DNA of 64,000 nucleotides from Dendrobates tinctorius. Its lineage: Eukaryota. The notes beneath the pieces are model-generated. The model was not told the origin of the DNA. It saw nothing but the letters and a program-made list of their open reading frames with translations, and did no database searches. Shown here piece by piece: positions 1 to 64,000 of this stretch. Position 1 is the first letter of the stretch. Each line of letters starts with the position of its first letter. The translations under genes were made by a program, and so were the position numbers. The stretch lies in NCBI RefSeq assembly GCF_039654945.1, contig NW_027361924.1:4526001-4590000 (forward strand). Direction: 5' to 3'.

Positions 1-250
1 CATAGGCGGCCTTATCAATAAATGTATTAGTCAGAGCAGCTTGTACCTGTTCACACTTGTTTCTTTCTGGTCAGTTTTAGTATTTTTGCAATTTAACAAA
101 AAAGCTCATTTTAGGGTCTATAGTAAGATTGTGACATGACTGGGAGTCTGCACGGGACGGGGACAGCACTATGATGTCATGAATGATGAGGGGGCTGGAC
201 AGGGTAACATCAAGCCACTCCCATAATTAGGTTTATTATTTGGGGAGTAC

Positions 251-370
251 CTTGTGTGCATCCAGCTCTTGCTGATGCTTGTCCTCTTTCTCTTGCTTCA
301 CCCTCTCCAGAGTCTCATTCTGATTCAGCTCCTCGATAGAATACTGGTACTTCACGTTAGCAATGTCCCT
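251..370 (-). CDS. DRC3: DRC3 coding exon 5 (start of coiled coil)
   Basis: ccatag|AGG ... AAG|gtactc; 120 nt, [40 protein letters not shown]. Confidence 0.9.
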
Positions 371-3300
371 CTATGGTACAAAAAGGAGGCTTTAAGGGGG
401 TTGTCCACTACGATTATATTGATGGCCTAACCTTAGGATAGGTCATCAATATCAGACTGGCGAGGATGCAACACTCTGCTCCCCTGCCGGTCGGATGGGA
501 TCAGTTGCACAGAACAAATCTGTCAACTGTATAGTGGCTGTAGCCACTACTCCCATGCGTAAGAATAGGTGCATTTGTGCAGTACTTGACAACTATAATG
601 TTGACGGATCTGCACCATGCGCAGATCCGAAACTGATCTCATGCAACTGGCAGGGCTACCAAGTGCTGCATCCTCGCCGATCTGATAATGATGACCTATC
701 CTAAGATTAGGCCATCAATATATATAAACTGAAAAACCCCTTTAAATTAAAGGCTCTGTGCCACTGCCACATTTATATTTCAATAATGTAGATTTATGCA
801 TTTACTTACTTTATCAATTGACACCTATTAAAAAATGTTTTATTACGAAGACCTGTTATCCTAATGATAGAGCCCCCCATATGATGGCCTTTGTGCATCC
901 ATGAAAAAAACCTTCAATGGTGGCGTGCGCGGTCACACCTCAGTCTCTTTCTATTCTTTGCTGTGGGAAGTAATCCACAGTGAAGCCAGATCTTGAGGAC
1001 TCGGACAGCTCTATGCAAGTGCGGTGATAGATTTGCATGGAACAGAGCTTAGAGTTGGGACCCCCTTTACTACGGTCCTCGGCTATGGTAATACTGCAGA
1101 GAAAAGAACAATGTACATACTATGTTCTCGTCTACAAGTCGGAAGTCCAGGTACACCAGGTCAGGCAGATGAGCCGCCAGGAATAATTTATAATGTTCAT
1201 CTTCTGACAGTGGATTTCCAGATAGATTCAGGGTCCTGAGATGCTTGAATCTGCGGAGGTAGATGAGCTGGAGGCAAGGAAATAACATGGTGTCATGTGA
1301 AGATGTCAGGAGTTTTATGCATCCCTCATAACATCATTAGTCATATAGAGAGTAAAAGGGGCTGCACGGGGGAGAAAAATGTGCCTGCTTTCTTCTTAAA
1401 CAGAACCACCCTGTCCACAGGTTGTGTCAGGTACTGCAGCTTGGCTACAGTCACTTCAATACAGCTCAGACACAAAACATGGACAGGTGCGGTGCCGATT
1501 TTTAAGACTGGATTCAGATATCTGTGTGTTTCATGGTCAGAGTACGGCCCACAGTGTGAGGACTGGCAACAGGTTACCTGACCGGGATTTGACAGCCTTA
1601 AATATGCTGCATCCGTTCTGTGTAATGCTGGTTGTTCTCAGACCATGATATACAGACATCTGAATTTGGCCTTAGAAATCAGCCATATTGCTCTGGCCCC
1701 GAAAACTCCCTTTAAGTTTAAAAAGAGTTAAATTATTCCATAACAAATTAATAGACTTTCTAGGGAGCTATGCGAGATGCACATGATATATGACAAATGT
1801 ATGGGGTCTAACTGCTGAGACCCCAGTTATCATGACAGAGCGACAGTTCACGTGACCACTGCTCCAGTCACTGCCTAGCAGTCGTGGTCGCACATGGGAA
1901 TTTGGGATCCTCATTGGGGCCGTCAGACCTCAGCGATCCTACATTTATATATCCATCTAGGGAATAGGTCATAAATGAATGATTGCAGTGCATACCCCAC
2001 CCCTCCGAACCCTGTGTCCAGCCTTACGTTTTCCAGTGAGGTCAGGTTGTTGTTCCCTATGGACAGGACCTGCAGATTCTTCAGACTGTCCATGTTCTCC
2101 AGGGCTGAGATGCGGTTGTTGTACAGACTCAGATCCTCCAGCTTGGGGAGAGCGCTCAGACCTTCAATCATCTCAATGTTGTTGAAAGACATGTCTGTAA
2201 GATGTCACAACACGATTGGTTATTTTTCCGATTTTCCTATGATATGCCATCACTCGGTCATCCGAGAGTGAAGGGCGTGCAGCCGCTCAGTTGTACGGAG
2301 AACTGAAGCCCGCCATATTGGGTAGAATAGGAATAGTGGTAGTTCCCTGAACAGTCAAGAGTGCCTCTGTGCAGGAACAAATGAATGGAGGATACAGACT
2401 TACAAGAGAGCAACATTCTCATGATCTGCAAGTTTCCCAGCGATAACGTTAATACAGAGGAATTGTATGAAAGCAGTTTACTCACCGAGCCAAACTAAAT
2501 GCACCAACGTGTCCAGTCCCTGGATCTTCTCAATGATGTTGTTGTCCAGCTGTAGTTTGGTCAGATTGTGGAACTGCCACAGATTATCCACCTTCAGGAT
2601 GTCTGAAACAATTAAACCAATGTATACCCATCTGTCACATCATGCAGCATGGACCTCCATCATCACATCAGTGGGGGTCCTGGCCACCTCAGGGGATTAT
2701 TCCAGTGTCACAAGTCACTTTGGAACAGCAATTTTATTAAGTAAACCTCCCTAATTGTTCCCTGAGTGATAGCTATGATGAAACAACAGCGTTCTATGAA
2801 ATGGGAGCTCTGATCCTTCGTTCTGTCTCACTATTGTTGAGACTGAATAGAGCAGAGGTCGAACACCAGGACTATAGGACTGATGGAGAAAGCCTAGCAC
2901 AGCACCCCATCATATATACATTACATGGCATCGTGCATGCGTGATTGCCATGTCATACAATCCTGATGGCAGTGAGATGGAACACGGCTAAGAACCCAAA
3001 TGATCACTGGACTCCCGAGAGATAATACATTTATCACCTACTCTATAGTTAGATAAAGGCCTCTGTGTCTGCGATTGGAGGTAGAGGTGCTACTGACTTT
3101 CTCATGGCAGCCAGAGGGACTCAGTGAAATCCCCTGCGTCTGCCATATTTGAGATCAGTAATTTACAATACTCTGCAATATTACATTATTATTGTAGTGT
3201 ATAGTGCAAGTTACCTAAGAAAAATAATAAAAAGTGTAAAAAGAAATTATATATATGCATAAATATATGTAATGTATATATAAAATAAAAAGCTGGAAAT

Positions 3301-3801
3301 GAAAGCTCATACAGTGAACATGGAAATAAAAAAAAATAGAATAAATTAAATCAATCAATAAATAAAAAATGCTGTTTTATCATCACTTCTCCTTACAAAA
3401 AAATGGAAAATAAAGAGATCAGAAAGTCGTACAGAGGAAAAAACGGTGAAAGTAAATCTGCAGCTTGTACCGCAGAGAACGAGCCGCGAGACGACTGTAT
3501 GGATTGGAAGAAAAAAAGTTCTAGCTCTTGGAGGTCGAGGAGGAAAACTGTGAAAGTGACATGGAGCCCCCCCTCCAGGACCCTGACACCCGAGGGTGAC
3601 GTAACCCCGGAGCGGGTCCTGGCCCGCGGTTCCGCAGACGCTTTTCTCACTCTTGAAATCGAGGCGTAAGCTGGTGACGTCCTGGAAGCTGACGCCCTCC
3701 ATCTTGGCGATGCGGCCGGCCTCCCCTCGCGGACCCTGCTCCTCCACGGCGTCTCTCAGCATCCCGTCGTCGATCACATTCGGCTCCGCCGTGTCGTACA
3801 T
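251..3801 (-). CDS. DRC3: Dynein regulatory complex subunit 3 (LRRC48), 5' part; coding exons 3801-3651, 2602-2486, 2194-2028, 1267-1121, 370-251; continues beyond left edge
   Basis: Spliced translation [36 protein letters not shown]...LRLDFK|[27 protein letters not shown]...|[13 protein letters not shown]...|[19 protein letters not shown]...|[15 protein letters not shown] matches the DRC3 N-terminal LRR region. All introns are GT-AG with consistent phases. Head-to-head with TOM1L2 as in mammals. Confidence 0.95.
396..741. mobile_element. TTAA-flanked MITE (T2/Kolobok-like)
   Basis: TTAA on both sides; imperfect terminal inverted repeats and inverted subterminal blocks (gatggcctaaccttaggataggtcatca / tgatgacctatcctaagattaggccatc). 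Confidence 0.7.
1121..1267 (-). CDS. DRC3: DRC3 coding exon 4 (LRR / LRR cap)
   Basis: ctccag|CTC ... ATA|gtatgt; [46 protein letters not shown]. Confidence 0.95.
2028..2194 (-). CDS. DRC3: DRC3 coding exon 3 (LRR)
   Basis: ttacag|AC ... AAC|gtaagg; [29 protein letters not shown]. Confidence 0.95.
2486..2602 (-). CDS. DRC3: DRC3 coding exon 2 (LRR)
   Basis: ttcag|AC ... CTCG|gtgagt; [39 protein letters not shown]. Confidence 0.95.
3651..3801 (-). CDS. DRC3: DRC3 first coding exon (exon extends to acceptor at 3824)
   Basis: GCCATG start, tttttag acceptor at 3825, AAGA|gtgag donor. Confidence 0.92.
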
Positions 3802-4127
3802 GGCACTCGCTTTCTGCTTCTTTCCTAAAAATGAAAAAAAAAATTATTTCTTCACCTTTGTCTTCAGATATCTGTATATTCACTGACAGCAAGCAGAGAT
3901 AGAGGCGAAAAACGACAAGAAACCAAAATAAAAGGTATAAGACAGAGAACGGTGTACTACACCACAGGGAGGAGTCGCTGGTGCTTGTAGTTCCACAGCT
4001 GACTATTCCTAAAGAACCCGCTGTACAATGACAACGCATAGGATTCTCTTTATGCTTCAGTGCAATTAAAAAAAAAACAAAAAAAAACAATAAATAAACT
4101 GAAAGGCACAAAAGTGCCATTATTTAC

Positions 4128-4659
4128 CTGTCAGATCTGCAAAAGGTGCAGTGTTTGGATGGTTACTAAGGGAAACGGGGCACGTGATCCACATGGACCA
4201 ATAAACAAGCATAGACTTAAATAAACACGGGGACAAATAAAGTTTTGTCATTCAAATTGTGATTAGCCAATAGAAATTGGTTTTTGAAAAAAATGAAGTC
4301 ACGAGAAGGTGGGTCTTCTTAATGAACAAGCAATGTCATGGGCCATTGGCCAATCAGAATCAAGGGGCGGGTGTTGGTCCTGTCATCTTCATCGGAAGCG
4401 GGAGACAAGGAAAAGAACTCATTTCTGATTGGTCGAGGAGTCAGTATGTCAAATTAAATGACAGGACAACTATCGAATCAGATGTCGATGACGGTTATTT
4501 TTTTTTAGAAAAATGGGTAGAGTCTTATATTGATTGACAGAAGAAGAGACCAATGGTTGTAGATATGCAGTAAATGCATCCAATGGTCACAGGGAGCAGG
4601 CGGGACCTTGGCTTGTCTGTGGGAACCATTGCAGAGGCCGGCTGTTTGTTGTCATCAAG
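4128..4659. promoter_or_regulatory. Bidirectional promoter shared by DRC3 and TOM1L2
   Basis: Lies between the divergent starts. Minus-strand donor CAG|gtaaat at 4128 suggests a DRC3 5'UTR exon. X-box-like GTTACTAAGGGAAAC (4162-4176), E-box CACGTG (4181), TAAACA forkhead motifs (4202, 4222), about six CCAAT/ATTGG boxes and a GC box near 4363. Confidence 0.75.
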
Positions 4660-4711
4660 ATGGAGTTTCTACTGGGGAACCCGTACAGCACCCCGGTGGG
4701 CCAGTGTGTCG
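4660..4711 (+). CDS. TOM1L2: TOM1L2 exon 1
   Basis: AAGATGG start, [18 protein letters not shown]|gtaaga donor. Confidence 0.95.
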
Positions 4712-7700
4712 GTAAGAGGCCCGCGGGCCGGACCGTGTCTTCTACCGTCCATCTATAGAGTACAGGGCCTCCATGTACACACACAGCCCGTATATATACA
4801 CAGAGCCCGCATACACAGCCTGCATATACACACAGCCTGCATATACACACAGCCCGTATATACACAGAACGTGTATACACAGAGCCCGTATACACAGCAA
4901 GTATATACACACAGCCCGTATATATACACAGAGCCCGTATATATACACAGAGCCCGCATACACAGCCCGTATATACACAGCCTGCATATACACAGAGCCC
5001 GTATATACACAGCCCGTATATACACAGAACCCGTATACACAGCAAGTATATACACACAGCCCGTATATACACAGCCCGTATATACACAGCCCGTATATAC
5101 ACAGAGCCCATATACACAGCAAGTATATACACACAGCCCGTATATACACAGCCCGTATATACACAGCCCGTATATACACAGAACGTGTATACACAGAGCC
5201 CGTATACACAGCAAGTATATACACACAGCCCGTATATACACAGCCCGTATATACACAGCCCGTATATACACAGAGCCCATATACACAGCAAGTATATACA
5301 CACAGCCCGTATATACACAGCCCGTATATACACAGAACGTGTATACACAGAGCCCGCATACACAGCCTGCATATACACACAGCCTGCATATACACAGAGC
5401 CCGTATATACACAGAACGTGTATACACAGAACCCGTATACACAGCCCGTATATACACACAGCCCGTATATACACACAGCCCGTATATACACACAGCCCGT
5501 ATATACACAGCCCGTATATACACAAAGCCCATATACACAGCAAGTATATACACACAGCCCGTATATACACAGCCCGTATATACACAGCCCGTATATACAC
5601 AGAACGTGTATACACAGAGCCCGCATACACAGCCTGCATATACACACAGCCTGCATATACACAGAGCCCGTATATACAGAGCCCGTATATACACAGAACG
5701 TGTATACACAGAGCCCGTATACACAGCGCGTATATACACACAGCGCGTATACACACAGCCCGTATACACACAGCCCGTATACACACAGCCCGTATATACA
5801 CAGCCCGTATATACACAGAACGTGTATACAGACAGCCCATATACATACACAGAGCCCGTATACACAGCGCGTATATACACACAGCCTGCATATACACACA
5901 GCGCGTATACACAGAGCCCGTATATACAGAGCCCGTATACACAGCAAGTATATACACACAGCCCGTATACACACAGCCCGTATGTATACACAGAGCCCGC
6001 ATACACAGCCTGCATATACACACAGCCCGTATGTATACACAGAGCCCGTATATACAGAGCCCGTATATACACAGAACGTGTATACACAGAGCCCGTATAC
6101 ACAGCGCGTATATACACAGCGCGTATATACACAGCCCGTATATACACAGCCCGTATATACACAGCCCGTATATACACAGAACGTGTATACAGACAGCCCA
6201 TATACATACACAGAGCCCGTATACACAGCGCGTATATACACACAGCCTGCATATACACACAGCGCGTATACACAGAGCCCGTATATACAGAGCCCGTATA
6301 CACAGCAAGTATATACACACAGCCCGTATACACACAGCCCGTATGTATACACAGAGCCCGCATACACAGCCTGCATATACACACAGCCCGTATGTATACA
6401 CAGAGCCCGCATACACAGCCTGCATATACACACAGCCTGCATATACACAGAGCCCGTATATACACAGCCCGTATATACACAGAACGTGTATACACAGAGC
6501 CCGTATACACAGCAAGTATATACACACAGCGCGTATACACACAGCCCGTATGTATACACAGAGCCCGCATACACAGCCTGCATATACACACAGCCTGCAT
6601 ATACACAGAGCCCGTATATACACAGCCCGTATATACACAGAACGTGTATACACAGAGCCCGTATACACAGCAAGTATATACACACAGCGCGTATACACAC
6701 AGCCCGTATACACACAGCCCGTATGTATACACAGAGCCGCATACACACCAGGGCTGTGGAGTCGGTAAGCCAAACCTGTGACTCCGACTCCTCAATTTCC
6801 CTTACACCGACTCCGACTCCGACTCCACGACTCCCACTCCCACACATATTGCTTATATTTAAGTGAAAAATTTATTGTAGTACAATGTGAACATCAGACA
6901 TTTAATCATTTTTATGATCCAATAATCAAGATATTTAGATAGAACAGAATATATATTGGTGTACTACCCGGTTTTCATTCTTTTTGGTACAGATACGATA
7001 TGGATAGACAGATATGGATAAATGGATAGATAGAGCTGAAAAACGTATCCTCAAAAAACACAGGAAAAACGCTGTGTGTGAATGTAGCCTTAGATCAGGA
7101 ATATAACAGCCATTTATAGGACATTTCATAACTTTCCCAAATTCCTATGAAAAAATATTCAGCACATCCTGCATTGAATTACTGTACCCAATTTATTATA
7201 TATTTTAGGAGTCGGTCCATTTTATACCAACTCCGACTCCGACTCCACCAAAATGAGCTCCGACTCCGACTCCGACTCCACAGCCCTGATACACACGCAG
7301 CCCATATAAACACAGACAGCCCGTATACACACGCACAGAGCCCGTATACAGGCAGCCCATATACGCACACAGAGCGTGTATACACACACAGAGCCCATAT
7401 ACAGACAGCCCGTATACACACACAGCCCGCATACATAGAGCCCGTATACACACACAGGCCACAGCCCGTATACAGACAGCCCATATACATACACAGAGCC
7501 CGTATACACAGCCCGTATATACACACAGAGCCCGTATACACAGCAAGTATATACACAGAGCCGCATACACACACACAGAGCCCGTATATACAGCAAGTAT
7601 ATACACAGCCCATATATATACACACAGCCCGTATGTATACACAGCCCGTATATACACAGAACGTGTATACAGACAGCCCATATACATACACAGAGCCCGT

Positions 7701-8427
7701 ATACACAGCAAGTATATACACACAGCGCGTATACACACACAGCCCGTATATACACACAGAGCCCATATACACAGCAAGTATATACACAGAGCCGCATACA
7801 CACACAGAGCCCGTATATACAGCAAGTATATACACAGCCCATATATATACACACAGCCCGTATGTATACACAGAGCCGCATACACACGCAGCCCATATAA
7901 ACACAGACAGCCCGTATACACACGCACAGAGCCCGTATACAGGCAGCCCGTATACACACACAGAGCCCATATACAGACAGCCCGTATACACACACAGCCC
8001 GCATACATAGAGCCCGTATACACACACAGGCCACAGCCCGTATACACACAGCCCGCATACATAGAGCCCGTATACACACACAGGCCACAGCCCGTATACA
8101 GACAGCCCATATACACACGCAGAGCGTGTATACGCACACAGCCCGTATATACAGACAGCCCGTATATACACAGCTCATATATACAGACAGTCCGTATATA
8201 CACACACAGCCCATATATAGTGCTGTATATCTGAATCCCCCATGTACTCGCTATACTCTATATACAGTGCTGTATACCCGTATATACATACAGCCCATAT
8301 ACACAGAGCACAAATACAGACGGCCTGTATATACACAGTCAGGGCCGTATATATAGTGCTGTATACCTGAATCCCCCCATATACTCCTCTATATACAGTG
8401 CTGTATACCCGTATATACACAGAGCCC

Positions 8428-8460
<33 letters not shown>

Positions 8461-11400
8461 GCCCATATATACACAGAGCCTGTATAGACACACTGCCTAT
8501 ACACAGATAGCCCTATATACACACAGCCCATATATAGATAGCCCTATATACACACACAGCCGTATATATAGTGCTGTATACCTGAATCCCCCATGTACTC
8601 TCTATACTCCTCTATATACAGTGCTTTATACCCCATATACTAACCATACTCCTCTATATACAGTCCCGTATACCCCATATACTCACTATACTCCTCTATA
8701 TACAGTCCTGTATACCCCATATACTCACTATACTTCTATATACAGTCCTGTATACCCCATGTACTCACTATACTCCTCTATATACAGTCCTGTATACCCC
8801 ATATACTCACTATACCCCTCTATATACAGTCCTGTATACCCCATATACTCACTATACCCCTCTATATACAGTCCTGTATACCCCATATACTCACTATACT
8901 CCTCTATATACAGTCCTGTATACCCCATATACTCACTATACTTCTATATACAGTCCTGTATACCCCATGTACTCACTATACTCCTCTATATACAGTCCTG
9001 TATACCCCATATACTCACTGTACTCCTCTATATACAGTCCTGTATACCCCATATACTCATTATACTCCTCTATATACAGTCCTGTATACCCCATACACAC
9101 TATACTCCTCTATATACAGTGATGTATACACATATACTCACTATACTCTTCTATATACAGTGCTGTATACCCCATATACTCACTATACTCCTCTATATAC
9201 AGTCCTGTATACCCCATACACTCACTATACCCCTCTATATACAGTGCTGTATACCCCATATACTCACTATACCCCTCTATATACAGTCCTGTATACCCCA
9301 TATACTCACTATACTCCTCTATATACAGTCCTGTATACCCCATATACTCACTATACCCCTCTATATACAGTCGTGCATACCCCATAAACTCACTATACTC
9401 CTATATACAGTGCTGTATCCCCCATATACTCACTATACTCCTATATAACGTCCTGTATACCCCTTATACTCACTATACTCCTCTATATACAGTCCTGTAT
9501 ACCCCATGTACTCACTATACTCCTCTATATACAGTCCTGTATACCCCATGTACTCACTATACTCTTCTATATACAGTCCTGTATACCCCATATACTCACT
9601 ATACACAGTCCTGTATACCCCATATACTCACTATACTCTTCTATATACAGTCCTGTATACCCCATATACTCACTATATACAGTCCTATATACCCCATATA
9701 CTCACTATACTCCTCTATATACAGTGCTGTATACCCCCATGTACTCTCTATACCCCTCTATATACAGTGCTGTATACCCCAATGTACTCACTATACACCT
9801 CTATATACAGTGCTGTATCCCCCATATACTCACTATACTCCTATATACAGTGCTGTATCCCCCATATACTCACTATACTCCTCTATATACAGTGCTGTAT
9901 ACCCCATATACTCTCTGTACCCCTATATAGTGCTGTATACCCCATATACTCACTATACACCTCTATATACAGTGCTGTATCCCCATATACTCACTATACA
10001 CCTCTATATACAGTGCTGTATCCCCATATACTCACTATACACCTCTATATACAGTGCTGTCCATTACCTCATAGATTCTGTCACTGATAGCTGTGAGTTT
10101 GGACATTTCTCAAAAATTTTTTTTGCTTTTATGCAAAACGTTTGTCAGGAAAAAGAAGTGGCCGAGTGATTGTGACTGTGGTATATAAGGGCTACGTGTA
10201 TAATAATAATAGTAATTATCAGGGCGAAATGTCAGGAGGCCGCCATTTACCCGGGCGTGGTGTAGAGGTGCGGCCCCGGGCCAGAGCATGATGGTAATTC
10301 CAGGTAGATGACACAATTTCCTGAATTTCTTCCCGTTTACCTCTGGTGGGCCCGAAGGTAATACACAGATGATTTTTAAGGTGAACTTCGTCTTTAACAC
10401 TCCATTGACCGGTTGCATCCCCTCCATTAGGCTGTGCTCAGTATTTGGTCAGTATTTGACCTCAGTATTCGTAGCCAAAACCGGGAGAGGAACAATCAGG
10501 GGAAAAGTACAATAGAGACGCGTCACCACTTCTGGATTATCACCCACTCCTGGGTTTGGCTTCCGAATACTGAGGTAAAGTGCTGACCGAATACTGAGGT
10601 AAAATGCTGACCGAATACTGAGGTAAAATGCTGACCGAATACGGAGGTAAAATGCTGACCGAATACGGAGGTAAAATGCTGACCGAATACGGAGGTAAAA
10701 TGCTGACCGAATACGGAGGTAAAATGCTGACCGAATACGGAGGTAAAATGCTGACCGAATACGGAGGTAAAATGCTGACCGAATACGGAGGTAAAATGCT
10801 GACCGAATACGGAGGTAAAATGCTGACCGAATACGGAGGTAAAATGCTGACCGAATACGGAGGTAAAATGCTGACCGAATACGGAGGTAAAATGCTGACC
10901 GAATACGGAGGTAAAATGCTGACCGAATACGGAGGTAAAATGCTGACCGAATACTGAGGTAAAATGCTGACCGAATACCGTACTTGTACATTTAAAGGGC
11001 TTGTATCGCTTATTAGTCATCCTCAGGGCATAATGTGAGAGAACTGCGAATCTTCAGGACCGTTCTCACTGCAGAAACTTCAATTATGAAATTGTTTACG
11101 GTCCAATGTCACCGGTTTCCCTTTTACTTCCGCGTTGCATGCGGATTTTGGGCCGTTTTACCCATTTAACTTCTTCGTTACATGCAGATTTTTCCGTGTT
11201 ACATGCGGATCCTGTGGCAGATTTCTCCCTTTACTTCCATGTTACATGCAGATTTTGTGGTCGATTTCCTACTTTATTTCCGTGTTACATGCAGATTTAT
11301 TTTGCAGATTTCCTCCTTTTACTTCTGTGTTACATGCGGATTTTGGGCCATTTTCCCCCTTTACTTGTTATATGCAGATTTCCACCTTCCATGTTACATG

Positions 11401-14400
11401 CAGATTTTTGGGGGGCAGATTTCCCCCTTTTATTCCATGTTACCAGGGCTGTGGAGTCTGTAAGCCAAACCTGCGACTCCGACTCCTCAATTTCCCTTAC
11501 ACCGACTCCAACTCCACGACTCCCACACATATTGCTTATATTTAAGTGAAAAATTTATTGTAGTACAATGTGAACATCAGACATTTAATAATTTCTATGA
11601 TCCAATAATCAAGATATTTAGATAGAACATAATATCTATTTATTGGAATTCAACTTTAGAACACAAAAAACTGTAATAAATTGTAATCACGTAATACTGT
11701 ATAATATTGATTACATATATACAGTACAGACCAAAAGTTTGGACACACCTTCTCATTCAAAGAGTTTTCTTTATTTTCATGACTATGAAAATTGTAGATT
11801 CACTCTGAAGGCATCAATACTATGAATTACCACATGTGGAATTATATAATTAACAAAAAAGTGTGAAACAACTGAAAATATGTCTTATATTCTAGATTCT
11901 TCAAAGTAGCCACCTTTTGCTTTGATTACTGTTTTGCACACTCTTGGTATTCTCTTGATGAGCTTCAAGAGGTAGTCACCAGAAATGGTCTTCCAACAGT
12001 CCTGAAGGAGTTCCCAGAGATGCTTAGCACTTGTTGGCCCTTTTGCCTTCACTCTGCGGTCCAGCTCACCCCAAACCATCTCGATTGGGTTCAGGTCTGG
12101 TGACTGTGGAGGCCAGGTCATCTGGCGTAGCACCCCATCACTCTCCTTCATGGTCAAATAGCCCTTACACAGCCTGGAGGTGTGTTTGGGGTCATTGTCC
12201 TGTTGAAAAATAAATGATGGTCCAACTAAACGCAAACCGGATGGAATAGCATGCCGCTGCAAGATGCTGTGGTAGCCATGCTGGTTCAGTATGCCTTCAG
12301 TTTTGAATAAATCCCCAACAGTGTCACCAGCAAAGCACCCCCACACCATCACACCTCCTCCTCCATGCTTCACGGTGGGAATCAGGCATGTAGAGTCCAT
12401 CCATTCACCTTTTCTGCGTCGCACAAAGACACGGTGGTTGGAACCAAAGATCTCAAATTTGGACTCATCAGACCAAAGCACAGATTTCCACTGGTCTAAT
12501 GTCCATTCCTTGTGTTCTTTAGCCCAAACAATTCTCTTCTGCTTGTTGCCTGTCCTTAGCAGTGGTTTCCTAGCAGCTATTTTACCATGAAGGCCTGCTG
12601 CACAAAGTCTCCTCTTAACAGTTTTTGTAGAGATGTGTCTGCTGCTAGAACTCTGTGTGGCATTGACCTGGTCTCTAATCTGAGCTGCTGTTAACCTGCG
12701 ATTTCTGAGGCTGGTGACTCGGATGAACTTATCCTCCGCAGCAGAGGTGACTCTTGGTCTTCCTTTCCTGGAGCGGTCCTCATGTGAGCCAGTTTCTTTG
12801 TAGCGCTTGATGGTTTTTGCCACTGCACTTGGGGACACTTTCAAAGTTTTCCCAATTTTTGGGACTGACTGACCTTAATTTCTTAAAGTAATGATGGCCA
12901 CTCGTTTTTCTTTACTCAGCTGCTTTTTTCTTGCCACAATACAAATTCTAACAGTCTATTCAGTAGGACTATCAGCTGTGTATCCACCAGACTTCTGCAC
13001 AACACAACTGATGGTCCCAACCTCATTTATAAGGCAAGAAATTCCACTTATTAAACCTGACAGGGCACACCTGTGAAGTGAAAACCATTTCCAGTGACTA
13101 CCTCTTGAAGCTCATCAAGAGAATGCCAAGAGTGTGCAAAGAAGTAATCAAAGCAAAAGGTGGCTACTTTGAAGCACCTAGAATATAAGACATACAGTAT
13201 TTTCAGTTGTTTCACACTTTTGTTAATTATATAATTCCACATGTGTTAATTCATAGTTTCGATGCCTTCAGAGTGAATCCACAATTTTCATAGTCATGAA
13301 AGTAAAGAAAACGCTTTGAATGAGCAGGTGTGTCCAAGCATTTGGTCCGTACTGTATATATACTCACATACACACACACTATGACTTATCTCGGCTAAGA
13401 TAAAGCCTAGATCCTCAGGCTACATTCACACTATGGGCGTAGCCAGGATCAAACCTGGGGGGGGGCAGAACCTCATACTGCATACCTCAGCTGCTGCAGA
13501 ACCTCATACTGCACACCCCTAGACTTGAAAATAAAGCCTTCACCTTAAGAAGATGTGGTGAATGCAGGCTATTTATTCCAACTATCAGTTGATGCTACTG
13601 AAGACGAGCAATGCCTGTCCTGGGCGTCCTTTTGGGCAGCTATGAGGTGTACCTCACTGGTGCTAAAAAAAAGGAGTGTTAGTCGGTGTGCTACCCGGCT
13701 TTCATTCTTTTTGGTACAGATATGATATGGATACAGATATGGATAAATGGATAGAGCAGATTTCTAATCTGCTTTTGCTATTGAAAACATTATCTATGAG
13801 CTCAAAAACCTTTCAGGTGATGCGGTTTTTTAAAAAGCTGATCGGCTTTTGCAGCTGAAAAACGTATCCTCAAAAAACGCAGGAAAAACGCTGTGTGTGA
13901 ATGTAGCCTTAGATCAGGAATAGAACAGTCATTTATAGGACATTTCATAACTTTCCCAAATTCCTATGAAAAAATATTCAGCACATTCTGCATTGAACTA
14001 CTGTACCCAATTTATTATATATTTTAGGAGTCGGTCCATTTTATACCGACTCCACCAAAATGAGCTCCGCCCCCACAGCCCTGCATGTTACATTCGGTTT
14101 TTGTTGCAGATTTCCCCCTTTACTTCCATGTTGCATGCGGATTTTGTGGTTGATTTCACCCTTTCCCTCAGTGTTGCATGTAGATTTTGTTTGAGGTTTC
14201 CCCCTCTGTATCTCTGTTACATGCGGATTTTGTGGCGGATTTCCACCTTTCCCTCCGTGTTACATGCGGATTTTGTTGTGAACTTGTTGCAGATTTCACC
14301 CTTTGTGCTTTAAATTTGGATTTTCACTGGAGAAATTCGTAGCAAATGTGAATCAAAATCTGCAGAATCCCTCACTGTTCTCCGAGTCCTGACTTGTCAC

Positions 14401-17400
14401 CAGTGCAGTGACGAGGGAAGGAAACCTGTGTGACTAACCCTATGTGAGCTGCAGTGGTGATGTGTTATAAGTAAGTGACCCCCTGAGGCTGTGTGCACAC
14501 GTTGCGGATTTGGCTGCGGATTTTTCCGCGCAGATTTAGCTGAATCCGCAGGTAAAATGACCTGCGTTTTTACACCTGCGTATTCCTATAATGGAAGAGG
14601 TGTAAAAACGCTGCGGAATCGGCACAAAGAATTGACATGCTGCCGATTCAAAACCGCAGCAAATCTGCACAGAGTTTTCCGCAGCATGTGCACAGCGGGT
14701 TTGGTTTTCCATAGGTTTACATGGTACTGTACACCGCATGGAAAACTGCTGCGGATCCGCAGCCAAATCCGCAGCGTGTGCACAGACGCTGACAGGGCGG
14801 AGCGGCAGGTGCTGCGCGGTGCAGCCTCTCCTGGCAGTGATGGATTCATTTCCTCACATTCAGATTTTCCGCATGAGATATCCTGATAAGTTGTACACAT
14901 CCGCAGCCCGCGCCGCTCTGCAGTGCCCCGCTGAGGAGCCGTTTATCTCTGGACACAACCTGCCCCTCATCTCACTGCATCTCCATACAGACCTGAGGGA
15001 CAGTACAGCTTAGTGCCGGAGCGTTATAAGGGTCTGGTCACATTTTTGTGTTTTTTTATTCCCTCCCTCAGTCCGGCTTCTGTAGGCTTCATTTATGTGT
15101 TTGTTCTATCTAGCAACGAATGAGAACTCTGCTTTTCATTTTTTCTTTTTAAAAGCTGCACCAAAATAAAAACTGCTCTGTGATTGGTTACTTGGGGAAC
15201 AAAAAATGTAAACGGTACTGTGATTGGTGGCTGTTCTGCTGTGGTAAAATGAAAGCTGCTTTGTGATTGGTCGCTACACTTCTGTGGTAAAACGAAAGCT
15301 GTCCTGTGACTGCTTCTCTGCTGTGGTAAAATGTAAATTGTACTGTTTGGTTCTGCTGTGGCGAAAATGACAGCTGCTCTTTGGTTGCTACACTGCTGTG
15401 GCAAAAATAACAGCTGCTCTGTGATTGGTGGCAAAAATGACAGCTGCTCTGTGATTAGTCACTACACTGCTGTGGTAAAATGACAGCTGCTCTGTGATTG
15501 GTTGCTACACTGTTGTGGTATAACGACAGCTGCTCTGTGATTGGTTGCTACATTGAAGTGCAAAAATGAAAACTACTCCGATTTGTTGCAATGGGCAGCT
15601 GCACTGTGATTGGTTGTTACACTGGTGTGGTAAAATGAAAACTCTGCTGTGGTTGGTTGACAATAAATGTTTCCTTCAGTCTATTTGGATAAATCTGCGC
15701 ATTTCTAGTAAATCCGGGTGAGGACCAATATGGCCGCCATTCCATCTCTTGTGGCGCTTATCGCTCAGCTTTCCTACAGATCCGCATAGTGTTTTGTAGG
15801 ACGGACGTGCAATGTGGTGATCACCCAGCTTTCCAAGAAGCAGATTAGTCTTTTTTGTGAGCGTTTGTTCTCTAGGAAACCGTCAGTATGGCTGCTTACG
15901 TCACCTGATTTTCCTCAATTTCCCTGATCAGTAAGAGCTGTCTATGCTTCACTTTCCTGGGTTTATCTGGTCTCCCATTGACAGAACTTGTCCGCCATGT
16001 TGGTTGTCACCCAGCTTTCCCAGGAGCAGATAAAGGACCCTTGCAGCAGGCGGTCGGAGCTGTGGCGCTGCCACTCCTGCCTTTGGCGCTTGCGGCGGCT
16101 GCTCTGGTGGTCGGGGGGCCCCCTTATTGCAGCTGCTGACGGTGCAGTTTCTGGGTGGAGCGACGCCGGATTGATGGCTTGGTTGGGACTCTGCTGACTC
16201 TGCAGTGTCCGCGCGTTTACTGCACAGATGTGCAGTGCTGCAGTGCGAGCCTCGTCTCCTGTGGATCCCTAGCGCACATCTGCAGCGTCTCCTCCAGGGA
16301 ACTCGGGGGTTAAACCGGCTGCAGCGGCGCCGAATGTAGCGTGCCAGCAGCATCCACGGGCGAGTAAATGAGGAGCCGCACGTCTCTGCCTCCCCAGGAC
16401 AGCCATGATCACTCTGTACTGGGTCCTGTCCACGCTGCGTCTCGCCTGGAGATATATCATCACCGCAGAGCTCCGAGCCACCGAGTGGAGGCCGCCGCAG
16501 CCGGCGCTGATGGGTGCGTTACAATAGAGGGGGGAGACCGACTGAGGGTAATGGGGCGACATAAGGGGACGTAGGAAATATGAATGGGGGTCTGGTAACA
16601 GGGATGTGCTTCTATAGGCAATTACTTAATGTAAATGGTAAGTCAACGCTTGAAAGAAGCGCTGCAGCAGCTTGGGCATGGTTGATGAAGTTCCATCCTT
16701 TGGAGGGCTTCCTCCTTTTTTTTTTTTTTTTTTCTCTTTCGGAAGGGTGTCATCTCTTATTTAAAAGGGGATCTTTTATTTAAAAAGATAGAAAAAAACA
16801 TCTCTGCTTGCTGTCAGTGAATTCTCTTTTTTTGAAAGCTGAAAAAAAAAAAGATTTTACCCAATGCAATCCCGTTCACACAGCTGCAGTTTGTCACAGT
16901 GTCTCAGTGAAGGCATTACCAATAATAAAGCAGCTGTACGAGACTCTTCCAGCCGCCCCCCGAACTTCAGATCTTAGGGGCTCTTACCTACAATGATACA
17001 TTGTAACGACACCAGAAGTTTTCAGTCTTTGGATTGTGGTTATTCCCATTCACTGACAGCAAGAGGGGATCTTGAAAAAGGCGGTGAATGAAATCATAAG
17101 AGTATTGGAAAGTTTTATTATAGAGCGGAGAACCCCTTTAATGTTTAACTGAATTTATTTTTCTGATGACATTTTGATTTGTGGGGGTTTGAGTGGCTCA
17201 CCCTCGAGACTTCCTTTTCCCTATTCACTGGGGGGGTTCTCGGCACCCGGACCCTCAAAAGATCAAAACTTCTGACATGTCAAAAGTTCTTCTGAAAGTT
17301 CAGGTTACAGTCAGGAAAAGTTGGGTTATGACCCCTGTGATGGCGGCCATATTGATTGTCATCACCAAACTTTTCCAGAAATAAATTAGTTTTTCTTTTT

Positions 17401-20400
17401 TTTTTTTTTTTTTTTTCTAACATATTTTTTATTTTTGTGTTTTGGCAGAAAAAGCCACAGATGGCTCCCTGCAGAGCGAAGACTGGACGCTGAACATGGA
17501 GATCTGTGACATAATCAACGAGACGGAGGAAGGGTGAGTTCAGCGCAGGGACCCTGCGGGTGAACTTCTCGCAGGTTCTGTGACACATTGGAGTCATTAC
17601 TGATCCAGAAAGGTTACATATATCTGTCGCCTCCATGCTGACGTCATCCAAACAGTCGCCTTAAGCACATGGTTCAGAATCAGAATTTTCATGAAAACCT
17701 GATTTATTGCATTTGATGGGGTGGTAGGTTAGAGGGAAGTTACCATAAAAAGAAAAAATTGGACCCCAAACTTTTTTCAGTACCCCCTGTTTTTTTGTTT
17801 TTTTTTCCCTTAGGCCAAAAGATGCAATTCGAGCCCTGAAGAAGAGGCTGAACGGGAACAAGAATTACAGAGAAGTGATGCTGGCGCTGACGGTACGCAA
17901 AGTTCTACAACTTTCTAACTTGCTTTGTGTTTCAATTACAAGATGCGCTGTACTCACCCTCCCTGGGTCCATCACTGAGTCTCTGCTGCTTCTCCCAGTG
18001 TCTGTAACTGACTGCAGCGTTAAGAGCACTGCAGCCAATCACTGAGCTCAGCGTCTCTATCCTGATAGATGGAGCACGCCCGCTCACTGATTTTTAGAGT
18101 GCTAGCAAAAGCTATGAGATTTCAGAAATGCACACTCTTGTTTTTTTTTTTTTTTTTTCCCTGATTGAGTTGGAAAACTGCAGCTTCATTTAAATCTGCA
18201 GCATGTCAATTCTTTTCACATGTTTGCAGGTTTTTTCACCCATAGAAAGCAATGAGAAAGTGAAAAAACGCTGCATTTCAGTGAATAAAACTAACTTTGT
18301 TATACTTGCACACGTATAATCCACACCCGAAATGCACTGAAAAAAAAACAAAACTGTGAAAGTGCTGAAAAATGGGTGTTTGGGAAAAAAAAAATCACTG
18401 CATGTGAACATAGTCTAAGAATGTCCCCATTTACTGATCGCAACCAAAGCTCTTAAAGACAGTAATAGGAATGCTAACGTCTCTTTTCTCCTTCGTCTCA
18501 TTGGGGGACACAGGTACTGTGGGGTGTATGCTACTGCCGTCTGGAGGCTGACACTAAGTATACAAAAAAAAAAGTTAGCTCCTCCTCCGCCGCATATACC
18601 CTCGCCCCGATTGCGGGCGGAAACCAGTTTTTTGCTTAGTGTCCTATGTAGGCACACACAGTCTGGATCTCTCCAGACAGGGGTGACGGATCCTATTGAA
18701 AGGCTCCGATCTCCCCAAACCATCAGCGGGCGAGCACGCGTTGAGTATCGCCTCCGCGGATCCTTTCCCGCACTGAGGGACATCTCTGGGACTTTTCACT
18801 GGACATCTATTTTTCTTTATTCTTTTTTATGAAGATTAGACAGGGGCAACGCATCCTATTGAAAACCATCAACGGGCGAGCACGTGCGAGTGTCCCTCCA
18901 CGTATCCTTTCCCGCAACGTGGGACATTATGCCAGACTTAGCCCTGTCCACCCCTAGGTATTGAAACCATGGGCATGCACAGAGGCACAAGACTAGTCTG
19001 TGCGGCCCCCACTGCTCCACCAACGCAAGACGGCGGTGCTGCATGGCGGCGGACGATCCCTCTCCTCGCCCCTGAAGGCAGACGGAGCTAGGGTGCCTGC
19101 ACCGTCCAAAAATGAATTACCCCAGGTGCTGCTACCCAGTGGCTGGAGAAGCAGGTATGGAGCTGGGGAAGGCCCTGGGCAGCGTTTGGCAGGGGGTCGC
19201 ACTATTAAATCCCCTGATGTTTGCCACTGGTTATCAGTGATATATTGTCGGGGCTAGGGCTGTGATTGGCAGTCTCCATTCCCCCCCTCTCCTCCTCCCT
19301 TCCCCTCCTCCCTCCCTGTACCTGCACGTGGCTGAGGAGAGCGGCATGAAAGACAGCAGGGCCGCGGATGTGGAGCACCGCCAGCGGAGGTGAAGGAGAG
19401 TGGAGACCGGCGGGGTAGTGGGGCCGTCAGCGCACGGGCGGGCGGTGACTAATTTAGCCCGCGGCTTCGGCCTAGGCCGCAGATGAAAGTTCCGCCTCCC
19501 CCACCCCCCCGCCCCGGCGTGACGTCATATCCGGCGCCGCCCCCCGTGGCTAGGGCAGGCGCCGGATAAATTGAGGCCCCGGCTTTTAGTACAGGGTAGG
19601 CCACGACCGGGAGAGCACCTCGCAGCCTGCCCAGAGGTGAAGGAGCGCATCGGAGCCAGACCCAGGAGCGCGGGGGGGGCACACAGGAGCAGGGTAAGTG
19701 CGACCCCGTCCCGGAGCCACACTACGCGCATTAAGGGGTTATCCTCCTCCTCTTCCTCCTTTCCCTTCAAATTTTCATAAATTGGCCTAATCAGCAATAT
19801 GTCTGGGAAAGGAAAAACGCACACGTTCCTTTATGCCGCATGCGTTTCCTGTGGGGTTATGTTCCCACGAGCGCAGACTATTAAGTTATGTGAAGCCTGT
19901 GACTCCGAACGCGCCCAGGAGCCCTCCCCTGCGACGGAGCCCAGGGGTCTGGATCCCCCCGGAATGGGCGTTATCACTCTCGCGGTCCATGGTTTCGCTT
20001 ACGAAGGCGATCGAGACCCTTCAGGCCCCGGATAGGGGCAGAGATGATGGCTCGCCTGTCTGGGAAGGTTCATCCACCTCACAGGAGCCTCCGACCTGCA
20101 GGGGCCGCACTCTCTCTAGGCAGACTCATAGGAATATAACCCACACTGCGTCTCCGGGCCCCTCCGGTGCTTCGGCATCCGTGAGTGCGGTATCTCATTC
20201 ACCGTCACCATTTTCCGGGAGCGAGCAGAGTTCAGGTTATGACGCGGAGGAATCCCTGGACCTGGATACCCCGGGGTGTCGGGAGACGGTAGACAGTCTC
20301 ATTGAAGCTGTCAATCAGACTTTGGTATTGAGGAGGATGTCTCCCTAACCTCAGGTCATAAGGTATCCTTTAAGAAGGCCAGGCGACCGCATAGAGTGTT

Positions 20401-23400
20401 TAGCACTCATCCAGAGTTCGAGGAAATAGTGCAGCGTCACAGGGAACGTCCAGACAAGCGTTTTTCGGGCCAAAAAACGCTAGCAATGAGATAACCGTGT
20501 GCACCAGAGCTCTGTAAGAGATTGGCGAAATCTCCGATTGTGGATCCCCCATTGTTACGCTTGGCCTCAAGAACTTTGTTGTCGGTGCCTAGTGTTTCTT
20601 CCATTAAAGACCCAACGGTCGGCTCAGAGAGAGTTTGGCCCGCTCGGTGTATGAGGCATCAGGATCAGCGCTCTCTCCTTCATTTGCGGCAACATGGGTA
20701 GCCAAGGCCATGATGTCATGGTCAGATTCTTTAAATAAGGTCCTACAGGATAGAGACCTGCCGACGGAAGTGTCTGAGATAGCAGGTCAGATTGCGATGG
20801 CGGGTGACTATTTAATCAATGCGTCCTTAGATGCGGCTAATTGCGCAACACTAGCGGCGGCGAATGCAATCGCCATTAGAAGAGCCCTGTGGTTAAGGCT
20901 ATGGCGGGCTGATTCGATTTCCAAGAAATCCTTGACTTCCCTGCCTTATCAGGGTAGCCGCCTGTTTTGGGGAAAAATTGGACAAACTCATCTCAGATGC
21001 TACGGGGGGAAAAAGCAGTTTTCTCCCACAGCAGAAAATTAAACTGCCATTTCGTCAGCCTCAGGCACGCTTTCGAGCATTTCGCTTCCCCGGGTGGATG
21101 GCAGCGGCCAGTTTTGCCGCCCCAGCTCGCTACAACCAAGACAAGGAGCGTCAGGTCACGTATAGAGCCATCCCGCTGGGCAGGATGCAAGGCCGCCCGC
21201 CCAGGTCGAGGGGGGGGGCCAGGTCCCAGAAGCCCTCAGACAAATGACTCGGGGCATCCGTTACCCGAGGACGGCAGAGTGGGCGGACATCTACTCCGGT
21301 TCCGCCACGTCTGGGTCGCGGTAGCACGCGACGCATGGGTGGCGGAATTAGTGTCGTCCGGGTGCAAAATAGAATTTGTCAGACATCCTCCAAGATGATT
21401 TTTTTCTTTCCCGGCTTCCCAAAGCGGAATCCCGGGCAGAGGCGTTGCTAGGGGCCATCAAGGTATTTCAGCGCAACGGGGTCATTGTCCCTGTACCAGA
21501 GTGCGAGAGAACTCAAGGTTTTTATTCCAACCTGTTCGCAGTTCCCAAGAAGGTCGGGACAGTAAGGCCGGTTCTGGACCTAAAGCTCCTGAACAGGTTC
21601 ATCAGAATCAGGCACTTTCAAATGGAATCTCTCCGTTCAGTCATATCGGCCATGGAGCAGGGAGAATACTTGGCCTCGATCGACGTCCAGGATGCTTACC
21701 TGCACGTCCCTATTTTTCCCCCGCATCAAAGGTTCCTACGTTTTGCAATCGATGGTTGGCATTTCGAATTTGTAGCTCTGCCTTTCGGGTTGGCCACCGC
21801 CCCCAGAGTGTTCACAAAGGTAATGGCTGTCGTCATGGCCATTCTACACTCTCGGGGCATAGTGGCTTTACCGTACTTAGACGACCTCTTGGTGAAAGGT
21901 CCGTCCTTTCGGGCATGCAAGGAAAATGTCAACATCACGCTGGATACCCTATCGCGCCTAGGATGGTTGGTCAACGGGAAAAAGTCATCCCTTGTCCCAG
22001 CTCAGAGGATTTCGTTCCTAGGGATGATTTTCAACACCTCCCGAGGGTTGGTAACTCTCCCTCAGTACAAGGCTCGAGCGCTCCGGCAGGGAGTTCGGAA
22101 ACTTCAACAACCAGGCCCTCACACCATTCGGTTCGGGATGAGGGTTCTAGGGAGGATGGTGGCGGCAATGGAAGCGATTCCGTTTGCCCAATTTCATCTT
22201 CGTCCCCTGCAGCATGCTCTCTTGACATCTTGGGACAGGAGTCCATTCACGCTTGATCATCAGTGCAGGTTGTCCTTTCGAGTCAGACGGTCACTGCAGT
22301 GGTGGACGCGCGCGACTCCTCTCTTCTTCAGGGGAAACCTTTTCCCCCAGATCAATGGTTGGTGATCACAACCAATGCGAGTCTTCTCGGTTGGGAAGCA
22401 GTTTTTCGCCATCACACAGCTCAGGGGCAATGGTCGCATCAGGAGGCACGCCTCCCGATCAACTTGCTGGAGATACGAGCCGTGCGGCTGGCACTGCAAC
22501 ATTTCCAGCACATTCTAGCAGGACATCCGGTCCGGATTCAATCGGACAACGCCACGGTAGTGGCGTACGTGAATCACCAGGGAGGCACGCGCAGCAGGGC
22601 AACCATGCGCGAGATAGCATGTACTAAGCTGGGCCGAGGGGAACCACTCGGTAATCTCAGCAGTCCACATACCAGGCGTGGAAAATTGGGCAGCGGACTT
22701 CCTAAGCTGGCAGGGTGTCGTGGCCGGGGAATGGTCCCTGCACCCCGAAGTCTTCCAGCAGATTGCCAATGGTGGGGGACACCGGACGTGGATCTGATGG
22801 CCTCCAGGGTAAACGCCAAAATGGCCGTGTTTGTCGTTCGGTCTCGAGACCCGCGAGCAATCGCAGTGGATGCGTTGGTCCTACCATGGAACCAGTTTCG
22901 GCTCCCATACCTGTTTCCCCCGCTGCCACTACTTCCGAGGGTCATCAGGAAAATCAAGACAGAGGGGGTTCTGGCAATTCTGCTGGCCCCAGACTGGCCC
23001 CATCGGGCATGGTACGCGGATCTAGTGCAGCTCCTCGCAGACGTTCCTTGGCGTCTGCCGGAACGACCAGACTTACTGTCTCAGGGGCCGATCTGCCACC
23101 CGAACTCAGGGGCCCTGTGTTTGACGGCATGGCCGTTGAATCTTGGATTCTGACCCAGGCGGGGTTTGGGCGTGAAGTGGTTGCTACAATGGTTAGCGCC
23201 CAGAAGCCTACCTCGGCGAGAATTTACCATCACACTTGGAAGGTTTTCTTTCGTTGGTGTCGAGAGGCACGGGGTTGCTCCACTATCCTTCTTGGTTCCC
23301 AACATCCTGGCTTTTCTTCAGTCAGGCCTAGACGCAGGATTGGCCCCGAGCTCCCTTAGGAGACAGATATCGGCCTTGTCTGTCCTCTTCCAGCGAAGGA

Positions 23401-26400
23401 TCGCTACTAATATGCAGGTCAAGACGTTCATTCAAGGGGTCTCTCATTTGGTGCCCCCCTATAGAGCGCCCATAGACTCCTGGGATCTTAACCGTGTCCT
23501 GCTGGAAGCTCCTTTTGAGCCGTTACAAGAAATTTCATTATCATACCTTTCCAGGAAGCTCGTATTCTTGGTAGCCATAACTTCCATTAGGCGGGTCTCG
23601 GAGTTGGCAGCCCTATCTTGTAGAGCACAGTTTCTTACCTTTTACAAGGATAAGGTGGTCCTTAGACCAGCTCCTCCCTTTCTGCCGAAGGTCGTGTCCT
23701 CTTTCCACATTAATGAGGACATTGTGCTGCCTTCATTTTGTCCAGCGCCAGTACATAGGGTGGAAAGGGCGCTCCACACTTTGGACCTAGTAAGAGCGCT
23801 CAGGAGGTACGTGTCGAGGACGGCACCTTTTCGACAGACTCACTGTTTGTGATCCCCGAAGGGCGCAGGAAGGGGCTCGCAGCCTCAAGGTTGACCATAG
23901 CCAGATGGATTCGTCTAACTATTCAAGAGGCTTACCGTATTAGAGGCACACCGATTCCAGCAGGGATATAGGGGCGCACTCTACTCGGGCAGTGGGCGCT
24001 TTGGCACCAGGCTTCGGCAGAGCAGGTATGGAAGGCGGCAACCTGGTCCAGCCTACATACTTTTTCTAAGCATTACAATGTGCATACTCAGGCTTCGTCA
24101 GATGCGAGCCTGGGTAGAAAAATTCTCCAAGCAGCAGTGGCGCACCTTTAGACAGGAGGGCATGCCGCTTGGATTGGTGAGTTGACTTCCCACCCAGGGA
24201 CTGCTTTAGGACGTCCCACAGTACCTGTGTCCCCCAATGAAACGAAGGAGAAACATGGATTTTTGTGAGTGCTCACCGTAAAATCCTTTTCTCCGAGACG
24301 CTCATTGGGGGACACAGCACCCACCCTGATAGCCAGTTGGCTCTTGTTTATTTAATGAATATAATTCCTTTTTTAAATTAAGGTGGTCCTTTTTCAGACA
24401 TATGGTATTCTGCTTTAAGGCTAAATTGTTTTTGTGTTCTCCTACTGCTATTGCACTAAAATGGTTTCTGCCCGCAATCGGGGCGAGGGTGTATGAGGAG
24501 GAGCTAACTTTTTTTTTGTATACTTAGTGGTCAGCCTCCAAACGGCAGTAGCATACACCCCACAGTACTTGTGTCCCCCAATGAGCGTCTCGGAGAAAAG
24601 GATTTTACGGTGACTACTCACAAAAATCCATGTTTCTCTGACTTTTTTTCCTCAGGTTTTGGAGACTTGTGTGAAGAATTGTGGCCATCGATTTCATGTG
24701 CTTGTGACGCACCGCGACTTTATAGATGGAGTCCTGGTAAAAATCATCTCTCCTAAGAACAACCCCCCGACCATCGTGCAGGATAAAGTCCTGGCCCTGA
24801 TACAGGTGGGCAGCGCAGGGTGCTACTGGGACAAGGAGCTGAGCCCTCTTCTCCCATGTTCTTGAGCCCTATCTCTGTCTCCCTCTCTTTTCTTTTTTCG
24901 CTTTCTCTATTTTCTTTTTCTTTCTGTTTCTCTCTTTTTCACTCCCTTTCTCTTTTTTTTTTTTTCCTCTCGTGTCTTTTTTCTTTCTCTTTTCCTTTTT
25001 TCCCTTTTTCTGTCTTTCTTTCTTTCTTTCTTTCTCGCTCTCTCGCACTCCCTCATGACATTCCAATGTGTGTGGGGGGCTTTACTGATGCCCTCACATT
25101 CCTATGTTCTCTCGCTCTCTCTGGCCCTCACATTCCTATGTTCTCTCGCTCTCTCTGGCCCTCGCATTCCTATGCTCTTTCTCTCTCTCTGGCCCTCACA
25201 TTCTTTTGTTCTCTCTCTGGCCCTCACATTCCTATGTTTTCTCTCTCTTTCTTTCTTTTTCTCTCTCTCTCTCTCTGGCCCTCACATTCCTATGTTTTCT
25301 TTCTCTTTTTTTTTTTTGCTCGCACTCTCGCCCTCGCCCTCACATTCCTATGTTCTCTCTATGGCCCTCACATTTCTATGTTCTCTCTCTCTCTCTGGCC
25401 TTCACATTTCTATGTTCTCTCGCTCTCTCTGGCCTTCACATTCCTATGTTCTCGCTCTGGCCCTCATATTCCTATGTTCTCTCTCTCTCACTCTCACTCT
25501 CCCTCTCCCTCGCATTCCTGTTCGCTCTCTCTGGCCCTCGCATTCCTANNNNNNNNNNNNNNNNNNNNNNNNNNNNNNNNNNNNNNNNNNNNNNNNNNNN
25601 NNNNNNNNNNNNNNNNNNNNNNNNNNNNNNNNNNNNNNNNNNNNNNNNNNNNNNNNNNNNNNNNNNNNNNNNNNNNNNNNNNNNNNNNNNNNNNNNNNNN
25701 NNNNNNNNNNNNNNNNNNNNNNNNNNNNNNNNNNNNNNNNNNNNNNNNNNNNNNNNNNNNNCTCTCTCCCTCCTATGCGCTCTATCTGGCGCTCGCATTC
25801 CTGTTCGCTCTCTCTGGCCCTCGCATTCCCATGTTCTTTCTCTCTCTCTGGCCCTCACATTCCTCTGTTCTCTCTCTGGCCCTCATGTTCCTATGTTCTC
25901 TCTCTCTCTGGCCCTCATGTTCCTATGTTCTCTCTCTCTCTCTGGCCCTCACGTTCCTGTGTTCTCTCTCTCTCTCTGGCCCTCACGTTCCTGTGTTCTC
26001 TCTCTCTCTCTGGCCCTCACGTTCCTGTGTTCTCTCTCTCTCTCTGGCCCTCACGTTCCTGTGTTCTCTCTCTCTCTCTCTGGCCCTTACGTTCCTGTGT
26101 TCTCTCGCTCTCTCTGGCCCTTACGTTCCTGTGTTCTCTCGCTCTCTCTGGCCCTTACGTTCCTGTGTTCTCTCGCTCTCTCTGGCCCTTACGTTCCTGT
26201 GTTCTCTCGCTCTCTCTGGCCCTTACGTTCCTGTGTTCTCTCGCTCTCTCTGGCCCTTACGTTCCTGTGTTCTCTCTCTCTCTCTCTCTGGCCCTTACGT
26301 TCCTGTGTTCTCTCTCTCTCTCTCTGGCCCTCACGTTCCTGTGTTCTCTCTCTCTCTCTCTGGCCCTCACGTTCCTGTGTTCTCTCGCTCTCTCTGGCCC

Positions 26401-29400
26401 TTACGTTCCTGTGTTCTCTCGCTCTCTCTGGCCCTTACATTCCTGTGTTCTCTCGCTCTCTCTGGCCCTCACGTTCCTGTGTTCTCTCTCTCTCTCTCTG
26501 GCCCTCCCGTTCCTATGTTCTCTCTCTCTCTCTGGCCCTCACATTCCTCTGTTCTCTCTCTCTGGCCCTCACATTCCTCTGTTCTCTCTATGGCCCTCAC
26601 ATTCCTATGTTCTCTCTCTCTGGCCTTCACATTCCTATGTTCTCTCGCTCTCTCTGGCCCTCACATTCCTATGTTCTCTCTCTGGCCCTCACATTCCTCT
26701 GTTCTCTCTCTCTCTGGCCCTCACATTCCTATGTTCTCTCGCTCTCTCTGGCCCTCACATTCCTATGTTCTCTCCCTCTGGCCCTCACGTTCCTATGTTC
26801 TCTCTCTCTCTCTGGCCCTCACGTTCCTGTGTTCTCTCGCTCTCTGGCCCTTACGTTTCTGTGTTCTCCCTCTCCCTCTCCCTCTCCCTCTCCCTCTCCC
26901 TCTCCCTCTCCCTCTCCCTCTCCCTCTCCCTCTCCCTCTCCCTCTCCCTCCTCCTCCCCCCCCCCCCCCCTATTCCTATCTCTGGTCCTCACGCTCCTAT
27001 GTTCTCTCTCTCTGGCCCTCACATTCCTATGTTCTCTCTCTCTGGCCCTCACATTCCTATGTTCTCTCTCTTTTGCTCTTTCTCTAGACCTCCTTTTTTC
27101 TCCCCTTGTCCTCTGTTTCTCATTCGTGAATCATATTAACAATCACTAGTTAAAAATTAGTGAGCAAATTACCTGATAAATAAGACATTGGACACTGATC
27201 GCTCTAGTGCCGCGTGTCCCATCAGCTGGATGGCGGCTCATATGAGGTTTCTCTGGGTAGATCATATGTCCCTGGGCAGACCGCTGGGCTCCTGTGTCAC
27301 AGGGACCTCGCTGTGCCGGGGACCTCAGCAGCCTCAGTACCCAGCAGGCTTTTCTCCGGCTCATCTATCCCCATCATCCCTGGCTTTTTGGCTATTGAGA
27401 CAGTCAGCGAGGTAAGCGACGCTCTTATGAGGATGATCGGGTACAAGACCTGAGGTTTGAGAAGTCTCGATCGTTTTTGGCATCTTTTTGTGACTGCGAT
27501 GGTGTTATTCTCCCTCATATAGATGGGATTTAGACTTCGTGCTTCCCGTGTGCATTCATGTTGCCAGATAGCAGAACCTGCAATGTTTTGTGCGGTGACA
27601 TTCCTGCTCCAATTGTCCTCCTTCCACAAGTATCTGTGGACAGTAATGTCTCTGGGATTTCATCTATGTCTCTTATCTCTCTGTTCCTGTTTTCCAGGCT
27701 TGGGCCGACGCGTTTCGGAGCAGCCCCGACCTCACCGGAGTGGTGCATATTTATGAAGAGCTGAAAAGAAAAGGGATTGAGTTTCCCATGGCCGATCTCG
27801 ATGCCCTGTCTCCGATACACACTCCACAAAGGGTAGGAAATCACCTTTAATTTGTAGAAAATCTCATGCGACGCACATCCGTGCAGATCTGGAAAAGGAC
27901 AGGACCTTAGGGACCCAAGAATTTTTAATTTTTCCCTACTTCTATTCCAAGAGCCATACCTTTTTTTTTTTTGTGGTGGTGGGAGTTTTGTTTCTACAGC
28001 GTTTATTGTATGGTAAAAACTGGGTAATTTTTTTTTTATTTTTTAATCATTTTAAACAAATTAAATATTTTACTATTCTTACGGTTTGTCACCTACGGAA
28101 ACTAAGAAAATGATGGAAAAATGAAAAATAAACACATATTATTTTTTTAAATCTATTTTGTACATGTGTATATTTTTTATAACGTTTTATTTTTAATTTT
28201 TCATTTATTTTTTTAGTGTCCCTAGGTGACAGAAACCTACAATAATTTGATCGCTTACACTATATAATTCAATACCACAGTGTTACGGTATGTAGAGGAG
28301 CCGCGATCTCCTGTGCCGTCTGCAGGGTCCGGGCCACTGAATTTTCTTGCAGACAGAGACTACAGGATTAATAATTCATAGCTGCAGTGTATCGGGTGCA
28401 GTGTGTCCTCTGCTGTCAGTCTTAGTGTGCGCTCTACATGATTATCGGCAGCTGCAGTACATTGCTAGGAAAAGTCCAATTATTCGGCACATGACTCTCC
28501 AGACCTGTGACCACACAGACTATAGGACTGTAGCTGCCAGGCCGAAGTTTCCCTTGTAATGTGTCCTGTTTTACACAGAGCGTGCCCGAGGTGGACCCCG
28601 CTATGAACATGCATACGCCCCAGTCCCACCAGCGGGCGAACTCGGGTTCTTTCTCGTCATCTCCGGCGCCATTCACCACCCCAGCAGCACCTACGCCAAG
28701 CGTGCGTGGGCCAATCACTGCCAACTCAGAACAGGTAAGCCATAGGCTTTCACGGGCCATGTCCGGAGTCATCGCCACTGCTCACTATATCTACGCGGTC
28801 ACGTCTTCTGCTTACACTCCAGATCGGCCGCCTGAGGAGCGAGCTGGATATCGTTCGCGGAAACACTAAGGTCATGTCTGAGATGCTGACGGAGATGACT
28901 CCTGGCCAAGAAGACGCCTCTGATCTGGAGCTTCTGCAGGTAGGGGGCGCTCCGCCGATACAGAGGATGGATCCCCGCATTATTGGGATTCGGATCTGGG
29001 CCCAGACTGTCCGTGTTTATAGGACCTGAACCGGACCTGCCGAGCGATGCAGCAGCGGATCGTGGAGCTGATCTCTCGAGTGTCCAACGAGGAGGTGACC
29101 GAGGAGCTGCTGCACGTCAACGACGACTTGAATAACGTCTTCCTCAGATATGAAAGGTAAGGAAGAAGCGTTGTGGAGAGCCTGACGCCGCACGTCCTCC
29201 TGACTAATGGCCGTTCCTTCTTCATTAGGTTCGAGCGCTACAGGTCAGGCCGCGCCGCTCCGAACACGAACGGGGTGAGACTGCGCCGGAGCCGCTTTAA
29301 GCTTGTAGTCCCCCCCCCCCCCCCCCCCTAAATAGTAGCCACTGATTATGTATTTCCCGTCGCAGATGCTGAGTGAGGTCACGGAGGATAATCTGATAGA

Positions 29401-32400
29401 CCTGGGTCCTGGATCCCCTGCAGTCGTGAGCCCAATGGTGGGGAACACCGCCCCGGCGTCACTAACAACCCAGCTGGGAGGACTTGGTAAATAACAACGA
29501 AATGATCCAACAAATTGCAGCCATTCTTAACCCATTAATGTCTGATCTTCAGTAATACAGGTTCCTGCAGATTTAGGCGGATGTATAGGCTCCGTGGTCG
29601 GGAAGAGAATGGGAGCTGTAAGGTTAGGATAAAGGGGTCCTAAAAGTCAACTACTCCCTGTGACATCCATAGCAAACCAGATTTATGGGTGGAAGTTAAT
29701 CAGGCCCATGTGACGACGCTCGCCTGCCCCGTGTCTAGAAGAGCCGCACATTGCTCTATTAAATGGGGGGGAGGGATTTTTTTAAGCTGCATCTGGTCTC
29801 AAAATTAAATAGGAAACTTTCTCTTTCAGATGTCGGATCTAATAGTGTGAGCTCCACCCTCAGCGCGCTCCCCAACACCAACCCGCGGGACGACTTCGAT
29901 ATGTTTGCACAAACAAGGAGCAGTTCTCTGGCCGAACAGAGGAAGGAGTGAGTATGAGATCTGTGCATGGTGGTGTCTTATAGCCTAGGAAATCGCTAAC
30001 AAAACATATTGGTGAGTTCAGCACATAGTGATCGTGTAAGTGCTGATGTATATCCAATCCTCTGTGCTGATTCACTTCATAATACATCTTAATTTTCACC
30101 TTACAGCTCCAAATCTCATACACAGAATGTGATTATTTACATTTGTCTGTCTGTAGTCACCACTAGGGGGAGCTCCCTGTATACAGAGATACATGATAAG
30201 ATCCTGTCTGCAGTCACCACTAGGGGGAGCTCCCTGTATACAGAGATACATAAGATCCTGTCTACAGCCACCACTAGGGGGAGCTCCCTGTATACAGAGA
30301 TACATGATAAGATCCTGTCTGCAGTCACCACTAGGGGGAGCTCCCTGTATACAGAGATACATCATAAGAACCTGTCTGCAGTCACCACTAGGGGAAACTC
30401 CCTGTATCCAGAGATACATGATAAGATCCTGTCTGCAGCCACCACTAGGGGGAGCTTTCTGTATACTGAGATACATAAGATCCTGTCTGTAGTCACCACT
30501 AGGGGGAGCTCCCTGTATACTGAGATACATAAGATCCTGTCTGTCGTCACCACTAGGGGGAGCTCCCTGTATACTGAGATGCATTAGATCCTGTCTAGTC
30601 ACCACTAGGGGGAGCTCCCTGTATAGAGATACAGTGAATACATACATAAACCCTATGCAATAAGCTCCCTCTAGTGACACTGGGTGAATAGAATTCTGCT
30701 TTTTATTATCAATATTATTGGGTAATATAAATATAATCCTGTTATTAGGGTGAAGGTTGTCATCTTGAAGACTACACAAAAAGTACTTGCATCTATTACT
30801 GCCATGTGTCATCTATTTAATTGACACTTTTCTCTCTGGCAGTGTGACGTACGAGGACCCCCAAGCTCTCGGTGGGCTGGCAATTGCTTTAGATGTCCGG
30901 CAGCAGAACACAGGAGGGGTATGTAGCGCCCGGCCAGAGCCTTGGTCATCGGCTGGTTTTAACTATATGACTTCTGGCACAATGGTATACAGCCCGCAGT
31001 TCCTTCTTAGGAGCAATAGGTGGTGCCAGACCAATGCATTGAAGTAATAGGAGCTTCACGGTCACAGACGAGTGCTGATCCTGCAGAGCAGATCGATGCA
31101 TCTGCCCTCGTCCCCCGGCGGAGGCGAACATTGATCCATCAGGCCGCACCGCTGTGAGCGTAGTATTGATGATTAGTCTTTATGAGCTGCCGATTGTGCT
31201 GCTCTCAGCTATAAAGCTTATTTCTCTAATGATAAGGACCTGGTCGCTCCGAGATCAATGGATCATGTGCGTGGACTCGGGCACCATCTCTTTATGCATC
31301 ATGTCCTCCTCACACTGTTTCACGGTATATAATCTCTATTTTTTTTTTTTTCTTGTGTTTTTTATTTTTTACGCCATTTTGGGGTTTTGTCCCAGAGGAG
31401 AGGTAGAGCTGGAGTCTCAGCCATGGAGCCCATAGACAAGTGGCTCATTACTCAAGGAATGGTGAGCAGTGCTCCCGCAGGTAGACCTCCCCCATAACCA
31501 TCTGACCCCCTTCACCCTCGTGGCATCTTACCAACCTAACCGAGCGGAGCGTGAGCAGCCGGATATCTGCTTGTACGGCACCAGCCACCCCTGTAACTGC
31601 AGAACATATATATTCTATAGGGTAATATAGCAGCGAACCCTGGCGCCTGCGGGTCTATCGAGGCATCCTAGGACGGACCGACGTCCATGTATCCAGCATA
31701 TGGCGGTGTGTCTGCCGTCACGTCCCATCATGCAGTGCACACGACTCGCAGATATCTGGCTATTAATCCCTGCAATCCTGATCCTCAGCGTCTGTGTCTG
31801 GACTCCTGGGATAAACACAAGTTTTAACTAAAATTATCTATATTTTTTTAACAGGTATTTACAATGTGTCTAAAATAATTTTGGGGATAGTTTACTTTGT
31901 GTCCACAGCTCCTATACACGACAATGTGTTTCCATGGTAACCGTCTGAAAGCATGCCTTGTGTAGTCTGGTTCTGCAGTCCTTTTAGATGAGGACATTTC
32001 ATCAAAGCTGAACCAATTGCCCACGCTAAATGCTGTCCCGGGATTCCAAAGAGGGGCCCGAAAATGTGAGGGAGGAACTGATTGAAGGAGCATATGAGGG
32101 GATCCTGGAGACGTGGAGCATATGAGGGGGGATCCTGAAGAGGAGGAGCATATGAGGGGGGATCCTGAAGAGGAGGAGCATATGAGGGGGGATCCTGGAG
32201 AGGAGGAGCATATGAGGGGGGATCCTGGAGAGGAGGAGCATATGAGTGGAGATCCTGGAGACCAGGAGCATATGAGGGAATCCTGGAGAGGAGTATATGA
32301 GGGGGAATCATGGAGAGGAGGAGCATATGAAGGGAGATCCTGGAGTGGAGGAGCATATGAGGGGGGATCCTGGAGAGGAGGAGCATATGAGGGGGGATCC

Positions 32401-35400
32401 TGGAGAGGAGGAGCATATGAGGGGGGATCCTGGAGAGGAGGAGCATATGAGGGGGGATCCTGGAGAGGAGGAGCATATGAGGGGAGATCCTGGAGAGGAG
32501 GAGCATATGAGGGGGGATCCTGGAGAGGAGGAGCATATGAGGGGAGATCCTGGAGAGGAGTATATGAGGGGAGATCCTGGAGAGGAGGAGCATATGAAGG
32601 GAGATCCTGGAGAGGAGGAGCATATGAGGGGGAATCCTGGAGAGGAGGAGCATATGAAGGGAGATCCTGGAGAGGAGGAGCATATGAGGGGGGATCCTGG
32701 AGAGGAGGAGCATATGAAGGGAGATCCTGGAGAGGAGGAGCATATGAGGGGGGATCCTGGAGAGGAGGAGCATATGAAGGGAGATCCTGGAGAGGAGGAG
32801 CATATGAGGGGGGATCCTGGAGAGGAGGAGCATATGAGGGGAGATCCTGGAGACTAGGAGCATATGAGGTATTCCTGGAGAGGAGTATATGAGGGGAGAT
32901 CCTGGAGAGGAGGAGCATATGAAGGGAGATCCTGGAGAGGAGGAGCATATGAGGGGGGATCCTGGAGAGGAGGAGCATATGAGGGGGGATCCTGGAGAGG
33001 AGGAGCATATGAGGGGGGATCCTGGAGAGGAGGAGCATATGAGGGGGGATCCTGGAGAGGAGGAGCATATGAGGGGGGATCCTGGAGAGGAGGAGCATAT
33101 GAGGGGGGATCCTGGAGAGGAGGAGCATATGAGGGGGGATCCTGGAGTGGAGGAGCATATGAGGGAATCCTGGAGAGGAGTATATGAGGAGATCCTGCAG
33201 AGGAGACTACTTTACTGAACTTCTCTGTCAGTTCTGGAGTATTGACCCCTGAAATAAGCGGGGGCTGCTGTGCTCTCCTCTCCTCCTCCGCTTTTCGTGC
33301 ATGCAGAACCCTCCGCTCGCTCCTGCAGCCGGCGATACCCTTCTTATCATAGGAAGCAATGCCGCACTGATTGCATCCAGCACTTCACGCGGACGGGTCC
33401 AAATTCCCCCGTGACACGACTTGTGTTTCCAGGAGACGATTCCTGTCTAAAGTCCCTGACACGTGTGCGAGTCATTGATCCTGGTCCTCGTGCCAGCCTC
33501 GCACCCGCCGCTCCTATGTAAGCTCTGCACCGCAGCCGGCCTGGGGGGCTTCTATAGCCGTGATCACCAGCCGGCCCTCAGCATGTCAGGGCATGCTGGG
33601 AGTTGTAGTTATGAATCAGCTGGAGAGACACAGGTTGGAAAACACTGGTGCAGCAGGTAACAACCCCACAGCTGGCGAGCGTCAGAGGTGAGGACAGGCA
33701 AGATGGCGACAACAGGCAAAATGGAGGCCAGTGCCCGATACTGAATGGAAGGGGGGGACGAGCAGCAGATTAAAGGGTCAGATAATGGTCGTCATCCCGA
33801 GATCTCACCCCTTATATCATAATCGCATGGAAGCAAACTTGTGCTTATACGAGGAGCGGAGACGCTGCCCGTCCCTGTAGCGCTGACACCGCCCGCTAAT
33901 CTCCACTGACACCGCAGCCGCTAACCTGTCGATCCCTAGACGTGTCTCATGTCTCTGTATGTTTAATAGCGGAATGAAGCTTGCCCATCAATCATAATCA
34001 TTCTCTTTATGTGTCAGTTTCTCAACAATTCCAGCATCTCTGGAAGCACCATATGAGCGGCACTAGGCTAGCATCGGACTTTGGGTCTGACTACACCTTA
34101 TATTCACTGACAGCAAGAAGAGATCTTCAAAAAATGGTGAAACATAAAGTATATTAAGAGTTCATAGACTTTATGCTTTAGGCTTAGTCTGGGAATCATG
34201 GCTGCTAATTTATAGCCTAATATCCTCCATATAAAACCACTTGGCGCAGCGCCACCCTCATCTGCAGGCAGCGTCTGGTATTGCACCTTTTAATCATGCG
34301 CCCCCTGGTGGCTTACTGAGTTCAGTAAAGCAGCCATTTCTGGACAAGCCCTGGTCAGTAAAACATTTGCCCACTTGCCCAGGGGCATCCATGAAGATCT
34401 ATAGTCACAGGTTCCTAACATGTCTGTTCTAGTGCCCTGTTCTGCCGCCGCCGCCCCGGCTATGGCGTTGTCATCCTCATGTTGTTTTCCTTTCTCCGTT
34501 ATTACCTCTTCATCTTTAGCACATTTTCTGTTGTCATATTTTGCATTTTTTGTTTCTTTTATTCATTTTATTTTTCCCCTGCTCGTTTTGCCATTCCACC
34601 GCGCCTCATGCTTCTGGATGTATTTTGGCTGCACGTGCTTGCTGTAGATTCCCGTGGCGCAGGCCTCGGACATGGATGACCTAGAAGAGTGGCTCGGGAC
34701 GGACGTGGTGAGATGCTCTTCTACTCGTCACTCGGATATGGGTCTGAACTGCTATGTCTGTGTATATGCGCTTAGTGAGAAATCAATGTGACCAACATTA
34801 CCGGAATATGATGTCAATGGTGGAAGGGATTATCAGAGCTGTAATGTATGGTATGATGTCATTCCCTCCCACCAGTGACCTCATACACATACACCTCTGA
34901 TAATCCTTCCTACTGATGACATCATACACATACACCTCTTGTAATCCCTCCCATTGATGACATCATACACATACACCTCTGATAATCCCTCCCACTGATG
35001 ACATCATACACATAAACCTCTTGTAATCCCTCCCACTGATGACATCATACAGCTCTTGTAATCCCTCCCACTGATGACATCATACATATACACCTCTGAT
35101 AATCCCTCCCACTGATTACATCATACACATACACCTCATGTAATCCCTCCCACTGATGACATCACACATGCACCTCATGTAATCCCTCCCACTGATGACA
35201 TCACACATGCATCTCTTGTAATCCCTCCCACTGATGACGACATACACATACACCTCTGGTAATCCCTCCCACTGATGACATCATACACATACACCTCTTG
35301 TAATCCCTCCCACTGAGGACATCATACACATACACCTCTTGTAATCCCTCCCACTGATGACATCATACACATACACCTCTTGTAATCCCTCCCACTGAGG

Positions 35401-38400
35401 ACATCATACACATACACCTCTTGTAATCCCTCCCACTGATGACATCATACACATACACCTCTTGTAATCCCTCCCACTGAGGACATCATACACATACACC
35501 TCTTGTAATCCCTCCCACTGAGGACATCATACACATACACCTCTTGTAATCCCTCCCACTGAGGACATCATACACATACACCTCTTGTAATCCCTCCCAC
35601 TGATGACATCATACACATACACCTCTTGTAATCCCTCCCACTGATGACATCATACACATACACCTCTTGTAATCCCTCCCACTGATGACATCATACACAT
35701 ACACCTCTTGTAATCCCTCCCACTGATGACATCATACACATACACCTCTTGTAATCCCTCCCACTGATGACATCATACACCTCTTGTAATCCCTCCCACT
35801 GATGACATCATACACCTCTTGTACTCCCTCCCACTGATGACATCATACACCTCTTGTACTCCCTCCCACTGATGACATCATACACATACACCTCTTGTAA
35901 TCCCTCCCACTGATGACATCATACACATACACCTCTGGTAATCCCTCCCACTGAGGACATCATACACATACACCTCTTGTAATCCCTCCCACTGAGGACA
36001 TCATACACATACACCTCTTGTAATCCCTCCCACTGATGACATCATACACATACACCTCTTGTAATCCCTCCCACTGATGACATCATACACATACACCTCT
36101 TGTAATCCCTCCCACTGATGACATCTTACACATACACCTCTTGTAATCCCTCCCACTGATGACATCATACACCTCTTGTACTCCCTCCCACTGATGACAT
36201 CATACACATACACCTCTTGTAATCCCTCCCACTGATGACATCATACACATACACCTCTTGTAATCCCTCCCACTGATGACATCTTACACATACACCTCTT
36301 GTAATCCCTCCCACTGATGACATCTTACACATACACCTCTTGTAATCCCTCCCACTGATGACATCTTACACATACACCTCTTGTAATCCCTCCCACTGAT
36401 GACATCATACACCTCTTGTACTCCCTCCCACTGATGACATCATACACATGCATCTCTTGTAATCCCTCCCACTGATGACGACATACACCTCTGGTAATCC
36501 CTCCCACTGATGACGACATACACATACACCTCTGGTAATCCCTCCCACTGACATCCTACACCTCTGATAATCCCTCCACCCTGATGATATCCTACACATA
36601 CACCTCTGATAATCCCTCCACACTGATGACATCATACACATATACCTCTGATAACCTCTCCCACCAGTATGGATGATATTATGTCAACAGTGGGAGCGAT
36701 TCAGAGCTGTAGGATGTGATGTCACGGGTGGGAGGGATTATCAGAGCTGTATGATGTGATGTCATCAGTGGGAGGGATTATCAGAGCTGTATGATGTGAT
36801 GTCACTGGTGGGGGGATTATCAGAGCTGTATGATGTGATGTCATCAGTGGGAGGGATTATCAGAGCTGTATGATGTGATGTCACTGGTGGGGGATTATCA
36901 GAGCTGTATGATGTGATGTCTTCAGTGGGAGGGATTATCAGAGCTGTATGATGTGATGTCACTGGTGGGAGGGATTATCAGAGCTGTATGATGTGATGTC
37001 TTCAGTGGGAGGGATTATCAGAGCTGTATGATGTGATGTCACTGGTGGGAGGGATTATCAGAGCTGTATGATGTGATGTCACTGGTGGGAGGGATTATCA
37101 GAGCTGTATGGTGTGATGTCACTGGTGGGGGGATTATCAGAGCTGAATGATGTGATGTCACTGGTGGGGGGGATTATCAGAGCTGTATGATGTGATGTCA
37201 TCAGTGGGAGGGATTATCAGAGCTGAATGATGTGATGTCACTGGTGGGGGGGATTATCAGAGCTGTATGATGTGATGTCATCAGTGGGAGGGATTATCAG
37301 AGCTGTATGATGTGATGTCTTCAGTGGGAGGGAATATCAGCTGTATGATGTGATGTCACTGGTGGGAGGGATTATCAGAGCTGTATGGTGTGATGTCACT
37401 GGTGGGAGGGATTATCAGAGCTGTGTGATGTCTTCAGTGGGAGGGATTATCAGAGCTGTATGATGTGATGTCTTCAGTGGGAGGGATTATCAGAGCTGTA
37501 TGATGTGATGTCACTGGTGGGAGGGATTATCAGAGCTGTATGGTGTGATGTCACTGGTGGGAGGGATTATCAGAGCTGTATGGTGTGATGTCACTGGTGG
37601 GGGGATTTCTGCATTAGTCTAGGCACATAGTGGGCACCTGGGACTCAGCCGTTTTCACCTTTCTTCTTGGTCGATTCTTGTGTTTCTCGTCTTTATTATA
37701 GAATAATGTAATTTTCTTTTTACAGAAGGGGGAAGAACTGGAGGAAGGAGTGACCAGTGAAGGTAAATGCCCGGTGTATCTTCTATGCAGATGATGTTCA
37801 GGACACAGGTTAGGAGAGGTCCGGGGAGGCTGATGGTGGGTCACTTGGTGGAAGAGCATTCCTGGCACAGTGCAGTGGAGGGGGATCTCGGAGGACGCTA
37901 ATGTAGAGTGGGGGAGAGGTAGAATGGCTCAATGTGATGGGGGTCAGCAGAAGCAAGGCCAGTGTGATGAGTCAATTGAGGCTGGACGAGTTTAATGGAG
38001 TCGTCAGTAGAGGTCGTAACAGTGTGATAAGATGGGTTTGGGGAGGCTGCTGATTGGAGGTCAGTGTAATAGAATAGGAGGTCATAAGTAAGCTAGAGGG
38101 AGGTTATGGGAGGCCGCTGCAATGTAGTGAGAGATTCTGGCAGGCCGGGGCAATGTAACGAGAGGGAGGCTGGTGCGGCGGGAGGGGATCTGGGGAGGCC
38201 CGTGCGGCGGGAGGGGATCTGGGGAGGCCCGTGCGGCGGGAGGGGATCTGGGGAGGCCCGTGCGGCGGGAGGGGATCTGGGGAGGGCCCGTGCGGCGGGA
38301 GGGGATCTGGGGAGGCCCGTGCGGTGAGATCGGAGGGGATCTGGGGAGGCCCGTGCGGTGAGATCGGAGGGGATCTGGGGAGGCAGATGCGGTGAGATTG

Positions 38401-39454
38401 AAGGGGATCTGGAGAGGCCGGTGCGGTGGGAGGGGATCTGAGGAGGTTGGTGCAGTGAGATTGGAGGGGATCTGGGGAGGCCGGTGCGGTGGGAGGGCAT
38501 CTTGGGAGGCCGGTGGGAGTGGATCTGGGGAAGCCTGTGCAGTGGAAGGGGATCTGAGGAGGCAGGTGCGGTGGGAGGGGATCTGGGGAAGCTGGTGCGG
38601 TGAGATTGGAGGGGATCTGGGGAAGCCGTTGCGGTGGGAGGGGATCTGGGGAAGCCGTTGCGGTGAGATTGGAGGGGATCTGGGGAAACCGTTGCGGTGG
38701 GAGGGGATCTGGGGAGGCCGCTGCGGTGGGAGGGGATCTTGGGAAGCCGGTGCGGCGAGATTGGAGGGGATTTGGGGAAGCCGGTGCGGTGAGATTGGAG
38801 GGGATTTGGGGAAGCCGGTGCGGTGAGATTGGAGGGGATTTGGGGAGGCCGGTGCGGTGGGATTGGAGGGGATCTGGGGAAGCCGGTTGCGGTGAGATAG
38901 GTGGGATCTGGTGAGGCCGGTACGGGTGGGAAGGGATCTGGGGAGGCCGGTACGGGTGGGATCTGGCGAAGCCGATGCGGTGGGAGGGGATCTGGGGAAG
39001 CCGGTGTGGTGAGATTGGAGGGGATCTGGGGAGGCTGGTGCGGTGGGAGGGGATCTGGGGAAGCCGGTGTGGTGAGATTGGAGGGGATCTGGGGAGGCTG
39101 GTGCGGTGGGAGGGGATCTGGGGAGGCCGATGCGGTGAGATTGGAGGGGATCTGGGAAGGCCGGTGCGGTGGGAGGGGATCTGGGGAGGCCGGTGCGGTG
39201 AGATTGGATTGGCTCTGGGGAGGCTGGTGCCGTGGGATTCCATCGGCCTTTCCCTGACCCCTTCCGGAGTGATGGGGATTTATTTATCAATCTTTCCTTT
39301 TACAGAATTTGACAAGTTTCTGGAAGAACGAGCCAAAGCCGTAGAGCATGTCCCGGACCTCCCGTCTCCCCCCACCACAGAGCCCTCCGTGACAGAGAAT
39401 CCCACAAATCGGAAGAAGCAGGAGCGGGTGGATGACTCTCTGTTTGCGTTGTAA
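4660..39454 (+). CDS. TOM1L2: TOM1-like protein 2 (VHS + GAT endosomal adaptor), complete; 504 aa without / 526 aa with cassette exon
   Basis: Exons 4660-4711, 17449-17533, 17814-17892, 24656-24805, 27698-27832, 28579-28734, 28823-28939, 29023-29156, 29229-29274, 29366-29486, 29830-29947, 30843-30918, (31396-31461), 34648-34707, 37726-37762, 39306-39454 join in frame with GT-AG introns: [30 protein letters not shown] ... [11 protein letters not shown] ... DDSLFAL*. Confidence 0.97.
4770..8560. repeat. Compound minisatellite of ~16-18 bp units (TATACACACAGCCCG variants), interrupted by a MITE
   Basis: Visible tandem variants CAGCCCGTATATACA / CAGAGCCCG / CAGCAAG / CAGAACGTG. Confidence 0.95.
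6749..7288. mobile_element. hAT-type non-autonomous element (MITE), copy 1
   Basis: TIR CAGGGCTGTGGAGTCGG...CCGACTCCACAGCCCTG, 8-bp TSD ATACACAC on both sides, subterminal (GACTCC)n. Confidence 0.9.
8560..10060. repeat. 42-bp minisatellite (TATACAGTCCTGTATACCCCATATACTCACTATACTCCTCTA)
   Basis: 42-bp period, seen as 14-aa repeats in the ORF track. Confidence 0.95.
10563..10978. repeat. 24-bp near-perfect tandem array (~17 copies) grown from the arm of a MITE-like element starting ~10430
   Basis: CCGAATACGGAGGTAAAATGCTGA repeated; inverted single copy at 10439-10480. Confidence 0.92.
11722..13354 (-). mobile_element. Tc1/mariner-superfamily DNA transposon, DD38E type, full length with ~270-bp TIRs
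   Basis: TA|CAGTACAGACCAAAAG ... TTTGGTCCGTACTG|TA; TIRs ~11722-11989 and ~13084-13354; internal transposase. Confidence 0.95.
11885..12937 (-). pseudogene. Tc1-like transposase with 5' lesions (GTG at the likely start 12937; in-frame TAA at 12877-12875); 319 codons open downstream
   Basis: GRPR linker, [16 protein letters not shown] and SPDLNPIE motifs; 38 residues between the second D and E. Confidence 0.9.
14487..14789. mobile_element. Palindromic MITE (PIF/Harbinger-like)
   Basis: TGTGCACACGTTGCGGATTTGGCTGCGGAT ... ATCCGCAGCCAAATCCGCAGCGTGTGCACA inverted arms; TGA on both flanks. Confidence 0.75.
15165..15660. repeat. Degenerate ~43-bp tandem repeat (CTGCTCTGTGATTGGTTGCTACACTGCTGTGGTAAAATGACAG)
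   Basis: About 10 diverged units. Confidence 0.8.
17449..17533 (+). CDS. TOM1L2: TOM1L2 exon 2 (VHS)
   Basis: ggcag|AA ... GG|gtgagt; [29 protein letters not shown]. Confidence 0.97.
17814..17892 (+). CDS. TOM1L2: TOM1L2 exon 3 (VHS)
   Basis: cttag|G ... ACG|gtacgc; [26 protein letters not shown]. Confidence 0.97.
19799..21247 (+). pseudogene. DIRS ORF1 (gag-like), frameshifted
   Basis: N-terminal CxxC...CxxC, then [14 protein letters not shown]...[10 protein letters not shown] and [12 protein letters not shown] segments split across frames with stops. Confidence 0.75.
21248..23153 (+). pseudogene. DIRS reverse transcriptase / RNase H / methyltransferase-like ORF, frameshifted
   Basis: [46 protein letters not shown]; RNase H INLLE / SDNAT; DLMAS...YLFPP. 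Confidence 0.92.
23140..24150 (+). pseudogene. DIRS tyrosine recombinase ORF, frameshifted
   Basis: [23 protein letters not shown], downstream GAHSTRAVG and HTFSKHY motifs. Confidence 0.9.
24656..24805 (+). CDS. TOM1L2: TOM1L2 exon 4 (VHS)
   Basis: ctcag|GTT ... CAG|gtgggc; [17 protein letters not shown]...DKVLALIQ. Confidence 0.97.
24870..27070. repeat. Pyrimidine-rich tract and ~34-40 bp minisatellite (CTCTGGCCCTCACATTCCTATGTTCTCT...), with assembly gap 25549-25761
   Basis: Visible tandem units, (CTCTCC)n at ~26865-26950, 213 Ns. Confidence 0.93.
27698..27832 (+). CDS. TOM1L2: TOM1L2 exon 5
   Basis: [45 protein letters not shown]; AG/GT flanks. Confidence 0.97.
28579..28734 (+). CDS. TOM1L2: TOM1L2 exon 6
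   Basis: SVPEVDPA...GPITANSEQ|gtaagc. Confidence 0.95.
28823..28939 (+). CDS. TOM1L2: TOM1L2 exon 7 (GAT)
   Basis: [39 protein letters not shown]. Confidence 0.97.
29023..29156 (+). CDS. TOM1L2: TOM1L2 exon 8 (GAT)
   Basis: [45 protein letters not shown]. Confidence 0.97.
29229..29274 (+). CDS. TOM1L2: TOM1L2 exon 9
   Basis: [15 protein letters not shown]; attag|G ... GGG|gtgaga. Confidence 0.93.
29366..29486 (+). CDS. TOM1L2: TOM1L2 exon 10 (clathrin-box-like LIDLG)
   Basis: [28 protein letters not shown]. Confidence 0.95.
29830..29947 (+). CDS. TOM1L2: TOM1L2 exon 11
   Basis: SVSSTLS...[22 protein letters not shown]. Confidence 0.95.
30145..30630 (+). repeat. ~54-57 bp tandem array, 9 copies, each with CACCACTAGGGGGAGCTC or a close variant
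   Basis: Visible units GATCCTGTCTGCAGTCACCACTAGGGGGAGCTCCCTGTATACAGAGATACAT. Confidence 0.92.
30843..30918 (+). CDS. TOM1L2: TOM1L2 exon 12
   Basis: [25 protein letters not shown]|gtatgt. Confidence 0.95.
31396..31461 (+). CDS. TOM1L2: TOM1L2 candidate cassette exon (66 nt, phase 0-0)
   Basis: Long T tract + cccag|AGG ... ATG|gtgagc; [22 protein letters not shown], open and frame-preserving. Confidence 0.75.
32085..33200. repeat. 30-bp purine-rich minisatellite (GAGGGGGGATCCTGGAGAGGAGGAGCATAT), ~37 copies
   Basis: 30-bp period, seen as 10-aa repeats in all frames. Confidence 0.95.
34648..34707 (+). CDS. TOM1L2: TOM1L2 exon (myosin VI-binding-type motif LEEWL)
   Basis: [20 protein letters not shown]; tgtag|ATT ... 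GTG|gtgaga. Confidence 0.93.
34860..36665 (+). repeat. 41-bp minisatellite (TAATCCCTCCCACTGATGACATCATACACATACACCTCTTG)
   Basis: 41-bp period with 35-bp variants. Confidence 0.95.
36680..37606 (-). repeat. 40-bp minisatellite, inverted relative of the preceding array
   Basis: GATGTCATCAGTGGGAGGGATTA is the reverse complement of TAATCCCTCCCACTGATGACATC. Confidence 0.93.
37726..37762 (+). CDS. TOM1L2: TOM1L2 penultimate exon
   Basis: [12 protein letters not shown]; tacag|AAG ... G|gtaaat. Confidence 0.95.
38165..39235. repeat. G-rich ~29-37 bp minisatellite (GGAGGGGATCTGGGGAGGCCGGTGCGGTG)
   Basis: Visible tandem units. Confidence 0.92.
39306..39454 (+). CDS. TOM1L2: TOM1L2 last coding exon
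   Basis: [23 protein letters not shown]...[14 protein letters not shown]. Confidence 0.97.
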
Positions 39455-39985
39455 TCAGCACCCTGTATCGCTCCCGCCGCTCTCCTGCCGCATTCAGGCC
39501 CCTCATACCACACACCATGTCATCATTTATAGGACACAGGCGAGGGCGGACGAATCGTGGACTGCTGCTATCCTACAAATAGCCGCTCAGTGGGATCCGG
39601 TGACGTCACTGCATGTACACGGTGTACAAGATGACCCCTCACTTATAATTAACCAGAAATTACTAATATCCGGGTCGTCTTGTGATCGATGATCTGTCTC
39701 TCCGGAAATGGCTCATCTGGATCGCTCTTGTCACGGAAGTCACCCCTTCCCAACCTCATTTTGGGAATGACCCATTCTCATTTTTAATGAGTGGCCTGTA
39801 CCAATAGTTAGAGAATAGGGGGGGTGCATTTAGGCGCCTGCCCTGCTACATATAGTATTCTATGGTATTGTTCTCCTAGGTGGCGCTCTTACACATTCCT
39901 CCTTTTCCTTGTACATGCTCCTTTCCCTGCTCCCCCTGGTTATTGCAATAGCACTGCATGTCTCATCTCTGGGAAAACTCTTGTT

Positions 39986-39990
<5 letters not shown>

Positions 39991-40072
<82 letters not shown>
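39991..40072. repeat. (TA)n microsatellite in the TOM1L2 3'UTR
   Basis: About 41 perfect TA units. Confidence 0.95.
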
Positions 40073-40075
<3 letters not shown>

Positions 40076-41439
40076 TGTACATATATATAGAGCGCGGGGT
40101 TGAGAGTGAGAATATAATGTATACCTGAACTGCAATGTTTGCACAGCTTTTCTTACCTCTTAGCCGCTCATCGAGACGAGCGTCCGCCATGCCGTGTTAA
40201 TTTCTGCCCATTATTCAGCATCGGACGATCAGTACCGATAGGCCGGTCATGGCGGACGTCACTACAGCATGCACGCGGAAGTCTCTCTTCACCCGTCGTC
40301 CCCTTAACCCCTTTGGATGCCATATTATTTTTTTCTGTCGGTTTAGCACATAGGGGGCGACGATGAGCTCGTCCATGACCCTGCTGCCGATGGCTTGTAG
40401 TTCTTGTTTTATCGTTCTGGGGGTTTTGTGTTTTTCATTTATAGCACTGATGGTTTTCACTACTGATTGTCAGCAGCCTGGACCCCCCGAAACGCCACCG
40501 ACTGCCATAATTCAGGGGAAAATTTAATTTGGCTGTGGCCTTTTTTATTTATTTATTTTTTTCATTTTTAGGACTTGAATGTTTGGATGTGTTGTTAGAA
40601 TATACTGTAGATATATAGGGAGAGGCGCGAGGCTCAGAGCGCCCCCCGGCAGCCAGAGAGAGCAGCGCTTTACAGTGGCACTTTTGCAGAAAAAAATATT
40701 TAAAGGGAAAATCTCTAGTGAAATGGGGGGGAAGTGTTCAGCCAATGTAGCAATTTGGGGCTGAACCTTCTACCCCTGTTCTTGGCTCGTAATCTGTTTT
40801 AATGTATATCCCACCCATATGTTTAATGCCATGGCAAAGGTCCAAGCGGGACCCCCGTAGTAGTCACATAGATGCTTGTTATGCTGGTGTTGGGTGCTCT
40901 ACTTTCCAGACCTATTACCCAGTTATATATATGATATGTAGGATTATATAGGACAGCTCAAGAGTAGGTGCCACTAATATAGGGAGGATTACTATCCTAC
41001 ACAGAGCGAGGGTCCCCAAGCTGGTGCCCCCCCCCATCTATAGAGTCCACATGACTACTAGGACACATGGAAAAAGGGTCCTCTCCAAGCGATGCTTGTA
41101 AATATTATGACCTCCCCCAGAAACATTACCAGCTTCCTTTCCACCCCGTTCACAGTGCCAGGCTGCTGCCTCCCTGGTTCCTATGCTACAACTAACCTGT
41201 ATATTAAATATCTTAAATTATTGTATATTTTATACATACGAACACTAATAGATTATTAACATTACAGAGATTATTTATTTGTTGCGTTCTGCCCGTGGAT
41301 CTTAATATTTTTTTTTTCTTCGGAAAATACATAATTTTAAGAGTTCATGACGTTGTCTGTAATGAAGTTATTAACCCCCGTCCCCTAGATTGTCTGCTGG
41401 AAATGTCCTTCTGTAGAGACGATAAGTAAGAATATGTTC

Positions 41440-41445
41440 AATAAA
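41440..41445 (+). terminator. Probable TOM1L2 polyadenylation signal
   Basis: AATAAA ~2 kb after the stop, followed by a GT/T-rich downstream tract (41461-41490). Confidence 0.65.
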
Positions 41446-42139
41446 CCCGTAACAAACATCTGGGATCTGTCGTCTCATTTCTTTACTTTCTAGAGACCAG
41501 AGGTCTTCCCCCTATGCACAGGCTGGGATCGGGCCATCATCTACCTCTGATAGAGGCCCCCACACTATGCACACCATGTGGAGTGCTAGCAGCCTACCAT
41601 GTGGAGTGCTAGCAGCCTGCCATGTGTAGTGCTAGCAGCTATCAGGTAGAGAGATAGCAGCCACCATATAGTCACAGAGTCACTCTGGCCTCCCAGATGT
41701 GCACAGTCCCTCCGCTCGCAGTCTCCTTTCTCCTTATACTGAGCAGAACGGAGTCTCAGGCAGCAAATAAGACGACGGTAATTCAGGTCATTAGGAGCAG
41801 ATCAGCCCCTCACCTGACTCCCACCAGATTAGACGGCTCAGCCATTGGGCCCTGACCATCGGACCAGCGCTTCTCCCATATATTATTATTTGCATAATCT
41901 CAAAATTTGACCCCCTGTGATAACAGCCGGCCCTTTGAGCCACCCCCTTTCCCGTTGTGTAACCTCCAGCCCCCCACCATGCCATCTGCTTTTACGAATG
42001 CTACAGATCGGCCGGTGGTGCAGAGCTCACTGATACCAGCGCGGTCCTGTACTGGGAGCCACCTGGGTAACAAACCCGTCCATGACATATCTTCCCTCCT
42101 GAATTTTACCCCATCACCTGTTAGTGATATTACTGAGTA

Positions 42140-42705
42140 GTGGAAGGAACCTCAGCCACGAAGTGGAGACCCCGTAACGTTACGCAGCAGGGGGCCAAGG
42201 GCAGAAAAGTCATCAATACTCTGCTGACTCCTGAACTACAGAGTCCAGTCCTCCTCTGGTATCCACACAAACACTGCGCCCCCCCCCCCCCCACTGGGAG
42301 CTTCATGGCCAAGCTGATGCATGCATCCATACATCACCAAGCACAATGCAGCGCGTCGGATGGAGTGGTGTAAAGCTGCCTCCACTGGACTCTAGAGGAG
42401 GCGTGGTCTGTGCAGTGACGGATCGCACTTCTCTATCTGCGTCTCATGGAGGAGTCTGGGTTTGGTGGTTCCAAAAGGACATTACCCCCTGTATGGTGGA
42501 TGAGGATAACATTTCATAGCATTATCAGGGACCCCAGAACAAGACATTGTGGACAATTGTAGCTTCAGCTTTGTGGGAACAGTTTGGGGAAGACCCTTTT
42601 CTGTTCCTCATGGCTGTACTCGGTGTACAAGGCCCATACAAACATGGAAGGGAAATTTGGTGACCGGCCGCACAGAGCCCTGACCTCAGCCCCATCCTAG
42701 AACAG
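42140..42705 (+). mobile_element. Highly degenerate Tc1-like transposase relic
   Basis: Remnants of SGDP/GRP linker, RRMEWCKA, SD..RFS and CAGAGCCCTGACCTCAGCCCCATC (QSPDLSPI). Confidence 0.6.
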
Positions 42706-42834
42706 CTTGCAAGCAGAGCACGTAAACCTTTCATCAGTGTTCACCCATGAGCCGTCTACCCCGCTATCATTCAGCAAAGGAGCAATCAAGGATAACACTC
42801 AATATCAGTAACTTAACTCCAAGAAGAAGTGCGG

Positions 42835-42976
42835 ATGTAACTGAGCAAATTAAGTATGGCCAAAGCTTCTAGGCCAGACAGCATTCATCCATGGGTATTG
42901 AGGGAGTTGAGCTCCGTAACTGATAGACCGCTGTATCTCATCGTTTTTGGCTATCTTATAACAGGGTTGGTACCGC
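42835..42976 (+). mobile_element. CR1-like LINE ORF2 fragment
   Basis: Translates to KA.RPDSIHPWVLRELSSVTDRPLYLIV...TGLVP, resembling the CR1 KSPGPDGIHPRVLREL segment. Confidence 0.65.
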
Positions 42977-43711
42977 TTGGTTTGCACTCTGCAGCCCCTT
43001 AGAGAATGAATTGAGCCAGGCGGAGATAAAAGTGCCTGATCGGAGTGAGTCCCAGCGGATTGACCTCCACCGATCTTTAGGCTTTTACCGATCCTGTAAC
43101 CTATTTTCCCTGAACAACCCCATTAGATGGCTTGATAATTTTTTTAATAACCGATTGCAAATAATCTAAGGAGAGATAAGGAATAAACGGCGGAGAAAGC
43201 TTAAACCTATGTAACGTCATATTAATTGCCTTTGGGCGCACAATGGGAGGCCAAGAAAACTGCTGTAGGTGGGATGTGGAGGGGGCACTTACTTTTCTTT
43301 CTCCATATACTGTCACACATTGCTGGACTCTGTCCTTGCATTGACTGGGATTACTGAGGAGCAGCTGCCATCAATCACTTACATGACAGCGTATCTGGAG
43401 GTTCTCAGCATCTGAGATCAGAGTTGTGGGAACAGGGAGCTAAATCTCAGCCTTTTGGTGTCTGACTATGTATAAAGCCTGGCAAGAAAAAAAGTGCACC
43501 CATTACGACTGATCAAAATGATGGTAAACCGACAACCCCGTGATCAGCTGATTGCAGGTCCCACAGGAACAGCACAGCGCCGCAACATCTGTAGTGGCCG
43601 CTCTCAGGTACTGCTGCTCAGCTCTCAGTCACTTCAGTAGGAGCCGAACTGCAGTAACAAAGACGGCTGTGCTATCACAGCTCTGTACATCCGGCGGCAG
43701 GTCCACGAGTC

Positions 43712-46700
43712 TGTATATTACCGATACATCGCTCATTATCAGTCACAGACGCGTATATCACCGATACATCGCTCATTATCGGTCACAGACGCGTATATCA
43801 CCGATACATCGCTCATTATCAGTCACAGACGCGTATATCACCGATACATCGCTCATTATCAGTCACAGACGCGTATATCACCGATACGTCGCTCATTATC
43901 GGTCACAGACGCGTATATTACCGATACGTCGCTCATTATCGGTCACACGCGTATATTACCGATACGTCACTCCTTAGCAGTCACAGACGCGTACATTAAT
44001 GATATGTCACTCATTATCAATCACAGACGTGTATATTACCAATATGACGCTAATTATCGGTCACAGACGCGTATATCACCGATACGTCGCTCATTATCGG
44101 TCACACGCGTATATCACCGATACGTCGCTCATTATCGGTCACAGACGTGTATATTACCAATATGACGCTAATTATCGGTCACAGACGCGTATATCACCGA
44201 TACGTCGCTCATTATCGGTCACACGCGTATATCACCGATACGTCACTCCTTAGCAGTCACAGACGCGTACATTACTGATACGTCACTCATTATCAATCAC
44301 AGACGTGTATATTACCAATATGACGCTCATTATCGGTCACAGACGCGTATATCACCGATACGTCGCTCATTATCGGTCACACGCGTATATCACCGATACG
44401 TCGCTCATTATCGGTCACACGCGTATATCACCGATACGTCGCTCATTATCGGTCACACGCGTATATCACCGATACGTCGCTCATTATCGGTCACACGCGT
44501 ATATCACCGATACGTCGCTCATTATCGGTCACAGACGCGTATATTACCGATACGTCGCTCATTATCGGTCACACGCGTATATCACCGATACGTCGCTCGT
44601 TATCGGTCACACGCGTATATCACCGATACGTCGCTCGTTATCGGTCACAGACGCGTATATTACCGATACGTCGCTCATTATCGGTCACACGCGTATATCA
44701 CCGATACGTCGCTCGTTATCGGTCACACGCGTATATCACCGATACGTCGCTCGTTATCGGTCACAGACGCGTATATCACCGATACGTCGCTCGTTATCGG
44801 TCACACGCGTATATCACCGATACGTCGCTCGTTATCGGTCACACGCGTATATCACCGATACGTCGCTCATTATCGGTCACAGACGCGTATATCACCGATA
44901 CGTCGCTCGTTATCGGTCACACGCGTATATCACCGATACGTCGCTCGTTATCGGTCACACGCGTATATCACCGATACGTCGCTCGTTATCGGTCACAGAC
45001 GCGTATATTACCGATACGTCGCTCGTTATCGGTCACACGCGTATATCACCGATACGTCGCTCGTTATCGGTCACAGACGCGTATATCACCGATACGTCGC
45101 TCGTTATCGGTCACACGCGTATATCACCGATACGTCGCTCGTTATCGGTCACACGCGTATATCACCGATACGTCGCTCGTTATCGGTCACAGACGCGTAT
45201 ATTACTGATACGTCGCTCATTATCGGTCACACGCGTATATCACCGATACGTCGCTCGTTATCGGTCACACGCGTATATCACCGATACGTCGCTCGTTATC
45301 GGTCACAGACGCGTATATTACCGATACGTCGCTCGTTATCGGTCACACGCGTATATCACCGATACGTCGCTCGTTATCGGTCACAGACGCGTATATCACC
45401 GATACGTCGCTCGTTATCGGTCACACGCGTATATCACCGATACGTCGCTCGTTATCGGTCACACGCGTATATCACCGATACGTCGCTCGTTATCGGTCAC
45501 AGACGCGTATATTACCGATACGTCGCTCGTTATCGGTCACACGCGTATATTACCGATACGTCGCTCGTTATCGGTCACACGCGTATATCACCGATACGTC
45601 GCTCGTTATCGGTCACAGACGCGTATATTACTGATACGTCGCTCATTATCGGTCACAGACGCGTATATCACCGATACGTCGCTCATTATCGGTCACACGC
45701 GTATATTACCGATACGTCACTCCTTAGCAGTCACAGACGCGTACATTACTGATACGTCACTCATTATCAATCACAGATGTGTATATTACCAATATGACGC
45801 TCATTATCGGTCACAGACGCGTATATCACCGATACGTCGCTCATTATCGGTCACACGCGTATATCACCAATACGTCGCTCATTATCGGTCACACGCGTAT
45901 ATCACCGATACGTCGCTCATTATCGGTCACAGACGCGTATATTACCGATACGTCGCTCGTTATCGGTCACACGCGTATATCACCGATACGTCGCTCATTA
46001 TCGGTCACAGACGCGTATATCACCGATACGTCGCTCGTTATCGGTCACAGACGCGTATATTACCGATACGTCGCTCATTATCGGTCACACGCGTATATCA
46101 CCGATACGTCGCTCGTTATCGGTCACACGCGTATATCACCGATACGTCGCTCGTTATCGGTCACAGACGCGTATATTACCGATACGTCGCTCGTTATCGG
46201 TCACACGCGTATATCACCGATACGTCGCTCGTTATCGGTCACAGACGCGTATATCACCGATACGTCGCTCGTTATCGGTCACACGCGTATATCACCGATA
46301 CGTCGCTCGTTATCGGTCACACGCGTATATCACCGATACGTCGCTCGTTATCGGTCACAGACGCGTATATTACTGATACGTCGCTCATTATCGGTCACAC
46401 GCGTATATCACCGATACGTCGCTCGTTATCGGTCACACGCGTATATCACCGATACGTCGCTCGTTATCGGTCACAGACGCGTATATTACCGATACGTCGC
46501 TCGTTATCGGTCACACGCGTATATCACTGATACGTCGCTCGTTATCGGTCACAGACGCGTATATCACCGATACGTCGCTCGTTATCGGTCACAGACGCGT
46601 ATATCACCGATACGTCGCTCATTATCGGTCACACGCGTATATCACCGATACGTCGCTCGTTATCGGTCACACGCGTATATCACCGATACGTCGCTCGTTA

Positions 46701-48540
46701 TCGGTCACAGACGTGTATATCACCGATACGTCGCTCGTTATCGGTCACACGCGTATATCACCGATACGTCGCTCGTTATCGGTCACACGCGTATATCACC
46801 GATACGTCGCTCGTTATCGGTCACAGACGCGTATATCACCGATACGTCGCTCGTTATCGGTCACAGACGCGTATATCACCGATACGTCGCTCATTATCGG
46901 TCACAGACGCGTATATCACCGATAAATCGCTCGTTATCGGTCACAGACGCGTATATCACCGATAAATCGCTCGTTATCGGTCACACGCGTATATCACCGA
47001 TACGTCGCTCGTTATCGGTCACAGACGCGTATATCACCGATACGTCGCTCGTTATCGGTCACAGACGCGTTTATCACCGATACGTCGCTCGTTATCGGTC
47101 ACAGACGCGTATATCACCGATAAATCGCTCATTATCGGTCACAGACGCGTTTATCACCGATACGTCGCTCGTTATCGGTCACAGACGCGTATATCACCGA
47201 TAAATCGCTCATTATCGGTCACAGACGCGTATATCACCGATAAATCGCTCATTATCGGTCACGGACGCGTTTATCACCGATACGTCGCTCGTTATCGGTC
47301 ACAGACGCGTATATCACCGATAAATCGCTCGTTATCGGTCACAGACGCGTATATCACCGATAAATCGCTCGTTATCGGTCACAGACGCGTTTATCACCGA
47401 TACGTCGCTCGTTATCGGTCACAGACGCGTATATCACCGATAAATCGCTCATTATCGGTCACGGACGCGTTTATCACCGATACGTCACTCGTTATCGGTC
47501 ACAGACGCGTATATCACCGATAAATCGCTCATTATCGGTCACAGACGCGTTTATCACCGATACGTCGCTCGTTATCGGTCACAGACGCGTATATCACCGA
47601 TAAATCGCTCATTATCGGTCACAGACGCGTATATCACCGATAAATCGCTCATTATCGGTCACGGACGCGTATATCACCGATAAATCGCTCATTATCGGTC
47701 ACGGACGCGTATATCACCGATAAATCGCTCATCGGTCACGGACGCGTATATCACCGATACATCGCTCATTATCGGTCACAGACGCGTATATCACCGATAA
47801 ATCGCTCGTTATCGGTCACAGACGCGTATATCACCGATAAATCGCTCGTTATCGGTCACAGACGCGTTTATCACCGATACGTCGCTCGTTATCGGTCACA
47901 GACGCGTATATCACCGATAAATCGCTCATTATCGGTCACGGACGCGTTTATCACCGATACGTCACTCGTTATCGGTCACAGACGCGTATATCACCGATAA
48001 ATCGCTCATTATCGGTCACAGACGCGTTTATCACCGATACGTCGCTCGTTATCGGTCACAGACGCGTATATCACCGATAAATCGCTCATTATCGGTCACA
48101 GACGCGTATATCACCGATAAATCGCTCATTATCGGTCACAGACGCGTATATCACCGATAAATCGCTCATTATCGGTCACGGACGCGTATATCACCGATAA
48201 ATCGCTCATCGGTCACGGACGCGTATATCACCGATACATCGCTCATTATCGGTCACAGACGCGTATATCACCAATAAATCGCTCATTATCGGTCACAGAC
48301 GCGTATATCACCGATAAATCGCTCATTATCGGTCACGGACGCGTATATCACCGATACATCGCTCATTATCGGTCACAGACGCGTATATCACCGATAAATC
48401 GCTCATTATCGGTCACGGTCGCGTATATTACAGATTTGTCGCTAATTATCGGTCACAGACGCGTATATTATCGATATTCATAGATAATTATCATTCACAG
48501 CTAATTATCATTCACAGACGTGTATATCACGAATACATCG
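43712..48540. repeat. 4.8-kb CpG-rich 38/40-bp minisatellite (ACCGATACGTCGCTCRTTATCGGTCAC(AG)ACGCGTATATC), ~120 copies
   Basis: Visible period; internal inverted repeat ACCGATA/TATCGGT. Confidence 0.97.
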
Positions 48541-48699
48541 CTAATTCTGTCTCGGGGCTATACAATAATAATGATATTTCTCTTTATTCTGAACTCCGCT
48601 CTGCAGTTACTTTGGGACACGATTACAAAAATAAATTTCGCCCGCCCGAGCGTCGGCGGTGGAATCCCAAGCATGGAGAACCATGTGACCAACCAGCGT

Positions 48700-49030
48700 A
48701 TTTCCTCGGAGGACCACCTGATGTAATCAGAGCTCGGCGGATGACGCAGCCTCACCCCACTGGCTTCTCGTCCTCTCATTGGACGAATCTTCTCGTTCTA
48801 CAGGCGGGGTTTTCCCTTGCTAGGTCAACCAAGCTTGCAGGATAGCAAATCCCGCCCTATGCTCATGATTGGTCTATAAATTGCCTTTATGCAAAATTAG
48901 CCCCGATGAATATTCAGGAGTCAGTCTCATTCCAAGAGTCGAGGTTTTGCTTGTAGGCGTCGCGCGCTCCGCTGAATGGAGCGCCTTATAAGGCGAAGAG
49001 GGGGCGGAGCTAAGAATGGAGCCAGGCTGA
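48700..49030. promoter_or_regulatory. Candidate promoter/enhancer upstream of SREBF1
   Basis: SRE-like CTCACCCCAC (48751-48760), ATGACGCA, two ATTGG, GC boxes (CCCGCCC, GGGGCGGAGC), TATAAA; locally CpG-rich. Confidence 0.45.
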
Positions 49031-49559
49031 GGATTAACCCTCACGTTGCTGAGATGAATTTGCCTGGGAGAACTGAGTGCACAAGTGCATTGAAATTTAT
49101 TTTTTTTTTAATTATTTTTCCAATAGTTTTTTTTTTAATTATTTAGATTTTTTTTTTACTTAATTGCAGAAAAATTGGGCTCCAGCTATCTGGACAGTTC
49201 CTCTTATGTAACATGCTGGAGTGTATTTTAATGGTGTCTGGATCCCTTTAAAGGGGAAATCCATTTTTTTATGACCACCCTCTATCAGGCTTCAAGGGGA
49301 GGCACTGTCACAGATTTCCTTAAAAAATATATTGCTCAGTAATTTGTTTGGGGATCCCGGACCCCTATTGAATGTTATAGACTGACGTGTCCTAGGTATG
49401 TGCCATGTATGTAACAAGGCGGAAAACCCCTTGAAGAAAACATTTAGGGGTCTCCGGGCTGAGCTCAGGTCATGGAGGACGCCTGAGGGGTGTAATCATG
49501 GGCAGAGCTCAAATCACCGCATGGCACACAATGTATAGGGGCACAAGACGTAATCTATG

Positions 49560-50660
49560 ATTAGGGCTAGGAACTGGGATGGGGCTAATCGTAGGGACTG
49601 GGATGGGGCTAATCGTAGGGACTGGGATGGGGCTAATCGTAGGGACTGGGATGGGGCTAATCGTAGGGACTGGGATGGGGCTAATCGTAGGGACTGGGAT
49701 GGGGCTAATCTTAGGGACTGGGTGGGGCTAATCATAGGGACTGGGATGGGGCTAATCATAGGGACTGGGATAAGGTTAGCCCAATCGGCTGGTTTAGAGC
49801 TAAGGTCAGTCTTAGGGACTGGGATAGGGCTAAACTTAGGGATTAGGATAGGGTTAAGCCAATGAACTGGTTTAGGGGTGAGGTCAGTCTTAGGGACTGG
49901 GATAGGGCTAATCTTAGGGATTGGGGTAGGGTTAAGCCAATGGACTGGTTTAGGGGTAAGGTCAGTCTTAGGGATAGGGTTAGGTTTAAGGCTATGGACT
50001 AGCTTATGGACAGGGATTTAATTATGGCTAGGGTCAGTTTTAGGGCTAGGAACTGCGATAGGTCTAATCTTAGGGCTAGGGCCTGGGACTCGACTTGTCT
50101 TAGGGGTAGGAACTGGGATTGGTATAATGTTAGGGCTAGGGGCTGGGACAGGGTTAGTCTTGGGGTTATTAACTGGGACAGAGCAAATCTTAGGGCTAAT
50201 GATTGGGACATGGATAGTCTTAGGGCTAGGGTCTGGGATAGGACTAGTCTTGGGTCAAGGGACTGGGATAGGGTTACGCCTATGTACCCTGATAGGGTTA
50301 GGGCTATGGACTGTGATAGTGTTAGGGCTATGGACTGGTTCAGAGCTCGTGTGAGTCCTGGAGCTAGACCCTGAATTATAGATTCGATCAGTATTAGGGC
50401 TAGGAATTCAAAGGTCTGGTCTTAGGGTTAGGGATAGTTTTAGGGACAGGTATAGTCTTTAAGAATCGGGAAAGGTTTAGTCTTGCGGACTGGGATAGGG
50501 TTAATCTTAGGGCTAGGGCCTGGGATACGACTAGTCTTAGGGCTAGGGTTAAGGTTAGGGCTAGTCTTAGGTCTAGGGACTGGGATAGGTTTAGGGCTAG
50601 GATTAAGCGTAGCGCTAGAGACTGTGATTAGGTTAGACTTAGCGTTAGGGATAGTTCAAT
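49560..50660. repeat. Degenerate G-rich repeat (24-bp TAGGGACTGGGATGGGGCTAATCG core; TTAGGG-like subunits)
   Basis: Near-perfect units 49575-49770, diverging downstream. Confidence 0.85.
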
Positions 50661-51269
50661 GGTAGCACAATTGTTTCAGTAAAAGTGCAAAACACTTGTC
50701 TTGCCCCGGGCGCTGGTGACCCACACTTTACCCTTGATGTAACCCTATTAATAAGAGATAAGAAGCTAAAATAGTCCTACATGAGGTGTATGATAATTAA
50801 TATTTCAAGGCCACGCCTCTAGGACTCTTCTGAAAAGACATCTTATTTTTCAAACGATCACAGGGGCGGAGCTCGCTTCATCACTGACACTTCACGTGGC
50901 TGTTTATTGGTCACAATGCCAGTTGGTCCAGCGGGGACCAGTCCTGGCAGCAGGGTCCCTTTAAGGGACATATTTTGCACCAGATGTTTCAGCATGAAAT
51001 GCCTGGCATTCCGCAGAGCGCTGACCAGGTGCTCGCTGATAAGAGGAGGATATGTGGAATCATTGCACATGGCAGATGTTTTGCTTCCAGGTCATTATCT
51101 GATTATCAAGGTTATGTAAAGAATTTCTTGTTAACCATTAGCCGATACTGTGGACGCACGGATTTGTCTACTGTCTGCGGCGCCGGAGTACGACACGCCA
51201 GATTAAAGTTTATGAACCCGGAGTTGCATGTTCTTCGGTAAGTCAATGTCCCGCTACTTTCATCCTCTT

Positions 51270-53140
51270 TTAATCATCTCACTCTCATCTTCAGGACTTC
51301 TCCCGTGCTGCACCATGGCTCTGGAATTCTCTGCCCCAGAACATTAGACTCACTGCTGACCTCGGGACTTCTGCTGTGCTGCACCAATTTTTCGGGACTC
51401 GCTGCCCTAAATTATTAGACTCACTCCTGACCTCAGGACCTCACCCATGTTGCAATTATTCTCTGCAGCTCACTGCCAGAGAACATTAGGCTCACTTCAA
51501 TGTGTAGGACTTATTTTTCTATACCCAATCTGTGAAACTCGATGCTCTCGGCCATTATTCACACTTCCATCTTTTTCCTGTGCTGTATCAGTTCTAGGAA
51601 ACTCACTGCCATGCACCAATTGACCCAATACTCACTGCCCTAGACCATTTAAGATAACTTCTCCCTGCATATGACCTATTCGTCACAACTCATTGCCCCG
51701 AACCATTAGACCCACTAACATCTTCAGAACTCACTTGTATCCTTATTACAGTCTTCAGGACTTCTCTTGTGCTGCACCTGTTGTATCCTTTTTTACAATA
51801 TTCAGAACTTCTCTTGTGCTGCATCTAGTCTGCCCTGGACCATTAAACTCATTCCCATTTTCAGGACTTCTTTGAAACTTTATCAGTTTGAAAGTCAATC
51901 CGATCTTTAGAACTTCTCTTGTGCTGCACCAATTACTTGGACTTTTAGACTGTGTGCCCATGTTGCGTTTTTTTAAGCGTTTTTGAAGCGTTTGTGCCAG
52001 ATCAGACGCTTCAGAAATGCTTAAAATAAGCATCCCATTAATTTTAATGCATTTTGGCCTTTTTGTGCCAATTGATGCGTTTTTTTTCCGCATAGGAAAC
52101 GCTTAGCGGCTAAAAACGCAGCATGCTCATTATTTTCTGCTTCAGTCCGCATTTTTAGCTGTTTCCTATTAGTCCACAAGACGAGCGGAAAAAAAACATC
52201 AAAAACGCGTGGGTTTTGTGCAAAAAAAGCGCAAAAAACGCACGTTTTCTGGGAAGAAGTCCGGTTTTGTATCAGTTTTAAAACGCTAACGTGGGCACAT
52301 AGCCTTAGACTAACTTTCATCATTTGAACTTCTCCTCTCTTGTGCTGTAACGAGTCTCTGGAACTCACTGCCATGAACCATTATTCTTACTTTCATCTTT
52401 TTCCTTTTCTGTTCTAGGGATCTCACTGACCTGCACCATAAGACCTACCCTTGACCTTGGATTTCTCCTGTGCTGCACCCATTCTGTGGAACATCCCGCC
52501 ATAGTAGATTTAAGATCTCTTCTTCCTGCTCAGGACCCATTGTTCCCAACTCATTGCCCCAAACCATTACTAGGCTCACTTCCATCTTCAGAACTTCTCC
52601 TGTGCTTTACGGATTCTGAGACACTCACTGCTCTGGACCATTAGACGTACTCTTGACCATGAATTTCTCTCATGCTGCTCCCATTCCCTTGAATTCACTA
52701 CCATGGACCATTAGACTCACTCTTATTTTCAGGGCTTCTCTAGTGCTGCACATATTGTGTACCTGTTCTATACTTATGTCAATCTTCAGGACTTCACTAG
52801 TGCTACACCGAGTCTGCCCTGGACCATCAGACTCATTGCCATTTTCAGGACTTCACTTTCAGACACTTCAATTTTTTTACAACTTCTCCTGCGCTGCACC
52901 AATTATTTGGATTGATAAACTAACTACAGAATTGGTCCTACTCCTTACCCTTTGGCTGCACTCATTCTGTGTAACTCCCTCCAGGAACCATTAGACTCAC
53001 TCCCATCTCTAGGACATGTCCTGTGCTGCACCAATTTTATAGACTAGTAGATTAACTTCTTTCCTTAGGACTTCTCTCGTGCTTCACCCATTCTGTGGCA
53101 CTGCCTGCCCTGGACCATTAGACTTGCTTCTAACATTCAC
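51270..53140. repeat. Old degenerate tandem repeat (CCATTAGACTCAC...CAGGACTTCTCCTGTGCTGCACC) with an inserted MITE at ~51950-52303
   Basis: Recurrent motifs; TGTGCCCATGTT...AACGTGGGCACATAGCC inverted ends. Confidence 0.65.
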
Positions 53141-53663
53141 ATTTTCCAGGCACAGATATTGCGGGTTTTTTTGGTGATGAAGGCCACGTATTATTGCTCA
53201 GTTTTCTGGACTCGTGATTTGTTTCTCTGGCATTTGATTTCAACTGACTGTGAAATAGGGAAAATGTCTTTGATTGCCCAATTTCACGTCATTGAATTAA
53301 GTCAGTGGGCAAAGCCATGTGGGTTTTTTTGCTTTCTTTCGGGTTAAGTGCCATTTTTTGTAGCATCAAGTCTGGCATCTGATGATCCAGAAATTCTAAT
53401 AATCTGGCGTGTGCCAAAAATAGTCATATGGTGGAGTACAGGAAAGTGGAGGATCATGTAGGATCTCAGTATAGTGAATGCGAGTTTAGGGGGCCCCAAA
53501 ATGTCCCTTTTGGCCCTGTGCAATAATTGGAGGCCCTGTTGAGATTTTGCATTGGACCAATGATCATCAACGTCCGTCACTGCATATAGAGCTTCAATTT
53601 TTGCCCATATTTCAAAACTTGTATTGATAGCAAAATACAAAAAAATACAAATATATATATATA

Positions 53664-54804
53664 TTCTGTGAAATCAAACCGTCCACTTAGGAAGCAACAC
53701 TGATTGACAATCAACTTCACATGCTGTTGTGCAAATGGAATAAACAGATGGAAATTATTGGCAATTATCAAGACACCCTCAATAAAGGAGTGGTTCTGCA
53801 GGTGGGGACCACAGACCACATCTCAGTACCAATGCTTTCTGGCTGATGAGGATGATCTGAGGGCCCAAAGTCCACAGATGGGGATTGTACTCACAGACCA
53901 ACACCGTGCACGACGCTTAGCATTTGCCACAGAACACCAGAATTGGCAAATTCGCCATTGGCGCCCTGTGCTCTTCACAGATGAAAGCAGGTTCACACTG
54001 AGCTCATGTGACAGACGTGACTGGAGATGCCATGGAGAGGGATCTGCTGCCTGCAACATCCTTCAGCATGACCAGTTTGGCAGTGGGTCGGTAATGGTGC
54101 GGGGTGGCATTCCTTTGGAGGGCCGCATGGTGTTAGGCTGTGAGCACAACCCCCATCTGTGGACGTCGGGCACTCAGACCATCCTCATGCAGTCAGTTTC
54201 TAACCATTTGTGCAGACACATGCACATTTGTGGCCTGCTGGAGGTCATTTTGCAGAGCTCTGGCAGTGCTCCTCCTGTTCCTCCTTGCACAAAGGCTGAG
54301 GTAGCGGTCCTGCTGCTGGGTTGTTGCCCTCCTACGGCCCCCTCCACGTCTCCTGGTGTACTGGCCTGTCTCCTGGTAGCGCCTCCAGCCTCTGGACACT
54401 ACTCTGACAGACACAGCAAACCTTCTTGCCACAGCTCACATTGATGTGCCATCCTGGATGAGCTGCACTACCTGAGCCACTTGTGTGGGTTGTAGAGTCT
54501 GTCTCATGCTACCACGAGTGTGAAAGCACAACCAACATTCAAAAGTGACCAAAACATCAGCCAGAAAGCATTGGTACTGAGATGTGGTCTGTGGTCCCCA
54601 CCTGCAGGACCACTCCTTTACTGAGGGTGTCTTGATAATTGCCAATAATTTCCATCTGTTGTCTATTCCATTTGCACAACAGCATGTGAAATTGATTGTC
54701 AATCAGTGTTGCTTCCTAAGTGGACAGTTTGATTTCACAGAAGTTTGATTTACTTGGAGTTATATTCTGTTGTTTAAGTGTTGACTTTATTTTTTTGAGC
54801 AGTG
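53664..54804. mobile_element. Rearranged non-autonomous Tc1-like element
   Basis: Inverted repeats ~53664-53845 and ~54557-54742; terminus ...TTTTGAGCAGTG|TA; HTH half on minus strand, VLFTDESRF half on plus strand. Confidence 0.85.
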
Positions 54805-55213
54805 TATATTATATGTCTCTATTGGCCTCTTGCAATGTGAGGGTTAACAAGCTGTCTGAACCTGCTGTATAAAGCCTCTGCTTTCAGTGCAGAGCAGAGG
54901 GGGAGTCCAGGATATTATGGGAGGAAGGAGGCTGGCACTGAATATGGGGGGAGGTGGCTGGGTGCTGGGGGTGTACTGGGCAGAGCCGGCACATTTCGGT
55001 GCCTCCTCCTGCTTCTGTTAGCTTCAAGCAGCTACAGTTTGCCTGAACTTCCTTGGTGCTTGTTGTAGTCGATAATATGGGGGGGCTTTTATATTAGACC
55101 CCCACTTTTACCTGCGACTTGTCAATTGCAAAGACTTCTATGGGAATAATGCCCATGCCTGGTAGCTTACAGAAATCCTAAGGACCTTTCCTAGAAGAAG
55201 CAGGACACCAAGT

Positions 55214-55325
55214 ATGGAGATGAACAGCACTGCGTTTGACGAGAGCTCCTTGGACCACCTGGACCCCTCTCTGTCTCTACACGAGAGCAGTGAGATTGAC
55301 ACCGCCTTGCTGAGCGACATAGATG
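55214..55325 (+). CDS. SREBF1: SREBF1 exon 1a (start ATG 55214 or 55220)
   Basis: MEMNSTAFDESSLDHLDPSLSLHESSEIDTALLSDID, GATG|gtaggt phase-1 donor. Confidence 0.9.
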
Positions 55326-58300
55326 GTAGGTGACCCCCTGTGGCAAGCGTCATTGACAGGTGGCAACCCAGAGAGCGGAGCGCTGTGGCATCCCTGTGGT
55401 CTCTTGTTGTATTCTCTACCAGGTTGAACCAACGCGTTTTGAGCCATTTGCTATTTTAGCCGCACGACTTTCTCTTCCTATCCGAAATATCGGGTTCATT
55501 TCCATCGACTTCTATGGAGGGCAACTGTCGGTTAGGTAACGTTAAATTTGCATGTTTCGCCACGCATTATAGCGCTGACGCGTTTCAGGGCACCGCAAAA
55601 GTGTTGCTACCTGGGCTCATCATGGCGACTAAGGAGGGCAAAACTAGTTGTACATTCGCTCTGTCGAAGCTTGTAGTTCGCTGCGGGGGCATTTTTGGGA
55701 CTTACGGAACAATGGAGGGTCAGAGGGTTCTGGGGCAAAGGGTGTATTTCTGGTTGTTTCATAGGGTTCGCCATGTGCCTATGTGGATTCCTAGTAGCTT
55801 CCTAGGGTTGCTGGCTGCGCTTCCTCCCCTTACGTGACGTCACGCAGGGTTACTGTCGGTCACTGTTCTAGTGCTGAGCTGTTTGTCAGCAGTGCTGTGA
55901 ACGCAGTCGCCCGGGGCCGCGAAACAACGGGGGTCATAGTGATTCCCCTATAATAATTATTCATGTTTTTATGTAATCGTCCATGGAGAACAGTCAAGAG
56001 AAATGTTAATTTCTGTGACCCCCGTAGCGTCAGAATAATCTCATTTTGGTATACCGTAAATTAAAAATTCTGTAGACATCTTACATTTTGGGGTCGTTTC
56101 CTATTAAAACACATATTTCCTGCCCACGGGGGAAAAATAATGGCGTCGGTATAATTCCTCAGGACTAATAATACGATAGAAGGCAAATGCCTGAAAAAAA
56201 AAGAAATAAGCAAAATGGGGGCTGTCATGGCGGAAGGCTGTCCACCCTCATTCCCGCCATTCACCTACGTTCCCTATATATATACCCTACATGACAGCCC
56301 CCATTTCACTCTTCACCGAATTCATGTGGTCCAGTTCCTGTGTCGGATGTCGCCAATCGTATGGCGGTGACATTAATGAACGCAAATAGCGATCTGGTGA
56401 ATTATTGGAAATTTTTGGAAATAGATCTGATATATCCATATAGAATCTGACGGACTCGGCATGGGGGAGCAAAATGGAGCCCTATAGATGTCCCACAAAG
56501 TATTTAGAGGGGGTGGGAACATATTTTGGGGGGGTAATTTGAAAGAGGTGTACTAAGAAAATTGTGGGTTTTTTAAACAATTCTGTGGTAAAAAATGTTA
56601 ATTTTCAATGATTTTTGTTTTAGTTATTTGCATTTTTGGGGGAAAGTTGTGTGACGGCCAATATGGCCGCCAAGTCACCTGAGTGACGGCACATGTGAGA
56701 ACCGTGTTCCTGGATCCACAATCAATGTTTTTTTTTTCAGTATTTGGAGCCTACGGTTCTTTTATGGTTCGGTTCAGTCAGTTTGTGCTGATTCGGGAGG
56801 TTTTGGCCGCACAATGCCCCCATGTTTATCTCGGGTACACATCACAAAGGGTAGGCCGAGCTCGCCCCTCCCAGGAGAACCTTCCAGAGGGGCTTTATCT
56901 CGCTGTGGAATTGTAAACATGGCGTATGTGGAAAGTCCTGAGAAGCAAAAGAGCTCAAATTGGTGTCAAGGTATGGCGGTACTATTATCGCCCCTTTGGG
57001 TCTCGGTGTAAAATCGGCACCCGTCAAGTGACTGCTGCCCTTATATGTGAAGGAGAAGGCCTTGATCATCGGATTGGGGGGGTCCCCAGAAAGGACAAAT
57101 GGGGGTGAGTAAAAAAAAACAAAAAAAACGTCAAACTGGCTGAGAATGAACGGTTCACTTCCGTTAACTGTTACTTTCTGTGAAAGTTGGGTCATAACTC
57201 ATATGGCTGCCCCTGTGGTTACCTCTGATTTTTGCCTCCTGACCCAATTTCATAAATTCTTTCCTAATCGGGTCACTCGGCACCGTCTGTGCCCCATATA
57301 GTCAAAATAAATATTTAGCAGCTAAAATGGTGGAAAGCAAATATCAGGGCACTGTCGACCACAGCGGGGTCAGACTAGTAGGGCGCTGACCTCCGCTTCT
57401 CTGAATATTGCGCGTTCTCGCTATATACCCGTGGTGGAGAGCTGGATTTTGTCATTTAAAGGGATACTTCCCATTTAGTAGAGAGTCCACCGCCACCTAG
57501 TATTAGACTCTGCAGTTTTAAATTGGGATACCGCCAGTGGCAAGAATTGTAAAGAAAAGTAAAGTTGGAAGGTAGGGAATGTTCTAGCCGAATATATAAA
57601 CTTGCATATATTTTTAAGCAGATCTCTTAGATCTGATGAAGCCGGTATACTTGCAATGAAAAAAAAAACCTCCCACTTTAGAATGGCTGTTTAAGGCTAT
57701 GTTCACACATTGTGTTATGGATTTAATTGCAGATCTGGCTGCGGATTTCACCCTTCTCCATTTCTAAGGGTTGAGTCGGGTGAAACCCGAAATGAAAACC
57801 CGCTTCGTGCTTTCATTTTCAGAATTTATTTTTTTTTAATGGAAAGGTTGAAAGGGATTTTGAAAAACCCATTTGTTTGTATCGTACTGCAAATGGATGT
57901 AGATTCTGCATCGTGTGAACTGGGCCTAACACTTATTGAACGTCTTTCTGCCTGATATTGAAATGAGCATTTTTTTTTTTCAGGACTTTCATAGTAAGTA
58001 CACCAGTCTCATCAGGTTTTAAAGGATTGGTCTAATAATGTAATACCGCTTCTGGTGTCAGATCCGTTTTGTACGCTATAGCACTCAGGAATTCGGCGTT
58101 GTGAGCCAGTCTCGTAATGTCAGTGACACCGCGCAACCGCGTGGCCTTTTCTTGCGCAATTCTTGTATGTAGGTGACTTGTAGGCCTGTGAATGTCCTAT
58201 AATAACCCGACACTCCGCTGAACGCTAGTAACCTTCAGAGACAAGGCTGGTTCCTCCTCAGTCGATGGCCAGCCTGGGCTGCTGCTTCCATCTTTCGCTG

Positions 58301-61300
58301 ATTGGCCCTCCACAGTCACCTCATCTCACAGCTCTGATTCATTCTCCTTTCCCCATCAACTCCATCCACAAGAGGTGGAGCCGCTTCACGAAAAGGAGGA
58401 GGAAGAGGAGGGTGTGGGAAAAATGAAAAAAGAAAAAAAAAAAGCAATAGTCAAATGCACAGGACTCCTCCACACAGACCTTACAGGTGGAGCAGCATTT
58501 AGTGAAGCATCTCTTAGGTGTCTGCAAAGGGGAGCCTGGCTCTTCCCCGCTTCTCCAGCCCATGGAGTGCACTTTTGAAGGTACAGAATAGTCTAGAAAG
58601 TCTTTTTTGAAGTTTTACATTTAAAAAAAAATATATAATAATAATAAAAAAAAATTAGAAATGCCGTAATATGTAAAAATATATATAATTTTGCTTATAC
58701 AAACATGTCAATGAGGTATACCGTGTAAAGATTTATTATTATACTTTATCTTACGATGTGCTTTATGCTTATTATAGTCATTTATGCTCCATTTTATTCC
58801 TAGGCTACTTAATATAACTGAGTGCGTGCAACTTATACATGGATGGAAATATTCTATATGTCATCAATGTACATAGTTCTGACCTGGATACAAGGACTTG
58901 GCTACAGTGGGTGCAGAGATAGTAGTCACACACGATCACCGGCTACAGTGGGTGCAGAGATAGTAGTTACACATGATCACCGGCTACAGTGGGTGCAGAG
59001 ATAGTAGTCACACATGATCACCGGCTACAGTGGGTGCAGAGATAGTAGTCACACATGGTCACAGGCTACAGTGGGTGCAGAGACAGTAGTCACACATGAT
59101 CACTGGCTACAGTGGGTGCAGAGATAGTAGTCACACATGGTCACCGGCTACAGTGGGTGCAGAGATAGTAGTCACACACGGTCACCGGCTACAGTGGGTG
59201 CAGAGATAGTAGTTACACATGATCACTGGCTACAGTGGGTGCAGAGATAGTAGTCACACATGATCACCGGCTACAGTGGGTGCAGAGATAGTAGTCACAC
59301 ATGGTCACAGGCTACAGTGGGTGCAGAGATAGTAGTCACACATGGTCACAGGCTACAGTGGGTGCAGAGACAGTAGTCACACATGATCACCGGCTACAGT
59401 GGGTGCAGAGATAGTAGTCACACATGATCACCGGCTACAGTGGGTGCAGAGATAGTAGTCACACATGGTCACAGGCTACAGTGGGTGCAGAGACAGTAGT
59501 CACACATGATCACTGGCTACAGTGGGTGCAGAGATAGTAGTCACACATGGTCACCGGCTACAGTGGGTGCAGAGATAGTAGTCACACACGGTCACCGGCT
59601 ACAGTGGGTGCAGAGATAGTAGTCACACATGATCACTGGCTACAGTGGGTGCAGAGATAGTAGTCACACATGGACACTGGCTACAGTGGGTGCAGAGATA
59701 GTAGTTACACATGATCACCGGCTACAGTGGGTGCAGAGATAGTAGTCACACATGATCACCGGCTACAGTGGGTGCAGAGATAGTAGTCACACATGATCAC
59801 CGGCTACAGTGGGGGCAGAGATAGTAGTCACACATGGTCACCGGCTACAGTGGGTGCAGCGATAGTAGTCACACATGATCACCGGCTACAGTGGGTGCAG
59901 GGATAGTAGTCACGCACGATCACCGGCTACAGTGGGTGCAGAGATAGTAGTCACACATGGACACTGGCTACAGTGGGTGCAGAGATAGTAGTCACACATG
60001 ATCACCGGCTACAGTGGGGGCAGAGATAGTAGTCACACATGATCACCGGCTACAGTGGGTGCAGAGATAGTAGTCACACATGATCACCGGCTACAGTGGG
60101 TGCAGAGATAGTAGTCACACACGGTCACCGGCTACAGTGGGTGCAGAGATAGTAGTCACACACGATCACTGGCTACAGTGGGTGCAGAGATAGTAGTCAC
60201 ACATGGACACTGGCTACAGTGGGTGCAGAGATAGTAGCCACACATGATCACTGGCTACAGTGGGTGCAGAGATAGTAGTCACACATGATCACCGGCTACA
60301 GTGGGTGCAGAGATAGTAGTCACACATGATCACCGGCTACAGTGGGGGCAGAGATAGTAGTCACACATGGTCACCGGCTACAGTGGGTGCAGCGATAGTA
60401 GTCACACATGATCACCGGCTACAGTGGGTGCAGGGATAGTAGTCACGCACGATCACCGGCTACAGTGGGTGCAGAGATAGTAGTCACACATGGTCACCGG
60501 CTACAGTGGGGGCAGAGATAGTAGTCACACATGATCACCGGCTACAGTGGGTGCAGAGATAGTAGTCACACATGATCACCGGCTACAGTGGGTGCAGAGA
60601 TAGTAGTCACACACGGTCACCGGCTACAGTGGGTGCAGAGATAGTAGTCACACACGATCACCGGCTACAGTGGGTGCAGAGATAGTAGTCACACACGATC
60701 ACCGGCTACAGTGGGTGCAGGGATAGTAGTCACACACGATCACTGGCTACAGTGGGTGCAGAGATAGTAGTCACACACGGTCACCGGCTACAGTGGGTGC
60801 AGAGATAGTAGTCACACACGATCACCGGCTACAGTGGGTGCAGAGACAGTAGTCACACACGATCACCGGCTACAGTGGGTGCAGAGACAGTAGTCACACA
60901 CGGTCACCGGCTACAGTGGGTGCAGAGATAGTAGTCACACACGGTCACCGGCTACAGTGGGTGCAGAGATAGTAGTCACACACGGTCACCGGCTACAGTG
61001 GGTGCAGAGATAGTAGTCACACACGATCACTGGCTACAGTGGGTGCAGGGATAGTAGTCACACACGATCACCGGCTACAGTGGGTGCAGAGATAGCAGTC
61101 ACACATGATCACCGGCTACAGTGGGTGCAGAGATAGTAGTCACACATGATCACCGGCTACAGTGGGTGCAGAGATAGTAGTCACACATGATCACCGGCTA
61201 CAGTGGGTGCAGGGATAGTAGTCACACATGATCACCGGCTACAGTGGGTGCAGAGATAGTAGTCACACATGATCACCGGCTACAGTGGGTGCAGAGATAG

Positions 61301-63995
61301 TAGTCACACATGGTCACAGGCTACAGTGGGTGCAGAGATAGTAGTCACACATGATCACCGGCTACAGTGGGTGCAGAGATAGTAGTCACACATGGTCACA
61401 GGCTACAGTGGGTGCAGAGATAGTAGTCACACATGATCACCGGCTACAGTGGGGGCAGAGATAGTAGTTACACATGATCACCGGCTACAGTGGGTGCAGA
61501 GATAGTAGTCACACATGGTCACAGGCTACAGTGGGTGCAGAGATAGTAGTCACACATGATCACCGGCTACAATGGGTGCAGAGATAGTAGTCACACATGA
61601 TCACCGGCTACAGTGGGTGCAGAGATAGTAGTCACACATGGTCACAGGCTACAGTGGGTGCAGAGATAGTAGTCACACATGGTCACAGGCTACAGTGGGT
61701 GCAGAGATAGTAGTCACACATGGTCACAGGCTACAGTGGGTGCAGAGATAGTAGTCACACATGGTCACAGGCTACAGTGGGTGCAGAGATAGTAGTCACA
61801 CATGGTCACAGGCTACAGTGGGTGCAGAGATAGTAGTCACACATGATCACCGGCTACAATGGGTGCAGAGATAGTAGTCACACATGATCACCGGCTACAG
61901 TGGGTGCAGAGATAGTAGTCACTCATGGTCACAGGCTACAGTGGGTGCAGGGATAGTAGTCACACATGATCACCGGCTACAGTGGGTGCAGAGATAGTAG
62001 TCACACATGATCACCGGCTACAGTGGGTGCAGAGATAGTAGTCACACATGATCATTAATTACAGTGGATACAAAATTAGTACTTGCACCCAATCCCCGGC
62101 TGCAGTGGGTGCAGAGGTAGTCGCACCCAATTCCCGGCTGCAGTGGGTGCAGAGGTAGTCGCACCCAATCCCCGGCTGCAGTGCGTGCAGAGGTAGTCGC
62201 ACCCAATTCCCGGCTGCAGTGGGTGCAGAGGTAGTCGCACCCAATCCCCGGCTGCAGTGCGTGCAGAGGTAGTCGCACCCAATTCCCGGCTGCAGTGGGT
62301 GCAGAGGTAGTCGCACCCAATCCCCGGCTGCAGTGGGTGCAGAGGTAGTCGCACCCAATTCCCGGCTGCAGTGGGTGCAGAGGTAGTCGCACCCAATCCC
62401 CGGCTGCAGTGGGGTGCCGAGTACTTGTACCCATTATTGCCTCATGGTAGTTGGGGTTCTTGTTACAGATTTTTCTGTAGGGCACCAGAACTTCAAGGTT
62501 CTGCCTCTTTCTGGATATAAGAGATTTTATTGACTTGATCCTTTCATAAAAGATATTTTGACCTCAACATATTCTATACACATTTTATAATCCCTCTTTT
62601 CCTTGCTGGGGAAACACAATCACTCTCCTGACAGTAAAACCACAAACAGACAGAAAGATTAGTGTTTTTTTTTTCTTTTCATAGCAACCAACCAGATTCC
62701 AGTTCTCATTTTAAAATTGCTAGTTTGGAAATGACACCTGTGTTCTGATTGGTTGCTATGGGTAGCTACTCTGGTAGTCTGGTTTAGGTTTTGACACAAG
62801 GCCGCAATGTATTATTATAGTGTTTACTTTACCATCCGTTGTCCAGAATTGCTACTTTCTCTCTATTCCATGATTGTAAGCGCGCAAACAGCCATCTCTG
62901 TGGTAAAATAAGTCAGATGGTTGTGTCTATGGCCAGTACTCTTCCTTTCCTACAAAATGGCTGCCGGGATATATGGAATCTGCTGTCAATTCAGGCATTT
63001 CTATTTTTCTCTCTAGATATGCTTCAGCTCATCCACAATCAAGACAATGACTTCTCCGGGTTTTTTGATAGTCCCTTTGGGCCGGTCAGCACTCCTAGCC
63101 AGGACGGTGCCCCTAATGTGGACCTTGCTGGCGGCGCAGCACTCAGCTCCCTGGAGGGATTACTGGCGGCGCCCACAAACTCAACCCCCATGAAGTTGTT
63201 CCCTCATTCAGTACCCAGTTCCCAAAGTCCGTCTATTGCGCCCCAACCGCAGGACAATCTCGCACAGCAGCTGAAGCTTGGGGTACAAAGTTTGGCCAAG
63301 GATGAGCCCATGCAGACCTGCCCCTCTACACCGCACGCTCAGAGCAAAGTGCAAGCGGCACCGGTGCCACAGCCAATGCAGGGCATGACGTTCGGGAAGA
63401 ACTTGGTGCAGCCTCAGTATAACACCCAGCCGGTGACTGGATATGCAGGTAATCATGGAGGTAGCCTGCTGCAGGAAAAAACGAGATCAATGAGGCTTCC
63501 TCCATGACTGATAAAGCGTTTTATTTTGCTGCAGCGCAAAGTCCTCCGTCTCAGCCGCCGCTGCAGACCGTTGCCAGTCAATCCTTGCAAAGTGTTGTAA
63601 GCCAGCCTGTTCAGACTGTGGTGACCCAGGCCCCGGTCCTGCCGACTGTGGCAGCGCAACCACTGCAGACGCCCTGTACGCCCCATATCACGCAACCCCT
63701 CACCATCCACACTCAGAGTCTATCTCCCCAATTCCTGACCACCACCGCCAGTACGGCTTCCATAACCTCACAAATCCAGCAGGTTCCAGTAAGTGAGTCT
63801 TCTCATCCCCCCCCATGCTCCCATTGATGGTGGTCCGACAGTGCATATTACTACTAATATGACTTCTTTTGACAGGTTCTCCTCCAGCCTCATTTCATCA
63901 AAGCCGAGTCTCTGCTGCTTACTGCTGTGAAGACGGACGCAACGGGGATGAAAACCACACCGACCACCATACAGACCACCCCACTGCAAATGCCG
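55214..63995 (+). CDS. SREBF1: Sterol regulatory element-binding protein 1, 5' part; exons 1a 55214-55325 (or 1c 58562-58580), 63017-63448, 63535-63788, 63876-63995
   Basis: SEIDTALLSDID|DMLQLIHNQDNDFSGFFD acidic activation domain; SQIQQVP|VLLQPHFIKAESLLLT; synteny with TOM1L2. Confidence 0.95.
55833..55862 (+). promoter_or_regulatory. CRE palindrome adjacent to a DR4/LXRE-like element
   Basis: CGTGACGTCACG (55833-55844) then GGGTTA-ctgt-CGGTCA (55847-55862). Confidence 0.65.
58152..58324 (+). promoter_or_regulatory. SREBP-1c-type promoter: C/EBP site, two DR4 LXREs, inverted CCAAT, SRE-like site
   Basis: TTGCGCAA 58152; TGTCCT-ataa-TAACCC 58193-58208; TGAACG-ctag-TAACCT 58219-58234; CTGATTGGCC ~58298; GTCACCTCAT 58315-58324. 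Confidence 0.8.
58562..58580 (+). CDS. SREBF1: SREBF1 alternative first exon 1c (MECTFE)
   Basis: CCATGGAGTGCACTTTTGAAG|gtacag; phase-1 donor joins exon 2 in frame; mammalian 1c begins MDCTFEDMLQLI. Confidence 0.88.
58900..62050. repeat. 41-bp minisatellite (GGCTACAGTGGGTGCAGAGATAGTAGTCACACATGATCACC), ~77 copies
   Basis: 41-bp period. Confidence 0.97.
62085..62415. repeat. Related 38-bp minisatellite, ~8 copies
   Basis: GGCTGCAGTGGGTGCAGAGGTAGTCGCACCCAATYCCC. Confidence 0.93.
63017..63448 (+). CDS. SREBF1: SREBF1 exon 2
   Basis: ctctag|ATATG... GCAG|gtaatc (an in-phase alternative GT lies 12 nt downstream). Confidence 0.92.
63535..63788 (+). CDS. SREBF1: SREBF1 exon 3
   Basis: gctgcag|CG ... 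QIQQVP|gtaagt. Confidence 0.9.
63876..63995 (+). CDS. SREBF1: SREBF1 exon 4
   Basis: gacag|VLLQPHFIKAESLLLTAVKTD...TTPLQMP|gtgcg (donor at window edge, less certain). Confidence 0.88.
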
Positions 63996-64000
63996 GTGCG

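What the first reader, a model, noticed from the sequence alone, without database searches (positions are those of the whole stretch)
24601..24655. DIRS retrotransposon inserted between branch point and acceptor of TOM1L2 exon 4 and appears to supply a replacement branch point
Seen: the element ends at 24638, only 17 nt before exon 4. Removing 6.15 kb at the shared TTTCTC rebuilds ...ATGCTAACGTCTCTTTTCTCTGACTTTTTTTCCTCAG|exon, with a consensus CTAAC branch A (18477) at -31. In the present allele that branch point is stranded 6 kb away, while the element's right terminus offers TACTCAC (A at 24620, -36) with no AG before the true acceptor. Inference: an essential splice signal of a conserved gene is now TE-derived. 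A TTTCTC-type integration core would bias such elements to polypyrimidine tracts, so branch-point-bearing ends may be a tolerance mechanism.
Basis: partly seen in the sequence, partly recalled or inferred. Interest (0 to 1): 0.75.

Follow-up and report, generated by a model that had tools for sequence, protein, structure and literature searches.

The report
Retrotransposon wedged against TOM1L2 exon acceptor
A dead 6.15-kb DIRS retrotransposon sits 17-20 bases in front of a conserved frog TOM1L2 exon and cuts off the intron's best branch-point motif, but it is unproven that the element now supplies the branch point, because a good host motif 15 bases from the exon also survives.

Summary
A DIRS1-like retrotransposon occupies 18485-24638 in the sense orientation. 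It has inverted terminal repeats, an internal complementary region (ICR), a LAP2alpha-like gag, RT/RNase H and a twice-frameshifted tyrosine recombinase. It lies in TOM1L2 intron 3, 17 nt (20 nt by the 3-bp junction rule) upstream of exon 4 (24656-24805). The ICR fixes both ends. Deleting the element rebuilds TGCTAAC with its A at -31.

It survives the insertion.
- The element's TACTCAC (A 24620, -36) pairs better with U2 and sits at a more usual distance. I put it at about 55% to be the main branch point, but probably redundant rather than essential.
- The "TTTCTC core / polypyrimidine bias / tolerance mechanism" idea gets no support. The published DIRS1 junction is 3 bp (TTT in frogs). Five related insertions are not in pyrimidine tracts, and related termini lack CTCAC.

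No dendrobatid orthologous locus could be fetched. Lariat mapping remains decisive.

The parts
17815..17892 (+). TOM1L2 exon 3 ([26 protein letters not shown]); intron 3 starts with GTACGC at 17893
18471..18477 (+). Stranded ancestral branch-point motif TGCTAAC (A 18477). It would sit at -31 in the rebuilt empty site and is now 6.18 kb from the acceptor.
18485..24638 (+). DIRS1-like retrotransposon, 6154 nt, in sense to TOM1L2. TTTCTC is present at both ends and once in the ICR. By the 3-bp TTT rule the element proper would be 18485-24635.
18485..18635 (+). Left terminus and left inverted terminal repeat
   Evidence: I2-I6
18512..18513 (+). First AG (CAG|G) downstream of the stranded BPS and its pyrimidine run, 36 nt from A18477. 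Candidate decoy or cryptic acceptor inside the left ITR.
   Evidence: inference
20635..21042 (+). gag-like ORF fragment with a LAP2alpha domain
   Evidence: E 1.6e-10
21376..23153 (+). RT (21376-22365) and RNase H (22263-23153), in different frames
23189..24139 (+). Tyrosine recombinase gene, broken by two frameshifts (frames 1>2>1)
24215..24316 (+). Internal complementary region (ICR). It is the reverse complement of the joined right and left termini.
24453..24638 (+). Right ITR (24453-24585) and right extension (24586-24638)
24603..24608 (+). TTTTAC (A 24607, -49). A weak YTNAY that is conserved in all related right ends.
24611..24616 (+). Donor-like motif of DIRS right ends. It is degraded here to GTGACT, against GTGAGC in the ICR-derived copy and GTGAGT/GTAAGT in relatives.
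24615..24621 (+). Element-derived branch-point candidate TACTCAC (A 24620, -36)
24636..24642 (+). Host branch-point candidate CTCTGAC (A 24641, -15). It matches YNYTRAY perfectly and is unchanged by the insertion.
24643..24655 (+). Polypyrimidine tract TTTTTTTCCTC and the acceptor AG
24656..24805 (+). TOM1L2 exon 4 ([14 protein letters not shown]...ALIQ), VHS domain, 150 nt; the donor GTGGGC is at 24806

Best explanation
A DIRS1-like retrotransposon integrated into the 3' end of TOM1L2 intron 3, between the intron's strongest branch-point sequence and the acceptor of exon 4. It did so through its tyrosine recombinase, at a TTT(CTC) microhomology. The copy has since decayed. Exon 4 still has an intact acceptor, an 11-nt pyrimidine tract and a 55-nt AG-free zone. 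That zone holds two good branch-point candidates. One lies in the element's right extension (TACTCAC, A24620, -36). The other is in host DNA (CTCTGAC, A24641, -15). The most likely outcome is redundant branch-point use, with the element-derived adenosine as the main site because of its more usual distance and stronger U2 pairing, and the host -15 site as a back-up. The branch-point-like motif is a by-product of a terminal segment that the element keeps for its own replication, since that segment is mirrored in the ICR. It is not an adaptation for tolerance. What is shown: the anatomy, the boundaries, the motifs and the decay. What is inferred: which adenosine is used, that exon 4 is included normally, and that the insertion is old or fixed.
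For: - Anatomy and boundaries.
- The rebuilt site and the candidate table with U2 pairing (TE 5 pairs and 12 H-bonds; host 4 pairs and 9 H-bonds; old site 6 pairs and 13 H-bonds).
- Distance statistics. 90% of human branch points lie at 19-37 nt with a median of 25, and stronger U2 pairing is selected more often (PMC4315302). 88% lie in [-15,-40] and 68% of introns have several branch points (PMC9636908).
- Chance of such a motif in arbitrary sequence is 3-21%.
- Decay. There are 3 of 102 ICR/termini mismatches and two frameshifts in the recombinase, plus a frame break between RT and RNase H. The copy is therefore not new, and a conserved gene has lived with it.
- Transposons can introduce or remove branch points in minigene experiments (PMC7969005).
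Against:
- No empty allele or close orthologue was obtained.
- The sequence right after A24620 is A-rich, and the true pyrimidine tract starts 23 nt downstream. The host site abuts the tract directly.
- One study quoted in PMC9636908 found that the branch points closest to the 3' splice site matter most.
- Fixation of the insertion is inferred from decay only.
Confidence: 0.55

Rival explanations
1. Host-only splicing. The CTCTGAC at -15 with its adjoining T7CCTC tract carries exon 4 splicing by itself, as it may already have done in part before the insertion. The element contributes no used splice signal.
For: It matches YNYTRAY perfectly, lies directly upstream of the pyrimidine tract and is untouched by the insertion. 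A distance of -15 lies within the [-15,-40] window that holds 88% of human branch points, and proximal branch points are reported as the most influential (PMC9636908).
Against: -15 falls in the lower 5% tail of the Mercer distribution (19-37 nt holds 90%). It pairs with U2 less well than the element motif. The motif is not conserved in distant orthologues.
Confidence: 0.25
2. The insertion is harmful or only partly tolerated. On this allele exon 4 is often skipped, which would delete 50 in-frame residues of the VHS domain. Or exon 3 is spliced to the decoy acceptor at 18513 that the stranded BPS and pyrimidine run now face. In either case the allele would be polymorphic, or compensated by the other haplotype.
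For: Insertions 9-35 nt upstream of acceptors cause exon skipping in dogs (FAM161A at -15/-16, HCRTR2 at -35, SILV at -9; PMC3976383). Full-length sense retroelements within 20 bp of acceptors are almost absent from human and mouse genomes (PMC3088655). The first AG after A18477 is a CAG 36 nt downstream, and new AGs more than 8-12 nt downstream of a branch point are used as 3' splice sites (PMC7969005).
Against: The element has decayed, which argues for long persistence in a conserved gene. The acceptor, the tract and two branch-point candidates are intact. The stretch just upstream of 18513 is G-rich (TTGGGGGAC), which makes a poor acceptor.
Confidence: 0.15
3. Assembly artefact. A DIRS copy was placed in this intron by mis-assembly.
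For: DIRS elements are abundant in this genome (115 notes), and the junction could not be checked in reads.
Against: Both junctions fall exactly at the ends predicted by the copy's own ICR. The flanks rejoin into a coherent 615-nt intron with a normal 3' end. DNA runs of the species hold about half of the stretch's sampled words.
Confidence: 0.03

Closest known systems
DIRS1-like retrotransposons of amphibians (XtDIRS2 and XtDIRS3 of Xenopus tropicalis; Piednoel et al. 2011, PMC3266345)
   Same: About 6 kb long, with ITRs, two ICRs that overlap on a circular junction, a right extension, gag/RT/RNase H/tyrosine recombinase, TTT at both ends, and no target-site duplication.
   Different: In this copy the two ends match over 6 nt (TTTCTC) rather than 3, probably because the target lay in a pyrimidine run. 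The right extension reads ...GTGAGCACTCAC... where relatives have GTGAGTACAC. The copy is dead, with frameshifts.
Pathogenic retroelement insertions just upstream of acceptors (canine FAM161A SINE at -15/-16, HCRTR2 SINE at -35, SILV/PMEL SINE at -9; PMC3976383)
   Same: The insertion falls between the branch point and the acceptor and moves the branch point hundreds of bases or kilobases away.
   Different: Those insertions cause exon skipping and disease. Here the element is old and decayed in a conserved gene, and the new upstream sequence is AG-free and carries a branch-point motif, so the insertion is probably tolerated.
Transposon-introduced or transposon-eliminated branch points in OGDH intron 4a (Kralovicova et al. 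2021, PMC7969005)
   Same: A transposed element changes which branch points an acceptor can use. The same AG-exclusion-zone logic applies.
   Different: That work concerns distant branch points and mutually exclusive exons, tested in minigenes. This case is a constitutive exon with a proximal site and has not been tested.
Hazardous zones for transposable elements in introns (Zhang, Romanish and Mager 2011, PMC3088655)
   Same: It places this case in the rarest class: a long, sense-oriented element within 20 bp of a splice acceptor.
   Different: That is a statistical pattern in mammals. No frog or DIRS data are given there.

Membership tests
DIRS1-like retrotransposon (order DIRS) | Encodes a tyrosine recombinase instead of an integrase | tested here: met
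   The ORF at 23166-23852 hits proteins named Tyr recombinase or core-binding domain, and PF13495 in P0095. Its homologue P0093 matches Phage_integrase at E 0.001, which is below the curated threshold. The window ORF itself has no Pfam hit.
DIRS1-like retrotransposon (order DIRS) | Reverse transcriptase and RNase H | tested here: met
   RVT_1 at E 8e-19 and RT_RNaseH at E 4e-6
DIRS1-like retrotransposon (order DIRS) | Inverted terminal repeats, plus an internal complementary region that mirrors both outer ends and overlaps on a short circular junction | tested here: met
   (99 of 102 positions match; junction GAGAAA/TTT); definition from PMC3266345
DIRS1-like retrotransposon (order DIRS) | Begins and ends with the junction trinucleotide (NTT; TTT in Xenopus) and makes no target-site duplication | tested here: inconclusive
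   TTT(CTC) is present at both ends and once in the ICR. Without a real empty site, a single shared copy cannot be proved.
DIRS1-like retrotransposon (order DIRS) | Methyltransferase domain after RNase H | tested here: inconclusive
   No Pfam hit in ORFs 22715-23359 or 23166-23852, even at E 1. The copy is degraded.
Transposon-derived functional branch point | Lariat 2'-5' junction mapped to a nucleotide inside the element | not testable with these tools
All the runs are kept as contigs only.
Transposon-derived functional branch point | A YTNAY/U2-pairing motif at 15-40 nt from the acceptor with no intervening AG | tested here: met
   TACTCAC, A at -36, 5 U2 pairs, inside the 55-nt AG-free zone
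Transposon-derived functional branch point | No competing host branch point remains, which is what would make the signal essential | tested here: not met
   Host CTCTGAC with its A at -15 remains
TOM1L2 exon 4 (VHS domain) | Collinear exons encoding the TOM1L2 VHS/GAT protein | tested here: met
   Exons 2-5 are identical to Eleutherodactylus coqui KAG9470211.1 apart from the model's start residues. Twelve exons map to frog TOM1L2 proteins. PF00790 hits appear.

The most novel reading that the evidence does not exclude
The right terminus of this DIRS lineage acts as a portable intron 3' module: a branch-point motif followed by an AG-free spacer. Sense insertions into the last 20 nt of an intron would then be survivable, and the main or only branch point of a constitutive TOM1L2 exon would now be transposon DNA. 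After insertion, the conserved donor-like GTGAG of the terminus, 42 nt upstream of the acceptor, would have been inactivated by selection (24614 G>C).
Probability: 0.15. Interest if true: 0.65.

Novelty: new member of a known kind. Interest (0 to 1): 0.42.

Why it matters
Long sense-oriented retroelements within 20 nt of an acceptor are almost never tolerated, and the known cases cause exon skipping and disease. This locus is a natural experiment. The strongest branch-point sequence of a short intron was moved 6 kb away, yet the gene is conserved and the insertion looks old. Mapping the lariat here would show whether vertebrate splicing falls back on a very proximal host site at -15 or adopts a transposon-borne site at -36. 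It would also show whether the splice-like signals that DIRS termini carry interact with host splicing. The value is as a test case, not as a new mechanism.

Tried and rejected
1. Read evidence. The look-up of sequencing runs gave 24 runs, all kept as contigs only and none on record as RNA.

2. Empty site in relatives.
   - The ORF across exon 4 found only distant vertebrates whose introns do not align. Mammal-type hits that might be human (P0003, P0004, P0008, P0263, P0299, P0353, P0375) were left aside, and no contig of theirs was fetched.
   - I ran the large representative search although the operators called it costly and this use met neither of the conditions they set for it. I judged it the only route to a full-length TOM1L2 and hence to an orthologous locus. 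It returned the E. coqui protein.
   - The E. coqui, Engystomops and Hyla products are not on record. The Gastrophryne gene range is too long. Mantella intron 3 (197 nt) is not alignable.
   - Dendrobatid TOM1L2 proteins did not appear in the last word search. Their absence is possibly because their isoforms exceed the 507-aa length ceiling.

3. No other copy of the element lies in the window. The search of earlier findings by sequence was blank.

4. Rejected reading: a 6-bp TTTCTC recombination core.

5. Rejected reading: that exon 4 skipping would shift the frame. The exon is 150 nt.

Full report
WHAT IS THERE

The window carries the whole TOM1L2 gene on the + strand. Exon 1 lies at about 4660-4728, exon 2 at 17442-17534, exon 3 at 17815-17892, exon 4 at 24656-24805 and exon 5 at 27689-27832. 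Further exons run to 39305-39451. Exons 2-5 translate to the same residues as the annotated Eleutherodactylus coqui protein KAG9470211.1, apart from that model's first residues. Later exons differ from E. coqui, Engystomops and Mantella, so the window comes from another frog.

Intron 3 runs from 17893 to 24655 and is 6763 nt long. Of that, 6154 nt are one retrotransposon. The host part is only 615 nt.

THE ELEMENT

Positions 18485-24638 hold a DIRS1-like retrotransposon in the same orientation as the gene.
- Inverted terminal repeats lie at 18497-18635 and 24453-24585.
- The internal complementary region (ICR) at 24215-24316 is the reverse complement of the right end (24570-24638) joined to the left end (18485-18523). 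TTTCTC is present once in it.
- Aligned explicitly, 99 of 102 positions agree. The mismatches are at 24614, 24615 and 18497.
- Pfam finds a LAP2alpha-type gag fragment, RVT_1 and RT_RNaseH.
- The ORF at 23166-23852 is the tyrosine recombinase. Its homologues are named as such, one carries PF13495, and P0093 matches Phage_integrase weakly.
- The recombinase is interrupted by two frameshifts, and RT and RNase H are in different frames. The copy is therefore dead.

In the DIRS model each new copy's termini are rebuilt from the ICR (PMC7192593; PMC3266345). The three mismatches and the frameshifts must then have arisen after insertion. The insertion is not recent, although three differences give only a very rough age.

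All of it checks.
- The element ends 17 nt before exon 4.
- Removing it at the shared TTTCTC rebuilds ...TGCTAACGTCTCTTTTCTCTGACTTTTTTTCCTCAG|, with A18477 at -31.
- In the present allele TACTCAC has A24620 at -36.
- The nearest upstream AG ends at 24600, which leaves a 55-nt AG-free zone.

The 17-20 nt of host DNA left next to the exon contain CTCTGAC, with A24641 at -15. It matches YNYTRAY perfectly and is followed at once by T7CCTC and the AG. It was there before the insertion and is unchanged by it. The acceptor has therefore not lost every host branch-point option.

WEIGHING THE TWO SITES

- The element motif forms 5 U2 pairs (12 H-bonds). The host motif forms 4 pairs (9 H-bonds). The stranded TGCTAAC forms 6 pairs (13 H-bonds).
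- In human maps 90% of branch points lie 19-37 nt upstream with a median of 25, and stronger U2 pairing is chosen more often (PMC4315302).
- In a larger compilation 88% lie in [-15,-40], 68% of introns use several branch points, and the most proximal may matter most (PMC9636908).
- So -36 is within the usual range and -15 is at its edge. Against that, the host site abuts the pyrimidine tract, while the element site is followed by an A-run.

I estimate about 55% that the element's adenosine is the main branch point and about 25% that the host site does the work alone. The chance that the element site is indispensable is low.

As a null, arbitrary sequence from the element or the window placed at this spot gives a YTNAY at -19..-45 without a downstream AG in 11-21% of positions. 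It gives one with 5 or more U2 pairs in 3-8%. That is suggestive, not compelling.

THE INTEGRATION-CORE IDEA

The literature states that the two ICRs overlap on a 3-bp circular junction. It also states that elements begin and end with that trinucleotide (TTT/AAA in XtDIRS2 and XtDIRS3), and that integration is by recombination with an identical 3-bp genomic sequence, without target-site duplication (PMC3266345; PMC7192593).

I fetched related copies from R. variabilis, Anomaloglossus and R. imitator (L005-L007, 65-70% nucleotide identity).
- The full R. imitator copy starts with TTTTCTCCATC and ends with ...CCCTATTT|ATCAGC, while its ICR predicts ...CCCTATTTCTCCATTG. Its two ends therefore share only TTT.
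- The right flanks of five related insertions (TTTACAACC, CTCAGACGG, TTCGCTTTA, ATCAGCAGG, CTGAGGAGT) are not pyrimidine tracts.

The 6-nt match here is best read as the TTT junction plus three further bases that match because the target was pyrimidine-rich. The rebuilt empty site is the same either way.

THE TOLERANCE-MECHANISM IDEA

Related right ends read GATTTTACGGTGAGTACACAAAAATCC or GAATTTACGGTAAGTAACAAAATTCCC. What is conserved is ACG|GTGAGT or GTAAGT, a donor-like motif, plus TTTAC. CTCAC is not conserved. An earlier follow-up of this scan reached the same view of the donor-like motif on other DNA (s1-376919). CTCAC occurs only in this lineage, in both the terminus and the ICR-derived copy. 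I see no evidence that branch-point content is selected.

A curiosity: this copy's terminus reads GTGACT where its own ICR predicts GTGAGC. Two of the three post-insertion changes thus fall in the donor-like motif, which sits 42 nt upstream of the host acceptor. With three changes in 102 nt, this could easily be chance.

A SECOND CONSEQUENCE OF THE INSERTION

The stranded TGCTAAC and its pyrimidine run (18479-18499) now face a first AG at 18512-18513, a CAG|G inside the left ITR and 36 nt downstream. AGs more than about 8-12 nt downstream of a branch point are used as 3' splice sites (PMC7969005). This may therefore act as a decoy or cryptic acceptor, although the G-run just before it is unfavourable. 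Only one near-consensus sense donor lies in the element (AGG|GTAAGT at 19694).

CONTEXT

- Insertions 9-35 nt upstream of acceptors cause exon skipping in dogs (PMC3976383).
- Full-length L1 or LTR elements within 20 bp of acceptors number one or two per mammalian genome (PMC3088655).
- Transposons can add or remove branch points in minigenes (PMC7969005).

The case belongs to a known kind and is an unusually clean, apparently tolerated example.

LIMITS

- There is no read-level evidence. Those places were not sent to any tool afterwards. The N run at 25549-25761 was left alone.
- No close orthologue or empty allele was obtained, despite the exon-ORF search, the representative search and all twelve contig look-ups. 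I ran the representative search although the operators called it costly and this use met neither condition they set for it.
- Distant orthologues (Mantella L008 and the unidentified vertebrates L001-L004) have short introns with unrelated 3' ends. Their branch-point candidates range from -15 to -35, so they say nothing about which host site was ancestral.
- Exon 4 inclusion, fixation of the insertion and branch-point use are all inferences.

Noticed in passing
window 18471-18514: The stranded host branch-point motif and its pyrimidine run are followed by their first AG (CAG|G at 18512-18513) inside the element's left ITR, 36 nt downstream. This is a possible decoy or cryptic acceptor for exon 3.
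   Followed up: partly
window 24611-24616 versus 24271-24276 (ICR): The donor-like motif conserved at DIRS right ends (ACG|GTGAGT or GTAAGT in 6 related termini and 5 ICR-derived copies) reads GTGACT in this copy's terminus. Positions 24614 and 24615 are two of only three differences between the termini and the ICR.
   Followed up: partly
window 19691-19699: The only near-consensus sense-strand donor inside the element is AGG|GTAAGT at 19694. It probably corresponds to the gag intron donor described in earlier notes of this scan.
   Followed up: no
window 24820-27087: Intron 4 holds a long CT-rich, low-complexity repeat that reads as a 755-codon open frame across the N run at 25549-25761.
   Followed up: no
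L007 (R. imitator CAUEEQ010078690.1) and proteins P0099, P0108, P0128: Public R. imitator gene models (DCAF17-like, WD40/BEACH-like, Rab-21) include stretches 68-79% identical to this DIRS recombinase. They are either chimeric annotations or exonised DIRS sequence.
   Followed up: no
L006 6175-10900 (Anomaloglossus CM109171.1): Two tandem partial DIRS copies in sense orientation lie inside the range of a dynein light intermediate chain gene. Each has its own ICR and its own right end.
   Followed up: no
L007 2190-2210 and 8160-8180: The full R. imitator copy has ATCAG close to both junctions (caATCAGtg|TTTTCTCC and CCCTATTT|ATCAGcagg). This may be chance, or it may hint at a longer imperfect crossover region (TTTCTCC against TTTATCA, 5 of 7).
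   Followed up: no

What the first reader, a model, noticed from the sequence alone, without database searches (positions are those of the whole stretch)
58152..58586. A mammalian-style SREBP-1c first exon and lipogenic promoter in an apparent amphibian genome
Seen: a 19-nt coding mini-exon ATG GAG TGC ACT TTT GAA G|gt (MECTFE), absent from the ORF track, lies between exon 1a and exon 2 and splices in frame to DMLQLI. About 240-410 bp upstream, in order, are a C/EBP palindrome, two tandem DR4 elements, an inverted CCAAT and an SRE-like site. Known: mammalian SREBP-1c starts MDCTFEDMLQLI and its promoter has two LXREs followed by an NF-Y/SRE complex. The 1a/1c split is usually discussed as mammalian. 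Inference: the isoform and its LXR/SREBP feed-forward circuit date to the tetrapod ancestor. I cannot check whether existing frog annotations already include it.
Basis: partly seen in the sequence, partly recalled or inferred. Interest (0 to 1): 0.8.

Follow-up and report, generated by a model that had tools for sequence, protein, structure and literature searches.

The report
Frog SREBP-1c first exon and promoter
The short exon and the binding-site cluster are the poison-frog counterpart of the mammalian SREBP-1c start exon and its promoter; they are real and strongly conserved, but the isoform is already in public annotation of this species and of many other vertebrates.

Summary
ATGGAGTGCACTTTTGAAG|GT lies at 58562-58582, between SREBF1 exon 1a (CDS 55214-55325) and exon 2 (from 63017). 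It reads in frame as MECTFE-DMLQLI.

The window is Dendrobates tinctorius. Its exon 1a and exon 2 peptides are identical to RefSeq isoforms X1 and X2 of that species. Isoform X2 (XP_073414597.1) already starts MECTFEDMLQLI, so the exon is not new.

The same start is annotated in Xenopus, Rana, Bufo, Bombina, Discoglossus, a salamander (MDCTFE), several birds, spotted gar (MDCTLE) and a skate (MDCLFE).

New here at DNA level: in four frog families the only alignable parts of intron 1 are the DR4/CCAAT/SRE block and the mini-exon, apart from one further block near exon 1a in one family. Gar and skate carry the same module, with ATTGG-N10-TCACCTCAT at fixed spacing 222-282 bp before the ATG. The module therefore appears to predate tetrapods.

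Not shown: I saw no 58580->63017 junction read. RNA contigs also run across the presumed promoter (58008-58531), so the transcription start is unsettled. Binding by LXR, NF-Y or SREBP is inferred only.

The parts
55214..55325 (+). SREBF1 exon 1a coding part: 37 codons plus 1 base (MEMNSTAFDESSLDHLDPSLSLHESSEIDTALLSDID), with the donor gt at 55326.
   Evidence: It is 100% identical to residues 1-37 of D. tinctorius isoform X1. RNA contigs 55024/55043-55325 continue directly into exon 2 letters.
58152..58159 (.). C/EBP-type palindrome TTGCGCAA.
   Evidence: It is kept in Ranitomeya, is TTGCACAA in Gastrophryne, and is not kept in Pelodytes. This is the weakest of the claimed sites.
58193..58208 (-). 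DR4-1, an LXRE-like site. It reads TGTCCTATAATAACCC on the + strand, which is GGGTTAttatAGGACA on the - strand.
   Evidence: It is identical or nearly identical in Ranitomeya and Gastrophryne and partly kept in Pelodytes. It resembles gar TGCCCGATAGTAACCC and skate TGTCCGATAGTAACCT.
58219..58234 (-). DR4-2, an LXRE-like site. It reads TGAACGCTAGTAACCT on the + strand, which is AGGTTActagCGTTCA on the - strand.
   Evidence: about 0 matches expected by chance. TGAAC....AGTAACCTT is invariant in 4 frog families. It matches 13 of 16 bases of the published mammalian LXR-binding oligo core TGACCGCCAGTAACCC (PMC3909891).
58243..58254 (+). Conserved block AAGGCTGGTTCC; the factor that binds it is unknown.
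   Evidence: AGGCTGGTTC is invariant in 4 frog families.
58301..58324 (+). Inverted CCAAT (ATTGG, 58301-58305), a 10-nt spacer, then the SRE-like site TCACCTCAT (58316-58324). This is a putative NF-Y/SREBP composite.
   Evidence: It occurs once in the window, against 0 in 100 shuffles. The same composite with the same spacing occurs once in each of the 3 other frog loci, gar and skate. It always lies 222-282 bp upstream of the 1c ATG.
58330..58341 (+). Conserved block AGCTCTGATTCA, just 3' of the SRE-like site.
   Evidence: It is nearly invariant in 4 frog families and is not kept in gar or skate.
58380..58561 (+). Inferred 5' UTR of exon 1c, including a purine-rich tract at about 58385-58445 and upstream ATGs at 58423 and 58455. 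The position of the start is inferred, not measured.
   Evidence: The Phyllobates terribilis X3 model translates the homologue of 58475-58579. RNA contigs cover 58008-58531. Upstream ATGs were listed.
58562..58580 (+). Exon 1c coding part, ATGGAGTGCACTTTTGAAG (MECTFE plus the first base of the Asp codon). The donor GT is at 58581-58582.
   Evidence: The DNA is identical in Ranitomeya and Gastrophryne. Pelodytes has MEFTFE. The product equals the N-terminus of XP_073414597.1.
58900..62421 (.). A 41-bp tandem array (about 86 copies) that fills most of the intron between exon 1c and exon 2.
   Evidence: Ranitomeya shares it at L001 13760-15761.
63017..63449 (+). SREBF1 exon 2, starting (D)MLQLIHNQDNDF, shared by both isoforms.
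   Evidence: Its peptide matches D. tinctorius isoform X2 at 143 of 143 residues.

Best explanation
This is the 5' end of the Dendrobates tinctorius SREBF1 gene. It has two alternative first exons.

Exon 1a supplies a 37-residue acidic N-terminus. The 19-nt coding part of exon 1c supplies only MECTFE. Both splice in phase 1 to exon 2 (DMLQLI...). The 1c product is therefore the short-activation-domain isoform, orthologous to mammalian SREBP-1c.

The conserved block 58190-58345, 220-370 bp upstream of the 1c ATG, is the orthologue of the mammalian 1c promoter. It holds two DR4 sites of the TGNNCG-NNAG-TAACCY type for LXR/RXR, followed by an NF-Y site and an SRE at a fixed 10-nt spacing for SREBP auto-activation. 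Transcription most likely starts a few tens of bases 3' of the SRE.

Shown: the sequence, the reading frame, orthology, purifying selection on each element, and that the isoform is annotated. Inferred: factor binding, the transcription start, and liver or nutritional regulation.
For: Exon and frame:
- Searches give the sequence, coordinates and in-frame translation.

Species and annotated isoform:
- Exon 2 is 143/143 and exon 1a 37/37 identical to D. tinctorius isoforms X2 and X1.
- X2 (XP_073414597.1) starts MECTFEDMLQLI.

The same N-terminus is annotated elsewhere:
- Eight further frog genera.
- Xenopus, Rana, Lithobates, Bufo and Pleurodeles.
- Six birds.
- Gar and skate.

DNA conservation:
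- Between the window and Pelodytes or Gastrophryne, blastn aligns only four things across the 5' flank and intron 1: exon 1a, the promoter core, the mini-exon, and one further block near exon 1a in Gastrophryne.
- The 4-frog alignment shows invariant DR4-2, ATTGG, CAGTCACCTCATCTC and mini-exon plus GGTACA.
- ATTGG-N10-TCACCTCAT occurs exactly once in every frog, gar and skate locus.
- Gar has TGACCGCGAGTAACCCC and TGCCCGATAGTAACCCC upstream of it. The first matches 15 of 16 bases of the published LXR-binding core (PMC3909891).

Transcription:
- RNA-derived contigs from three runs and at least two related organisms cover 58008-58531. Their depth is 7.2, 2.7 and 7.7, while the rest of the intron is near zero.
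Against: - No read or contig joining 58580 to 63017 was seen. The RNA contigs stop at 58529-58531, 30 nt before the ATG.
- Those contigs also run colinear with the genome across the whole presumed promoter (58008-58386). This is not expected if transcription starts only 3' of the SRE.
- A start upstream of 58423 puts two or more upstream ATGs in the leader.
- The C/EBP palindrome is not kept in Pelodytes.
- DR4-1 has a weak AGGACA half-site.
- RefSeq X isoforms are computed models, not cloned cDNAs.
Confidence: 0.88

Rival explanations
1. The conserved block 58150-58345 is not the core promoter of exon 1c. It would instead be an intronic enhancer, or part of a long exon 1c leader, with the real start at or before about 58008, near the high-copy repeat at 57983-58019. 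The DR4/CCAAT/SRE cluster would then act from inside the transcribed region.
For: RNA contigs in X1, X2 and X3 run unbroken from 58008, 58029 and 58025 through the DR4s, CCAAT and SRE. No transcription start was measured.
Against: - The SRE-to-ATG distance is held at 222-282 bp from skate to frog, as expected of a proximal promoter with a leader of about 150-200 nt.
- Contig depth is one mean per contig, so low-level read-through cannot be told from exon-level signal.
- The contigs begin at a repeat, where assembly graphs break.
- A start at 58008 would put seven upstream ATGs in the leader.
- In mammals the orthologous cluster is the promoter (literature cited).
Confidence: 0.12
2. The mini-exon is a conserved sequence relic that is no longer used as a first exon in D. 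tinctorius. On this view the RefSeq isoform is a homology-driven model.
For: No junction read was obtained. In the one frog cluster with Logan members (Rana/Lithobates), the four full-length transcript-derived proteins are all 1a-type.
Against: - The ATG, all six codons and the GGTACA donor are invariant over four frog families, while the surrounding intron is unalignable. This indicates selection on coding and splicing.
- The region is covered by RNA contigs above intron background.
- The same isoform is modelled independently in more than 15 species.
Confidence: 0.04
3. The motif cluster is a chance collection of short transcription-factor consensus matches.
For: Single short motifs such as ATTGG or TTGCGCAA are common in any sequence.
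Against: The composite patterns give about 0 matches in shuffles. They are conserved in position, order and spacing in six species.
Confidence: 0.01

Closest known systems
Mammalian SREBF1 exon 1c / SREBP-1c isoform (MDCTFEDMLQLI...)
   Same: - An alternative first exon lying between exon 1a and exon 2.
- Six codons plus one base, with a phase-1 donor.
- The same residues except D2E.
- It replaces the long acidic 1a N-terminus.
Pleurodeles even has MDCTFE.
   Different: Glu replaces Asp at residue 2 in frogs and birds. Expression pattern, insulin/LXR inducibility and weak-activator behaviour are untested outside mammals.
Mammalian SREBP-1c promoter (two LXREs plus an NF-Y/SRE complex; LXR-alpha-C/EBP-beta complex at the LXREs)
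   Same: - Two DR4s of the TGxxCG-xxAG-TAACCy type, on the strand opposite to transcription.
- A CCAAT box and an SRE follow them, in the same order.
- The published LXR-binding oligo CAGTGACCGCCAGTAACCCCAGC (PMC3909891) matches frog DR4-2 at 13 of 16 bases and gar at 15 of 16.
- C/EBP-beta involvement is known in rodents (PMC6023608).
   Different: - The frog half-sites are more degenerate (AGGACA, CGTTCA).
- I could not compare spacing with mammals, because no mammalian locus was fetched.
- The frog C/EBP palindrome is a separate DNA site 35 bp 5' of DR4-1 and is only partly conserved.
- No Sp1 box was found by my motif scan.
RefSeq model XP_073414597.1, SREBP1 isoform X2 [Dendrobates tinctorius]
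   Same: It is the identical product: MECTFE followed by the exon 2 peptide, 143/143 residues.
   Different: It is a protein-level computed annotation. It says nothing about the promoter elements.

Membership tests
SREBF1 exon 1c (SREBP-1c first exon) | Lies in the intron between exon 1a and exon 2 of SREBF1, on the same strand. | tested here: met
   Exon 1a is at 55214-55325, the mini-exon at 58562-58580 and exon 2 at 63017.
SREBF1 exon 1c (SREBP-1c first exon) | Encodes M-[D/E]-C-T-F-E plus one base, with a GT donor, in frame with DMLQLI of exon 2. | tested here: met
   The translation is MECTFEDMLQLIHNQDNDF.
SREBF1 exon 1c (SREBP-1c first exon) | Is actually spliced to exon 2 in mRNA of this species. 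| tested here: inconclusive
   No 58580->63017 joint was seen. The stretch I laid ended at 58899 and the RNA contigs stop at 58531. RefSeq X2 has this product, but it is a computed model.
SREBF1 exon 1c (SREBP-1c first exon) | Orthologous conservation of the exon in related species. | tested here: met
   The DNA is identical in Ranitomeya and Gastrophryne and gives MEFTFE in Pelodytes. Gar has MDCTLE and skate MDCLFE.
SREBP-1c promoter (LXRE pair plus NF-Y/SRE) | Two DR4 LXR response elements upstream of the start. | tested here: met
   The sequences are present at 58193-58208 and 58219-58234 and are conserved. They match the published oligo. Binding was not tested.
SREBP-1c promoter (LXRE pair plus NF-Y/SRE) | A CCAAT (NF-Y) site next to an SRE, proximal to the start. 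| tested here: met
   ATTGG-N10-TCACCTCAT is at 58301-58324 and is unique and conserved in 6 species.
SREBP-1c promoter (LXRE pair plus NF-Y/SRE) | The transcription start lies just 3' of the SRE complex. | tested here: inconclusive
   RNA contigs cover both sides of the cluster. No data on 5' ends were available.
SREBP-1c promoter (LXRE pair plus NF-Y/SRE) | Induction by LXR agonist, insulin and SREBP, with liver or adipose enrichment. | not testable with these tools
   This needs reporter, ChIP or tissue RNA-seq experiments.

The most novel reading that the evidence does not exclude
The whole SREBP-1c module was already present in the common ancestor of jawed vertebrates. The module is the six-codon first exon, LXRE-type DR4s, and an NF-Y site and SRE at a fixed 10-nt spacing about 230-280 bp before the ATG. 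It was later lost or remodelled in some lineages: no 1c-type isoform was seen in the sampled teleost clusters, and the parrot locus has neither the exon nor the module.

A second, separate GC-box/CRE/DR4 module sits about 0.3-1.7 kb 3' of exon 1a in frogs, a parrot and gar. This would give SREBF1 two ancient LXR inputs.

The fish literature states that only one SREBP-1 form exists, so the LXR-to-SREBP-1c lipogenic switch would be far older than it is usually described.
Probability: 0.7. Interest if true: 0.5.

Novelty: already known. Interest (0 to 1): 0.3.

Why it matters
For the frog the result is ordinary. The isoform is already in RefSeq for this species, and for Xenopus under the accession XP_002935887.

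The comparative by-product has some value. The 1c exon and its LXRE/NF-Y/SRE promoter are conserved from skate and gar to frogs. This contradicts the working assumption in fish and poultry lipid-metabolism papers that the 1a/1c split is a mammalian feature.

It also gives a ready set of natural promoter variants for testing how LXR and SREBP auto-regulation of lipogenesis evolved. These include frog half-site changes, the single clear DR4 in skate, and the loss in parrot.

Tried and rejected
Reads:
- Read laying was placed on 54900-58899 to avoid the 41-bp tandem array. It therefore could not show the acceptor side, and the RNA contigs ended 30 nt short of the ATG. This gives no verdict on the junction.

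Protein searches:
- The search of protein representatives with exon 2 gave only one true hit.
- The search for homologous proteins with exon 2 alone found only a partial Nanorana 1a-type protein. No transcript fragment starting MECTFE turned up.

Locus look-ups:
- The look-up of encoding contigs failed for 1c-type or non-longest isoforms. No bird locus holding the 1c exon could be fetched, and no mammalian or teleost locus was fetched either, so spacing against mammals rests on one published oligo.
- The parrot locus L004 has no 1c exon, even with 3 mismatches allowed, and no ATTGG-N10-TCACCTCAT.

Other checks:
- Rfam found nothing in 54000-64000.
- The repeat search around the site found only A-rich low-complexity matches.

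Literature:
- Searches found no paper describing a non-mammalian 1c exon or promoter. Searches were badly chosen and uninformative.
- PMC1134689 (rat promoter analysis) is not held.

Rejected readings:
- Chance motif matches and a transposon origin are rejected, because the block is conserved across frog families while the flanks are not.
Full report
**What is in the sequence**

The + strand of 54-64 kb holds the 5' end of a vertebrate SREBF1 gene.

- Exon 1a has its ATG at 55214 and ends at 55325. It encodes MEMNSTAFDESSLDHLDPSLSLHESSEIDTALLSDID plus one base, followed by gt.
- Exon 2 begins at 63017 after an AG and reads (D)MLQLIHNQDNDF... to 63449.
- Between them, at 58562-58580, lies ATGGAGTGCACTTTTGAAG followed by GTACAG. 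Joined to exon 2 it gives MECTFEDMLQLI.
- A degenerate pattern for M-[D/E]-C-T-F-E plus GGT occurs once in the window. It occurs in none of 100 shuffles, even with two mismatches allowed.

| Site | Sequence | Coordinates |
|---|---|---|
| C/EBP palindrome | TTGCGCAA | 58152-58159 |
| DR4-1 | TGTCCTATAATAACCC | 58193-58208 |
| DR4-2 | TGAACGCTAGTAACCT | 58219-58234 |
| Inverted CCAAT | ATTGG | 58301-58305 |
| SRE-like site | TCACCTCAT | 58316-58324 |

**Whose genome, and is the exon already annotated**

A search of the exon 2 peptide led to a full-length frog SREBP1. From there I reached about 60 vertebrate SREBP1 clusters that carry NCBI names.

[quoted passage not shown] Exon 1a matches isoform X1 of the same species at 37 of 37. 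The window is therefore the dyeing poison frog or something indistinguishable from it.

Isoform X2 begins MECTFEDMLQLI.

The same start is annotated in many other species:

- Frogs: Eleutherodactylus, Dendropsophus, Phyllobates, Pseudophryne, Mixophyes, Bombina and Discoglossus. Also Xenopus tropicalis (XP_002935887) and X. laevis, Rana temporaria, Lithobates pipiens, Bufo bufo and B. gargarizans.
- Salamander: Pleurodeles waltl, with MDCTFE as in mammals.
- Birds: six species.
- Fish: spotted gar with MDCTLE and thorny skate with MDCLFE.

**Conservation of the exon and promoter at DNA level**

I fetched six SREBF1 loci. Results for the mini-exon, always between exon 1a and exon 2:

| Species (locus) | Mini-exon |
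|---|---|
| Ranitomeya (L001) | identical DNA |
| Gastrophryne (L003) | identical DNA |
| Pelodytes (L002) | MEFTFE |
| Alligator gar (L005) | MDCTLE + G\|gt |
| Thorny skate (L006) | MDCLFE + G\|gt |
| Parrot, Pezoporus (L004) | not found |

Between the window and the distant frogs, blastn aligns only four things in 9 kb of flank and intron 1. These are exon 1a, the promoter core (58186-58407 against Gastrophryne, 58291-58341 against Pelodytes), the mini-exon, and one further block near exon 1a in Gastrophryne.

The four-frog alignment has invariant runs exactly at the following places:

- DR4-2 (TGAAC....AGTAACCTT).
- Most of DR4-1.
- An unassigned AGGCTGGTTC block.
- GATTGG.
- CAGTCACCTCATCTC.
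- The mini-exon plus GGTACA.

The composite ATTGG-N10-TCACCTCAT occurs exactly once in the window, against 0 in shuffles. It occurs once in each frog, gar and skate locus, always 222-282 bp before the 1c ATG.

Gar has two DR4s 5' of the composite, TGACCGCGAGTAACCCC and TGCCCGATAGTAACCCC. Skate has TGTCCGATAGTAACCT, with a weaker TGAACTTTATTAACAG beside it. An LXR-binding oligo from the mammalian SREBP-1c promoter, printed in PMC3909891, is CAGTGACCGCCAGTAACCCCAGC. The gar site matches its core at 15 of 16 bases and frog DR4-2 at 13 of 16.

The C/EBP palindrome is kept only in the three neobatrachian frogs, as TTGCGCAA or TTGCACAA. It is the least secure element. In rodents C/EBP-beta acts in a complex with LXR-alpha at the LXRE region (PMC6023608).

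**RNA evidence**

Three runs (X1 and X2 of one organism about 99% identical to the window, X3 of another about 96% identical) are RNA. Each has a contig that runs from 55024-55043 to 55325 and then continues with ATATGCTTCA..., which is exon 2.

The same runs each have a contig colinear with the genome from 58008, 58029 or 58025 to 58531, 58529 or 58386. Depths are 7.2, 2.7 and 7.7, against 39.9, 12.7 and 18.2 for the 1a mRNA contig. The rest of intron 1 is essentially uncovered.

So the 1c region is transcribed above intron background. Two things remain open:

- The contigs stop 30 nt before the ATG. A related DNA run has a G>A difference at 58531, which may break the assembly there. I therefore saw no 58580->63017 junction.
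- The contigs cover the presumed promoter itself, which is unexpected for a start 3' of the SRE. They begin at a high-copy 35-nt repeat (57983-58019), where assembly graphs break, and depth is a single mean per contig. Weak read-through therefore cannot be separated from exon signal.

The Phyllobates X3 model translates the homologue of 58475-58579, so the leader is at least about 90-130 nt long.

**Mechanism**

Shown:
- There are two first exons in the same phase.
- The 1a exon gives 37 residues, 10 of them acidic. The 1c exon gives 6 residues, 2 of them acidic.
- A block under strong purifying selection carries LXRE-type DR4s and a fixed-spacing CCAAT/SRE pair at a conserved distance from the 1c ATG.

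Inferred from established knowledge of mammalian SREBP-1c:
- LXR/RXR binds the DR4s.
- NF-Y and nuclear SREBP bind the CCAAT/SRE pair, giving feed-forward auto-activation.
- Transcription starts a few tens of bases 3' of the SRE.
- The product is a weaker, lipogenesis-biased activator.

**Comparison with what is known, and novelty**

The exon and promoter are orthologues of the mammalian SREBP-1c exon and promoter. At the level of annotation this is already known, so I rate the finding 'already known'.

I found no paper that describes a non-mammalian 1c exon or its promoter. A 2017 fish paper states that only a single SREBP-1 form had been characterised in fish and that it resembles 1a (PMC5220380). 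Frog papers measure srebp1 without separating isoforms.

The modestly new point is the depth of conservation. In contrast, no 1c-type isoform appeared in the teleost clusters I sampled, and none in parrots. That is absence of annotation, not proof of loss.

**Seen in passing**

A third LXRE-like DR4 lies about 520 bp 3' of exon 1a. It reads GGGTTACTGTCGGTCA at 55847-55862 on the + strand. A perfect CRE palindrome, TGACGTCA, precedes it at 55835-55842.

The composite of GC box, GTGACGTCAC and GGGTTACTnnCGGTCA is conserved in all four frogs, in the parrot (which lacks the 1c module) and in gar, but not in skate. I do not know whether it is described in mammals.

Noticed in passing
window 55820-55862; L001 10640, L002 10993, L003 11691, L004 10591, L005 10384: A second conserved regulatory module lies about 0.3-1.7 kb 3' of exon 1a. 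It consists of a GC box, a perfect CRE palindrome TGACGTCA (55835-55842) and an LXRE-type DR4 GGGTTACTGTCGGTCA (55847-55862, opposite orientation to the 1c-promoter DR4s). It is kept in four frogs, in a parrot that lacks the 1c exon, and in gar, but not in skate.
   Followed up: partly
window 58008-58531: RNA-run contigs from three runs run colinear with the genome across the presumed 1c promoter and stop 30 nt before the ATG. The rest of intron 1 is nearly uncovered. This may be an upstream start, read-through or an antisense transcript; it is unresolved.
   Followed up: partly
window 57983-58019: A roughly 35-nt piece (GACTTTCATAGTAAGTACACCAGTCTCATCAGG...) is high-copy. Depth is about 400 in the DNA run, and many contigs have unrelated letters on both sides, including contigs in the RNA runs. 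It is probably a fragment of a dispersed repeat.
   Followed up: no
window 58900-62421 and 43713-48476: There are two large tandem arrays: a 41-bp unit with about 86 copies in the intron between exon 1c and exon 2, and a 40-bp unit with about 121 copies upstream of SREBF1. Ranitomeya shares the 41-bp array at the same intron position.
   Followed up: partly
window 53704-54702: ORFs on opposite strands begin with the same peptide (MTINFTCCCANGI..RWKLLAIIKTPS.KEW.CRWGPQTTSQYQCFLAD). This looks like the two inverted ends of a decayed DNA-transposon copy, about 0.3-0.5 kb upstream of the 1a transcript start.
   Followed up: no
L004 (Pezoporus flaviventris) 10107-12467: Intron 1 of parrot SREBF1 (2.3 kb, no Ns) has no 1c-type mini-exon and no ATTGG-N10-TCACCTCAT. 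None of the listed parrot proteins starts with the 1c-type N-terminus; they are 1a-type, begin at DMLQLI or are fragments. Songbirds, a crane and owls do have MECTFE isoforms. This may be a lineage loss.
   Followed up: partly
proteins P0123, P0126, P0163, P0103: Some teleost and frog RefSeq isoforms use other first exons. Puntigrus X2 and Cyprinus X2 start at the exon 2 Met (MLQLI/MLQFI). Colossoma X3 starts MAEDLLIKY-MLQLI and Lithobates X5 starts MYSLTIDLD-MLQLI. No M[DE]C..E isoform appeared in the sampled teleost clusters.
   Followed up: no
L002 14351-14371 (Pelodytes ibericus): The 1c mini-exon reads ATGGAGTTTACTTTTGAAGGT, giving MEFTFE. The otherwise invariant Cys is replaced by Phe.
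   Followed up: no
P0016 (Phyllobates terribilis isoform X3) vs window 58475-58579: This RefSeq model starts at an upstream in-frame ATG and translates the 1c leader (…LQVEQHLVKHLLGCLQR…VPMECTFE). In D. tinctorius the corresponding ATG at 58455 is out of frame and gives a 15-codon upstream ORF. The extension is therefore probably an annotation artefact, not a conserved N-terminus.
   Followed up: partly
L004 1-912, L005 1-2831; L002 33199-38963, L006 55414-63060: The gene order is kept in parts of the series. A VHS/GAT gene (TOM1L2-like) lies upstream of SREBF1 in parrot and gar. A large zf-HC5HC2H gene (RAI1-like) lies downstream on the opposite strand in Pelodytes and skate; parrot and gar have a large unassigned gene in that position.
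   Followed up: no
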